Shown here: positions 1 through 64,000 of the stretch, piece after piece
Position numbering within the stretch: position 1 is the first letter of the stretch
How the letters are laid out: the number at the start of each line of letters is the position of its first letter
DNA from: Rhina ancylostomus
Lineage: Eukaryota
DNA: 64,000 bases
Assembly (NCBI GenBank): GCA_030265395.1
Contig: JARFYF010000065.1
Coordinates: 11,017,692-11,081,691 of the forward strand
Direction: 5' to 3'
The notes under the pieces: generated by a model
What the model was told of the DNA's origin: nothing
Seen by the model: only the letters and a program-made list of their open reading frames with translations
The model's database searches: none
Translations under genes and position numbers: made by a program

Positions 1-999
1 ACAGCTGTACAGATTCAGCAATGCAAGGGCCAACTCTGCAAATACTCTTTCTGATTCATTGGATGTCTTTTGTTTACCTATGTGTATTGTATCACAATCC
101 ACCAGAATATCCTACACAGCCAATCATGCCCAGTGTGATTGTGAGAGAACATTTCTCAAGAAGTTCAGAGTCTATATGGCAGGTTAGCCAGGCTGACACT
201 AATCTATAGAACTGGGCAAACTATAAATATTCATATTCCTCCACAGCTTCAAATACACCACCTGACCTGGAGTTTTCCTTCAAGTCACACACCTGGAGGT
301 TTTCATCACTGGGTCGAAATCCTAGAATCTCTTCTCAACACTGTGGAAGCACCTTAATCAAAAGGATTGCAGCAGTTTGAGGCAACACACCAGACTGTTC
401 CAAGGGCAATTAGGAATGGCTAATAAATGATGGACTTTTTCCTCATAATAATATACATCCTTTTTCTCCTCCCTTAACAGAGCCTTTTGCTATTCTGATC
501 CTTTCTTTGCAAGTCCTTAAAGAGCAGTGGAACTTCTTTCTCCTACACATGCCAGAAACCGATCTTGGTTGTAATTTCTGAGGTAACTCGTAGATAGATA
601 GTGAGGTTAAACGGTAACTTCAGAAATACATCAAAGCCTCCCTCGCTGGGGGAATACAGTGAGGGAAGGGAGTACTGAAAGGTCCATTTTACTCCTGGGC
701 ACTGTCACATGTGCAGCATTGGGAATGTGCAAAGCTGGAAACCAGGAATCTGATTCTTAAAATACACACTTGCCTTTGTTCCACATACTTTGATTTTTTT
801 AAAACAATTATTCAGCCTTAAACAATCAGATCTTAAGTCCTAATCCCTTCAAATTTCACCATTTCCTATTAGGTCAGAGATCCTGGTTAAAGTGTGGAAT
901 ACATCAAGCAGAATAAGCACAATCCTAAATGATAAAGGAGGAATGAAAGGAAAAAAATAGTAAATTTGGAAAATTAACAAACAGATTAAACTACAAAGG

Positions 1000-1948
1000 C
1001 ACTCAGAGCTTCACACACTTAAAAAACATACACTCCATTTTGCACTGGGCTGGTGTCATTTTGCCAGCGTTTGAATGTCTGGCACAGAGTGATTCCCCTT
1101 CCTCTGCACCTCTCGCCCATCGCGGTGAGGGTTCACGGTGCCCCCTACCCCACCCAACCCATTCAATCCACAGGGTTGGAAAAAGTAGAATTACAAATAA
1201 AATGGAACTGATCTCACGCGAGTTTGCAGGGAGTTAGACGCCAAGCTGGCAGCTGCATCCCTCGAACCGCTCCCCCCCGCANNNNNNNNNNNNNNNNNNN
1301 NNNNNNNCCCCCCAACCCTCAACCCCCCCACCGCTCCCTCCCCACCCCGCCCAAACCCCGACATACGCACAGTAAATCAAAGTGCTCTTGGCCACGACAT
1401 GCTCTTTTATAGAGAGAGGAATCCATGCTGTGATGGGCCATTCTGATGAGGCGTTAACAGCACAACTTCCAAGCTGAAGCCAGGCTCCCCACGTCGCCGG
1501 ACGATCACCGTTGCTTAGCAACCGCTCCACTGAGGCCACCGGAAAGCGCGGCAAACCTACACCCCCCACCCCCACACGAGCCAAAACAATACCGATAACA
1601 TATTAGCAGGTAACGGATGATAAAACTCATCGATAAAACCCCCAACAGCTTCGCCAAAAGTCCTTCTACGGGTCTTCTTTTCCTTTTCCCGCTCAATTTT
1701 GCTAAGCACGTGACCAGACCGCCGCCATTTTGATTCCTCGACGCGCACCCGTTTGTACCAAACCCTCCCCGCATTCCCTGCAAAGATTGTGTGTTTTTTC
1801 TCCCCTTCATTGATTTTAATATAATGTTTGGAAGGCTAGAGCTCCCCAGGAGGCTCAGAGACTCTCGCTCCTCCGGCTCGCTTGGCAATGTAAGAAGTAT
1901 GGAGGTGTCGGGGGCGGGAGGGAGGAGATGGCGGGGTGAGGGTGGGGG
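1000..1948 (-). other. CACNA1A: Probable CACNA1A 3' UTR (distal end not defined)
   Basis: Non-repetitive, CpG-retaining sequence directly after the stop codon. I found no clear AATAAA on the minus strand, so the left boundary is a guess. Confidence 0.55.
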
Positions 1949-2575
1949 CTAGCACCAGTCGTCCTCGTCGGTCTCACTGTAGGGTTCGTGCATCCCTTTC
2001 CTTGCGCCGGGCCCTCTCGTTTTCGTCGGCCCCAGGTTGTGGTAGTACCCGTTGGGTACCCGGCGCCCGTGCCTCGGGAGGGACACGGAGGAGGACGGTA
2101 CCCGACAAGTCCTCGGCGACCTCCCGGAACTCGTCGCCATGGCCACCTCGAAGGTCAGAGTCTCCTCCCTCGGCACGCCGTCGTAGTCGGGGCTGCGGTA
2201 ATAGTCATCGTCGTGGCACCCCAGGTAAGGCTCGGAGAGGTGGGAGCTGGGGGTGGACCACTGGCCGCTGCTCTGGCGATGCAGTCGGGGGGAGCCGTTA
2301 CGCGGGACGGTGCCTCTCTCCGTGCCAGGGGACCTGCTGCTGCTGTGCCTCTCGCCCCTTTGGTGCTCCGGGGGCGGGGGTGAGTACCGGCGTGGCACGG
2401 GGGTCGGTGTCCTGCCCTGCTNNNNNNNNNNGTTCATGGCCTTGCGGACCACGGGGGAGTAGGTGACATGCGGCCTGGGCGTGGAGGGAGTCTGGGGGAG
2501 TTGCCTGCGTCCCCTCCTCGGTGTGCTGGTACCAGAAGTGGAAGGAACTGGACTCCCACTCACAGAACTACTGCC
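1949..2575 (-). CDS. CACNA1A: CACNA1A terminal exon (exon 47, long isoform using the upstream GGCAG acceptor)
   Basis: Translates [45 protein letters not shown]...[10 protein letters not shown]...[17 protein letters not shown], matching the Cav2.1 C-terminus (RRQLPQTP motif, DDWC PDZ ligand). Acceptor AG at 2577-2576, stop TAG at 1951-1949. A 10-N gap lies at 2422-2431. Confidence 0.96.
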
Positions 2576-2577
2576 CT
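2568..2577 (-). promoter_or_regulatory. Tandem 3' splice sites of exon 47 (AG|GGCAG|TAG)
   Basis: The minus strand reads tctAG GGCAG TAG ttctgtg. The downstream AG places a stop codon as the first codon of the exon. Confidence 0.9.
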
Positions 2578-3289
2578 AGATGAAAATCGAAACAAAGCAA
2601 ATCAAAAATAAAAAATCAGGAGCAAAAACACAGACAGGAAAACCATCGGAGAAAGCAAAGAGGTAACAAAAGGAACAAAAAGAAGGAAGCAACGACCACA
2701 ACAAAAAAAGTCAAAAGAAAGTAAAAAGAGAAATTGACGTTTGTAAGTCAAGGGGTTGAGAAAGAGCAGGCATTGTGCTTTAGATAACATGGGTTTAAAA
2801 GCGCATCGCAAGGCCGTACACATTAAACAGCTTGGAGACTATGCTTGTAACTGAACAGGAGATGCCAGCACTACTGGAAGAATGAAGCCTAAACTGAAAA
2901 TGTCGGGTCTCCAGAGCCCCGTTAACCGAAAGAAAAGGTGGATTAATGTTAGCCCAGGCTAGGAAAATATATGGTGGGAAATTCGCCTGTGTTAAATGCT
3001 TGCTGTAGCTGCGGCCGCGTGTTGTATCCCATTCCAAAAATTTGGTTATATTCAGTTCGATGGAATTGGTGTAAAATGTGCAGCCAATACATGCTAACGA
3101 CCAAGAACGAATTTCCACACTGACTTCCTGCTCTCTCTGGAACTGCATGTGTATTATACCCATACCAGAGGGTGGCTACTGTGTACTCTAATCATGATGT
3201 ATCCACATTCCCCTGAAAAGTTAACTGATTGCCCTCTTGAATGTTGTGGGGGAAAAATTTGCAATTCTGTAATGCCTTTCTTGTCGATG

Positions 3290-3770
3290 TCAGGAGGTCC
3301 CAAAGTGCTTTATTTCTATAGATGGACAGTGGAGAGCATTCTGACTGGTTGCATCACATCCTGGTATGGAGGCTGCAATGCACAGGATCACAAGAGGCTG
3401 CAGAGAGTTGTAGATTCACCCAGCTCCATCACGGGCACAACTCTCCCCACCATTGAGGATATCTTCAAGAGGGGGTGCCTCAAGAAGGCAGCATCCATAC
3501 TTAAGGACCCTCAACATCTGGGATGTGCTTCCTTGTTACTACCATTGGGGAGAGGTTACAGGAGCCTGAAGACCCTCACTCAGTGATCTAGGAACATCTT
3601 CCCCTCTGCTATCAGATTTCTGAACCGTCCATGAACACTACCTCATTATTCCTCATTTTGCACTATTTATTTATTTTGTAATTTATAGTAATTTTACTTT
3701 TTTGCATTGTACCACTGCTGCAAAGCAACAAATACGACATATAAGTGAATGATAAACTTAATTCTGACTT
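3290..3770 (+). mobile_element. LINE 3' end (DUF1891-containing, Rex1/Babar/L2-type)
   Basis: The ORF track gives FYRWTVESILTGCITSWYGGCNAQDHKRLQRVV...LPLGRGYRSLKT, followed by an AT-rich tail. Confidence 0.8.
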
Positions 3771-4739
3771 TAAGTTTACATTTGAAATGTGGGAAACGTG
3801 ACAACTACCAGGCTCTGAGAAACAGTGGGTATGTTTTATAATAAATACTGACAGAGGGTTAAATGTTAATGACAACACTGGAGAACTTGACAATGTTTTT
3901 ATGAAACAGTAATATGGTTTGTAAACTGTGAATGCTGATTGAGCCTCAGATTAACCTTTCATCAGGAAGATACTTAGCCTAGATTTTTCTGTATGTTTTG
4001 GGAGTGGAATTTATTACCCACTGAGTCACAGCTAGCAAAATCTCTGCATTTTTCTTGTTTTAGTAAAGACTGTTTCTGAAATACAGATCACTTTTTGGAA
4101 GCATGATTGGTTGCAATGAAAATTAGAAAATATGAATGCATGGTTACAAATGAGGACAGTTCTCTTTGTTCTTAAATTAGTGGAGGATTTTGGTGTATTC
4201 TTTCAACAATTGTACACTGCAGCCTGTATGAGTTTCTAATAAAGGTCTTTTTCCAAGTTATCCAGTGTGTCTGCCATAAAACCAGCAACACCTAGTTAAA
4301 TCAATAAACCTCCACTTTCAGCTTACAAATCTCAAGGACCTCTCTGATCTGCATAAATGAGTTACTTATCCATCATTTGATATTTATGCAATTGAGTTCA
4401 TAATTTCTAGCTAAAACCTGATGTCATGCTTTTCCCCATCAACTTTGATCAACCCAATTTTTTTCATCAAATCTATAATCATATTTCATCTCCAACAATT
4501 GAGGCAGGTACAATAGTATAATTTAAGAAGCACTTCGTGGGTATGTGTAGGGGTGTGCTGAGAGGGATATGGGTTGAACACAGGAAATTGGGACTAGCTG
4601 GGCGGGCACTGGTTGATGTGAACTTGTTGGGCCAAAGGGCCTGTATCCATTGCTGTACTGCTCCATGACTCTAATTATAGTGCTATTCTCAGGATCTTTT
4701 TCTGTATCTGGAAGGCACATTTACCAATTAGAAGTTGCT

Positions 4740-5130
4740 TTGGGCCTCTACACTGCAGGATTATAGTCAGTTCTGGGAGTTAGTCTTTGGCACGATATAT
4801 CTGCCTTGGAAGGACTTCATAAACTAGTGAGAATTTTAGCAGGAGTCAAAGGGTTAAAACTAGGGTTGCATCTAGGAGGTGGAGTCAAAAGTTTGGAGCC
4901 TGATATAGAAAACTAGCATAGGATAATAGATTTTTGCTACTCTTGCAAATGGAAGCTGATGTTGGGTCATTTGTTAACTTAAGCCACCAATTAATCAACT
5001 TTGAGAACTAAAGCTGTTAAGGGGTGGTGGGGAAAGTAGGAACATGGAGTTACGTTACTATTCAAGATTTCAGTGATTGGTAGACCAGCCTCGAGGAGCT
5101 GCATGGCTGTTTACAGTTACCAAGGTTCCT
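4740..5130 (+). mobile_element. Degraded CR1 LINE 3' fragment
   Basis: Resembles the CR1 ORF2 C-terminus and tail seen at 16400-16720 and 57640-58480. Confidence 0.55.
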
Positions 5131-8100
5131 CAGCACTTCTAGACCAAGAAAAGGTTTTAACTAAGGTTGCCATTGGTAATCCTTATCCAAAAACCACCAG
5201 TGGGAAACTGCAGATATGTGGACATTGAAAAAGGACAGGATATGCCTCAGCTGAAGTACCCATTTGTCTTAGATAGCATGTCCAGACTCAGTATCTGCTT
5301 CCACCCAGAGAACTGAGAGAATCCAGTAATCTAGCTCATCAGGAAAGGAGAGAGTAAGATTGGAAAAGTGCACAACAATATAATGGTGACAGGAGTTAAG
5401 GATGGATATTATTCTTAGAGCCAGCACAGTGTTGATTAATTAGATTGATTTCTGGGACTTTTTGGTTTATTCTTGGACATGTGTGTTGCTAACAAGGCCT
5501 GCATATTTATTGGCCATTCTTAGTTGCCCTCCAGAAGGATTTGGATCCACCAAGAAGGTTAATAAACAGCCTCCAGTAGCACTTATTCCTTTCAGTTGTT
5601 GGAAATTCATCCAAAAATCTATTTTCACCCCCTGATAAACTGAATGACTGAGCATCCACAGCCCTTGAGTAGAAAGTTCCAAAGATACACAATGTTCTGA
5701 ATGAACGTTAAAAAGCTGTAAATGGCCAATCCCTTATCCTGAGACCTAGCCCCCTAAACACCTGTATGTTCTGTTGGGGCCTTGGGATGTAAATCAAAGG
5801 TGTTAATATCCTGTACACTGTAACTCTCACATAATGGCCACTGTTACGCTGATAAAATGTGGCAAGATCAACAATTTCCATTGATGCGATAGCTCCACAA
5901 TAGCAAACTTGAGTTGGCATATGTCACAGGAGCAACTAACAAGCAAAACCTAACACAAAACTACAAAGCTTAAAGCCAAAGCCTTGATCACGGAGCTAGG
6001 TTGAGGAGGAAAAGGAATGAGTTTTAAAGAAGGAATTCTAAACCCTTGACTTCAGCAGCTGAAGGCACAACTTCCAATGATGGAGGGATTAAATTCAGAG
6101 ATGATCAAGAGGCCAGAATTGGAAGAGTGCAGAGATATCAGAGTGATAGAGGGTAGGAAGGGATTACAGAGATTGTGGGGAGGGTGGTGGGTAGTGCAGC
6201 AATGAAACAATTTGAAAACCACACTGCTTTTACATGGATGCAAGATAAATAGAAATGCAATGCAAAGAGAAATATTAAATTCTTATTAACCTGGGAAAGT
6301 GGCTGCAGGAGCTGGTACCACAATGTTCTTCACATAAAGATGGGAATAGATTTTAGGCCAGATAATGCTAACTAAATTTTGGGATTATTTTACTGGTCAT
6401 TCCTAATTCTGCAGAAACTGGTGGTGAGTCACCCTTAAACTGCTGCAGTCTGCTTGAAGATATTCCCACAGGACTTTGGGTGGGGTGGTGAGAGCCCCAG
6501 TAACAATGGAAAAAAAACATAAAATTTTACAAGTCATGATTGTGTGGAATTTGGAGATGGGTGTGTTCACAGATACATACCTGTTTTTGTTTCAGTGGGT
6601 GGCTGCAGTGCAATTTGCAGATTGTCACACCAAGGTCACAGTGTGCACCGTGGTAGAAGGAGTGAATGTAAAGGGTTGTGTTTGAAGTACCAGTCAATTA
6701 CTTAATAATGGACATACATTACAACTAGTAGGAGGTGAATTATTATGGATGCATGTGTAAATGTGGCCCAACGAGCATTTCTTATGTGCATGTTGTAACC
6801 AATGAGGCTCAAAAGCCCCATCACCATGTTATATTGGAGGACTGGGATCTTGTTGAGAATGAGACAAAAACGGACTAAATGAAAAATTGTGGTTGAGAGA
6901 AGTGTGTGTGTGTGTGTGGGGGGGGGGAGGAGGGCNNNNNNNNNNNNNNNNNNNNNNNNNNNNNNNNNNNNNNNNNNNNNNNNNNNNNNNNNNNNNNNNN
7001 NNNNNNNNNNNNNNNNNNNNNNNNNNNNNNNNNNNGGCAGGAAGGGAAATGCTACAATAACTAGGATTCTATGCTGTTAACTGAAGTTAATTACAGCCAC
7101 ATTCTCCCAAATTCTGTGTGTGATCAGGACAACGGCATCTTACTTAACACTGTAACCACTCTGAATCTTATCAAAAATGTTATTATAGTGTCAACCATGG
7201 CTCAGTGGGTCTCACTCTTGACTATGAATCAAAAAGTTGAGGTTGAAGTTCCATCCAGAGAATTAAGCAGAAGGTTTATGATGATGCCCCAGTGCAGTAG
7301 TGAGGGAGTACTGTAGTGCTAGAAGTGCCATCTAGAAGAGACATTAACCTCTGCTCTCGCAAATGAATGTAAAAAAAGTTGCCAAGATATTCTTCCATGG
7401 TCAAATGAAGAAACTAAACTACGTGCACGCAGTGAACTGCACCACCCAAATCTGCAACCTTCACCTTCTGGAAGGACATGGGCAGCAGGAACATCATCAC
7501 CTGCAGATTTTCTATTGAGTCACGCACCATCTACCTTGGAAATATATCAGCTGTTACTTCATTATTGCCCTGTTTATATTCTGAAACTCCCTACCAACAG
7601 TACTGTGGGAAGATTGCAGCAGTTCCAAGAAGGTAACTTGACCACCTTGTTGAAGGTAATTAGGGATGGTCAATATATACTTTTCTTGCCAACAGTGTCA
7701 TGAATGAATTCAAGTTTCAAGAATGAACAGAAAAGTTCAACCTTATCGAAAGGGACACATTTCTCAAGAAAGGTAGACGTGAACCGCCAGATGATGTGCT
7801 CGCAGATGATTATCTGGAACATCTCATGCTTTAGCTTCAGACTATCAGTGGGTGCAATGCTGTAATTCAAGTAAGTATTACTTAAAGTTGAATTAAGATA
7901 GTTCACATCAGTCAGTGATTAAATGAAGAATGAGAAGCAAATTTTATTTTTATTTGTTGAGGGAATGTGGGTTCATCTTTTTCTTTCCTAGTTTGCTATC
8001 TGTGAATAGTTGTTGAGACTGGAGGGCACCACATGCAGAACAATCTCTGCTGCATGGATAAAATTGGGGAGATTAAAAGTTGTTGAAATAAAATCCAAAT

Positions 8101-9471
8101 AAATCTAATTCTTTGGTGAACTCTTGTCCTTCAGATACATCTTGTTGGAGTGGAGGAGGAGGAAACTAGCTAAGGAAATCACCTGCTACTAGGGTACAAG
8201 AGTGTGGGAAGCATTTGTTAACCAAGATGTTTAATCCGTATGGCCTATCAGCTTGTTAGAAAGCAAGAACCAGAGGGAAATAACCTTCACAATATACTTT
8301 TTGGTTCTCAGTAAAACCCACAACCAGTAATTGCATTCTTTGAATTTAGAAGAGCTACCTTCTTCACACAAGATTTGCAGAGTAATTGGCCATTAGGTTC
8401 AAGACACCAACCCTGATCCAAAGTGACACGCTCTTGCCAGTTATCACATAAAATGGGGTCAACACCACTGTAAAGCCTTGTCCATGTCACCGCCTACTAT
8501 CTGCTATGCTCCATAAGTATCCAGCAGAAAATATAATTACTGGGTATTTGGAGAAATGGGGGGAATTGGGGGGGGTGCAGATGGGAATGTTGGGTTTTCT
8601 GCCTGAGACAGAATACACTGATCNNNNNNNNNNNNNNNNNNNNNNNNNNNNNNNNNNNNNNNNNNNNAGTGGGCTAGGGCCTAGTGAAAGGTTTGTACTG
8701 CCATTCTAGTTGTAAGCAACCACCTCATAAGTGGCTGATCAAAAATTATGGCTTATCAGAATACTCCCACCATTAAAGTTTTGTGATTTTGGCACTTTAT
8801 TTTTCAGTTTGTTATCCCCTGCTAGTGTTGCCCTTCAGCTTAAAATTATTGCTCATCAGTCATCAATTACAAAATGCTGGCTATCTAATTACACTCAAAA
8901 TTTGTTTGGAATACAAGTATTGCTAAATACAAGCTCCACCAATCAGTAGATGAGATTTGGTCTACTTTTTAAACATTGAAAGCAATTTGGAAAACCCTCC
9001 CATTTGATGACAACTGATCATTTCTTTTCCTGAATAGATATTTCACATTGAACAGGAATTAAAGAGGATGGCAGTATAGGCTGAATTTAATTAACAGTCC
9101 CCTTTTACTTCCTTAAACATAAGTGAAGTGATGCTTGTGCCTGAATCCCTTTGAGCAAAGTTGTAGGGATAGGCTTTACCACCTGGTAGACTTGGTGGGT
9201 CTAGGATAAAAATTAGTATTATCTACAGCAGGAATTGCAGATAGTATTGGGTGGGATTGGGTTTGTAATTTAGGGAAAGGTGGTGTTATTTAAGTACAGC
9301 ATTGGAGCTAAGGATATCAGGGGGATTCAGTTATTTATTTCAGCAAAGGATTAATGATTTATTATGTTATATTAGGTGCCAGTTCCTCTGCGGGGTAAGT
9401 TCCATGTTGGATACATGATTGTCTATCACAGCCCTCTACACAGCCAAGATCTGTGAAGTCTGCAGACCCAC

Positions 9472-9713
9472 CTGTCTATGGGGGACACACTCGCGGCCTG
9501 CACTAGGGGATCGGGACCACCGCCTATCCCTTGATCGAGGTCTGCTGTATTCATGCCGTTCCTGGGAATAACGCTCCTTGTCAGATGATGTGTGGTGGTG
9601 GTGGTGGTGGTGATGGTGGTGCTTCCTGTCCTTGGGTCTTCCTCGCTCCCGATCCTTCTCTTTTGGAGGGAGGTCACCCGACTGTGTTGTAGTACTGAGA
9701 TCTGTTCCGAGCC
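9472..9713 (-). CDS. CACNA1A: CACNA1A exon 46 (poly-His exon)
   Basis: ag|GG CTC GGA ACA GAT...AGA CAG|gtgggt; 242 nt; [31 protein letters not shown](H)10[40 protein letters not shown]. Phase 1 to 0 fits both neighbours. Confidence 0.96.
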
Positions 9714-10929
9714 CTATATCAATAAAAGCTGATCATTTAGGCAAAGAAAAAGAAATCGGAAAAAGTTTAGAAAGAAAGACTTGCATTTATAGAGCACCTT
9801 AATATTTCTCTCAGTAACTAAATATATCTAAATATGTATAATTATTTTGACGATTGGTATAGACGCCATCTATTTTGACAATAGTTTCCCAAGCCACCCA
9901 TCTTTGACTGTTTCACCTTCCGTTAATGCAGATGCCTGGACATGTTGCTGAATGGAGATGTTTTGGCTTTTATATATGGATGAGAGAACTACTGGCAAAG
10001 CTAGCATTTATTGCCCATTCCAACAATCTGAGAAGGTGGTGTTGAGTCACTTTGAACTACTGAATTCCATGTGGTGTAGGTGCTCCCACAGTAGCCTTAT
10101 GGACTTCCAGGATTTGTACCCAGTGATGATGAAGGAACGGTGGTATATTTTCAACTGTTGTGTAAATCTTGCAAGAAAACCTGCAAGTGGTGTCTGAACT
10201 GCCAGTTGCCTTTGTCCAAGATAGTGGAGGATGTGGGTTTGGAGGTGATGTTGAAATAGCAAGATAGTGGTTATTCTCATGCACCATTGATACTGTGGTC
10301 AGCTACCACCTCAACATTGATATAAATTATTGATACAAGCTGCAGGGTTGCATGAGGACCCATTAGCCAGAAGTATGCACTTGCCACTTGATCTTAGTGA
10401 AGGGTCAGTATCCTGACCAGCTGATGCCTCCTCTCTGAAGAAGTAGTTATCAAAACTTTAGTTCTTGTAAGCATAAGAGATGGTCTCTTGCTTAATAAAT
10501 GTGTGCACAGTAGACCATCCATCGTATCTGAAGTTGCCTGGCTGGCATAGTGCCATTATAACATCCACTTAGAATGCATGGCATTACACTGGTCGAGCTC
10601 TGTGAAAATATCCTCCAGGCAGTTGTGCTGAAGATGGTCTTCGTCTGGCACATCCAGGTATAAATGGCAGTCCACAGACACAGATCTTGAGTCGCTGTTG
10701 GAACCTCTCTTGTGCCACCCCCCACCCATGAACGTCTTCCTCATCTGCATTCTGAGAAACCCAAGAAAGATTCTGTTGCATATTTGGGGCTAGACTGTGA
10801 ATGAAGCTGAACGTCCTGGGCACTTCAAAATAACGGCATGGTCTAAAAGGAAAAGTGGGTGAACAGCTGCTGCTTACTCATATCCTATGTCCATATGACT
10901 TGCCTACACATCATACATAAAAGTATCAT

Positions 10930-13900
10930 ACTGCTTTCTGAAGATACATGTTGGAACACTTCACACATACATAAGCACTATAGATTCAGTCACAGCTTCT
11001 TCAGTTGTTTTGACCTCTTCAACTCTGCACTCATCTCTGATGCTGCATTCATTCCTTAAACTTAAACTGAATACAGCCTCCTATGATAATTCACTGCTGT
11101 TTTGCAGCTTTCAACAATTGCTGATTCTGTGTACACATCAGGAATGTATTCACGATGACAGACCCCTTCACTGTCTCCAGGTACTTATCTTGCAGTGATC
11201 ATTGGACTACATACTATTTTGGATCATGGGCTTGGCTTGATTAATTGCTGTCCAGTCTCTGTGTCTCATACTTGCCTGGTTTTGAGAGGCTGACTCTTTA
11301 GCTTGGTCTGAATTGCCTTTCTTTGACTCGAGTTGCTACTTTTTGCTTTAGTTGCTGAATCTATTTTTCCCCTTTCAGTAACTTTGGACTGAACTCAAAT
11401 GCTTGTGAAGCTGGCGATTCATTAGCAGCTCTATAGACTGTCTTGATGCAGTATTTTAAAAAAAAGGGAAGTTGGCCAACTGATGATGCAAAGCTAGAAG
11501 AACCTCCAAATACTTCTTCAAGGCTTCCTTTAACACATGTACAAGTTCGTCACTGCCCCACTGGAAGCAGCAGAATAAGAATGAATCGATAAATGTTTGC
11601 CATTACATCTTATGAAATGCAAATAAGAATGCAAAGTAAATTGTCGTCTATCATTGGATATGAATTTTTCTGGTATACCACGTGTTGCAATTATCCACCT
11701 TAACTCTTCAATGGTACAGCTTCTTATCACATGAGCATGCACTTGCCTGTTGTACAAACACTTTGAGACCATATTGATGAAAATAAGGAAATTGTTTTTT
11801 GACAAATATTGCAGTGGTGGAATTAGTCATTTTCTGGTGTCTAAGATGGCATTGCTCTGCACTGCAGGCAAGCAGTACATAGTGACACTACCTCTTCCAA
11901 ACCCTTCTTGATAAATTGCCTGGTATTCTAAACCCCTGGCATTGGCCAGGATGTTGATGGCATTCTGCATATGTAACTCATGCAAGACTTTTACAAGCAT
12001 TTGGAATACCAATTTAGTGTCTCCATTTCAAAGAATCTGTAGTCTTGACAATTACAAGATTTTCTACAGTTGAAAGCTGCAAGTCTATATTTGAACTATT
12101 CTTTATGCTGGCCCACCTTTCATCGTGTGTTTGTAAACCTGTGACAGTAGTTCCTTATGTATAAGTTGCATTATGGAAATCATGTTTTCACCGCCTCCAT
12201 CTGAAGCTTCATGAGGTAATTGGGACAGAGCATCACCAATTACATTCTGTTTTAAACAGTATTTAATAGAATAATTATTCTGCAACAGCAAAATTGCTGA
12301 CCTCCAAACTTTGGAAGCTGTCATTGTTGGAATTGCTGCTTTAAGACCCAGAATCACCAATGATGGATTGTAATCTTAATGAGAGTAAGGGATCATCTAT
12401 TTTGGAACTGATGAAATTTCTTCACAGAGAAGATAACTGCACTCTTCCTTCTCAGTTTGAATAGTTTGCGCTTGTCAGGAGTATGCAAAGCAAAAGCTGA
12501 AGGCTCTTCCCTGTCCATCATCTGGCTGATGACAGCTGTAGATTGATGCAATGCTGGGGAACTTTAAGGTTCTCACTGTGTTGCAGTGATTCCGTGCTCA
12601 CAGAATGCCAACAGTGATCTAACAAGTGTTGGTTCAATTCCATTTCTCATTCTTTTTAAGAAGTTGGTGCAACAGTGCAAGTACCATTACTGGGTCGGGA
12701 AAGAACCTGCAATAATATCAAATCATTCCCAGAAAAGACTCTACAACATTCTGTTTCCTTGGCTTTCAAATTATATCTATCAGATTTCAGCTCAACAACA
12801 TCAACATTCAGACTGAGATAAGTGCCTCTAGGTGCACTTAGACCATTTCAATTTTCAGTTGTGATGGAGTCACTTAAGTACTTTTTGTCAAAATCCATAA
12901 ATTCTACACTGCTATAGTGATGAATATCTTTTTTCACAATTATCTATGGCCCACAAAATTTTGTTCATGGTGGACTGAGAGATGAACTTGATTGTATACA
13001 GGACTACAACTCCTTATATGTGTTGACAGGGACTTCTAACTGTCCTTCTCTTCATCCAGCTTTGCATTTGTGGGTGGTAAGTTCATTTTTCTGAAAAACC
13101 TGTCTCCACTTCTGAGACGTCAGCAAATTTTGTTGTTAATTGTTGACTGATTTAAAGTTATTGTATTGCATCACACAGTCAGACTGTCTTACCTATCTTG
13201 ATGTCAGATTGTCCACTCGCCTTGACTTGGACTCATCGTTTTGACTAGGACTATTTCTAGTTTTGTGAGTTCCTCTACATCAAGAAATGAGGTACTGGCT
13301 AAGGCTCATAATAGGTTTGTATAAAAATAGGTTTAATCTCTACATATGTCTTTTTAACAAAAAATTCCTGTGTAGGTATCTTTGAAAATGTCATATTTGC
13401 AGTGTCTCCCACACAGGACCTTAGAGAATTTGTATAGACATTGAATACAACCTTCTAAATGTATATCAACCTTTTGAGCAATCCTTTCCCAACAGAGTAG
13501 AATGCTAAGAATGGTCAACTACAACAATTGGTAGGCAAGACACTGGACATCATAGTACAAGTTTTTAAACTGACTCTGTTCCTTTCTAAGGGTAAGTGAT
13601 GGAAATTATGGTCATAGATATCCTTATCCATAATAGAACAACCCACTGCTGTGCCAAGCTGCATTACTGATGACTTGTCATCTGTGACCTTAACATTTTG
13701 TTGCTTCACATCATGGTCACCTGTAGCATAGATGCTGTATGATTTGATTCTACATTATCTGCATTGTGCACACTCCCTTGTTGCAACTTTTTATTAGGCG
13801 TGGCATTTGGAACAGAATCTGTTGCCTTTGTTTAGGGGTTGCTGCTGTGTGCATTTTTTTCTGGTGTGCCTTGCGTTTGGTCTCTTTTAAAAATAACTTT

Positions 13901-15086
13901 TTCTGTGGGGGATTATTACCGGTACAAAAACAGATCCATGTCACATGTTGCTGCTCCAGTTTCTGGATCCAAGCTTAGGGGTTCTCCTTTGAGTATAGTC
14001 TGCTATTATATTTGTGACTGGTAAAGGATGGAATTCTTTGGCATTTTTTGTTGCCATCTCCTATGCATCAATCCTACACAGTAGACTCCTGCTTAGACCA
14101 CAGATGAAATTGTGTCTTTCAGTATACGTTCTTTATGCTCTTCAGAATTGCACTGCCTTGATACATCTTTCAGCAAAACAAAATAACCATTCACTATGTC
14201 TTCAGTTTTTGTACTGCGTGTTATCTCAAAGATAATGTTCTAATCTCTATACTACCTCTTCAAAAGGGATATCTTTAGCTTGTGCTATTAATTTAATAAG
14301 TACACAATACATTAGGAGCCAATTTCCATGACTAAAATAGCTTTCTTTCATTTACCCATTGCAGCCTGGGCATTCAGCACATGGTCTGTGAAGAATATTA
14401 TTAGCCAGGAAGGACATTACAAAAAGCATTTCCATTCTTTCCAATAAGTGGTGAATGATTCACAAGTCTTGTAAACCCCAGGCTGCCAATGAAGCTTGTT
14501 TATGCTTGAGCAACCAAAACATTGTAGCCTCATACAAGCCTCTTATGTTTGGTGTTTCACCCAGTATTTTTAGCTATGTCACACATTAAGTGTGCCTAGC
14601 CTGCTTCACCTTCACCAAAAAAATTAGTTGCTGCTCCTTTAAGGACAAGGGTTGTTCTGTGCACTTTTTGCTCTCTCTCCCACAGAGCCAGCTCACCAGT
14701 ACTGGCATCAATCTGGTGACTTCTCCACACTCGGGAACTCTCACTCTCGAGAACATGTCTGCGATGCAATCATGAATATTCATGGCATCTAGTAACTGCT
14801 TCAAAGGAACAGTGATCTTGCATGGTTTTTCCTTCTGGTGCCAACCTGTACCAGTAATTAAGGTTCATGTTGCCAATTGTTACAAGGCTGAACTGTGAAC
14901 AAGGTTGGGACTGCTAGTAAGTTCTACAATAATAATCATAGAACACGTGGAGTTTCTAATAAGGTATGCATACTATATTCAATGGTTGACCTAGTGGTGC
15001 CTATGCATGTAGATGCTGATGTCATCATACTCTGTGCCCTTGTGACTAATTTACATATTGTAATTTTACCAGTGTTCATCATCACA
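10930..15086 (-). mobile_element. Decayed Gypsy/Ty3 LTR retrotransposon (gag-protease-RT-RNaseH-integrase) with candidate 5' LTR 14878-15086
   Basis: Minus-strand fragments lie in Gypsy order: protease-like VMQLGTAVGCSIMDKDIYD (13515-13709), RNaseH end ILGLKAAIPTMTASKVWRSAILLLQNNYSIKY (12103-12360), VLHELH zinc-finger region (11827-12012), integrase RGIPEKFISNDRRQFT...HSYSAASSGAV (11530-11805). A TGT...ACA segment is followed by a TGGCA PBS-like site at 14875. Confidence 0.75.
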
Positions 15087-15155
15087 TAAATGGCAGCACC
15101 AACTAAGAACGATGAAGGAAAGCAGTAATGAGTTCTTAGTTGGTGCTGCCATTTA
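15087..15155. repeat. Perfect 24-bp inverted repeat with 21-nt loop
   Basis: taaatggcagcaccaactaagaac (15087-15110) and gttcttagttggtgctgccattta (15132-15155). Confidence 0.95.
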
Positions 15156-18019
15156 CTCTCTGCTGGTTACTCTCTGCTGATAACCTTTTGACCAATTTGT
15201 TTTCCTGATTTGCTTTTCATTTTTTACCATCATCCCTTTGATTTCAACCCTTTGTCTATATGAGTAATTCCTCTGAATTAACAAGTATGTAGAAAAGGCC
15301 ATTTGGCTCCTCTAGCTTGTTCTGCCATCCAGTGAGATCATGTCTGAACAGTGATTATAAATTCATATTTCCCCTGCCTCCCCCCTTTACTATGCATATG
15401 TAGTCCAGTAAGAAATAGTGTTGAAGATTAGAGGAAAAAGCAAAGGCAGAGTTTGATGAAACTATGGTTTCTCAGATGTTGGGACCATGGGCTTGTTACA
15501 TGCAGGAGGGTTGTTCTACGTAAAGCTTTGCATTCTCCAGCTTTCTTCTTTGCACTCTCTCTGAGCAATACTAGAGTAAAACTGGTACCACTTTCATCTT
15601 TCTAAAACATTTGTTTCCTCCATCAGGAGACCCTGTGGCTGCATTATGAATCGGTTACATGATACACTGCAGCAATTTGGCAACGCTTCCTAGCACCTCC
15701 TAAAATTGTGACTGTAGAGAAGTAATGGCAGCAAGCATGTGGTTTCATCATTTCAGCCTATGACCTTTCATCAATCTGTTTCTCTCTACACTTGATGCCT
15801 GATGTGCTGAGTGTCCAGTATATCCATTACCAGCTTTTTTGAGCAACAATCAGCTGGAGGAACTCAGTGGGTCAAGCAGCATCTGTGGGAGGAAAGGAAC
15901 TGTTGACATTTCGACCCATAATTCCTTTTCTCCCACAGATGCTGCTCGACCCACTGAGTTCCTCCAGCAGATTGTTTGTTGCTCCAGACTCCAGCATCTG
16001 CACTCTCTTGTGTCTCCTGTGCAGTTTTTTTGCCCTTCAGTCATCACCTGTAGGTTACCCTCCCAAGTCACACACCACCATGACTTGGACATACAGTATG
16101 TATGAAGGAACAGTAATAAATTCTGGAAGTCTGTCCCCAAAGGCACTACAGGAGCTCCTTTGCCAGTAAGACAGTAGCAGTTCAACCGGCAGCTCACCAC
16201 CACCTTGAGGGTAATTAGGGATAGATTACACAATAGATTACAATCTTGCCAGTGAAGTCCAGATCCCATGAACAAATGAAAAAAATCTGTGGTAGTAAGG
16301 TGCCATCTAGCCCCTTACCCAATAGGTCGTTATTCATAGGCCAACCTATTAAATGACAGTAACACATTCAAGGTATTATACCTCAGGAAGAACACAGTGA
16401 CTGAGTGCAATGTAGATTTACCAGAATTACACCTGGACACAAAGGGTTAAATTACAAGGTAAGAATACACAAATCTAGTTAAGGGTTTTCAAGATATCAA
16501 GGAGACCTGTTTGGGTAGTTGTAAACTACTTCCACTGGGTGGGGAACCTGGGACAGAGTCTAAAAATTGGAGCCAAGCCTTTCAAGAATTATGTTTGGAG
16601 ACTTTTCTCCACATGGGAGGGTGGTAGAAATCTAGAAGTGTCTTTCACAAATGGCAGGGGCAGTTGTTCATTTTAAATCTGAGATTGACATGTATTTTTA
16701 AACCATAAGTATGGAATTTGTGGGAAATGTTTCTAGGTAATTGGTATATTACTGTCATGTATCGAGGTACAGTGAAAAACTTTGTTCTGGATGCCATCCA
16801 TACAGATCATTTCATCACTTCAGTACATCAAGGTAGTACAAGGGTTAAAGCAATAACAGAATGCAGAATATGGTGTTACAGTTAAAGAAAAAATGCAGTG
16901 GAGGAAAACAATAACGGGCAAGGCCATGACCAAGTAGACAGTGAGGTCAAGAGCCACAGGTTGGCTAGTGAACAGCAGAAGACCCTTGAGGGGCCAGATG
17001 GTCTCTACTTATTTCCTATGTTCCAATTCAGTTTAAGAGTGAATCTCATTGGTGTAAAGTTAAACCCATACAATCATTAAAGAACAAAACATTATGTAGC
17101 AATCAAGTCAGATTGTTGGTGATTTTTGAACCATCAAAAACTATCCCTGGCTCAAGGAGGCTGAATTGTAGTGCTGTAAATATTGTCAGTGAACTGAATT
17201 TATTTCAAAACCTAACTTTGAACTGCGTCTGAGGCATTTATGCGCTGTTTGCGTCAGTAATGTTCCAGGTGGTATTGTCTAAAGCCAAACCAAAGGAAAT
17301 TTTGCTGTTAAATATTTGAACGTCATTGGGTTATGAACCTAATTCCACTCAGACATGAACCATAATTCCATAATGAGTGTGTTGGCTGGTTTCCTCATGG
17401 AATATCTTTCTGTATTATTTAGTAGGCATGCTTTGGCCTTTCTGTGGAATCATAACTACAGGGAATAGTGGCTCTTTGTGTTCCTGGAAGATAGTGATCA
17501 AGAGGGCTACAGTAGTAACAAAAGCAAAATACCCCACAGACTTGTCAAAACCTGAAATAAAAAAAGGAAATGTTGGAAACAACAAGCCAGGCAGCATTTA
17601 CAGAGAGAATTAAGAGTTAGCATTTCAGGTCGATGATCTTTCATCATTTTATAACAATGATGAAAAATCATTGACCAGAAATATTAAATCTGTTTCTCAA
17701 TCTGACCTACTTGGATTAGAGATCTGGAGATATGAGTTCAAATCCCACCACAGCAGCCGGGGAATTTAAATTCAGCAAGATAAATGTGCAACACAAAGCT
17801 TTTGTCAGTTAACATGACAATAAAACTAAAAATCCATCTGGTTCATTATTATCCTTTGAGGAAGGAAATCTGCCATCCTTTCCTGGCTGAGCTGGTATGC
17901 AACTCAGGTTCCACAACAATGTGTTTGTCTTTTAAATGCCACCTGAAATGGCCCAGCAAGACACTCAGTTCAAAGGCAAAATTACATTCTTTGAATCAGT
18001 AAGTAAAAAAAAGGCTTAC

Positions 18020-18212
18020 CTGTGTCAGCATCCGTGTATCGGCTTAATGACCTGTCTGATGTTTTTTGTCCCCTCTCCCTGCGGCGATGGGTCCTTTGTG
18101 ACTCCTCAGGGATGACCCGCTCCAGCGAGTAGTCGTCCAGCCGTATGCCCTTGGAGCGCTGATGGCCTAGTGTGGATGCCGATCTCTTAATTGGGCTTGT
18201 GTCTTCGATGGT
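18020..18212 (-). CDS. CACNA1A: CACNA1A exon 45
   Basis: cag|ACC ATC GAA...GAC ACA G|gtaagc; 193 nt; [65 protein letters not shown]. Confidence 0.96.
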
Positions 18213-18929
18213 CTGTGATGCAAAACAAAATGTGCATCACTCAAAGAAACACTTTTTTTAAAACAAAGTTATGTAGCCAGTGTGAGTGTGTGAAAAGTAA
18301 TAGGTTTTTGTGAAAATGCACGGCACTTGAAAGCCACAATTTTTATACAGCTGTTGAACCCAATTGCATGAGGTAAATACTGATTCTCCCATCACTGAAG
18401 TGCCTTGTTCCTTCCTCAAATACCATAACCACTTTTGAGACAAAGTATCAACTTCGGCATGCATTGCCATACATAGATGCATGCACTTTTTAAAAATAGG
18501 ATACACCTTACACTTTTAAAATATGTCAATGTCTGATATCCCTGACATGTTTTCACAAATTTTTGCAGTTTTTATCATCTTAATTTATGACATGCATCCA
18601 TACAAGTATGCCTCTGAAAATGTACCTTTCTCCACTGAAGTAATAATTGCAATGTTACTAGTTTACATATTTTCCATTATAAATTCCTAAGTCTGTTATA
18701 AAATGTCAGGACATTTATATTATCCATAAATATATTAATGACATGCTAATATATAACTAGAGTACTCAAATGCATTGTAGATATACTCAGTATGGATATA
18801 TATCAGTAATGTACTTCATGCATCAGTTACAAATATATTATTTTTACAGACCATTTATAAACTATAATAAACATTTATGAAATATGACTTTAATAAAATT
18901 ATTAAATTCTCTTTCTAGAGCAGCTAAAA

Positions 18930-19290
18930 GCCTGCCACTACACACTGTACATCAACAATTTCCCATCACTATCACCTTAAGTCTCCATCCCACATTCCCA
19001 CTTGACCTCTCTGGCTATGACCTCCAACACTATTCCAATGAAGCTTGGTATAAATTTGAGGAACAGCACCTCATCATCTGATCCGGCTCATTACAGCCTT
19101 CTAGACCCAAAATTGGCTCAACAATTTCATATAATGATAATTTATACTCTTCATTTAAATTTCCCCTAGACCTCTTCAGTTAATTTGCTTGTCTCATTCC
19201 TTTCAACTTTTACTTCACTACATCTTCATCCTTGTCATTTCTTTTTTTCTGCCTTCTGCCCTGTCAGGACCACCCTCTTTGTTCCCTCCT
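18930..19290 (+). mobile_element. Penelope-like element 3' fragment (end of GIY-YIG endonuclease)
   Basis: Encodes YSNEAWYKFEEQHLII, similar to the Penelope 'EEQHLIFRLG' terminus, followed by a pyrimidine-rich tail. Confidence 0.65.
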
Positions 19291-20481
19291 ACATAAGATA
19301 TAGGTGCAGAATTAGGCCATTTGGCCCATCGAGTCTGATCTACCATTCAATCATGGCTGAATTTTCTTAAAACNNNNNNNNNNNNNNNNNNNNNNNNNNN
19401 NNNNNNNNNNNNNNNNNNNNNNNNNNNNNNNNNNNNNNNNNNNNNNNNNNNNNNNNNNNNNNNNNNNNNNNNNNNNNNNNNNNNNNNNNNNNNNNNNNNN
19501 NNNNNNNNNNNNNNNNNNNNNNNNNNNNNNNNNNNNNNNNNNNNNNNNNNNNNNNNNNNNNNNNNNNNNNNNNNNNNNNNGACTCTCCTTCTAATGGAAA
19601 CATCCTCTCCTCGTCCACTCTATCTAGACCTTTAAGTATCTGCTAGGTTTCAAGGAGCACCCACCTCCCCACCCCCCATCCTTCTGAACTCCATCAAGTA
19701 CAGGCCCAGAGATATCAAACGCTCCTCATATGTTAAGCCTTTCATTCTTGTGAACCTCCTCTAGACCTTCTCCAGGGACTGCACGTTCTTCCTTAGATAT
19801 GGGGCCCAAAACTGCTCTCAATACTCCAAATGTGGTCCGACCAACGCCTTTTAAAGCCTCTGCTGCGCGTCCTTGCTTTTACATTCTAGTCTTCTTGAAA
19901 TGAATGCTAACATTGCATTTGCCATCTTTACCACTGGCTCAACTTGCAAGTTAACCTTGAGTGAATCCTGAACTAGGATTCCTATATGTCCCTTTGCACC
20001 TCTGATTTCTGAATTTTCTTCCCATTTAGAAAATAGTCTGCACCTTTATTCTTCTTACCAAAGTGCATAACCCCACACTTCCCTACGCTGTATTCCATCT
20101 GCCACTTCTTTGCCTACTCTTCTTTGTCTACTCTGTAGACTCCCTGCCTCTATGACACTACCTATTCCTCCACCTATCTTGGTATCATCTGCAAACTTAG
20201 CCACAATGCCATCAGTTCCTTCTTCCAGATCATTCATGTACAAAAAGTTGTGACCCCTGTGGAACTCCACTAGTCACTGGCAGCCAGCCTGAAAAGGATC
20301 CCTTTACTCCCACTCTTTGACTTCTGCCAGTCAGCCAATCTTCTATCCATGCTAGTACCATGCCTCTAACACCATTTGCTCTTATCTTGTTCAGCAGCTT
20401 CATGTGCGGCACCTTGTCAAAGGCCTTCTGAAGATCCAAGTAAATAACATCCAGCGACTCTCCTTTGTCCAACCTCCCCAT
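19290..20481 (-). mobile_element. CR1 LINE, RT domain to 3' end, spanning an N gap
   Basis: LDKGESLDVIYLDLQKAFDKVPH...VTSGVPQGS and MNDLEEGTDGIVAKFADDTKIGG are CR1 reverse transcriptase motifs. Confidence 0.92.
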
Positions 20482-22319
20482 GATTTAAAACTTCTCACTT
20501 ATCTCACATTTCCCAGTACTGTTGAACAGTCATCAACCTCAAATGTCAACCATGACTAACTGTCTGCCAATACTATCTGACTTCCTAAGTATTTCCGGCA
20601 GTTTCTGTCTTCATTTTGGATTTCCCACCTCTGTAGGATTTTGCCTCAGTAAATGCAGTATACAAACCACTTACATGCACAGTATCTATACAGCATATAG
20701 ACATGAGGTGTCAATTTTTCTGTCCTGATACTGACTTCTATGGACAGAAAAATTCGGCAAGAGAAAAACCAACCAACTAGGTGTTGTTATTATATTAAAT
20801 GTCTTAAGTAAAATGCACATTTCTGGCAACCTTTAGACATTACACTTTTGTCCACCTTTAGACCTGTTATGACCATGACCTGTTATTAAACATGCATTTA
20901 ATTTTCTCAATATGCAGTCTGTAGTAACAAAATTATTAACACTATTTATAGACATACACATATTCTACATGTAAAGAAAACATGTACATATATAAGTCAA
21001 CAATTGATGTGTTATCTATAAATATAAGTAAGCAGTGCATGCATACTGTGTATATGTGATGTATCAATACACAGCCTCTATGTACAGTATATCTATTCCC
21101 TATATCCAATTACAGGAATTTTTGTGAATTCCCACAATCAATTAGCAGGCATGTTCATATAATTACATTGCTCAATACCACTAATGTTTGTCTGCCTCTA
21201 CCAACTAATACCAAGACTGTTTCTACCAACCGGTATCAAAGTGCCTGTATACCTCCACTAGCCCGTAGCTATAGAACTTGTGTTCCCTCAGTGTCCAACA
21301 AGAGATTGATTTCCTTTGCCATTCTTACCTTTTTCTTGAAGGTGCAGCAACAGCCCAAAAATTATGTTCATTTAGAACATCTAGAAGATGTTAGTTGCTT
21401 TTAAACAGCAATGATATCAAACCAACAATCCCTCAAGAGTATGATATTTGATATTTGATGTATGATATTTGCCCTATTCCCAGAAGCTGATTGGGAAGGA
21501 TAATGCCCTTTCTAAATGATATCAAAAAATCTAATCCTTTCGGGTTGCTCCATGATATGGGAGAAGGCATTCAGACATTGATTATAAGAACAGAGTGGGC
21601 AAATACTTAACACAAACTTCACATGTTTGGACAAGCAGTGATAGTTTGATGTCACAATTAGCAATCCATTCAGAAGGTTCTGATGAGACAATGTGAATAG
21701 CTGTGATGCCCTCAAGAATGAATTGTGTGGGTGATTATCTGATTGGTCACATTTGGGTTCTTGCCCATGTTCCATTTGTGCAACAGGTGGTCATGTCTTC
21801 CTTGGATCATTCTCAAGCAGTTGAAGGTTGCCCAGGTTTTCTGTGGCAGTTAAAATCAGAGCTACCCTTCACTCCAGTGAGTTACCAGATCATGATTAGT
21901 GATGTTTGCAGTCAGCCAAGGAATGTGCAGTCCAGAGGTGGAGCTCTTATTAGCCTGTAGGATTTGGAATGTGTTCCAGTAGGGAATATGGGATTTCAAA
22001 CATGTGGGAAGAAAGATTTTAAGGTCCTTTGTTCTCTGTGGACATCAGGAGGTTCAAATGGCGCTAACACAGGAAGGTAACACTGCAAAGTACTAGAGAT
22101 CTACCATGTATGTGTGGGGGTTCCTGAGCCAGGTTGACCAGCACTACTCTGTTGGGTAAAACTTAACAATTGAAGTTGGGTATCAGTTGCCCCAGGGCAT
22201 CAGAACCCATTAAACATTAAGCACACTCTCCATTAGGTAGCATGGATGCATTTTGGTCATTTTGAGTTGCTGTCTGAATTTTCTGGCATAGGCCAATTAA
22301 TTTTAATTTTTTTTCATTA

Positions 22320-22890
22320 ATAGGAAATGGGTCTTGCTGGTAAGGCCAGCAGTTATTGTCCATCCTTAGTTGTGAAGATACTCGCACAGTGCTCGTGGGT
22401 AAGGTTCCAGTTCTTTGATCTAGTGACAACAAAGGAGCAGCAAAATATTTTCATGTTGAGACTAGGATGGGAACCTGTAGGGGTTGCACACCCATGTGCC
22501 TTATGCCCTTGTCCCTGCTGATCGTAGAGATTGCAGGTTTGGATGGCGCTATCAAGGTAGTCCAGCTAAATAACTGGAGTGTATATTATAGATGGTTCAC
22601 ACTGCAGCCCTCTGAAACACTGGGCGAGGAAATGGATGGTTAAGGTGGTGGATGGGATACTATTCGTTTTGTCCTGGATGCTGTCAAGCTGCTTGAGTGC
22701 TACTGGAGATGCATTCATCCATGTAAGTGGACAGACTTTCATGACACTCCTCACTTGTATCTCATAGATGATGGAAAGGCTTTAAGGTGCCAGGAGGTAA
22801 ATCACTCACTGTAGGATGCCTAGGCTCTGACCTGCTTTTGCAGCCATAGTATTTGTGACTGGTCCAGTTCAGTTACTGGTCAATGGCAGA
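22320..22890 (-). mobile_element. Old CR1-family LINE 3' fragment
   Basis: ORF VMKVCPLTWMNASPVALKQLDSIQDK. The tail is shared with copies at about 210-430, 7410-7700, 16030-16275, 61230-61415 and 63735-63970. Confidence 0.7.
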
Positions 22891-25075
22891 CCATTTACTT
22901 TAGATTTTGAGACTGAATACAACAATGGGGTCAATATTCACCATGATCATATATCAATCAGGGAGTGGCTGGGTGGGGTGGGAATTGTGAACGAAATGTT
23001 CACTTGGTGACACTGTCAGGAAAGGGATTTTTAATTTCAGTTGTTGAGTTGCCAACTGCTTCTTAGTATGCTCTGCAGTTAGTTGCACTAGGCATGTGAC
23101 AAACTCCTTGGGCCATTGAGAACAGGTTAATTCATGTGGGCTAGTGGAAGGAGGTGTTAGTGATGATACAGAATGGTTAATTGCAATCTGCAGGCACAGC
23201 AATTGTTCGTATTTGCAAAAACCTTTTTTTCCCCTCAAATTCATTCCCGATGATGCCTCCAAGGATCAACCATTCTGGTTGTTCTTCACTTTGATCACTG
23301 GAGACTTCCCAGAACTTTGCAGCCACTATAATGGAATTAAAATAGCACTGGGGGGCCCTAAGACATTCCAGTTTACAGAGAATAATATATTTGCTGCCTG
23401 TGACCGGCACAGGAATATTATCTAAATCAGTGCTCTTTATAAGAGCAATGGTCAGGATGTTTTCTTTTTATTTTTGTCCAATCCTCCTGCCCAATTCTTG
23501 AAGTGAAAAATGGTGCAAATGAAGAGATTGAAATCAGGCCTTAATGAAAAATATGCCATTGGTGTGGTGCCTCTTTCAAGTGGCAATTGAAGCCAATTCA
23601 TTTGTTAATGTTAAATCTGGATCACAGATGTTAACCAATGTAATTGGGGATGTGAGGTGGGGGATAGGTCACAGATCCCCCATGTTGTGGTTGGGTAATC
23701 ATTCAACAGACTGAATGGTTTGTTCTATTTATATTTTCCCACCTGAGCAAACTTAACTCTGTTCGGTAGAATGAAGGAGATGACATTCACGGATTTCCCA
23801 CCCTAATTGAGACTGGGCAGAGGGTGTAGTGATGGTTGTGCTTGAACCCACTCCCCCACCCCCTGCTCTGTCCATAGCGCTACTCACAGGAGCTCCAGTA
23901 TCTCTGCCTTGTTGACGTCACTGGTTTTACAGTAGTTCTGATCCAATCAGATTCTCCATTAGTTTTAACTACTATTCAACAGAGAACTTGCTGACATTCT
24001 TGCTGTTCCTTCACGATAATGGAAAATATTTATAGACTAAGGACTGCACCCTTCATCTCAATCAAGATGAAACACTCAGATATCAGTCTGTTATTAACAT
24101 AGAAATCGAATTTTGTTTCTCCTCTTCAGACATGGCAAGGGTTTTCCCTTAAATCAAAACTATTCTTCAGACAGTTAATGATCACAATGCATGCTTACTC
24201 GTGCTGAGTTTTCAATACAGAATCATTCCAGGAACATGCAATTGTTCAGCCTCTGTGTGGGTGCAAGACCCTTGCCATGCACGCTATTGGAAGGGCACGT
24301 TCAGTTGTTATCAGTATAGGGCTTTAAAACATTTTACAACAGATCCCCCAATAGTTCAGTGGAAAAGAATTTTGGCTGGCATGGTGACTGTGGCCAAGAT
24401 GGAATCGGGTGCCAACATTTGGTCCATGCTGTGCTATCTCAATCAGCAAGACCAGGGCCACAATCACAGCCTGAGGCACACATCCAGGGGGTAGATATAG
24501 TCTTGTCTGCCTTCCTTTCAAATCTTGAGGCAGAAATGGTGATGGAGCCTGAGGCTTCATTGGAGGAGCATCACTGGAGGAGTGCTTGGCAGATCAACTG
24601 AGGTGAGATATACCTGGGCAATCACTGGCCCCCACAAAGATGTCAGACACATTGGACAAAAATTAGAGATGATCAAGAGGGGATCAATTGACTCTTTTGC
24701 TAAGCAGATTTCCTGTCACAGATAGAGTTTAAAATAATTATATGCACCATTTATATTTAAACATAACTTTGGGAAATAGAGCTCTTTAAAGATAATTAAA
24801 GGGCCATTCTCTTCATGAAGAAAATATTTAGTAGTCTTTTTGTTCTTGGGGGAAGAATTATAATTGTTGCATAACTTTAGTTATAATCATATCAACTGTT
24901 AGATGTTTGCAGACAATTATTTGGGAAAAACAAGTGATTATTTTCCCCCTCCCACCAGACATTTGTCCCTTCAACAAATGAACATGCCCAGTAAATGCCA
25001 CAATTGACAAAATGAAGCCTTGAGACAGACAAGAGTAATCGAAACACAAAAGAGAGACTGAGACAGGGTACATAC

Positions 25076-25111
25076 ACTGAGGTTATTCCCACGGTTCCGC
25101 ACTTTTCTCCT
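25076..25111 (-). CDS. CACNA1A: CACNA1A exon 44 (36-nt cassette exon)
   Basis: ttagcag|AGG AGA AAA GTG CGG AAC CGT GGG AAT AAC CTC AGT|gtatgt = RRKVRNRGNNLS (human recalled as RRRGRPRGNNLS). Phase 0/0. Confidence 0.92.
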
Positions 25112-28100
25112 CTGCTAACAGCCACACAAGAGAGTGCATATTGAGAAGGGGAGGAAGTAAAAACACAAGACAGGAGAGAAGGCAGCGACAGGACAGACGT
25201 GACAGAAAATGGTCGCAGGAGGACCCCCACATCGAAAAGGCACCAACGAGGATGTCCAGGGTGTGGAAAGAAGGGCACAGATAAGGACACAGTTGGTTTT
25301 ATTATTAAGTAAACAAAACAACCAAAAACAGGTGGAAGGAAAAAGCAAACATCCAACAGTTATACAATAAGCAGATAGAAAGAGCACAATAGAACACACC
25401 AGACGGTTTCATAGTTGTCAAAGAAAGTGGATTGACCAGACCAACAGAATTTCTTTAAGATGGAAGAGTGGCTTTTTTGGGGAGGGTGCAATTCCAGGAT
25501 TTAGATCTATGGGATCATTTAAGTCCACCTGAGGGAGCAGATAGGGGAGGTGGAGGGAGCTAGAGAAAATCAATATTATTTGAGTTCCAGTCCCACATTT
25601 TTTACATCACTTCACCAGGCTGATCAAACAGTCTAGCACACATTTTCCCCCTCAATCCTTTCCTGCCCCCCACTAAAAATTTCTTTAGTTTTCTTTTGTC
25701 ACTCTGACTAGACGTTNNNNNNNNNNNNNNNNNNNNNNNNNNNNNNNNNNNNNNNNNNNNNNNNNNNNNNNNNNNNNNNNNNNNNNNNNNNNNNNNNNNN
25801 NNNNNNNNNNNNNNNNNNNNNNNNNNNNNNNNNNNNNNNNNNNNNNNNNNNNNNNNNNNNNNNNNNNNNNNNNNNNNNNNNNNNNNNNNNNNNNNNNNNN
25901 NNNNNNNNNNNNNNNNNNNNNNNNNNNNNNNNNNNNNNNNNNNNNNNNNNNNNNNNNNNNNNNNNNNNNNNNNNNNNNNNNNNNNNNNNNNNNNNNNNNN
26001 NNNNNNNNNNNNNNNNNNNNNNNNNNNNNNNNNNNNNNNNNNNNNNNNNNNNNNNNNNNNNNNNNNNNNNNNNNNNNNNNNNNNNNNNNNNNNNNNNNNN
26101 NNNNNNNNNNNNNNNNNNNNNNNNNNNNNNNNNNNNNNNNNNNNNNNNNNNNNNNNNNNNNNNNNNNNNNNNNNNNNNNNNNNNNNNNAGTAGGCAGTCT
26201 GTTCCACTTGGGCAGTTGGAGCTATACTCACAGAGGTTCAGGGCAGGATCAGTTTTTAGAGGTGATATTAGAAAATAGTGTGAGAACGAGAAATTGAAAA
26301 CATGTCAGTCTGTGAGAGAAAAAGAAAAGGCTTTTGGTTGAATGTCCATTTTGGACTTTTCCTGATGCCAGTCTTCAATGGCATCATTCCATTTTCAGTG
26401 GACTAGGCTTGGGTTAAATTCAAGGTTTTAGATAACATTACATAATGTACAGAACAGATTGGAGGCAGGGCAGCAAACTCTCAGTGTAAAAACATTTCCC
26501 TTTTTCACCTGGAGACTGCAGATGCTGGAAATCTGGAGCAACACATAAGTGCTGGAGGAACTTAGCTGATCAGGCAGCATCTATGGAGGGAAAAAGACGG
26601 TTGGCATTTCGGGTTGAGCATCTTGATATAGGGTCTCGACCCGAAATGTAGACTGTCCATTTCCCTTCATAGAAGCTGCCTGACCCACTGAGTTCCTCCG
26701 GCATTTTGTGTGTTGCTCTCTTTCACATCCTTCTTTTGGAATTTCAGTCAGAGACAAATTATGTACCAGATAAGTGTGGATTATGAGCACAGTCATTGCC
26801 TGTAACTATTATAGAGAAGACTTGTATTGAATTCATGGGTTGATTCATTATATTGGACAAGATGTTAAACTAAAGCCCTGCTTAGTGAGTACTGGCAATC
26901 TCATGGTGCTATTTCAAAAAAGAGTAAGAGAATTCAATATTGATCCTTCAGTGGACATCATCAAGCAACTAACTTGGTATTCATGTAGCTGCTTGTGGGA
27001 TCTTGCAGTGCAAAACTTGCCATATTACTTACATTACAGCAGTTTATACACTTCAAAAATACTTCATTGGCTATAAAGCTTTCTTTCTTAACAGGCTTCA
27101 GAGAAAAAGGCATTTCTGAACAGGCATCCCTGAACAATATGATAACCCTGAATGATAATTCTTCTCTACTCATGAGTTGTTGGGGGTAACTGTAGTAGTT
27201 CCCCATTTGCTTAAGAGCAAAACTAGAACAGTGGTTAATTTGTGCATTCCCGTTCTTAGTGACAGGGTAGATGTTTTTTGTCCAAGTCAAAATTCCAATG
27301 TCGTCTGTCAATGTCTCGGTGTGTAGACATTGCAGAAGATCTGCTCTGCAAATATTTCCTTCCAAATGAAGTAATGTTTTATCTGACAGATTAAGACCAC
27401 TGTCATTTTCCCACTGTGTGTGGGAAATCCATTGTAAAAGGAAGGTTCTTCCTGCGAGTTGTGGAGGTCATGGGTTTGGGAGGGATATTGAAGAAGGAAG
27501 TTATCTCTAACATTCTCCAGCTCCACCAGCTATCAAACAGCCTTTCCCCACACAAATGCCCAACACTTTATCCCACAGCTGGTGGTTGTGATTAAGCTGC
27601 CTAATCTATGGACACTGGCTCTCTCTCTCTGGCTCTCTCTCCCCAACTCTCCTCTGTAAAGCCAACCCTCTTCACCAACATCTTGCTCACCTCCCAGATA
27701 TCGTTATTCTTTCTTGTATCAGTCTGCACTGCAGGGAGCTTGGATGGGAATATTCTACAACAACACAAATTAAACTAACATTCTCTTTATTAATGAAGGT
27801 AATTGATTTGATAAGAACATGGGGAGGTAATAAAGCTTATCCAGCCAATCCTAGATTTAATATGAACAATTGATCCCGGCAGCAATTGCATCGTGGAAGA
27901 GAGTTCCAAATTTCTCCCGTACACTGAGACATTGACAGAGGACTTCGGAGTTTTGTGTGGAGAAGCCTCTCCGAACTTCATTCCTGACATTAGACTCTGC
28001 GTCTAGTCCCGAATTCTCAAACCTATGGTAATAACTTAACCTAGCCTATGATTTTCTCACATTATCTCGAAAACTTCAATCAAGGAATTACTAAATTTCA

Positions 28101-28837
28101 GGGAATAGAATCCTACTTTGTGGAATCCCTCCTTTACAATGGATACCATCAGACTCCCAAAGGTTAAGGACTCCTACTGTTGTGTTTGGCTGACCTTACA
28201 CAATGATTTATCAACTAATACTGCCAATGTATTCTTGAACAAGAGGTGAGAAAGTCTGCATTGATACAGTGCCACTTCTAACACTGTGGGTTCAACATTA
28301 TTAATACAAACACCCAGCCTTAAAATATTTACCCATGATCATTTGAATTAGCCAATTTGGATCTGTGCCCAGCAAGAAATTCGTTTGGACTGGCCTCATA
28401 CATTTACTGAATGAACATAAGAATCACACAATTAAAAACCTCAAGTACTAATGAATGAAAAAATAATCTGCACCAGTCTTTCAAAGAGGCTACATTCTAC
28501 CATTCACTGAGGCAATAATCCCACAACAGATTGCCTCAGCAATATACATTTTGGTTATGTGTGCTTAAAGTTTTAAATGCAATAATTATTTTGTAATATT
28601 TTGCAGGCATACTACTTAAAGTAGTAGGAAGTTGACTGAGGTGTGATGAGCTTTTGACCAGGTGTATCCATGTATGTAATGGGTTGATGATTATTCATAT
28701 TGATAAAGGTATTTGCACCTTTGGAAGCTCTGTGTATGAGGTTATTAAGATACATCCTATGTCTGATTTTTAAAAGAAAATATTTTATATCATCAGACTT
28801 CTGCTTGCTCCCAAATGATTGACATGTTACTTTTTCT

Positions 28838-29320
28838 CAATTCTGGTCACCTCTCTATTGGAAAGATGTCATTAACCTTGAAAGGGTGCAGAAAGGATTC
28901 ATAAGGATGTTACTGGGACTGGAGGACTTGAGTTATAAGGAGAGGCTAGATAGGCTGGGGCTTTTCTCCTTGGAGCATAAGAGGCTGAGGGCTAACATAT
29001 AAGGTTAGCCCTTATATAAGTCATATAAAATCATGAGGGGCATACAGAAAGTGGATAGTCACAGTCTTTTCTGCAGGGTAGGGACGCCTGAAACTGAAAG
29101 ACACAGATTTAAGCTGAGAGGGGAAAGTTTTAAAAGGGAGCTGAGGGCAACATTTTCACACAGAGGGTGTTGAGTATATGGAATGAGCTGCCAGTGGAAG
29201 TTGTAGAGGCTGGTACAATTTCAACATTTACATAGAACATAGAGCAGTACAGCACAGAACAGGCCCTTCAGCCCACAATGTTGTGCTGACATAGCTAATC
29301 CCTCCTACCTACAGAATGCC
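28838..29320 (+). mobile_element. CR1 LINE 3' fragment
   Basis: ggaaagatgtcattaaccttgaaagggtgcagaaagga...gagctgccagtggaagttgtagaggc, typical of the CR1 ORF2 end. Confidence 0.8.
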
Positions 29321-30029
29321 CNNNNNNNNNNNNNNNNNNNNNNNNNNNNNNNNNNNNNNNNNNNNNNNNNNNNNNNNNNNNNNNNNNNNNNNNNNNNNNN
29401 NNNNNNNNNNNNNNNNNNNNNGGCTGGCACCCAGAGCCTCCATGACTGTTGTCTACTGTGTATGGTTGAAGGCTTCATACAAGACTTTGCCAACTTCTCA
29501 CTAAAGGTTCACACATCTTTACCTAAATTTGCATTCAATTCTCAACAAATCTGCACATAATTGGTGGTCCTCCTAAACAACTCAGGTGTGGAAGCCTTAG
29601 TGTTAGATACCAAGGTTTCTGTGCATGCTTTACACATGATGCATGAGCTCAGCCGAGTTTGGCAGGGCTAGCATTTGAGTTGAATGAGGAATGGTGTCAC
29701 AATCCAGCCACTCTGCATAATCCAGTCGCACATGTTGCCATGTAAACCCTAGGCCAAACATCACGAGCCCCACTAAAAATGTACATTTGGAGCTTGCAAA
29801 CATACCAGCAATGACACTACTGAAGAAAGCAGCACAATGGAACCCAATTTGTCAGCTGTGGTTTCTGAATCTTTTATCCAGAATGATGAGGATCCTCCAT
29901 AAGGGGCATTTACAGAAAATGTGGTGAAATGAAGTCACTAAATAACAAAAGGACAGCATAATTTCTATTCAGTGTAGTTGTGTGCTTATAAAATGCTGAA
30001 ATAATGTGAACTATGTACACCATGATTTG

Positions 30030-30720
30030 ATAGGCCACTCTCTCACCCGAGTCAGAAAACTGTGGATTCAAGTCCTACTCCCCAGATTTGACTACAGTGC
30101 TACTGCCTCACAGCTCCAGTGGCCAGAGTTCGATCCTGACCTCTGGTGCTGTCTGTGTGGAGTTTGCACGTCCTCCCCGTGACTATGTGGGTTTCCCTTG
30201 GTTCTCTAATTTCCTCCCACATCCAAAAGATACACTGGTTGGTAGGTTAATGGGTTACTGTAAATTATCCCTACTGTAGGCGGGTGGTAGCAGAATCAGG
30301 GTGAAGATGATGGGCATGTGAGAGTGAATAGGTGAATAGGAAGTGGGGGAATGGGAGTAAAAGCCAGCATTGACTCTATGGGGTGAATGGCCTCCTGTGA
30401 AATAGGGAAATGTGAAATACGGGAAAAGCCAGGCTGCCAGTCCATTGGAGTGCTGAGGGAGGGCCACTCTGTCAGAGACTTGGGTCATTTGTTAAATCTC
30501 TCTGCTTTGGAAATAAATTATCCCATGGAACCATCCTAAAGAGGAGCAGGTGGGATTATCCTGGTTACCTGGTCTATATAATCTGCCAGATAACGTTATG
30601 AAAACAACTTATCTGGTCATTATAACATGGCTGTTTGTGGGATCTTGATGGGCTCAAATTGGCAGTTGCATTTCCTACAGTTCAAACAGTACACCAGTGG
30701 TTGTAAATCACTTTGCTACA
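30030..30720 (+). mobile_element. Deu-domain SINE (SacSINE-like) interrupted by a V-SINE (HE1-like) at about 30090-30420
   Basis: tRNA-like head with ggattcaagtcc, then the V-domain ggtgctgtctgtgtggagtttgcacgtcctccccgtg, then the outer SINE resumes and ends in the Deu domain gctgtttgtgggatcttg...catttcctaca. Confidence 0.65.
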
Positions 30721-31029
30721 TACATCCTCCTTAGTGTAAACCTGAGTTCAGCTGTGGCTAATTCAGGTGTTGGGGCCAGTATCTGCAATAGAATGTCAGG
30801 GTACTGCCTTAAATACCAGCATTTACCCTCGTAAGTTCTCGTAAGTTGAGAACTCCTAAGTCGGGAAATGGAGCAGATGTAATTGAGAGCTCTCCACCAT
30901 GTGGAGAGGAAGCCAAAGTTAAGGTAAAAGGAAGACATCTTGAAAAAACTGGTGTGGAAAGTGTTCCCATAAGATCAGAAATGACAGAACCAGACAAACC
31001 TCATTCTACCAGTTCTGCTTAATTTACAG

Positions 31030-32175
31030 AGCTCTCAACCATGTCTGTTCCTTCTCCCATATTTCTGCTCTTACTCTCTCTCCTTCTACACAGAACAAGA
31101 CTCCCCTTATCTTCACCTTCCAACCTACCAGCCTCCACAATCAATGGATCATCTTTCATGATTTTTCCCACCTACAACATGATGCTACTAATAGACACAA
31201 TTTACCCTCCTCTCCCCTTGCAGCATTCCAAATTCCCTTTGCAACTCCCTGGTCCACTCTTTCCTGTCCACCAACACTTCGCTCAGCATCTTCCTTTGCA
31301 ATCAGAGGGGATTCAACATTGCCCCTTTACTTCTTCAATTCTCTCCATCCAGAAACACAGACACTTCTTCCACAGTGAAGCAGCAATTCAATTGTACTTC
31401 TTCCAATTGTACTTCATTTGATATTCACAATGTGGTCCCAATATTAGAGGAACGCAGTGTAGGTGACAGCTTGGTGGAACACCTCCATTCATTTCATAAG
31501 GGTGATCNNNNNNNNNNNNNNNNNNNNNNNNNNNNNNNNNNNNNNNNNNNNNNNNNNNNNNNNNNNNNNNNNNNNNNNNNNNNNNNNNNNNNNNNNNNNN
31601 NNNNNNNCTGAGCTTCCAGTTACCTGTCAGTTTAATATTCCATCCCATTCCCATCTCTGTCTTAAGTGTTCCAACAAAGCCCAACATAAGCTCAGGAAAC
31701 AGCATTTCATCTTCCAGCTAAGCCCATTGAAGCCCTCACACTCATCAATTTCAGATAATGACCATTTCAGTTTGTTTCGAACTGGCCAGTTCTGATGAAA
31801 CATCAACTCAACTGTTTCCAGCAACTGAAGTATTTTGATATTTCACAGTTCCATCATTGTTTTATTTTCTCTTTCTTCTACTCTCATTCATCTTCTCCTC
31901 CAGACAGATCAACAGAAATTAACAAGCCTTCACCACCCTCCCTTGGGCAGTCCCACCACCATTTGTGCCTTTCAGTCTCTCTTGGTCATCACCCAATCAC
32001 AGACATCTCCTTTGTGCTCTCCACCCCTCTCCCCTTCTCTGCAAATTAAAACAAGTTTTATTTTTAACTTTTTCTGGTTCTGATGAAAAATCATTGACTG
32101 AATTGTTAACTGTTTCTCTCTCCTCAGATGCTGCCTGACCTACTGAAAATTACAAGCATTTTCTGTTCTTATTTC
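31030..32175 (+). mobile_element. Penelope-like retroelement 3' half (GIY-YIG endonuclease and terminal repeat with hammerhead remnant)
   Basis: KQQFNCTSSN...LEERSVGDSLVEHLHSFHKGD...LPVTCQFNIPSHSH...AQHKLRKQHFIFQLSPLKP; CTGATGA at 32080-32086. Confidence 0.8.
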
Positions 32176-32269
32176 ATAAAGTAATAATNNNNNNNNNNNN
32201 NNNNNNNNNNNNNNNNNNNNNTTTGAAGATCCTTTTGTGTCATTGTAGCCTTACCGTCACCATTTGTCA

Positions 32270-33430
32270 TAAGAATTAACAGCAAGTACAGGCCATCTAG
32301 CCTTTGAAGCCTGCTCAGCCATTCATTAAGATTATGCCTTTATCCCACTGTCCAGCACTATCCTCATATCCCTTTATACCCTTAATGTCGAGGTTGAATA
32401 AATTCAATGACTGAGCCTCCTCAGCCCTCTGGGATGGAGAATTCTGAAGGTTGAGTGAAAAGACGTTTCCTCCTCTCAGTCCTAAATCGCCTAAACCTAA
32501 TTCTTCAACTGTGATCCCTGGTTGTAGATTCCTCAGCTGGGGAAATGCTCTCCCTGTGTCCACCCTGTAAAGTCCTCTAAAAAAAATCCACCTCAAATTT
32601 CTAGATTCTATTGAATATGGGCCCAGCCCATTCAATCTCTCCTCATCTGGCAAACACACTGTCCCAGCAACAATCTAGTGAATTTTGCACATCCTCACCG
32701 GTAAGTAGATCCTTTTTTTTTAGATAAATTGAACACCATACTGACGCAGCCTCATCAAGGTACTATTTAATTATTCTCAAATCCTTTTGTGATAAAGGCC
32801 AATGTAGTATTTGCCTTTGTAATTGCTTGCCGCACCTGTATGTTAGGTCCCAAAGATGTGTAGATGCTAGGTCCATCTAAATATCAACATTTCCATTTAA
32901 AAAATACTCAGTTTTCCATTTATGCACCAAAATAGGTGACCTTATGTTCTTCCACATTATATCCCACCTGCCATGTTCTTGCCTATTTACTTAGTTTATC
33001 TTAAATTTGCATCCTCCTCACTACTCACAATCCCAAGTAGTTTAGAAATTTGAAAATATGACATTTTGTTCCATCAACCAAATCGATTGAATTAGATTGT
33101 GAACTGGTGAGGCCCAAGGGCTATGGTAGCTCGAGAGTCATAGCCTACCAATCTGAGAATTACACATTTTACTCCCACTCTTTGTGTGCTGTCTGTTAAG
33201 TAATTCCCAATTCATGCCTGTTTATTACCCTAATTCCACGTTGTCTAACCTTGTTGACCAACCTCCTATGCTGGATTGAAAGTTTTCTGAAAATCTAAGT
33301 ACACTACATACTTCATTATAAGAGTCCAGCATTTTCCTGACCACTGATGTTGGTCTAACAGGTCGTCAGTCCCCCATTTCCTCTCTCCTTTCTTTCTTGA
33401 TTGTAGGGTTACATTTACTGCCCTCCAATC
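32270..33430 (-). mobile_element. Degraded CR1 LINE (RT to 3' end)
   Basis: Fragments WRAVNVTLQSRKKG, VVYLDFQKTF and EERLNGLGPYSIESRNLR. Confidence 0.8.
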
Positions 33431-34477
33431 TGTGTAGATTTTTGGCCAGTGAAGGCCGTTCACCATAGCTGAAGTCTTTGAGAAAACTATGTCAAGTCTT
33501 AAGTATCCACTGTTGATCATCACAAAACAAATGCTTGGCAAAGCTGATTAGAAGTCTATCTGCAGTGTTGGTAACTGAGACACTTTCCCTGTTTTAGGAA
33601 TGTCTGCAAAACTAAAACAAAGTGAAAGCAGATGGAAAAGACAAACAATTCCCTTTTTTAATTTAACGACCATCCCACTTTAACTCTTTCAGTGTTGCAT
33701 TTGCCAAGGATAACAACATATTTATTTAAAAATATTCTTATTCCTGGTTGGATGGCAGCATTTGAAATCTCATGATTTCATTGCATGAATCAGAGTTCGG
33801 GTCTCATTGAACTGTGCTAAAATGTTGGTTCCCTGCTTGGCTCTACCAGTCAAATATTCAGCAGAATTTGCCAAAAATAAATAAAATTCCCATATGGATT
33901 TAGCTAATGGTCTCCCTATAAATCAGTAGCACCCAGCAGAAATTGTATTCTGCTTCTGAAGTTCAGTTCCACTGAAATCAAAGTATGACATTTCAGAAGT
34001 GAAAAACAATCTGCTGGAGGAACTCAGCAGGTCAAACAGCACTTGTGGAGACAGAGGAATGGTTGATGTTTTGGGTCGAGACCTGAGGCAGGGTCTTGAC
34101 CTGCAATATCGATTATCCCTTTGCCTCCCCCGATGCTGCTTGATCTGCTGAGTTCCTCCAGCAGGTTGATTTTTGTTCTAGGTTCCATCATCTGCTCTCT
34201 CTTGTGTCTCCAAATTTCAGAAGTGGGCAGCAACTTGGAAGCCGCTGCTATAATGCTTGCTCAATCCTAATCACTGGGGACAAATTTCTTCCCATTTATT
34301 AGTTACTAGCTTTTTTAGGTATAAACTGAAAGAACAATTTGTTTGGGCTTATTTGGAACCTAATGATTTCTCCTGTAATGCATTTGGGTGTGAACTCATT
34401 GGCACAGGTCTCAATGAAAGAGTTATGTCAATGGCACGCGATAGAGGACGCAGCAGAGTAAGTCTCACTGAGCTCAC

Positions 34478-34591
34478 TTGGTTCCCTGCTGGTAGTCGTG
34501 GCATGGAGGATGCTCGACTTTGGCCATCCATCGGGAGATAATGGTCGCTGTCCGAGTAGGCGTCCCTCCCCATTTCTTGCATCTCCACAGC
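34478..34591 (-). CDS. CACNA1A: CACNA1A exon 43
   Basis: ttgcag|GCT GTG GAG ATG...AAC CAA|gtgagc; 114 nt; [38 protein letters not shown]. Confidence 0.96.
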
Positions 34592-36539
34592 CTGCAAGAC
34601 AAAGCCAAATTTGGGGGGGTATTAAAGGGAAGGAATCATCAGCCACAGCTGTACTCGAGTGAGCTAGAAGGCTCCTCGTACTCTCTGCTGCTCCTGAGTG
34701 TGTGTCTGCCAGGTGTACACTCCACCTGCCCAATGTGTTCACAGAAACAAACAGCTAAGGAGAGGGGAATTTTGGTTGGTATTTATACCAGATAATTAGC
34801 CTGCACACTAATTGTTTGACTTCATCATTTATGGGACATTGGTATTGTTGTCCAGGACTAGAGGGCACAGTCTTAGAATTAGAGGGTACTGGTTTAAAAC
34901 AGAAAGGAGAAGTTTCTTCAGCCTGAGAGTCATGGACTTATAGAATTCTTTGCCACATCCNNNNNNNNNNNNNNNNNNNNNNNNNNNNNNNNNNNNNNNN
35001 NNNNNNNNNNNNNNNNNNNNNNNNNNNNNNNNNNNNNNNNNNNNNNNNNNNNNNNNNNNNNNNNNNNNNNNNGGAATAGTTTTAGTTTAGCTCATGGAGC
35101 AGACTCGATGGGCTGAATTGCCTACTTCTGCTCGTTTGTCTTGTGATCTTGTGAGTATTGATTACGCATTGCCACCTAGTCAGGAAAGGATGAACAAGGC
35201 CATTCAGCCCCTCATGTTTATTCAGTGATCTAACTCATTACACCCTCCATAAATAGAGGGTATATATTACTTGAAAATACCCTGCCATTTCCCTTTTTCC
35301 TTAGTACTTTTGGTTAATGAAAATCCATTGATTCTATATTTAAAATTGACAGCTGAGTCAGCAGTTGTTAAATTAATGAAACATGAAGCAGGACACAGCA
35401 GAGTTTGACTTACTGAGCTCGACTGGATCCCCGGAGGAAGGGCAATGATCGATTTGGCCCTCGTATCGAGAAGGTTGTGCTGAGATGCCTTCTTGAAACG
35501 CTGCAGTCCCTAAAGTGATGGTAATCCCACAAACGGATATTTCTAGAGTTAATTTTGGGATTGAGATGGGGGACGGTAAAGAAGAACTTCTATTTTTCTC
35601 TCTAGCAGTGATGCTGGATGAGTTTGTAGCAATGAATCGCAGTGGTTTCAATGAGTCTCGTATCCTCACAGTCATCATTTTATGTGAGTGTCTGAACAGG
35701 TAGTGAGCTATAGGACTTGCCCATCACTCTCATGGCTAAGATCTCGATATTTTCAACTGGTTTAAATATTCACAGTATATGATAAACTTTTAACTCATTG
35801 CCTTTGTGGAGCTATTGGGTTTTGGAGTGGAAGATTTCACCAACTTCTGTCCTCAATAACAGTGTGAAACACTTCCAGGTTTGGCAAAATGAGGGTTCAA
35901 ATTGGAGTTGTGCTCCCTCCCTCTCCATCACTGCCACAATCCACTTGTCTGCTGTTTCTCATTACTTCAGTGCCAATTTTAGCTCAATTATGTAAAAGAT
36001 CCCACAGCACTAGTCTAGAGAACACCATTGGGACTTTCCATATTGTCGTTCTAATCAACATTTCAAAAACTAACCATCAGGTTGTTGTTCGTAGGTTTCC
36101 TGTCCTAGAATGGCTCCACCACCACCTTCTGAAGGGCAGTTAGGGATGGACAATAAATGCTGGTTTCTCCAGCAACACATGCATCCATGGAAAATGAACA
36201 GTTAAGAACAAAACACCCGTAATATTTCCTACAACGCAAGTGACTACACTTCAAGAGGTACTTCATTGGGTGTAAAATCCTTTGGACGTCCTGAGGTTGT
36301 CAAAATTGCTACAGAATTGCATCTTTCCTTCTAGCTCCGTTACTTTTAGCCCATTGCACCCCACTAACAGACCATTCATTCTGACGAACAACATCAATAA
36401 CATGTATGCTACAGGAAGAATATGGTGTGTTTCACGACATACTACCCAATATGCATGAACAAAATGTTTAATCCTGAAATCACCTGCAGTTGTTTTCCTA
36501 TCTCCCCCTTCTCAGCACTCATACACTCCATCCAGATTT

Positions 36540-37100
36540 TAGAGTAATTTGCCTTAATTTCATTCTGTTTTGTATAATGTATTTATTGCTTTGCATGTGA
36601 GTTTCTTTGAAAAGGGGAGACCCAACACAGATTGGGTGATCACTTTGTGGAATCCATCCATTCAATATGTTATTATGACTCTGAGCTTCCAGTCACCTCT
36701 CTCCATCTCTGTCCCTGTTTTAAAGTTCTACACTGTTCCAATGAAGGGCAATGCAATCTAAAGTAACATCACCACATTTTTACAAGTAGGCACATTACAA
36801 TCTTCTGGATTCAACAATTTTGATTCTTCTTCCCCCATTTGCACTTCCTCCAGACTCCTCTGTTTCCGAACCTCACCCATTTTCACTTTATTCCATTCAA
36901 AAATTTAATCTCTCCTGCTCTGCCCACCCATTGCAAACCTTTTGCTTTGTTCTGTTCTCTGCTGCCCGCTTCCTCTGTACCTTATTTACCTCCAACTTTC
37001 CACAGTTCTGATGGAAGTTCATTGATCGGAAACAATTCTGTTTCTTTGTGCCTGTCCTGCAGAGCAGTTCCTGAATTCCCTGGACTATGATGTTTTGCAA
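36540..37100 (+). mobile_element. Penelope-like element fragment
   Basis: Parallels 31440-32170, including ctgagcttccagtcacct and a terminal ctgatggaagttcattgatcggaaac motif. Confidence 0.65.
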
Positions 37101-39344
37101 TGTTGCATACAACAAAACATGTGCCATTCAATGAGAACATAGCTGACTTCTACCTCACGGTCAGTTTCCCATACTAACCCCATATCTCTTGTTTCCATCA
37201 GTATCTAAAAATCTATCATCTCTATCTTGAATATACTAAAGTCTTCACAGTCCTCTTGGGTAGAGAATTCCAAAGATTCTGTATCCCCAGATGCAGAAAT
37301 TGCTGATTATCTCTGTTCTGAATGTCCAATGACTGACTTTAATACTGTCTCGCCAGGTTCTCGGCACTGGAGCCCATTCCTCATCTACCTTGTCAAGCCC
37401 CCAGTTTGTATGTTTCAATAGATCTTGATGTCTACTGTCCCTCTCTCTAGCTCACCCGCCTTCTCCCCATGACCAGCAATGCCCACCTGATGTTGGTAAA
37501 TAACCAATGTAAAGTTATGAATCAGAAAGCATATGAATGTTATCCTGGTCAACACCTTCCCCACACTCAACACCAGCAGGAACAGCCACCTTCTATCATA
37601 TGTATATAAAGTAACTCTCATATTTGCCTGCATCACAACATTCAATGCATTTCAAAGTACCTCACACCATCTGTAGCACTTTGGTATGTTTCCAAGAGAT
37701 GTGACAAGGTGCTATATAAATGCAAGTCTTTAAATAAGAAAAGAATGCCATAAAGAATCTCAGTCGTGTTAGATAACTAGATTAGCCAGCACTCAGCATT
37801 TCAACATTTGATACTGCTTGATGATATCTCAGATAACTGATTAAGAAACCATTCCAAATGTGCAACGACCAACTTGCACTAGGTTGTAGAAAGCAGATAT
37901 TGTCTAAAATATCCAGACTTAAGATGACTGCAAACGACACAGCTTATGGAGAAATGCTAATTTTTAATTAGTGGCATTCACCATTATCATTCAATAACTC
38001 TGGCATTTTTCTGCATGTGTTGAATAATTCAGAAATCCCAGCATTGCTCTGAGTGATTGAACGGTCCTTTATGGGCTGTGTTGTTTCCAGCCTTCTGCAC
38101 TGCCATCAAGGCAAGTCACCGGGAATTTGCAAACTAGACCCACAGTAAAACGTTGCACTTGAGCCCAAACTGAAGTTGTAATAACGTCCTAATCCCAGAT
38201 CCCGCTAGGCAAAGTATCAGGCCCGAAAATCCAATTTTAAGTAACAAGCTGCTGGAACAACTCAGCGGGTCAATCAGCATTCATGAGGGGTGGGGGGAAG
38301 GGGAGAAATTGTTGATGTTTCGGGTCGAGACCCTGCAGCAGGACATGATATAGGGTTTTGACCTGAAATGTGTACAATTCTTTCCCCTCCCAGAGATGCT
38401 GCTCAACCTGCTGAACTCCTCCAGCAAATAGTGTGTTGCTTCAGATTCGAGCATCTGCAGTCTCTTGTGTCTCCAATTTTATGTGGATTTTAATTCCCTT
38501 ACATACAAAATAAAGAATTTTAAAAAAGAAACTTTGTCAATGATATTTCAACATGCCCATAAGGGTTGTTCCAGAATTTATTCTGTCCTCTGTAAAATGC
38601 TTTAAATTTTAATAAAACATTGTGTTTTTGTTATAAAAACAGAAAATGCCGGGATACTCAGCAGGTCAGATGAAGTGTCACTGAATTGAAATGTTAAATC
38701 TGCTTCTCTCTCCACAGATGCTGCCTGATCTGTTGGGTATCCCAGGGATTTTTGCTTCTATTTTAGATTTCCAGTGTATGTGTTGTTTTGCTTTGATTTG
38801 AACCTTTTGTGGGGTGTGAGAATTCTTTATTGGCTAGCGAGTCAGCTTCCACTTATAATGACACAGGGGAGTCCATTTAGCCCATGAGTCCATGCCAGCT
38901 CCTGGGGTAGGAAACTTATTAGTTCCATTACCCTGCTCCCTATTTGCTGTTTAACTTAACTAACACATGCCCGTCAATTCCCCTTTGATTCTTTGGGCCG
39001 ATAACCTACACTAAAGGACTTGATCACATCACAGCCACTGAGCATCAGGGATTGCATTGAATTTATACCGATGGAAATCCATGCCAGATCGTTGTGGGCA
39101 AGTTTTTACTGAGGTCAGAAGTGTGCCCTGTTACCTCATGACTGACCATAAATTCTGGGTCATCTAATTCAATGTGCTTGGCAGCAGAAGCCATTGTATT
39201 CAGAGGTGCTCTTAATGGGCTGGTCTCGAACTGGATTCAGGTGTGGATGGCCACTCTTCGCCTGACACAAAAGTGAATAACCACAAGGCAATAAAGAGTA
39301 CTAATTAACTCTGTGATACCAAGTAATGTTTTGACAACCTGTAC

Positions 39345-39480
39345 CTGAGAGTTTGGCCGACTGTCTTCTATCTCCTCCGATCGACCCCTTTCGGGACTCC
39401 ACGCTCCCGTCTGCTGAAACATTTTTTGAGCTCGATCCGTGACCCAAGATTGACTCTCCTTCATTATCCCATCTTGTGGT
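39345..39480 (-). CDS. CACNA1A: CACNA1A exon 42
   Basis: aag|A CCA CAA GAT...TCT CAG|gtacag; 136 nt; [45 protein letters not shown]. Confidence 0.95.
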
Positions 39481-42400
39481 CTTTGGGCAGAGGAATCAAG
39501 TATTTAGTAAAGACATCAGTACACACAGTGATGAAAATAGTCAGTTCTAGGCAGAACACCTAAGTAAATCACCTTGCCTGTGAGGTATTAAATAGTAGCT
39601 TGTGTCAGATCTTCAGGGAGCAATAGTCTGCCCTTCTACACTGGAACATGGAAACTGATTTAAAGAGGTGTGGCACTTCAGACTGAGGTTTCTCAGGGTA
39701 ACATCCATAGCAACAAATGGGCAGGAAAGGATATGCAAAATATATTTAAGGAAAGGTACTTTTCTAAAATATGNNNNNNNNNNNCACTGCACAGAACATG
39801 TAGCTGATCAATGATTGACACCCTGTGGTTTGTCAAGGTGAGGGTTGTGAGTGCCAAACACTGTGGCATTTTCTTAGTTCCCATCTGATACCGATAGAAG
39901 TGTACAAATGGTTTGTAAAGCACTGTTCTCCAGCCAGTCTCTGAGGAGAATGCCCAATTACACATCATTTCCCAAAGGCCACCTCTGTTGCCCGGTGCAT
40001 CACATGAGGTGGTAGCTTTCATCCTGCATAGATGGAGGTGGATTTCTGACTCCACTTCATTGCCTTCAAGCAACCACTCTTGTAAGGTTCACTGCAAAGA
40101 GGATGTGGGCAAGGTTGTGTCCGTGTATGTCTACATATGTGCACTAACTTCTTGCAGCAGGACCTCATCTCCATCTGTCCTGGATCTTTTTGCCATTTGG
40201 ACCAAGACCTTACCCTGTCCAAATTGTGTTGTAACTGGTGTGCAATGGCCACCCCATGTTAAAGGAATTCATGCAAAGGGGTCCTCCTTTATTCAGAGCT
40301 GAGTGAAAGCAACTCAACTCTGATCCCAAGGGACTGTCTGAGAAGAAGACCCGTGTGCAGTGGATCCTTCCTCAACATTACCACCTCCGTTGCCCTCCCT
40401 AGCTCCAGCTTTCACCCTCTTCCTAATTCTTGTACAACCCACCATCAGTATCATTCATCGGGAATTGGCTTTCCACACTCTGCTTTTCCCCACCCACATC
40501 CCCAGTGAGACTGAATCAGACTGCAAACAACGTCATCATTTTACCTCATCGACAGTCAAGTCCAAATCCCTTTTGCAATTCGCTTATCATCTCCTCTTCC
40601 CTGACTTGCTAGTCACTGCTGCCAAGACTCTTGGCCCCATGCTGTTGTTGCTGTGAGATCTGACTCCTGCTTTCTGGACCTGCACAACCTAGGAGCACCA
40701 GAACAGTTCAATAGGTCCTCCATCACTACCCACATCCCATTCTCACTGACCTATAGTGCCATCTGGTCCCCACCAAAAAAAAATAAATTGTCCTCTTCCT
40801 CAACTATACATCCCTCCACTGTCCACTTTAACTGTACAAGTTGCTTTAGCCTTCCAGGTCCTCTCACACTCTGTTGTTTTTGTTTCTCTCCCCAAACTTT
40901 GGCTCCATCAGTAATCATCAGTATTTCTTATTGTCTCATTCCCTTCCCCAGACTTAAAGCTCAGTCTAATTCATGGCAGCCCTGTAGGCAACTCTGCCAG
41001 GCAATGTGATGTGGTGTGAGGTACATTATAACTGGTGCCTATGAACTACTAAGGTGAGAGCAGTTGGTATGGTAGCATTGTGTTTTGTGTTTACTGGATT
41101 AGTAATCCATTAGTTTGGACTGAAATCCTGAGGAAAGTGAAGTTAGTTGGTTAAGTAATTTTTTTAAGGAACTGATATCAGTAAAACTAACTGGGGAAGT
41201 TATTTTTTGAAGAAACACATCTAGTTCACTGATGTCCCTCAGGAAGGAAACCTGCCATCCTTACCCAATCTCGATACTAACTCCAGACCTATCCCGTGTG
41301 ATTGACTCTAATTGGACGAGCAAGCCAACCAATCAGCAAGGAGGCAGCACACCACCATCTCAAGAGCAACTTTGAATGCACAATGCTGGGCTTACCAATG
41401 GCACCAATGAATAAAAATACAGATCCTTCCTGGGTTACAAGTGCCCGACTTATGTGCAGCCCATACATATGAACATGTGTTTGTGAAACCAGCGGGATGG
41501 ATTTACCAGCTGCTGTTGGGCTGCAGACATCTTCTGCTGTGTGGGAACTTGTTGCATCTTGCAGAGAAATTTGAATGGTTGAGTTAAACGCCCTGGTTTA
41601 ACTGCACTTTGCCTTCAGTTGGCTTATGTTTTTACTTAAATATATTGCTGGACGGCCGCATTTCCGACTTGTGAACTGTTTGGGTTACAGACAGTTCTCA
41701 GGAATGGAACCCGGTTGTAATTTTGGGAGAACCTGTATTATAATTGGTGATACGAGTAGAAAAACACATGCTCGAAAGGCATTCTTCAGTTTAGTATATT
41801 TAGTCTCCTATTTCTATGCAAATGTTTATTTACATATATTTCCTACATTTTTGCAATAACTACACTTTGAGTATTTCATTGGCTGGGATGCAGTGAATGG
41901 CAATAAATAAATGCACCAGCTTTTTATTATTAAGCATGCACACTTAAAGGGTTGCATTAGTAAAGAAGAGGACTGAGTGTCTCCAACTGAGACTATGAGG
42001 AAATTGTGAAATCAGTATCACTATCTTAATCAGGGAGGAGAATAATGAAAACTCATCCCTCTGGCACACTAATTATTTGGGTCTGTTATTGGATTCATAC
42101 TACCTCTTTCTTTGTTGGGAAGGTTTGGATGATTTGAAAGCAAAGAGGAGAATTTTCAACTCCACCTGCTTGGGGAGCCAGTCCAAAACACATGGATAGG
42201 ATTGATGGGAAAGCAGTTGACAGGATTTTTGTTTATTCCCTCATAAGGTCTCAAGGCCCGATTTTGAAGTTTGTGCCTAACTATCCTTGAATTGAATGGT
42301 TTTCTGGGCGAATTTAGAGACAACCACACACATGCAGACCATTCCCTAAAGGACCTTAGTAAGTAAGATGGTTTTTGTGACAACTAAGTAGTTTCGTGCA

Positions 42401-44340
42401 CAAACATTGGAGGTCGGCCCCTCTGGGTACCATAGCAGAGGATTGTCATTGACTGTGGAACCAATCTTGGAACTTCTGCTTTTAGCTAACCCTAAGCCTC
42501 TGGCAACCATAACAGCATCCAGTTACGCAGCACTTTCAACAATTCCTGGTGGGACTCAGGCCAACATCGGCACTCTGCCAACTGACACCCATGGTGTCAA
42601 CATCCACACGAGGTATCCACACACTAGAGAGAAAGGCTATGGAGTTAGGATAAGACATAGAGGATGGGAGAAGGTTCGTGTGGAGCATTAAACATTATGA
42701 ACAATTGGTCTAAATGTGTGTTACTGCACTGTAAATTCCGTGCAATGGTTTGAGATTTGATTCCAATTAATCCAAGAAGAACATTCGGAAAGGTGGAGCT
42801 GTATCCGGATATGGACTGACTCAATCCCTACAATCTCAATGGCAAGATGCACTACCTTGGGTTAAACTCAAATGATTCTGAAGAAGTTGCTCAGAGCGAT
42901 ATGCTCTGGAACATTAAAGTATGTCTCCTGCAGTGACATTGTTCAGCATATTACTGAGCAAATGTGGAAATTTTTGAAGCAATTATGTCTTCAAAGGCCT
43001 CCTGCAGCTAATAGTTAGAAACTGAGAACATTTTATGTGAATCTTGTCAGGAAGTAAGTAACTTTAACCTCACAGGCACAAGTGGCCTCATTCTCAATCT
43101 TGTTTGTCCAGTAAAGTCAATCACTACATTCTCAGTTTGAGATTTTGATGACCCAATCAATTAATGGATTAAAGGAGCAAAAAAATTACAAAGTTTGGGA
43201 AAAATGGGATGGTGGATAATTGGAACTCACTCCTGCAGGGAGTGGAGGACGTGAATTGCGAAAATGTATCAGAGGAGAAGCAGGATAAACACTCACGGGA
43301 GAAAATAAAGGGATATATTGATGGGTGAGATGAACAGGGGTAGGAAGAAGCTCATGAGCATTAAAGAGTGTGGAATTGTCTGAATCCTCTGATATTGAAT
43401 ATCTATTCGAATTAACTCAGTAAGAAAATTTAGAAGTGTTGATTAAACAAAGGAGGGTTATGGGCTGTGTAGGAGGGAAGGGTTAGATTGATCATGGGGT
43501 AGGTTTATATACAGTAAGTTGGCACAACGTTGTGGGCTGAAGGGCCCGTACTGTGCTGTACTGGTCTATGGTCTATGTTCTATGTTTAAAGTCCAACATC
43601 ATAACATGTGGAATTGGATTCTTGGGCAGGAATCAAATAATAGTCAGTCTGAACTTGAAATGGTACTCAGTAACCCACCGAGAACAAATCCCAAGCTCAA
43701 CTCGGGACCCACAAATTAGACACAGTACAAATCCCAATCTGATTATGTACCTGTACCTAAACCTAAGTTTGGATGGGATAATACACACAACTTCAATTGG
43801 AGATTTAGTGTCCTAATGAAACAAAGAAACTCAATCCAAAATGCCAATCACAGAGGACAATTACAAGTACTATTCTCAACTATCATACCTGGACTTAATT
43901 CACGGTTTTGATAGATAGAGCTTAGGTTTCTCCTCATAGTGAACTCAGTGGAGATAACTGTCAGGGACTAGATGAGTGAGAGTTAGGAACAAATATCCTT
44001 TTTACCTTCTAGCCCGTGGATCCCGCAGAAGGTCAGATAAAAAGTGATATCAATCATATGAGAGTAGATTGGCTCACCCTCCTGACCCTTGAGGTGGAAG
44101 AAAGCAAAACTAAAGGAATAAGTTACAGCCATAAACTTTAAGAGTACACATAATTTACACATTTCACTGACTGACATTAAACTAGTGATTCTTCTGCACA
44201 ACAGTTCCAGTAGGGATTTGCTGGGAGTTTGCGATGAACCCAATGACCCACTCTCAAGTTTGCAGCATCTAATCCTCTTGGCCTGTTAGATCCACAGATT
44301 ACACCACTTTATGAATTAACTCATTGGCATTGGAACTTAC

Positions 44341-44450
44341 AGGGCATTCCCAGATACATGCTGCTGCTCCGGCAAAGCGCTCTGCCCTGGATCCATCTCC
44401 TGGTTAGGTGACGGTGGCTCCATGCGCTGAAATAGTAATGGCGTTCGATT
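44341..44450 (-). CDS. CACNA1A: CACNA1A exon 41
   Basis: cacag|AAT CGA ACG...GCC CT|gtaagt; 110 nt; [37 protein letters not shown]. Confidence 0.95.
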
Positions 44451-45426
44451 CTGTGTGAGATATAACATGGCCTAGAGCTGGCATCAGACAGACTTATGGG
44501 AATGAAGATATCAGATTCAGAATGTGATGTCGAAAGAAGATTCATTTACTTCCCAGGTCACTCCAGATTCTGGGAAAAAGAAGGTCATTTAACACCGTGG
44601 CTCTGCGAGAACTAATTTGTCTGATTCATACCCCAAAAATACTTATAAAATACTGCTTATAAATATCATAACATAACAAGGAAACAGATCATTTTCAGTC
44701 AAATACTTTCAAAATGCTTTGGGAAAAGTGATTGTTTGTGTTTACATTTTTGATCCAAAAATTCAAGTTGAGTCATTCTGGGGGGTGGGCTTAAGCTGAG
44801 GTGGTGGGATGTCTGAGTGTGTCTAGGGCTAGGGAGAGGGACAATTCGATCAGACTGAAGGCCAGATACTTCTCTTCCCCTGGGAAGAGCTGCCCGTGCA
44901 AACCTCACATAAGCGACTTTCAGACTTCAGAACAACTGGCAGAAGGAGAGAAAGAGTTAGGAAAAAAATATACCTGAAGAATATGTCTCCTTAAAAACAT
45001 CAACCATTGTATATTCTTAAAGATAAGATAGCCTCCAAAGGAATAATGTTGCAGAAAAGGTTACATCATGTTTGACAGACTGACTAGAGGCAGAATTCAA
45101 ATCCCACCTGGGGAACTTAATATCTATTAAATACATCTCACATAAAATGTCAGTAATGGTGAGCATGAAACTAGCAAGTTGTTGTAAAATCCCATCTTGT
45201 TCAATGCTCCCTTTACTCTCTGGACAAGGAAATTACCAGTCTGACATGGTTTGGCCTAAACGTTACTCCAGACCCAAAACTATCTGACTGATTCTTTATT
45301 GGCCTGTGAAGCAGAGGATAGGCAAGAAATGTTGCCCTTGCCACAGGCACCCGCATCCCATGATTAACTTTGAAAAAGGTTGTCATTATCAATGGAACAA
45401 AAATTGCTCCAACTAGATAAAAAAAT

Positions 45427-45573
45427 TGCTGGAGGAACTCAGCAGGTCAGGCAGCATCTGTAGAGGGAAATGGACAATTGCTGTTTTGGGTCGAGAACCT
45501 ATTCCTGGACCCAATATGCTGACTGTCCATTTCCTTCCACGGATGCTGCCTGACCTGCTGAGTTCCTCCAGCA
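45427..45573. repeat. Palindromic Penelope-terminus-derived element (about 50-bp inverted arms)
   Basis: Arms tgctggaggaactcagcaggtcaggcagcatctgtagagggaaatggaca and tgtccatttccttccacggatgctgcctgacctgctgagttcctccagca, with 3 mismatches. Related copies at about 15840-16015, 26510-26720, 34000-34210 and 38245-38475. Confidence 0.85.
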
Positions 45574-48132
45574 GTTTGTATTTTTTTGCTTCAGATTCCA
45601 GCATCTGCAGTCTCTTGTGTCTCCATGTTGCAACTAGATATTTAGTAAAGACTAACTTACAACATATTGACCTATTCTGTTCCTCTGGTTAGTTATGGAC
45701 ACTGTTGCCATTCCCTTTTGCAGGAAGAAGTGGGAGTAACCATTATCCCCACTGTTAGGGTGAGGACAGGAGTATTCACCTCACACCAATCTAACAGCCC
45801 TTCCTAGCAGGTGACTTCCTAGCAGAACAACAGTGGAAGTGGGCCATTAGCAAGTCATCCACCCATTGACTCAGGACTCAGGATAACTAAGCAAAGTTGA
45901 AATGGGATACAATTGACTCCTGGAATCCCTCTGTGCTTCTACAATTCATTGGAAGATGCTCCTCAGTAATTAAAATTTGATAAATGTCTTAAGTTTGCCT
46001 TTGGAGGATTTCACAAGGTACTGACAAATTCAATGTTAAATGACCATCCTGAGTAAATGAATATCATCTGAACCCAAAGCATTCATTAAAAAAAAATCAT
46101 GCGGGTAACTAGCATCTCTTCAGTGCTTTGAAGGCAAGATGCAGAAACGAAATCCGGGGTAAACCTTTCTCCATCATTTTCGGAACATTCTTTGAGATGA
46201 GATACCCTTTTTGATTGACCACGTAGGTTGGCAAAAACAAACAGAACCATCGATGTGGAAGACCATAACTTGGCATAAAACTCCCTTCCAAATGCCTCTT
46301 ACCAATGAGCCAGAGTGAACTGACAAATGGCCCAGGCGAAGACAGCTCTAATACTGGAACAACTTAGATTAATCAACTAACAATTGAGATTCCAAACTGT
46401 AATAACAGCTTCATTTGCAGAAAATTGGTTCGGCAATCTCAAAAAAATTTTGGTCACTTACAAACAATGTTTCACTTTGACATCTAAGGTCTGAATCTAC
46501 CTTAAACATTGTCAAAAGTGGCTTGTAATAATAAGCCAGTAGCAGGATTCACCAGACCAGTACTTGTACACATTGGGCAATATCTATAACTGGGAGAGAA
46601 GTTCAGCTTGTTTGTTAAGCTGATCACTCCACTTCCCCTTCTGCTGAAGGCACTGACTTGCATCATGTAGCTATATGTTGGAGCTTACTGTGCACAGACT
46701 GGGTGTGAGCTTCAAATCCAAGAGTGACCACAATTTGAAGTACTTAATTGACTGTAAAGCACTTTGGCACGTCCAGGACGGGATGTGAAAGATGCTTTAG
46801 GTATACAAGTCTTCCTTTAGGAGAATTTACAGCCATTTGCTTCAATGTGTTTTAAGTATAAATAATGCTTCATGTTGTTGAACACATTTTAAAAGCTTGG
46901 TGTCCTCAGTCGTAACACTGGTTATTGATGGAGGACTTTAACACCATATGGGCAGTGCACTGATTTATGGCAGTAATTGGCCCAGTCTCACACATGTACA
47001 CTACGTGAGGTCACAAAGTATTCAAAGTAAATGGGATCCTGATGTAGAAGACATTAACTACAGAAAACAAACCAGTGGGAAATACATGGAAAATCCACAA
47101 GCACCAATATCCCGAGAAAATTCAGGAGTTCTATAAACAATGGACGTTCACAAACTTAACAACACTCGAAGCTCAACACCAGCCAGAACAAAGCAGATTG
47201 CTTGACTGACACCCCAGCTACCACCCTAAACATTTGCTTCCTCCACCACTAGCACACCATGAAAAAAAATCTTTAAAGTACAAACATTCATTCAGTATAT
47301 TTAACTCCAGCCTAAGGATCTGGAGGCATGTTGAGAATTATCTTCAATGACATCTAACTATGGATCCTCAGAAGCAATAAATCTTCAGATTTTTCCCCGG
47401 TTGACTGTATTAAACATGGTGTACACTGGTGGCTGTGTATCTATTCTAATGGAGACAATAGAACTGAATTTCAGCAGTAGAGTATAATGCACAGCTGCTA
47501 CCATTTTGTGCGTTCATTGCACTGTTTGAAGTCAAATTTCTGCCCCAGTCTTTGAGTCTTGTTCCCTTTGCATCTCAATGTCCTGATATCAACTGATGCT
47601 TGTGCTGCAATGTAGTTCTGCACTTGGATTGACCCACGTTCAAACCTTCAGGCCCACAGAGAGGTCAAACACCACAAACCTGCCAGTATCAGATAGAAGC
47701 GTGAAGAGAGGCCAGATAGGAGGCTTGAATGACACATGCTCCGTGGCTTGGATACCCCAGATTTGCTAAGATGCAAAAATAACCAGGCTGGAAGCTCAAC
47801 ATTGCCAAAGGAAAGTTCCATTCTCTGCTATAGTNNNNNNNNNNNNNNNNNNNNNNNNNNNNNNNNNNNNNNNNNNNNNNNNNNNNNNNNNNNNNNNNNN
47901 NNNNNNNNNNNNNNNNNNNNNNNNNNNNNNNNNNTAGTGACATCTAACGTGAAGACCAATGAATGGGAATGTGCAAGAAGCAAACATCACAAAGCAAAAT
48001 TGTAAGCCGAGCAAATTAAGGAAAGCTTTGTTCTTTCTCTGGGTGAGTCTTTGTTTTGCATTTCTCTTTTTTTTGGGCGTTGCTGTCTGATAGGGTTTGT
48101 GATTGAATGGAAGCTCTCTGCTACACTAGTAC

Positions 48133-48233
48133 CTGCTCCTCATGGAGTAGCTGGAGCTTTTTGGCTTTGCTCTGCCGGTAGTATTCCATGATCATCATGG
48201 CCGCGTAGATCTTCCCTACCGTGAGATCCGTAG
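48133..48233 (-). CDS. CACNA1A: CACNA1A exon 40 (IQ-like calmodulin-binding motif)
   Basis: cctgcag|CT ACG GAT CTC...GAG CAG|gtacta; 101 nt; [33 protein letters not shown]. Confidence 0.97.
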
Positions 48234-49979
48234 CTGCAGGAGGGGAAAGGTAAGAGGATAAATTAGGAAGCAGGAAACAAAAGTTGGCCTCATTATTAGT
48301 TGCTTGTCAACATCCCATCCCCAGCCTTACATGTTAGCTTTTCACACATATTTCCTTCCAAATTCCAAAAACTGGTTAACTTTCACAAACAATCATTAGG
48401 GTGAATAAATCTTTTGACCAACTCATTTACATCAACTCCAATGCTTCGTCATGAAGGACAACTCCACAGAAAGTAAAATTCATGAGCATTCAACTTTGGA
48501 GTTACCTATTAGATCACAGATTAGATTAGACTAGAATAATTTATTGCCACATACACCAGGGTGCAATGAGATTCCTTGTTACAGAATCCTGCAGTACATT
48601 AGGAAGCCTTTTGTTCCATCATACCTATGCCTCTTTGGAAAAGCTACTGAAATCACCCCATAATGCAACTCTTCCCAAAACCCCCAAAATTAAACTTCGT
48701 CAAACACGTACCCAATTAGCCCAAATCTACCACCATTCCAGATGGTGGAATTTAGATCTTAGCTGATCTCTATGTGGAAACCAAATCCTCCCATTTCTCC
48801 CTCTAGTTCCTTTGCCAATTATTTCAAACCTATGGCTCTGGTTACCACACAATTGCCAGAGGAATCGGTTGTAGGAAGGAAGAGTTCACACCACCCCAAT
48901 ATCTCACTGACCTGGACAGCCTGTAGGATCAGAGTATGATGAGTTAAACCAGCATTTTGGAATTACGCACACTAGTGCCTGGCTGTAAGGTTTAAAGCAG
49001 GTGGACTCCTCAAATAATAAAACAGTAGGAAGATATAAAGCGATTAATAAAAATCAAAAGGGCAATATTACCATGGTTGTAAAGTGCTTAATAAAGTTCC
49101 AGTAAACCAATATAACTATAGCTGCAAAGTGATTAAGAGAAAATAAAAGAGGCATTGTCACCACTTACTGTGTCTGTTTTATTTATGGTTTACATGGAAA
49201 GAAAGTCTTTATGGTTGAGATGAATTCTCTATAGTAGACAATCATATATTAATTGTGAGTAAAATATGTCAATAAAACTTTGATCCTCTATTGTTCTAAC
49301 TTTACGAGGATGCATATAACCTGTTGTCCAAGGTAATAGGACAAATCAGTCCAAAATATTTCGTGCTGGGACCATTCAATCACCACAAAAATAAGGCAAA
49401 GAGTTCAAAGTGGGAGAACTGGAATGGGATGGCTATGATAAATCAGCTATAAAGAGAAGCTAAAATCAGAGGGTGGGCTTTCGGAAAATGAATGCTGAAA
49501 CCACAATAAATGTCTGATGAGGAATCTGTGGTGAAGACACCAAAGTAGGAATCTTCCTTCGAACAGTGCAGATAAGTTACAACGTGAAAAATGACAGGGG
49601 CAAAAAAAATTGCAATTGTTGGAAATCTGAAGCAAAAACAGAAAATACTGGAAATGCTCAGTAGGTCAGGCAGTATCCATAGAGAGAGAAACAGAATTAG
49701 TATTTCAGGTCAATGACTCTTCATCAGAACCGGAAAAGTAAGAAAACAAGCATGTTTTAAATTGCAGAAAGTAGGTGGAGAGAACCCTTCCTTTGATAGG
49801 GTGTAGACCAAAGTTGTCAAGGTAACCATTACTGCCAGAATTTGAAGTGGTGGTGTTGAAGATAAGGCTGGGACCTGGTTCTAGTACTGCCATTTTTTGG
49901 TTTAAGTCTCCACCATCAGAGATATGCAGCTCCACTTTGTACCAGAGAAACACTGGTTTCACAGCATGAACAATTCACT

Positions 49980-50842
49980 GTTACTTAAACAGATGAGGAA
50001 ATCCAGCTATCAAGAACCGACAATAACAAAGCAAACATGCTGGGCATAGCTTGTGGCCACAGAGCTCTTTGCCTCTCAAAAAAGCAGCTGAAATTAGAAA
50101 CTTTGGTGCATTGTGATGATTGAGCTAATGAAACAATAACAAGCACAGTAGGCAGTATATGTGAAGGCAATGTATTACAAAGAGATTTTAGTTGACTGAG
50201 CAAATGGGCAAGGTTGTGGTTAATGGATTTCAATGCAGATAAGTATATGGTCTTTCACTTGGACCTAAAAATAGAACAGATAAAGTCTAAATGATGTAAA
50301 GCAAGAACAGTGGAGGTCAAAGGAGACTTGAGGGTCCAGGTACATTAAAATACCTTCTTTCTATCAGGAGGTTTGCAGCACAAGCGGGTGGAAACAATAT
50401 TTCAGCAATTCAAATTCCAGGCTAGACCACATATGGAGCACTGGAAGCATTTCCAGGCAACACACCTATGGAAGGATGTATTGAACGAGCTGTGACCCAG
50501 ATTTACCAATGAGCCTGATTAATTTACGAGGCAAAATTGTACAAACTAGGGTTGTATTCATTGGAGTTCAGAAATTAAGGACAGATTTCATTGAAGTTTT
50601 CAAGGGAACTAATTAAGTGAATTGAGAAAAAACAATTTTCACTGTTTCTGGAGTCCATGGCTGGGCAACAAGGTCTAAAATTTAGAGCCAATCTTTTCAG
50701 GAATGAAGTTAGGAAATACATCTACATGCAGGAGATGATAGAAATTTGGAACTCTCTTCCAACAGGTATTTGATAACAGGTCAATTGCTAATTTAAAATC
50801 GAAGATTGGTAGTTTTTAAAACCATACGGGGCAAAGGCAAAT
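49980..50842 (+). mobile_element. Degraded CR1 LINE 3' part
   Basis: Decayed CR1 RT C-terminal coding (gagacttgagggtcc, ggctagaccacatatggagcactg) leading into the 3' tail. Confidence 0.7.
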
Positions 50843-51123
50843 TGATATTGGCATTGGTTTATTATTGTCACTTGTACTGAGGTACAGTGAAAAACTTGTC
50901 TTGCGTACTGATCGTACAGATCAGTTCATTACACAGTGCAGTTACATTGAGTCAGTACGGAGTGCATTGAGGTAGTACAGGTAAAAACAATAACAGTACA
51001 AAGTAAAGTGTCACAGCTACAGAGAAAGCGCAGTGCAATAAGGTGCAAGGTCACAACAAGGTAGATCGTGAGGTCAGAGTCCATCTCATCGGATAAGGGA
51101 ACCGTTCATTAGGGAACCGTTCA
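50843..51123 (-). mobile_element. Young 5'-truncated LINE 3' tail (same family as 16740-16950)
   Basis: ggtttattattgtcacttgtactgaggtacagtgaaaaacttg is shared with 16744-16790; CCAATN-like tail repeats occur at the left end. Confidence 0.7.
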
Positions 51124-51129
51124 ATCCTT

Positions 51130-51385
51130 TGCTGCCTTGGACACCTATTGATCTCTGCCTCAAATACACCCAATGACTTGGCCTCCACGGCCGCCCATGG
51201 CAACAAATTCCACAGATTCACCGCCCTCTGGCCAAAGAAATTTCTCCCCATCTCTGTTCTGAATGGGCGCCCTCCAGTCCTGAAGTCGTGCCCTCTTGGA
51301 CCAGACTCCCCTACCATGGGAAACAACTTCGCTACATCTACTCTGCCCAGGCCTTTTAACATCCGAAATGTTTCCCTGAGGCTCC
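51130..51385 (-). mobile_element. CR1 LINE 3' fragment (young)
   Basis: LKGLGRVDVAKLFPMVGESGPRGHDFRTGGRPFRTEMGRNFFGQRAVNLWNLLP. Confidence 0.88.
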
Positions 51386-51630
51386 CCCCTCTCAGTTTAC
51401 ACTGAGGTTTGTAACCAACGCAAAATCCATGAGGTAATGGCGTTTAAATTGGCCGCCGCCCTCTCTGGAATGGCGTTTGAACCGCTAACTGTGCTGCCGG
51501 GTCCAGGCCGTCTGCTCTCCCAGCCCCACCCTGAGCGGTCCCAACGCGAGTGGGGCGGGACACGGCGTGTGGCCGGTGCTGTACACACCGGGCTCCTGTA
51601 CTGTGGTGTGTGAGGTCGAGCAGGGCTCAC

Positions 51631-51802
51631 CTGAACGCTGTTCCCCAGGGTGCGGATGTAGTCGGCCTCTGTGAGTCTGCAGACGTGCAGCTTGTTAGGT
51701 TTCTCCATGTTCTTCACCCACTTGTTGGCCTGACCCTGCGGGTCGATCATGAGCGGCCAGCGATGGGCAGAGGTCACGATGATGGCGTTGTCCACCGAGA
51801 AC
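51631..51802 (-). CDS. Axonemal dynein heavy chain exon C (start of AAA5)
   Basis: ctctcag|G TTC TCG GTG...GTT CAG|gtgagc; 172 nt; FSVDNAIIVTSAHRWPLMIDPQGQANKWVKNMEKPNKLHVCRLTEADYIRTLGNSVQ, carrying the RWPLMIDPQGQANKW AAA5 signature. Confidence 0.92.
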
Positions 51803-51884
51803 CTGAGAGGAGAGTAACAGTGTGTGAGGGCACCCGTTCCCGGGAACAGCAGCGTCTCGTCGGAGCGTCGGGAAGAACACTTAC

Positions 51885-52018
51885 GTGTCCCGTGGCAGTC
51901 CATGCAGCTGCCACTCCATGATGCTGACGGGGTCTCCCAGGGTGCTGGACAGGGAGAAGGCACTGGAGACCGGGATTAGCTTCTGCTTGCACATGGACAG
52001 CCATTCCTTCAGTGCGTT
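51885..52018 (-). CDS. Axonemal dynein heavy chain exon B
   Basis: ggcag|AAC GCA CTG...GAC AC|gtaagt; 134 nt; NALKEWLSMCKQKLIPVSSAFSLSSTLGDPVSIMEWQLHGLPRDT. In phase with exons A and C. Confidence 0.9.
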
Positions 52019-52116
52019 CTGCCAGAGAGGGAGCAGACGAAACAGCAGGTGAAACACTGCGGGCTGGGGCTCCGACACTGACAGCGGCTGGAGGTGGCAC
52101 GGGCACACCAGAGGGA

Positions 52117-52700
52117 CAGAGCACAGAAGAGCACAGAGAGCACAGAACACAGAAAGCACATAGACCACAGAGAGCACAGAGCACAGAGACCACAGAGCAC
52201 AGAGAGCACAGAGCACAGAGAGCACAGAGCACATAGACCACAGAACGCAGAGAGCACAGAACGCAGAGAGCACAGAACGCAGAGAGCACAGAGTACACAG
52301 AGAGCACAGAGTACACAGAACACATAGACCACAGAACACAGAGAGCACAGAGCACAGAAAGCACAGAGCACACAGAACACATAGACCACAGAAAACAGAG
52401 AGCACAGAGAACACAGAACACATAGACCACAGAGCACAGAGCACATAGACCACAGATCAGAGAGAGCACAGAGCACAGAGTACACTGAACATAGAGAGCA
52501 CAGAACACAGAGAGCACAGAACACAGAGAGCACAGAACACACAGAACATATAGACCACAGAGCACATAGACCACAGTGCCAGAGCACATAGAGCACAGAG
52601 CACACAGCACAGAGCGTACAGCACATAGAGTACACGGAGCACAGAACACAGAACAGAGAGCACAGAGCACACAGAGCACAGAGCATAGAACAACACAGCA
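52117..52700. repeat. Degenerate (AGAGCAC)n-type tandem repeat in the dynein intron
   Basis: Repeated agagcac / agaacac / atagaccac units; the source of the spurious Cys/Val/Leu-rich ORFs. Confidence 0.95.
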
Positions 52701-52985
52701 CAGGAAGAGGCCCTTCAGCCCACCATGTCCACACTGACCCTGATCCCAATTCAATCCCATCCCCCTGCAGGGCCCACATCCCTCCATTCCCTGGTGTCTG
52801 TGGGACCCGTGCCCCACACCGCTGGGTCACACCCAAACCCCGTGCCACCACTGACGGCCTCCATGTAACCACACGCAGAAGGGGAGGGAATATCCCGCAG
52901 CCGCTGCTGTCTGAGGAACCCGGAGGTTGCCCGTCCTGTTACCGGATGTCCGTGCAATGGGGCAGCGACTGGCAGGGCGCCTCAC

Positions 52986-53157
52986 CTGCCGGTAGTCGGG
53001 GGTGAAGGGCCCGAGGTAGGCCACCATGCCGGTGCTCAGCAGCGTGTCGCCGACCATGTTCTGGTAAGAGTTCTGCAGCTGCTTCACGATGCTGGTCCAC
53101 CGCCCCCTCTCCCCTCCCAGCCCGGCCAACAGCTCCTCCGCACGGTCCAGCTTCACC
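52986..53157 (-). CDS. Axonemal dynein heavy chain exon A (stalk CC2 region; DNAH3/7/12-like), nested in CACNA1A intron 39
   Basis: ttgcag|G GTG AAG CTG...CGG CAG|gtgagg; 172 nt; VKLDRAEELLAGLGGERGRWTSIVKQLQNSYQNMVGDTLLSTGMVAYLGPFTPDYRQ, with the dynein GLGGExxRW and YLGPF motifs. Confidence 0.9.
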
Positions 53158-53184
53158 CTGCAACCGACACGCAGCGTTAGGGAG

Positions 53185-53287
53185 GGAGAGGACCCCAGCC
53201 CGGGGGGAGAGGACCCCAGCCCGGGGGGGAGAGGACCCCAGCCCGGGGGGGAGAGGACCCCAGCCCGGGGGGGGAGAGGACCCCAGC
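53185..53287. repeat. GC-rich minisatellite (about 22-24 bp unit gaggaccccagcccggggggga) running into a 100-N gap
   Basis: At least 4 copies with a variable G-run, directly visible. Confidence 0.95.
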
Positions 53288-53518
53288 NNNNNNNNNNNNN
53301 NNNNNNNNNNNNNNNNNNNNNNNNNNNNNNNNNNNNNNNNNNNNNNNNNNNNNNNNNNNNNNNNNNNNNNNNNNNNNNNNNNNNNNNCAGCAGAAGAGGC
53401 TGAATAGCTCCTGTTCAAACACAGTACTGACAATAAGGTGGCAGGAACCTGGCCTACTGGTTGGTTGCAACATAGGGAGATGACAAGGGGAAAGAATTTA
53501 AAAAAATGCACTACTTAC

Positions 53519-53626
53519 ATTTATGAGGAGTAACCAGCAGATCAATTGTCTTCTGGGAGAGGGTTGGCCAAATGGACATCATCTCCTTCCTCAACTCGCG
53601 GTCCATTTGGTGCTTGTCAGCCCCTC
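53519..53626 (-). CDS. CACNA1A: CACNA1A exon 39 (pre-IQ)
   Basis: ttattag|GA GGG GCT GAC...CAT AAA T|gtaagt; 108 nt; [35 protein letters not shown]. Confidence 0.96.
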
Positions 53627-54774
53627 CTAATAAAGAGGTAGGCAATATACGATTGATCAATACATTTAACGCTGATTAAGCCATCATGGCTGCAAGAAAT
53701 GTCTCTATAGGCAACCACTGAGGAGCCAGATTTCCTTTGCCACCAGATTAAAATCTCATGTACCTAGTTCATGAGGTGCAATAATCACAATTGATTCGGC
53801 ACAGTCGCTATATCTTGCAGTGGCTTAGGTCAGACCTTGCAGCAGGATATTTTCCCCAGCCAGAAATAAAATGGACCTGAAGCTCCCACATGTCTTAACA
53901 TCTTTAGCTATTAAGGAGGAATGGGATGCAGATGAAGAGAAAACACTTCCGCTGGTTGGGAAGTCTAGGGTTAGGGCAAGGACTCTAAATAAAGGCAGAG
54001 TTTCAGGAGTAAAGTTCAGAAATACCTCCACATACATGGAAATTTGGAATTCTATAACAAATGGGATTTGAAAGTGAATCAACTGTAAATCTTAGATCTG
54101 AGATTGGTAGATTTCAAAAATATTAAGAGAAGCGGAGCAATAGGTTATGTTACAGATCTAGCTCGATCTCATCAAATGGCAGAACAGGCTTGAGGGATTA
54201 GATGGCCTTCTGATGTTCCTCTCAGGGACCACAAATTAATGAAGTGCAGTGATGAGAAAATAAGGCAGTTTTTCTTTGCTTAAAATAAGATTCCTGAATT
54301 AGTATTCAAGGAAGTCATGAGTTAAACTGAGGTTTGTATGCAGGGTAAAGGAGGACTAGATCTGGCCTCAAATGACACCACTTTTAGTTGCCGTCCGAAG
54401 CATCAGGAGGAAACACACAGAACTCCGGTCAATGTCTCACCCAAGGCCACTTGCCACAAGAAGGTGGTCTCCCAGAGGCTCCCGATGGCAGGTGTCAACC
54501 GTTCAATTTGCTGACTCAAAGGTGAGAACAAACTCAGGGACTAATTCACCAACCTGACCAAAAGATGCCCCTGTGCACCCTCTAGATGTAACGTCCAATG
54601 GGAGAAAGTTCCTTGCCTAGTGTGACCTATGTGTGCGTCCAGCAACGTGATCGACTCGACTGAAATGGAGGAGNNNNNNNNNNATTAAATGAAGGCCCTG
54701 CCAGCAATGCTCACATCCTGTGAACGAAGAAAAGTAAATGATCGCCCTGTGACCCATTCAATAGCATAAGACGG

Positions 54775-55105
54775 TGATCCTGATAGAGTAGACATGGAGA
54801 GGATGTTTCCATTGGTAGGAGGGTCTAGGATCCGAGGGCACAGCCTCAGAATAAAGGGATGTCCCCTTAAAACTGAGATGTGGAGGAATTTCTTCAGCCA
54901 GAGGATGGTGAATTTGTGGAATCCGCTGCCACAGAGGGCTGTGGAGGCCAAGTCATTGGGTGTATTAAGGCAGAGATTGATAGGTTCTTGATTGGTAAGG
55001 GGGTTAAGGGTTATGGGGAGGAGAATGGGGTTAAAAAAATCAGCCATGATTCTATGGTGGAGCAGACTTGATGGGCCAAATGGCATAATTCTTCTATATC
55101 TTATG
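54775..55105 (+). mobile_element. CR1 LINE 3' end (young)
   Basis: MERMFPLVGGSRIRGHSLRIKGCPLKTEMWRNFFSQRMVNLWNPLP, followed by the tail. Confidence 0.88.
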
Positions 55106-55230
55106 GTGTTACGATGTCACAAGGGTTGGATGCTCAGCAAATGCTTGGATGCCTTTGAATGAACTTTCCCTTTGTTTGTTGTGTCCTGCAGCAGGGGTGA
55201 TCAGCAGGGACATCAGTGATACAGCCTTAC

Positions 55231-55336
55231 CTTTAGCAATTTTGATGTCCAAGGCTGTTCTAATCAAAGCCATAAGCGTGGAGTTGAAATGCACGCTGTT
55301 GTCCTCGGCAACTGGCAAGTCCATTCGCAAGAGCCT
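55231..55336 (-). CDS. CACNA1A: CACNA1A exon 38
   Basis: ccacag|AGG CTC TTG CGA...GCT AAA G|gtaagg; 106 nt; [36 protein letters not shown]. Confidence 0.97.
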
Positions 55337-55489
55337 CTGTGGAGAAGCAATCACACAACAGACCTAGCCCAAAGCACCATTAGCCGCCTGGTGCAAAGCA
55401 GAGCCAATCGAGGTTCCTTTCAATATTGTTTCAAACAATTCATTCCACTTGTGTACAAAATTCAAGCACTTAGGACACAGTTGCAATTG

Positions 55490-55535
55490 AACACAACGCA
55501 CGCACGCACACACCCACACACACACACGCACACGT
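55490..55535. repeat. (CA)n/(CGCA)n microsatellite
   Basis: acgcacgcacgcacacacccacacacacacacgcacac. Confidence 0.85.
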
Positions 55536-55895
55536 ATAATCCGCGGGACAGAACACAATGCAATGGCATTCCCAGATCCACTTGAGGTACTGACATCCAG
55601 TTAACAAACACAGAGGGATGCAGACACATGCAGCATGCACACAGGTACCCCCACGGAACAAGCAATGCAGTTACACTGGACACAGAAGCTTCTAAGGATA
55701 AGACGCTGGATTCCATTCGCAGCTATGCTAATGCTTAAAATCTGCTCTCCCAGTGCAATGGAGCATCATTCAGAGATCATTAACAGCGGCATCCAGTAGT
55801 TCCTGTGTGAATTAGGAATGGTGCATTTGCTGCAATTGAAATAATGGAATGGTTTCAAAGATATTTTCTTCAGGAAAGTGTTATGCCAGTAATGG

Positions 55896-55931
55896 AAGAG
55901 AGAGAGAGAGAGTCAGAGAGAGAGAGAGAGA
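55896..55931. repeat. (GA)n microsatellite
   Basis: Interrupted gagagaga run. Confidence 0.85.
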
Positions 55932-57639
55932 TAATGGGGAGAGGAAGACAATGGCAAATAGAGGATGGCAAGAGGTTAAGACACATGAGTGAGGNNNNNN
56001 NNNNNNNNNNNNNNNNNNNNNNNNNNNNNNNNNNNNNNNNNNNNNNNNNNNNNNNNNNNNNNNNNNNNNNNNNNNNNNNNNNNNNNNNNNNNNNAAGACA
56101 CATGAGTGAGGGGTAAGAAGTGATAGAAATTGACTTGTGCTGAGTGAGGAATGTTGGAGACCACATAAAGCACACTTGTTCCAAAGGGTGTACCTCAGGA
56201 AACACCAAGGGAAGTGAAGCCTTTATATTTTTGCATTTGTTGAAAGTGCATTTTCATTGTACCCTGAAAACTGATGTAAAGATTGCTGTCCTGATTTCAG
56301 TGCTCCAATAAATAGTTAGAATTTCAAAGTTAGAGCGGGGAGCTATTGACTATTATTTGATAAAATATAGTGATAAAATAAACTTGTGAAGAACAACACA
56401 CAAGAGTTTGGAAGGTACTAATTTAAGAACAGCTGTAGCAGACTGTGTTGGATGTAAGGGTGCCTCACAGAAACTCGTTGCCTGCTCACCCCAGTATTGC
56501 TAATCTTTGATTTGGAATCCCAAAAGGAGTCCTGCCCGAATTTTGCTCCCAGGAGTGGTCAAACACACATCACCAGGGTGTTGACCCGAAGGCCACAGAC
56601 TCCAACTGGTCCACACACTCTGCTGCTGCCAAACAATATTGGGTGGGTGCCCACCTACTGCAGCCTGTGATGTGCAAGATCTAGAGTTCATTATGATGTC
56701 CCCAACAATTTCCATGAATTACCAGGTAGTCCATATCCAACTGGGAGATTTCCCAAGTACGGAGCATAACTCATCTCCCAGCAACTCCAATTCACTATCT
56801 TCTTGTATCACAGACTTTCAGTCTCTGAGAACATGTAGCTGCATTGAGTCAGCTAATGAAGGACTAATCTTGTGCCTGTATTCAGCAGTTGCTCAGGCCC
56901 ATGGTGAAGTGATCAACAGCTCTGCAGGAATGCTGCGGTGTGTCTTAGCAGCAGGAAGGGAGGGTACATCGAGTAGGGAGTTACCCACACCACATCATGA
57001 CTGCTGCAACCATACTTAGAGTTATACAACTGATGGTAAAAAGGCCCATGTGGTTGTTAGCACAGCAGCTCAAAACTGGCTTGCAAAAATGTCAGCAGGC
57101 ATAACAAATCATTCCTCCCAACAACACAGCCATTTTCTGGCACGCCTTGTAACCTCATTGTCTGGAAGAACATGAAATGTCAAAGAGGATGAAGGTCAGG
57201 AAAGTAAAGGAAAAGCCCATGGATAGAGGGGAAACTTACAGATGGAGACACATGGGGAAATCAGAGGGTAAAGTTCAAAGAGCAGATTCTTCAAAAATAA
57301 GAAAGATTTGGCACTAGTCAGGATCTGAGTGTGACCTGTACTTCTCATCAGTCTTTGTGCGATCCAGAAATGAAGAGGCTGCCTCCATTTGTCAGGATTG
57401 TCTGAGGTTTTGGGAGTCGATTTTGTGAGTGGGTTTTATAAAGGTGCCATCTTCCAAAAGGGAGCTTTCCTTAGGGTGGAGAGTTTTGTCAGCTGGCTGA
57501 TTCCTGGAATGCCTAACGTTGGCATCATCTACTGCTGCTATTTTGTAATTCCGTTCTCAGCCTTTGTGAAAGCTCTGAATTTTCAATCAGCCATGTTTCC
57601 AGATTTAAAGGTGTGATTGGTGGACCAGTTAATTAATGA

Positions 57640-58480
57640 GGCAATATAGAGAGTTCTGTGTTCAATGATGGCATAGAAAGCCACATGTTCAAGTTTGCCA
57701 ATGCAACAGATAGCAGTGCCAGAAGCAATTTAGATGGTATATAATATTAATGGATTAAGCAGATGGACAATGTTGTGTCAAATGGCAATACAGGCATCAA
57801 TGTTGGACAGAGTACTTTTCAAATGAAAGGCTGACGAAGTGGAGACGCATTTAGGGATCTAGATACTTAGGTCATTAAAATCTCATGGACAGCTACCAAA
57901 GATGATCATAAAAGCTAATGGAACGTTGGCCTTTATATCTGGAGTACAAGAAGCAGAGGTTATGTTTCAGTTATGCAAAGCCCTGGTTAGACTGCTCCTG
58001 GAGTACTGGGAACAGTCCTGAACACCACATCTTCGGAATGATGGACTACCCTTGTACGGACAGTGGTGCAGATTCACAAAGATGATAAGAGGTCCAAGGG
58101 TTAAATTATGAGGAGAAATTATACAAGCTAGGGTTCAGCTAGAGAGAAAATTCTTCTGTATATACTGGGAACAGGAGCTAAAGANNNNNNNNNNNNNNNN
58201 NNNNNNNNNNNNNNNNNNNNNNNNNNNNNNNNNNNNNNNNNNNNNNNNNNNNNNNNNNNNNNNNNNNNNNTGGGAATGTTCCGATCTGCAGAGGGTAGGA
58301 GATATTTGGAACTCTCTTTCACAAATGGTAATTAATATTGGATTGCTGATTTTCAATCTGATATTAATAGATCTGTATTAATCAAAGATGGGAAAGGAAA
58401 TTAGGTAGATGAAGTTAGATCATATAACAGCTAAGATTTTTTACGAAATAACAGAACAGGCTTCAGGGGCTGTTCCTGTT
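57640..58480 (+). mobile_element. Degraded CR1 LINE 3' part
   Basis: aagtttgccaatgcaac (FADD-like), gccctggttagactgctcctggagtactg and a CR1-type tail. Confidence 0.7.
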
Positions 58481-61400
58481 CATTTTATTCATACTAGTTG
58501 AATGTGATGTTATGAAATCACAGGGGAATATTTCTTAGAGTAATTAGTCATTGTTTATATTGTTCAACAACAACAACAGCTTTCATTAGAATAGCAGCAA
58601 AATTGTCCCCAGTTTCTTCACAGGAGAATCATCAAACAAAACATTGATGCTGCACCACGTAAGGAGATAATAGGGCAGGTAGGCAGGAGCTTGGTCAAAA
58701 AGGGAGGTTTAAAGACCATCTGAATGAAAGGGGACAGAGGCGGAGAGATTGAGGGAGGGAATTCCAGAGGTCTAAGCTTGGCAGCCACAGGTACAGCCAT
58801 CAACAGTGGAGCAATTACATTTGGGAATGATCTCGGGCGTCCAGCACTGCAGGAACGTAGAGGGTTAGAGTGCTGGAGCAGAACACAGAGACAGGGAGGG
58901 GCGGGGAAGGATGAGGCTGTTGAAACAGTTCAGGCACCAACTGAATTGCTTACTTTTGAGGGTTTGCCAGGGGTTGACAGCTAAGGAACAGTAGAAGTGG
59001 GTGGGCAGCATTCAGTAGTGAGTGGGGAGGGGTATATACNNNNNNNNNNGACCATCCAAGGCAGAGAAGTGTAGGGGGGAGGGTGGGCGATTTCCATGGG
59101 GGGAGGGTACAAGATCAGCCACCACTGCTCATTAACCAATTACTGATTTAAATCATCTCCTTGAGAGGGGCGTCAGACAAAGGATGGGGTAAAAAAATCC
59201 CTCGACGAGTGAGCGGTAGTTCGTAGTGTGAACCCAGGCTGTTCTAATACTCTGCTCTTTAAACCAACAGTTTTCTGAGTCATACATCCTGCCCCATCTC
59301 AATCTATTAGCTAACACACTGTACAAAAGAACTTAATGTGCTATTATAGAAATAAAAGGTGTAGAGGGATCTCCAAACTGATATGAACTCCATGATAATT
59401 ATCCTTGATATTTGTCTGTGTCTAAAACTTGTTGCCTTTCCCTGTGAATAAAGCAAACCAAGGAGAATTTTTTGGGAAGTTCTCCTTCAGTTAGCATGGG
59501 CACAATGGGAGGATGGTCCCCCTTTTGTGAAGTAAATTTCTTTGATCTCCCACAGACAGCAGGGATGAAGGACAAAACTGAGAACAGGGGAGCAACAGGT
59601 GAAGGACAGAGATCAGAAGGACTGAGCAGCAAGAAGCCCCATGGCACTACAGGATGATCGCTGCCATAAATGGAACACCTTTATTTTTGCTAGCCCGGTT
59701 CCATCAAAAGACACTATGCATTAGGTCTAAAGGGCTTCTTCGCTACCAATCCCTGCTGTTCCAAAACTGGGCATGTGTCTTGCCTTAAGGATAAAATAAA
59801 TATTGAACTTTGAGAAGGAAGAAGAAACAGAAAAGAAAGATTATCCATGGGCTGGAAAAGAGAGGGAAATCATGAATAAATGTGCACTTTAAGTGGAGAA
59901 TTCATGCCTTGGTTAGGTGCATTGTTTTGCCAACATTGGAACTTTTAATGATGTATTCTGCTCTCATTTAATTATTGGATAATATAAATTTCAGCATCTC
60001 AGTAAACACTGTTCATAAGGTTTGCAATTGAAATATAAATGAAATTGATTTTAGCATTAAATATGCCACGATACGGACAACTTTACGGCAAGTAAATTGA
60101 CACCATCTACCACGGATAACATTTGGGGTTGCCTCATTGTTTTGCACATGACCTGCCTTTCAATGTTGGCACACCTTTACACCGCAACATGCAGGATGAA
60201 GAGAACGCATTCATGATTAACTAGGTGGGTGGTGTGGAGGGAATAAAAGGGACCAATACAGGTTAGAACTGCATTGACAGAAAGAAAATAGGTAATAGCT
60301 AGAAAAGTTAGTAACAGCTAAACGTTCAGAGGTGAGCTTGAAGAGTACTTGTTGCTCTCCTTCAGCCTAAATACCTGAAGAGAAATTGAACTGCCCTCTC
60401 TGAAACACACAACGAAAGTCATGCAACCCACAGGAAGGGGAGTGTGCTTTTTGTTAAACAACCTTATTTATTCAAATGTAGTTTTTGTTAAATATTGTTG
60501 GATCCATTAAATAAATGGTATTTCCCCTCCTTCCCAATTGAGATTTTGCAAGGCTAAAGTGGACAGGATTTGAACTTTTTTTAAATATTCGGAATGTGAA
60601 TCAAGGTGATGTGGGGACGCTTTATAAACGTAGCTATTTCTGTCTAACGTTCAGATCTCACAGCCTCTCTGGGTCTCTTTAAATCGCCAGGGGATCAACA
60701 ACTGTGTTGAACATGGGAATTCCACATCCAGAGATCTGGAGTGGATCTGCAACACATTCTGAATGAACGTGGCTGCAGAGTAGATTATTCGAAGAGGGTA
60801 ATGTATACCCAAGCAGTTCTGCATCTGTTTGAGCAGGATCTTCACTGGAGGATCACTCTTTGTCAACATTTGATTTAAAGATTGGAATTGGTTTAAGGGA
60901 ACAATGTTAACTCAAGGTCCAGTGAGCAAATGCACAGTCCACCATGATACTGAGGTCAGGGTCTATCCTTGTTATTTGCCGAGCACAGCTGGAATGGGGG
61001 TTAGATCAATGGATAATGGAAAAAGCTGACTTTTGCCTTTGTGACCAATATTAGGCCATGCGTGTTGAATCAAGGCAGGATCCGTGTCAGTTCTGATGAC
61101 CCTCGCCATCCCATCAGCCAAGTAATGTCTAGGCTGATGTCCAATGGCCAGTCAATTGGCATGATTAAGGTTAACAGGTTGATGGGATCACCATGATCTT
61201 CAGGCTTCCCCCGCCCCTACCCCCCCAAGCCATGAACCATCCTAACTCGGGAAGTATATTACTGTTCTTTCATTGCTGCTGGGGCTCCCTTCACGACAGC
61301 ACTGTGGGGGCACCCTCACTACATGGATTGTAGCAGTTCAAGAAGTTGGCCCACTCCCACCTTCTCAAGGGCAATTAGGGATGGGCAATAAATGTTTGCA

Positions 61401-61624
61401 CCACCAGCAATGCCCCAAAACAGAGAATGCACTCTGAAAGTATCTGTGGAAGCTGTAGGAATTAGTGCTTTCAACAGAGACTCGGAATAAAGTGGGCAGA
61501 GGGGATGAAGCACCAACATCCCCTTAATTGTTGCAAAATTTAGGATGCCTTATCCCGAATGAATCCAATCTGAGTAGATTATGAAAAGAGTAGCTCGTGG
61601 GTCCAGGAGTTTAACATGTTCTAA

Positions 61625-61955
61625 GGGTACAGTAGCCCAGTTGTTATGTTACTGGACCTGCAACCAGAATTCTGGACCACTTTGAGTTCGAATCCTGCCA
61701 CAGCAGCTGGGGTATTTAACTTCAAATAATTAAACTGTCTCAGTTGCAGTAAATGTGACACTGCCAGGTTGTCATAATTACCCATCTGGTTCATTAATGT
61801 CCTTGAGAGAAGGAGATTTTCTGTCACTCCCTGGTCTGGCCCATAGGTGACCCCAGCCCCAGCAACATGGTTGATTCTTGATCTCTTCAGTTCAAGGGCA
61901 ATTAGGAGTGAACAATAAATGCTGGCATTGCCAGTGAGATCCACATCCCATGAAT
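61625..61955 (+). mobile_element. tRNA-head SINE with CR1-like tail
   Basis: B-box gagttcgaatcc; body shared with 17705-17990, 41065-41410 and 45080-45365; tail aagggcaattagg...aataaatgctggc. Confidence 0.7.
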
Positions 61956-62615
61956 GAAAAGCCCTCTGTTTAAATCTAGCTCAGTGAGAGCAATAGTGAG
62001 TATAAACTGAGGTCCCAAAATGGATCATCAATTCCCTGAAGGATTTGGCTCCCCTCCACCTTAACTTCTCACAAGGTGATCCAAAAAGACTGACCCTGTC
62101 TCAGCAGATGTTGACAGATTGCTTGTTAGTACTCCTAGCAAGGCCGTGAGCCAACAGAAACTGACTGGAAGGGAGGAAGAAATGGGAAAGTATTAAAGGA
62201 ATGTGGGTCGGGGGAAGAACACAAGACAGTTTGTTTCTGTGAGATACAGTGAGCTCTTACTTCCAGGCTCACTGAGACCTGCATTTATAAATTCTTCATG
62301 GCGAAGGATGGAGTTTAATTAGCTCAATATCACACACCCAAGGTCAAGTTGTTTAATCAGTGAATCAATTGTTGAGTCAAAATACTATATGGGTGTGGAC
62401 AGGGGTTTCACTTGACTGTGCTGATGAAATAAATTAGCTGAATGAAACTGGGTTAATTTTAAGTAATGGTTCCATCAACTTTATAGGTAGATTATGTTTA
62501 TTAGTAACCCCCTCTGACTCCTCCCACTTCATTTGGACTGCACGAACCCTGACCCTAACAGTTCAAAGGTCACAGAGCTTCTCCGACACACTGAACACTA
62601 AGGACACATTTCTAC

Positions 62616-62712
62616 CTTATAAGCAACTTGCGTTGGGCATTTCTTCCCCAGGCCTAAAGGCGGAGACATGTGCCTCAACATCTCATACATATCAGTGTAA
62701 CTGATGCGGCCA
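62616..62712 (-). CDS. CACNA1A: CACNA1A exon 37b (EF-hand, EFb variant)
   Basis: cacag|T GGC CGC ATC...TAT AAG|gtagaa; 97 nt; [32 protein letters not shown]. Confidence 0.95.
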
Positions 62713-63176
62713 CTGTGCAGCAGAAATGAGGAAATAAAGAAGATGCATCCGTGACGAACGTAAAGGATAAAAAAACGGAAGGAAACAAACAAAAAAAAAA
62801 CAAAAAAAAATTACAAGGTTATTCTTTACGGGTCTGTCAATCACAGAAATTCACCCACTTCCTATGCAATGTCTAACTATTGCATAGACGCACAGAAAGA
62901 TAAATCTTTGATGAGAAGCCTGTTGTGAGGAGATGCAGTCTTTGTCAATGCAGTTTCTGTCCCCACAGCACTAATGAACACTACTAAACCCAAGATGCCA
63001 AGTGGTTTTGGTTCAAACAAGCAGCAATGGCTGAGGCTGAGGTAAGTATGTGCATTTTCCATGCTGGATTTGTCTAGCTGACTGCATTTTCCTGTACATT
63101 CTACTCCGAGAAATGCAAAACAAGAAGGAAGCACACTCATTCATTGATGCCGAGGTTGGTAGCTTAGTGGAAATCA

Positions 63177-63293
<117 letters not shown>

Positions 63294-63296
63294 TCA

Positions 63297-63303
63297 GTTA
63301 GTG
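63297..63303 (-). promoter_or_regulatory. Consensus branch point CACTAAC of exon 37a
   Basis: Plus strand gttagtg; the branch A is about 21 nt upstream of the 37a acceptor. Confidence 0.7.
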
Positions 63304-64000
63304 AAAACAAGGTTGTGAGGTTAAAACAGAGCAGAACTTTCACAAATTAACATACAGCAGCTTAAGGTAAAAACATCATCATAAAGCACAGCATGTCAGA
63401 GAATCCGATTGGCTGGTTTGTAGCTGTTCCGCAGTCACAGCAACCAGTACCTCAAGTCCACCTTACAAAGGTGCCGGACTCTGTCAATGGCAAGAGCCAT
63501 TAATCCAAACTCTTCATCAGCTCAGTTTTCCTCTGATCTGGAGGAGTTAGATTTTGGAGGTTCTCATTAGCAGCAAAAGCTACCACCAGAATTAAACCCA
63601 TCCCTGATTCCTGGGGACGGGATAAGGAACCTCTGCACAGAGGTAGAATTGAACCTGATTGTAATGTGACTTGCAATTAATCTATAACAAGGCAAGGTTT
63701 ATTTAACATTACCTACAAACTCATGATTTCAACAGTCAATGGCAACAGGTACCCAGGAACACCACCACCTGCAGCTTCCCCTCACCAATCTTCCCAACTT
63801 GGAAATTCATTGTTGGTTTCCTTTGTCAATGGGTATAGATCCTGGAACCTCTGTCCCTTACTGCACTCTGGGAGCACCTTCACCACATAGTGATTCAAGA
63901 CACTGTACTACCACCTTCTCATGGGTATCAAATGCTGGCTTTACCAGCAATGCCTACCCCCGAGAATGAATTAATAAAAACCTGATTTAAGGGCCTTTCA

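Follow-up and report, generated by a model that had tools for sequence, protein, structure and literature searches.

The locus and exon 44

The window analysed here is a stretch of 64,000 nucleotides from the ray Rhina ancylostomus (GenBank assembly GCA_030265395.1, contig JARFYF010000065.1, positions 11,017,692 to 11,081,691), and the 3' part of CACNA1A lies on its minus strand, with exons 37a to 47 in order. The gene and exon identities given in the original prediction, which had been made from the bare sequence, are supported by this exon order, by the match of exon 45 to human Cav2.1 (8x90_A, E 3e-17), which is far better than its match to Cav2.2, and by the conserved peptide of exon 44. 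This exon is a simple cassette that follows a 9.4-kb intron 43; it joins in frame with exons 43 and 45, has a donor beginning GTATGT, and, as a 36-nt in-frame exon between these two that encodes an RR..R.RG.NLS peptide, is the orthologue of CACNA1A exon 44 (Table 1). The residues PAGNQ that precede its peptide are also found in ray proteins.

Table 1. Features of the CACNA1A locus, in window coordinates; positions with a minus sign are distances upstream of exon 44
Feature	Position	Strand	Remark
Exon 37b (mutually exclusive), AG-free zone of 109 nt before it	62715..62823	-	comparison
Exon 43, upstream exon, 114 nt	34478..34591	-	AG-free zone 55 nt
AG-free zone, 3' end of intron 43	25117..25452	-	computed
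Farther candidate branch point TTGAC, A at -307	25417..25421	-	highest motif score in the zone (5.19)
Preferred candidate branch cluster, A at 25310, 25305, 25302 and 25293 (-199 to -182)	25284..25313	-	predicted only
Proximal core of the zone	25117..25288	-	strongly conserved in related fishes
Proximal candidate branch points TTTAC (A at -47) and CTCAA (A at -31)	25141..25161	-	pass the branch score
Tandem acceptor TAG-CAG (NAGNAG)	25112..25117	-	use of TAG adds one Gln
Exon 44, 36 nt, RRKVRNRGNNLS, frame-preserving	25076..25111	-	identical peptide in 7 shark/ray models
Exon 44 donor, GTATGTACC	25067..25075	-	same in the bony-fish-like orthologue L002
Exon 45, downstream exon, 193 nt	18020..18212	-	AG-free zone 25 nt
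Exon 47, AG-free zone of 200 nt before it	2578..2777	-	comparison

Gene models, as distinct from reads, differ in whether they include exon 44. Among the 22 shark and ray models listed, from a cluster of 33 members, the exon is present in five, present with an extra Gln in two and absent from 13, and two could not be parsed. Across 156 proteins, gathered with a query that itself lacks the exon, 46 models include it, 81 lack it, six differ and 23 were unparsed. Models with and without the additional Gln coexist in one stork and one cormorant annotation as well as among sharks and rays, in agreement with what the tandem acceptor predicts.

Exon 44 of chick (RRKVRPRGNNLS) is known from clones that contain it and clones that lack it, and vesicle capture falls to about 62-66% when it is lost (PMC5958201). 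It is skipped in chick and mammals and carries part of the synaptic-vesicle-binding site (PMC5958201), and a review terms it an AT-hook (PMC4329791). The ray exon is the orthologous 12-residue cassette, differing in that it reads RNRG where chick has RPRG. The available text of these two papers treats the protein encoded by exon 44 and leaves its intron undescribed.

Elsewhere in the window, intron 39 contains two pieces of dynein heavy chain (52830-53285 and 51400-51975; Pfam MT, E 2e-6, and AAA_9, E 2e-18), both on the minus strand, as is the gene, and separated by a repetitive stretch. They may derive from the capture or duplication of part of a gene, or from an error of assembly.

An AG-free zone upstream of exon 44

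A dinucleotide scan bore out the starting observation of the original prediction, that CT is absent from the plus strand over the 336 nt of 25117..25452, with the flanking CTs at 25115-25116 and 25453-25454, and the pre-mRNA of intron 43 is therefore free of AG over the same interval. The zone measures 336 nt up to the TAG of the tandem acceptor, or 339 nt up to the CAG by the rule of Gooding, and AG occurs at normal frequency upstream of it, the next being at -343, -362 and -397. The mean spacing of CT across the window is 15.6 nt, within the 10-20 nt that had been estimated for AG, and CT gaps longer than the zone are found in the window at an N run and in a repetitive stretch of 395 nt (52090-52484). 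Read on the minus strand, the zone consists of 43% U, 26% C, 18% G and 14% A. It had been described as unique, CpG-bearing and no simple repeat, and indeed it matches its own genome once, at itself, in a search that skips common words, holds six CpG, and contains no tandem repeat that we could find. Rfam has no match for it, and folding revealed no long-range structure that would bring a far site near the acceptor (z +0.48 against shuffles); a structured RNA was accordingly rejected. A small hairpin that would leave the -199 and -194 sites unpaired was likewise set aside, as it reaches a z of only -1.4 and has no counterpart in L002.

The judgement that chance is a very unlikely source of such a zone holds, with one caveat. 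Only 12 of 200,000 composition-preserving shuffles of the zone were free of AG (mean 8.2 AG per shuffle), and when an exponential tail is fitted over 234 kb of the gene, the expected number of such runs is 0.0006, but the true tail must be heavier than this fit, because CACNA1A has two other sense-strand runs of at least 336 nt. These are the repetitive stretch at 52090-52484 and a C/T-rich tract of 351 nt outside the window, and neither reaches any mapped acceptor. Their existence is an argument for regarding the zone as a by-product of A-poor, pyrimidine-rich sequence that has no role of its own, and the scarcity of GA as well as AG in the corresponding zone of L002, together with a GT microsatellite there, points the same way. 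Against this, the zone before exon 44 is non-repetitive, ends exactly at an acceptor, recurs in L002 and stands out from its own shuffles, and the 234 kb contain seven AG-free runs of at least 200 nt on the sense strand against none on the antisense strand. An explanation by composition alone is thus largely refuted, and we consider it very improbable.

Rank among the acceptors of the gene

The original prediction had proposed comparing AG-free lengths across the gene, and we did so for 39 acceptors, placed by hand from tblastn matches across the window and the adjoining 200 kb upstream. This set omits an exon preceded by N and several others that we could not locate. The zones have a median length of 34 nt, and the longest are those of exon 44 (339 nt), exon 47 (200 nt) and exon 37b (109 nt), followed by one of 93 nt. 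That the top three should all fall within the alternative set of 37a, 37b, 43, 44 and 47 has a chance of 0.001, for a set picked with the result already known and in which exon 43 is presumed to be alternative. The suggestion that regulated exons of this gene share a common architecture is therefore partly upheld, in that the longest zones precede exons 44, 47 and 37b, but exons 37a and 43 have zones of just 58 and 55 nt; for exon 45, the estimate of about 25 nt proved exact. The rank of exon 44 among these acceptors, with the zone of 516 nt found before the same exon in L002, leads us to conclude that the zone is under selection and is not a product of chance.

Several other features of these acceptors were recorded. 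Exon 47 (window 2570-2777, minus strand) has a second AG five bases inside the exon, as TAG followed by GGCAG, a layout that we take to be that of the mammalian switch between long and short tails. In a paralogous Cav2 gene (L024, contig C56) the zones of the 37a- and 37b-type exons are 58 and 136 nt, compared with 58 and 109 nt in the gene of the window, and another paralogous exon in the same genome has a zone of 66 nt. The 351-nt C/T-rich tract (G000:C65:11227469-11227819, minus strand) ends about 230 nt before an acceptor, with several AGs between, and makes a useful negative control. Two further minus-strand runs, of 166 nt (G000:C65:11132598-11132763) and 182 nt (11188825-11189006), end, as judged by eye, in good-looking acceptors with no mapped exon; the first has a GTAAGT about 56 nt past the acceptor and could precede an unannotated frame-shifting exon. 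Intron 31, outside the window (L005:7484-7717, minus strand), contains a 234-nt AG-free run followed by TAG, ACCACG and GT, with six YCAY words in its last 120 nt against a background of 2.3. The ACCACG would add Thr-Thr in frame ahead of a weak donor, at the place where mammalian CACNA1A has the 6-nt NP micro-exon 31a (PMC4317164), and no Thr-Thr insert is seen in the shark and ray models that were parsed at this position.

Variation in related fishes

Of seven sequencing runs compared, three from related fishes (X11, X20 and X21) cover the zone, the last with a single contig of depth 4.4 in which errors are possible; X16 and X22 yielded short chance-like matches and X2 and X15 none, an outcome to which we attach no weight. 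X11 differs from the window at 3 of 259 nt and X20 at 1 of 156. In X21, the 167 nt that comprise the exon and its flanks (about 96 nt on the upstream side and 35 nt on the downstream side) hold 3 differences, compared with 61, plus 25 gaps, over 471 nt of the downstream intron (p 7e-6), and farther upstream in the zone there are 11 in 192 nt plus 10 gaps (p 0.006), so that constraint weakens with distance from the exon.

Two AGs occur inside the zone in X21, a GAG at -178 and a TAG at about -289, the latter read by eye at the loose end of the contig. As the zone is interrupted at these places, the full 336 nt are probably not all needed, and the constrained part is probably some 180-200 nt. 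Within the proximal core no listed difference creates an AG, three of the differences of X21 lying outside the listing. Among the 11 listed substitutions in two related fishes, one makes an AG (the GAG at -178), which is close to the 10.5% or so expected of random changes, and this sample taken by itself therefore gives no sign of AG avoidance. The GAG lies 4 nt behind the A at -182 and 16 nt behind the A at -194.

A long AG-free zone in a bony-fish-like orthologue

A degenerate pattern of the exon gave one match in metagenome contigs and none in prokaryote genomes or viral contigs. The matching contig, L002, encodes RRRHRPRGNNLS, which is identical to carp at 11 of 12 residues and is followed by the same donor as in the window; from this we infer that the contig, which carries this one exon, is teleost host DNA. 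Introns that carry AGs throughout had been named in the original prediction as evidence against it; in L002, the one full orthologous intron end compared, 516 nt directly upstream of the exon are free of AG, the next-longest gap on the contig being 91 nt. None of 200,000 shuffles of the L002 zone was AG-free. GA is also rare in it (3 against 10.9 expected), and it contains the GT microsatellite mentioned above. The acceptor of L002 is a single CAG, in place of the tandem TAGCAG of the ray.

The zones of the window and of L002 show no overall alignment, and a gapped local alignment of the two returned low-complexity matches only. The best ungapped match, weighted for composition, is an element of 16 nt (window 25299-25284, L002:1095-1110) with 14 of 16 positions identical, a score reached in 18 of 1,500 shuffles (p about 0.01) for an element that had been spotted by eye before the test; unweighted tests at fixed lengths of 17, 20 and 24 nt fell short of significance (481, 290 and 585 of 600 shuffles). 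In L002 the element contains a canonical ACTAAC at -403, which is the best branch candidate there and is followed by a tract of 83% pyrimidine. In the window it reads ACCAAC (-182), directly after TTTAC (-199) and TTAAT (-194), and the U that L002 carries two bases ahead of the A is missing from its CCAAC. The GAG of X21 occupies one of the two positions at which the elements differ. With sequences that barely align and yet are both free of AG over hundreds of bases, the AG-free state before exon 44 looks ancient; the feature is real and selected, and probably of long standing.

Where exon 44 may branch

Candidate branch points were ranked with a score and cut-off that are our own approximation of the branch consensus. 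The three candidates of the original prediction, TTGAC, TTAAT and TTTAC, lie where it had placed them, with the A at 25418, 25305 and 25310. The long selected zone and its counterpart in L002 favour its further claim of a distant branch point; the AGs of X21 argue against TTGAC at -307 as that point. We propose instead that exon 44 branches some 180-200 bases upstream, at the cluster around the shared element, and that AGs between there and the acceptor have been removed by selection, an explanation to which we would give an even chance on the sequence comparisons available. U2 would pair with the A cluster at -199 to -182, and U2AF would bind the pyrimidine tract that follows it. The second step would then scan down to the tandem acceptor and take the first good AG it met, with TAG and CAG competing to give forms with or without one Gln, and any AG arising between the branch point and the acceptor would be selected out for the reason that it would be used. 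So long a gap may weaken or delay recognition of exon 44 and give room to proteins that bind U/C- and UG-rich RNA, and in this way the exon would stay optional. The 140-150 AG-free bases farther upstream are, on this proposal, probably less constrained.

The choice of -199 to -182 over -307 rests on the TAG of X21 at about -289 and on the 16-nt element with its branch consensus. The GAG just behind -182 and -194 could be passed over by the scan, while a TAG 18 nt behind -307 would capture it; a GAG is tolerated inside such a zone in sunfish OGDH (PMC7969005). The whole 336 nt could nonetheless be functional in this lineage with TTGAC as the branch point, alone or among several, after the manner of PTB exon 11 and GABBR1 exon 23. 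TTGAC has the best motif score and lies towards the 5' end of the zone, as such sites usually do according to Gooding (PMC1431707), and the zone of L002 likewise extends 115 nt past its best site, with a second candidate at -460. The tract behind TTGAC is, on the other side, weak (57% pyrimidine), the part of the zone around it is more diverged, with many gaps, and the TAG of X21, if the single shallow contig read by eye is correct, lies about 18 nt downstream of it. Branching at -307 therefore seems to us unlikely.

A more serious possibility, though one that we still find doubtful, is that the branch point is proximal, at -31 or -47, like that of most introns and of micro-exons of the SRRM3/4 type, and that the U/C- and UG-rich stretch serves as a platform for regulators from which AGs have been purged as competitors of a weak acceptor. 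Both proximal sites pass the score, conservation peaks in the nearest 100 nt or so, and the two AGs of X21 follow A-rich or weak tracts and would be poor acceptors; alternative micro-exons are reported to have more than 75 nt of conserved flank (PMC4317164). This proposal is harder to reconcile with L002, which has no branch candidate above the cut-off in the last 180 nt before its exon (there is a weak TCAT at -25), and zones of 336 and 516 nt are far longer than the flanks such exons need. Nor is the place of UGC kept. The original prediction had noted a UGC close to the acceptor; one is present, but the nearest lies 27 nt upstream of the exon, whose acceptor is moreover a tandem, and in L002 UGC stands at -14 and -10. 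U/C words, UG words and seven YGCY words are present in the zone, and the RBFOX site TGCATG occurs neither in the two zones nor in the scanned parts of the downstream flanks. As any U/C-rich stretch holds such motifs, the PTBP, CELF and SRRM4 proteins that had been named as regulators are motif-based guesses.

Published experience with long AG-free zones bears on the distal branch cluster that we prefer from both sides. Conservation of a long zone without alignable sequence has been taken as a sign of a real distant branch point (Gooding, PMC1431707), skipping is more frequent, at 43% against 28.6%, for exons whose branch point lies more than 100 nt away (PMC2991248), and distal branch sites are often conserved to zebrafish (PMC5378181). 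Against it, an estimated one-fifth to one-half at most of zones of at least 100 nt mark a distant branch point (Gooding, PMC1431707), and distal sites contribute only modestly where a normal site also exists (Taggart et al., PMC5378181). We suggest, tentatively, that branching hundreds of bases upstream of exon 44 may predate the separation of cartilaginous and bony fishes, the element having been kept while the spacer went from about 180 to 400 bases; we hold this to be possible rather than probable.

Comparison with known systems

A zone of at least 150 nt precedes 165 of 67,334 human exons (Gooding 2006, PMC1431707), and among the members of this distant-branch-point class are PTB exon 11, with a zone of 381 nt and its branch point at -351, nPTB (438 nt), GABBR1 exon 23 (288 nt) and Fugu PTB (590 nt) (PMC1431707). 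The zone of exon 44 is a candidate addition to this class, large but inside the known size range, with a branch point that is predicted. Like the exons of Gooding, exon 44 is a short exon, alternative in chick and mammals, with an AG-free stretch running to its acceptor, AG at normal frequency upstream and a long zone maintained without alignment. The long zone is conserved in L002 (516 nt) and interrupted in X21, and a branch consensus is clear in L002, whereas the window has several moderate ones (-307, -199 to -182, -47 and -31). Exon 44 differs in that its best-supported site is predicted to lie in the middle of the zone and not at the 5' end, with a weak consensus in the ray, and in that it preserves the frame and provides no NMD switch.

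Exon 37b of the Cav2 genes and OGDH exon 4b (PMC7969005) belong to the same gene family or the same class and are conserved in fishes; human CACNA1B appears in supplementary file 2 of Gooding with a zone of 182 nt (PMC1431707), and we identified it as 37b-type by its exon sequence. These are mutually exclusive exons with short introns, in contrast to exon 44, a simple cassette preceded by an intron of 9.4 kb, and steric exclusion of a neighbouring exon therefore cannot explain its zone. The neural micro-exons controlled by SRRM3/4 (bioRxiv 10.1101/2024.09.17.613571) resemble exon 44 in being short, frame-preserving and neural, with a weak acceptor context and with a tract and branch signals that lie at some distance from the AG. 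They differ in that the AG-free stretch of exon 44 extends over hundreds of bases and the place of UGC varies, although UGC is neither required nor specific for SRRM3/4 micro-exons (bioRxiv 10.1101/2024.09.17.613571). The available parts of PMC4317164, PMC7235277 and that preprint make no link between SRRM3/4 and exon 44. CACNA1A was not found in the supplements of Gooding (file 1 in part) or in part of those of Taggart et al., and one paper, in its available part, names the gene among those with mutually exclusive exons and partitioned tracts. In a search limited to open papers and a minority of branch-point tables, we found neither an AG-free zone nor a branch point described for exon 44 of CACNA1A.

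Implications for CACNA1A

Splicing of exon 44 is known to switch the tail of the main presynaptic calcium channel, and the recognition of this exon is undescribed in the papers that we found. Distant branch points have long been known as a mechanism, and what is gained here is specific to the gene: a zone common to a ray and a teleost-like fish offers a concrete candidate place for the branch point of exon 44, and predicts that new AGs deep in intron 43 would disturb splicing. If this is true and the arrangement has been kept in humans, the end of intron 43 would be a hidden target for deep-intronic variants that create an AG, of relevance to the ataxia and migraine associated with CACNA1A. 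The same region would also, if the proposal is correct, provide an antisense handle on exon 44, which helps to tether synaptic vesicles.

Follow-up and report, generated by a model that had tools for sequence, protein, structure and literature searches.

Transposition of gene fragments that retain their introns is known, both in Pack-type elements and in LINE-linked capture. The block of dynein exons described here shares with such events the presence of exons together with introns, inside a foreign intron and next to repeats. A true transposed copy, however, leaves an intact donor and has bounded ends, whereas in our case it is precisely this piece that is missing from the donor, and a gap of N forms one of the two ends. 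Another close system is of a technical nature: in the bird assembly described by Peona et al. (bioRxiv 10.1101/2019.12.19.882399), GC-rich and repeat-rich DNA is under-assembled, contigs can be chimeric, and scaffolds contain gaps with a fixed length of 100 bp. Our locus displays comparable signs, with an island of high GC content, a gap of 100 N and a repeat where the join lies, but theirs is a bird, and the exact step proposed below for the join is ours.

As for the dyneins themselves, four DHC7 variants are given for animals in Table 1 and Supplementary Table S3 of Kollmar 2016 (PMC5100056), sea urchin having DNAH7, DNAH4, DNAH3 and DNAH12, and human three. In the same source, sea urchin DNAH4 corresponds to DHC7B. 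A zebrafish list (PMC6008050) contains three DHC7-class genes, and DNAH4 is absent from that list. A literature search on sharks and rays, which covered its sources in part, found no description of a fourth DNAH3/7/12-class gene; vertebrates that have kept DHC7B may be shown in Fig. 4 and Fig. S13 of Kollmar 2016.

We analyzed a stretch of 64,000 nucleotides (hereafter, the window) in which an earlier note had reported three dynein exons inside an intron of the calcium channel gene CACNA1A. These exons are real, but very probably they were misjoined into the CACNA1A intron by an assembly error, and their native gene lies on another scaffold, C51. That gene has a gap where the exons are missing, the exons fit it in phase, and the corresponding site is empty in two relatives. 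A misplaced contig had already been preferred in the earlier note, with a recent real insertion as its alternative; the gap in the donor at these exons and the intron of the two relatives (organisms D and E), which is devoid of the block, favor the former and weigh against the latter.

The three exons lie on the minus strand of the window and are intact as had been claimed, with AG acceptors and GT donors throughout and a spliced length of 478 nt that forms one open frame. Exon 1 (52986..53157; 172 nt, phase 2 to 0) encodes the end of the stalk coiled coil and matches positions 281-333 of the Pfam domain MT (E 4.9e-7), while exon 3 (51631..51802; 172 nt, phase 2 to 0) encodes the start of AAA5 and matches positions 13-68 of AAA_9 (E 5.2e-19), both matches being above the Pfam cut-off. 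A Pfam search with exon 2 alone (51885..52018; 134 nt, phase 0 to 2) returned no match; this exon lies inside an ungapped alignment of 247 aa to a DNAH3-like paralogue. The succession of stalk (MT) and AAA5 (AAA_9) identifies the block as part of a dynein heavy chain, and the best matches of exon 3 among solved structures are DNAH7, a Chlamydomonas axoneme chain, DNAH12 and DNAH3. Within the intron that separates exons 1 and 2 resides a simple tandem array of 7/16-bp units (52109..52703), to which no strand is assigned.

The contrast in composition that had first been noticed is also confirmed: GC amounts to 59% over the block (51141-53287) and to 39% in the remaining host intron (0.59 vs 0.39), and CpG differs sharply as well. 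Depending on whether an adjoining young repeat is counted, the size of the block is 2,447 bp or, without it, 2,147 bp. When 715 of its bases were used as a DNA query, the single match in the assembly was the window itself, that is, the block is single-copy there. Genome-wide dynein searches listed no dynein exon elsewhere inside the window, as the earlier note had found.

On either side of the block lie exons of the host gene, also on the minus strand, at 53519..53626 and 48133..48233, which we take to be exons 39 and 40 in human numbering. The identity of the host was tested by Cav2 scores on one exon, 53626-53519, for which Cav2.1 (CACNA1A) is the best match at 52.7 bits (Cav2.2 scores 32.3 and Cav2.3 29.9), in agreement with the original assignment; the next exon is attributed to the same gene from its position and sequence. 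The edges of the block are also as described earlier, none of the features there being assigned a strand. Toward exon 39, the putatively misplaced piece ends in a GC-rich 22-bp minisatellite (53180..53287), at which contigs of two sequencing runs, X1 and X2, likewise fragment, and a 100-N scaffold gap (53288..53387) joins it to the host. Toward exon 40 are found high-copy repeats, at about 50841-51385. One is a repeat fragment, presumably CR1-like (51141..51385), which adjoins the dynein intron, has a high summed contig depth and could be of either locus. The other is a very high-copy repeat (50841..51140), whose summed contig depth in X1 is ~1.2 million, compared to ~5 for unique DNA. As this repeat is missing from the site in organisms D and E, its lineage-specific insertion here or nearby is likely.

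Dynein searches uncovered a gene of the DNAH3/7/12 class on the plus strand of scaffold C51 (41,697,894-41,793,421; L071-L074, L121-L126). From AAA1 to the C-terminal exon, its exons are all on the plus strand and in protein order, and half of the region is N. There are four matches to AAA1 exons, starting at 41.698 Mb; AAA4, the stalk, AAA6 and the lid are represented by further exons and AAA5 by part of one, and the series closes at 41.793 Mb with a C-terminal exon. Over the 100 kb sampled (41.695-41.801 Mb minus 6 kb), N accounts for 50,107 bases and the remainder has 54% GC, so that the block (0.59) resembles C51 (0.54) and not the host intron (0.39).

Querying with neighboring parts of the DNAH3-like protein revealed on C51 a GC-rich stalk exon standing alone, followed by 4,818 N (L073:372-5189; C51:41,761,372-41,766,189) and then by a contig whose end holds the first part of the next AAA5 exon. 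The stalk exon covers MT 216-272 and ends in phase 2, the phase in which exon 1 of the block begins; exon 3 of the block ends in phase 0, the phase in which the next C51 exon (AAA_9 69-94) begins. Joined in the order C51, block, C51, the five exons run through phases 0-2-0-2-0 with 0 stops and encode 247 aa. This chain aligns with the DNAH3-like paralogue over 247 columns with 0 gaps (54%), and its Pfam positions tile from one exon to the next (MT 216-272, MT 281-333, AAA_9 13-68, AAA_9 69-94). The search for a native dynein locus devoid of these exons, which had been recommended as a check, hence led to a gap on C51 exactly where they belong. The gap is large enough for the block, at 2,147 or at 2,447 bp, and its specific length suggests, from the way in which sized gaps arise, that there is unread DNA at this place. 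A BLAST comparison of the block and its flanks with the edges of the gap gave a short repeat match only, and no overlap. After a real insertion the donor should keep its exons, which it does not in the assembly; the gap itself is unread N, and could therefore hide a second copy of the block.

The block and the host intron were compared with contigs, as opposed to raw reads, of five sequencing runs (X1, X2, X3, X5 and X7), of which X3 was too small to contribute. In X5 (organism D), a single contig of 2,539 bp covers 53388-54811 and 49798-50821 with 48 letters in between, where the window has 2,566. In X7 (organism E, from another study), a 2,579-bp contig continues from 53388 into 30 loose letters identical to those of X5, and 15 of these have a single match in the window, at 50828, immediately ahead of the young repeat. 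As both contigs cross the intron in this way, block and repeat are missing from this site in organisms D and E, and the comparison with related species that had been proposed yields two relatives in which the CACNA1A intron is free of the block. Since D and E are different organisms, an insertion that took place after the split would be expected to leave the same picture. On block exon 1, X5 and X7 have no contig at 85% likeness, which we did not count as evidence.

The block is probably not the only displaced piece of this gene. A GC-rich lone dynein exon on C64 (L113:4007-4171) joins a C51 exon in phase. Further GC-rich lone exons were found on C94 (L036:1501-1644), next to a minisatellite and a 100-N gap, on C104 (L111:4202-4483), flanked on both sides by copies of the window's repeat 50841-51140 (83% and 91%), and on C22 (L118:4194-4292), directly after a 100-N gap; GC-rich lone exons also lie on two tiny contigs, C48027 (L083) and C14272 (L103), with sizes of 684 and 1,549 bp. 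All six probably belong to the C51 gene, the assignment being based, for all except C64, on GC content and on protein positions not found on C51. Among 10 lone matches sampled, 3 (C104, C64 and C22) were taken as probable pieces of the gene and 7 were not. Taken together, these pieces point to a pattern of misplacement that is genome-wide.

The reading that comes next supposes a real and recent copy, made at the DNA level, of the three exons with their introns into the CACNA1A intron, the donor copy being hidden in the C51 gap; we consider it improbable. In its favor, there is no N at the junction on the exon-40 side, and block contigs reach up to ~2x the depth of host contigs, with 5.7 and 8.6 versus 4.1-6.2 in X1, and 8.5 and 10.7 versus 4.4-7.2 in X2, values that do not represent copy number and in which GC bias is uncontrolled. 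This greater depth, the unread state of the C51 gap and the absence of a same-species contig spanning a junction count against a misassembly, as do the missing overlap with the gap edges, the raw codon counts of exon 1 given below, and the fact that D and E are other organisms. X1 is identical to the window, of which it may be the source, and splits block and host DNA between short contigs; the host contig stops within the repeat, neither junction nor the empty site is crossed by any X1 contig, and 53307-53634 is without cover. In X2 (organism B), the block is present at about 93-94% in contigs of its own, unlinked to the host, and the host contig extends 31 letters beyond 53388.

A real copy would nevertheless require a donor that happens to be unassembled at exactly these exons. 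It would also call for many separate insertions, because another six stranded pieces probably belong to this gene, several of them lying beside 100-N gaps or repeats. The block contigs of X1 show 0 other letters, that is, no second variant. Moreover, the host intron is in phase 1 and the block goes from phase 2 to phase 0 across 478 nt, and since these phases differ, the block, if spliced in, would be expected to shift the CACNA1A frame. A more elaborate form of the same idea, in which a lineage-specific sense-strand copy is one among several repeat-carried pieces of a single GC-rich dynein gene and its frame-shifting exons are skipped by the channel transcript, appears to us just as improbable.

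Still less credible, and by some way, is a real cut-and-move event or a heterozygous structural variant, after which the C51 gene would now be broken or decaying. Such a fate would suit the long branch of the C51 gene (0.41, compared to 0.15-0.19 for its three paralogues) and the numerous amino-acid changes that separate exon 1 from its counterpart in organism B. In this exon (52986-53157), 14 of the 172 nt differ from X2, while host intron DNA differs at ~2-3%; among the differences listed (40 of 47) are 11 non-synonymous codons and 1 synonymous codon, and on raw counts (11 vs 1) the exon looks unconstrained. The distribution of the changes argues otherwise. Only 1 of the 11 amino-acid differences falls on the 36 sites, among 56, that are common to the DNAH3-like and DNAH7-like proteins (P 5e-5), and with its conserved sites spared, exon 1 behaves as part of a fast-evolving working gene and not as a dead copy. 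Third positions of the exon are 95% G/C, and its fast evolution possibly involves GC-biased conversion. Further against a gene that has lost these exons are the absence of stops in the five-exon chain and the sized gap of 4,818 N, which fits the block and would imply that DNA is present there and unread. Contaminating DNA from another organism would explain the sharp difference in GC and CpG from the host intron, but its probability is negligible, being largely refuted already by the run contigs, with both block and host DNA found at 0 differences in X1 and at 92-97% identity in organism B, and by the five-exon chain, which ties the exons to a gene on a scaffold of 42 Mb within this assembly.

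If the block was misassembled, as we think very likely, it would represent 2.1-2.4 kb from an ordinary gene for an inner-arm dynein, located on C51. The contig on the exon-40 side would have been extended through the very high-copy repeat at 50841-51385, the presumed place of the false join, into a copy situated near the dynein exons, until the GC-rich minisatellite halted the extension; scaffolding would then have linked the contig to the exon-39 side with a default gap of 100 N. In the animal, the C51 dynein mRNA would include the block exons, which would supply the stalk-to-AAA5 segment of a single-headed motor of cilia or sperm, and nothing but the repeat insertion would lie in the CACNA1A intron. 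The nested arrangement of dynein and CACNA1A therefore very likely does not exist as biology, and the assembly seems to scatter pieces of GC-rich, gappy genes into the introns of other genes. The signature of such misplaced pieces would be a GC island with a 100-N gap on one side and a high-copy repeat on the other, and where a foreign exon is met in an intron of this genome, gaps at the donor locus should be checked first.

The block had been described as the stalk-to-AAA5 region of a dynein resembling DNAH3, DNAH7 or DNAH12. The class is upheld, but the gene is none of these three and appears to be a fourth paralogue. In protein searches with exons 1 and 3 of the block, other dyneins reached at most 75% identity. 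Scores against solved structures identify the gene on C112 as DNAH3 (1273 vs 1016 bits), that on C1 as DNAH7 (86.6 vs 72.4) and that at C94:24.26 Mb as DNAH12 (117 vs 98). As each of these loci owns a copy of this segment, the block comes from a fourth gene; orthology with any one of the three was rejected on this ground, and the best match moreover switches between DNAH7 and DNAH3. The C51 gene is 54-59% identical to each of the three paralogues over 372-482 columns. In a tree (9 rows, 321 columns) whose alignment stacks matches on the DNAH3-like protein and is thus biased toward it, with nameless outgroup rows, the C51 gene groups with DNAH3/7/12 with a support of 91, which places it in the DHC7/IAD3 class; within this class it is sister to the DNAH3-like gene, with a support of 74 in this reference-biased alignment.

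Judged from its sequence, then, the C51 gene is a fourth, old and fast-evolving member of the DNAH3/7/12 class. It is like the DHC7/IAD3 dyneins DNAH3, DNAH7 and DNAH12 in its structure matches and its grouping in the tree, and it is predicted to work like a single-headed inner-arm dynein; it is distinct from these three, each of which occupies a separate locus with its own copy of the segment. It may be an old vertebrate duplicate of DNAH3. Possibly, it is a candidate for the DNAH4 (DHC7B) type of sea urchin, which is absent in humans: sea urchin DNAH4 is the fourth animal DHC7 variant, and the C51 gene is likewise fourth and old. Should it be a DNAH4/DHC7B orthologue, its presence in this apparent cartilaginous fish would help to establish when vertebrates lost that motor.

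Other features of the dynein complement came to light during these searches. In the DNAH3-like gene (L003:691-2925; C112:16.27 Mb), the whole region is contained in one open stretch of 745 codons, while its paralogues use many exons for it. A very divergent dynein-like gene is located at C7:503,082-529,936 (L069), with 22% to the DNAH3-like protein over 253 aa and open frames of 1,353 and 376 aa. Lone dynein exons that are AT-rich or could not be placed were also recorded (L091 at C36:12.78 Mb, L092 at C55:18.39 Mb, L102 at C58:9.73 Mb, and L112, L114, L115, L119 and L120). Those on C36, C55 and C58 were considered as pieces of the C51 gene and rejected for their AT-richness. The lone exons of this set are far from any dynein locus and some of them contain stops; they could be additional pieces that were misplaced, or else ancient remnants of other dyneins.
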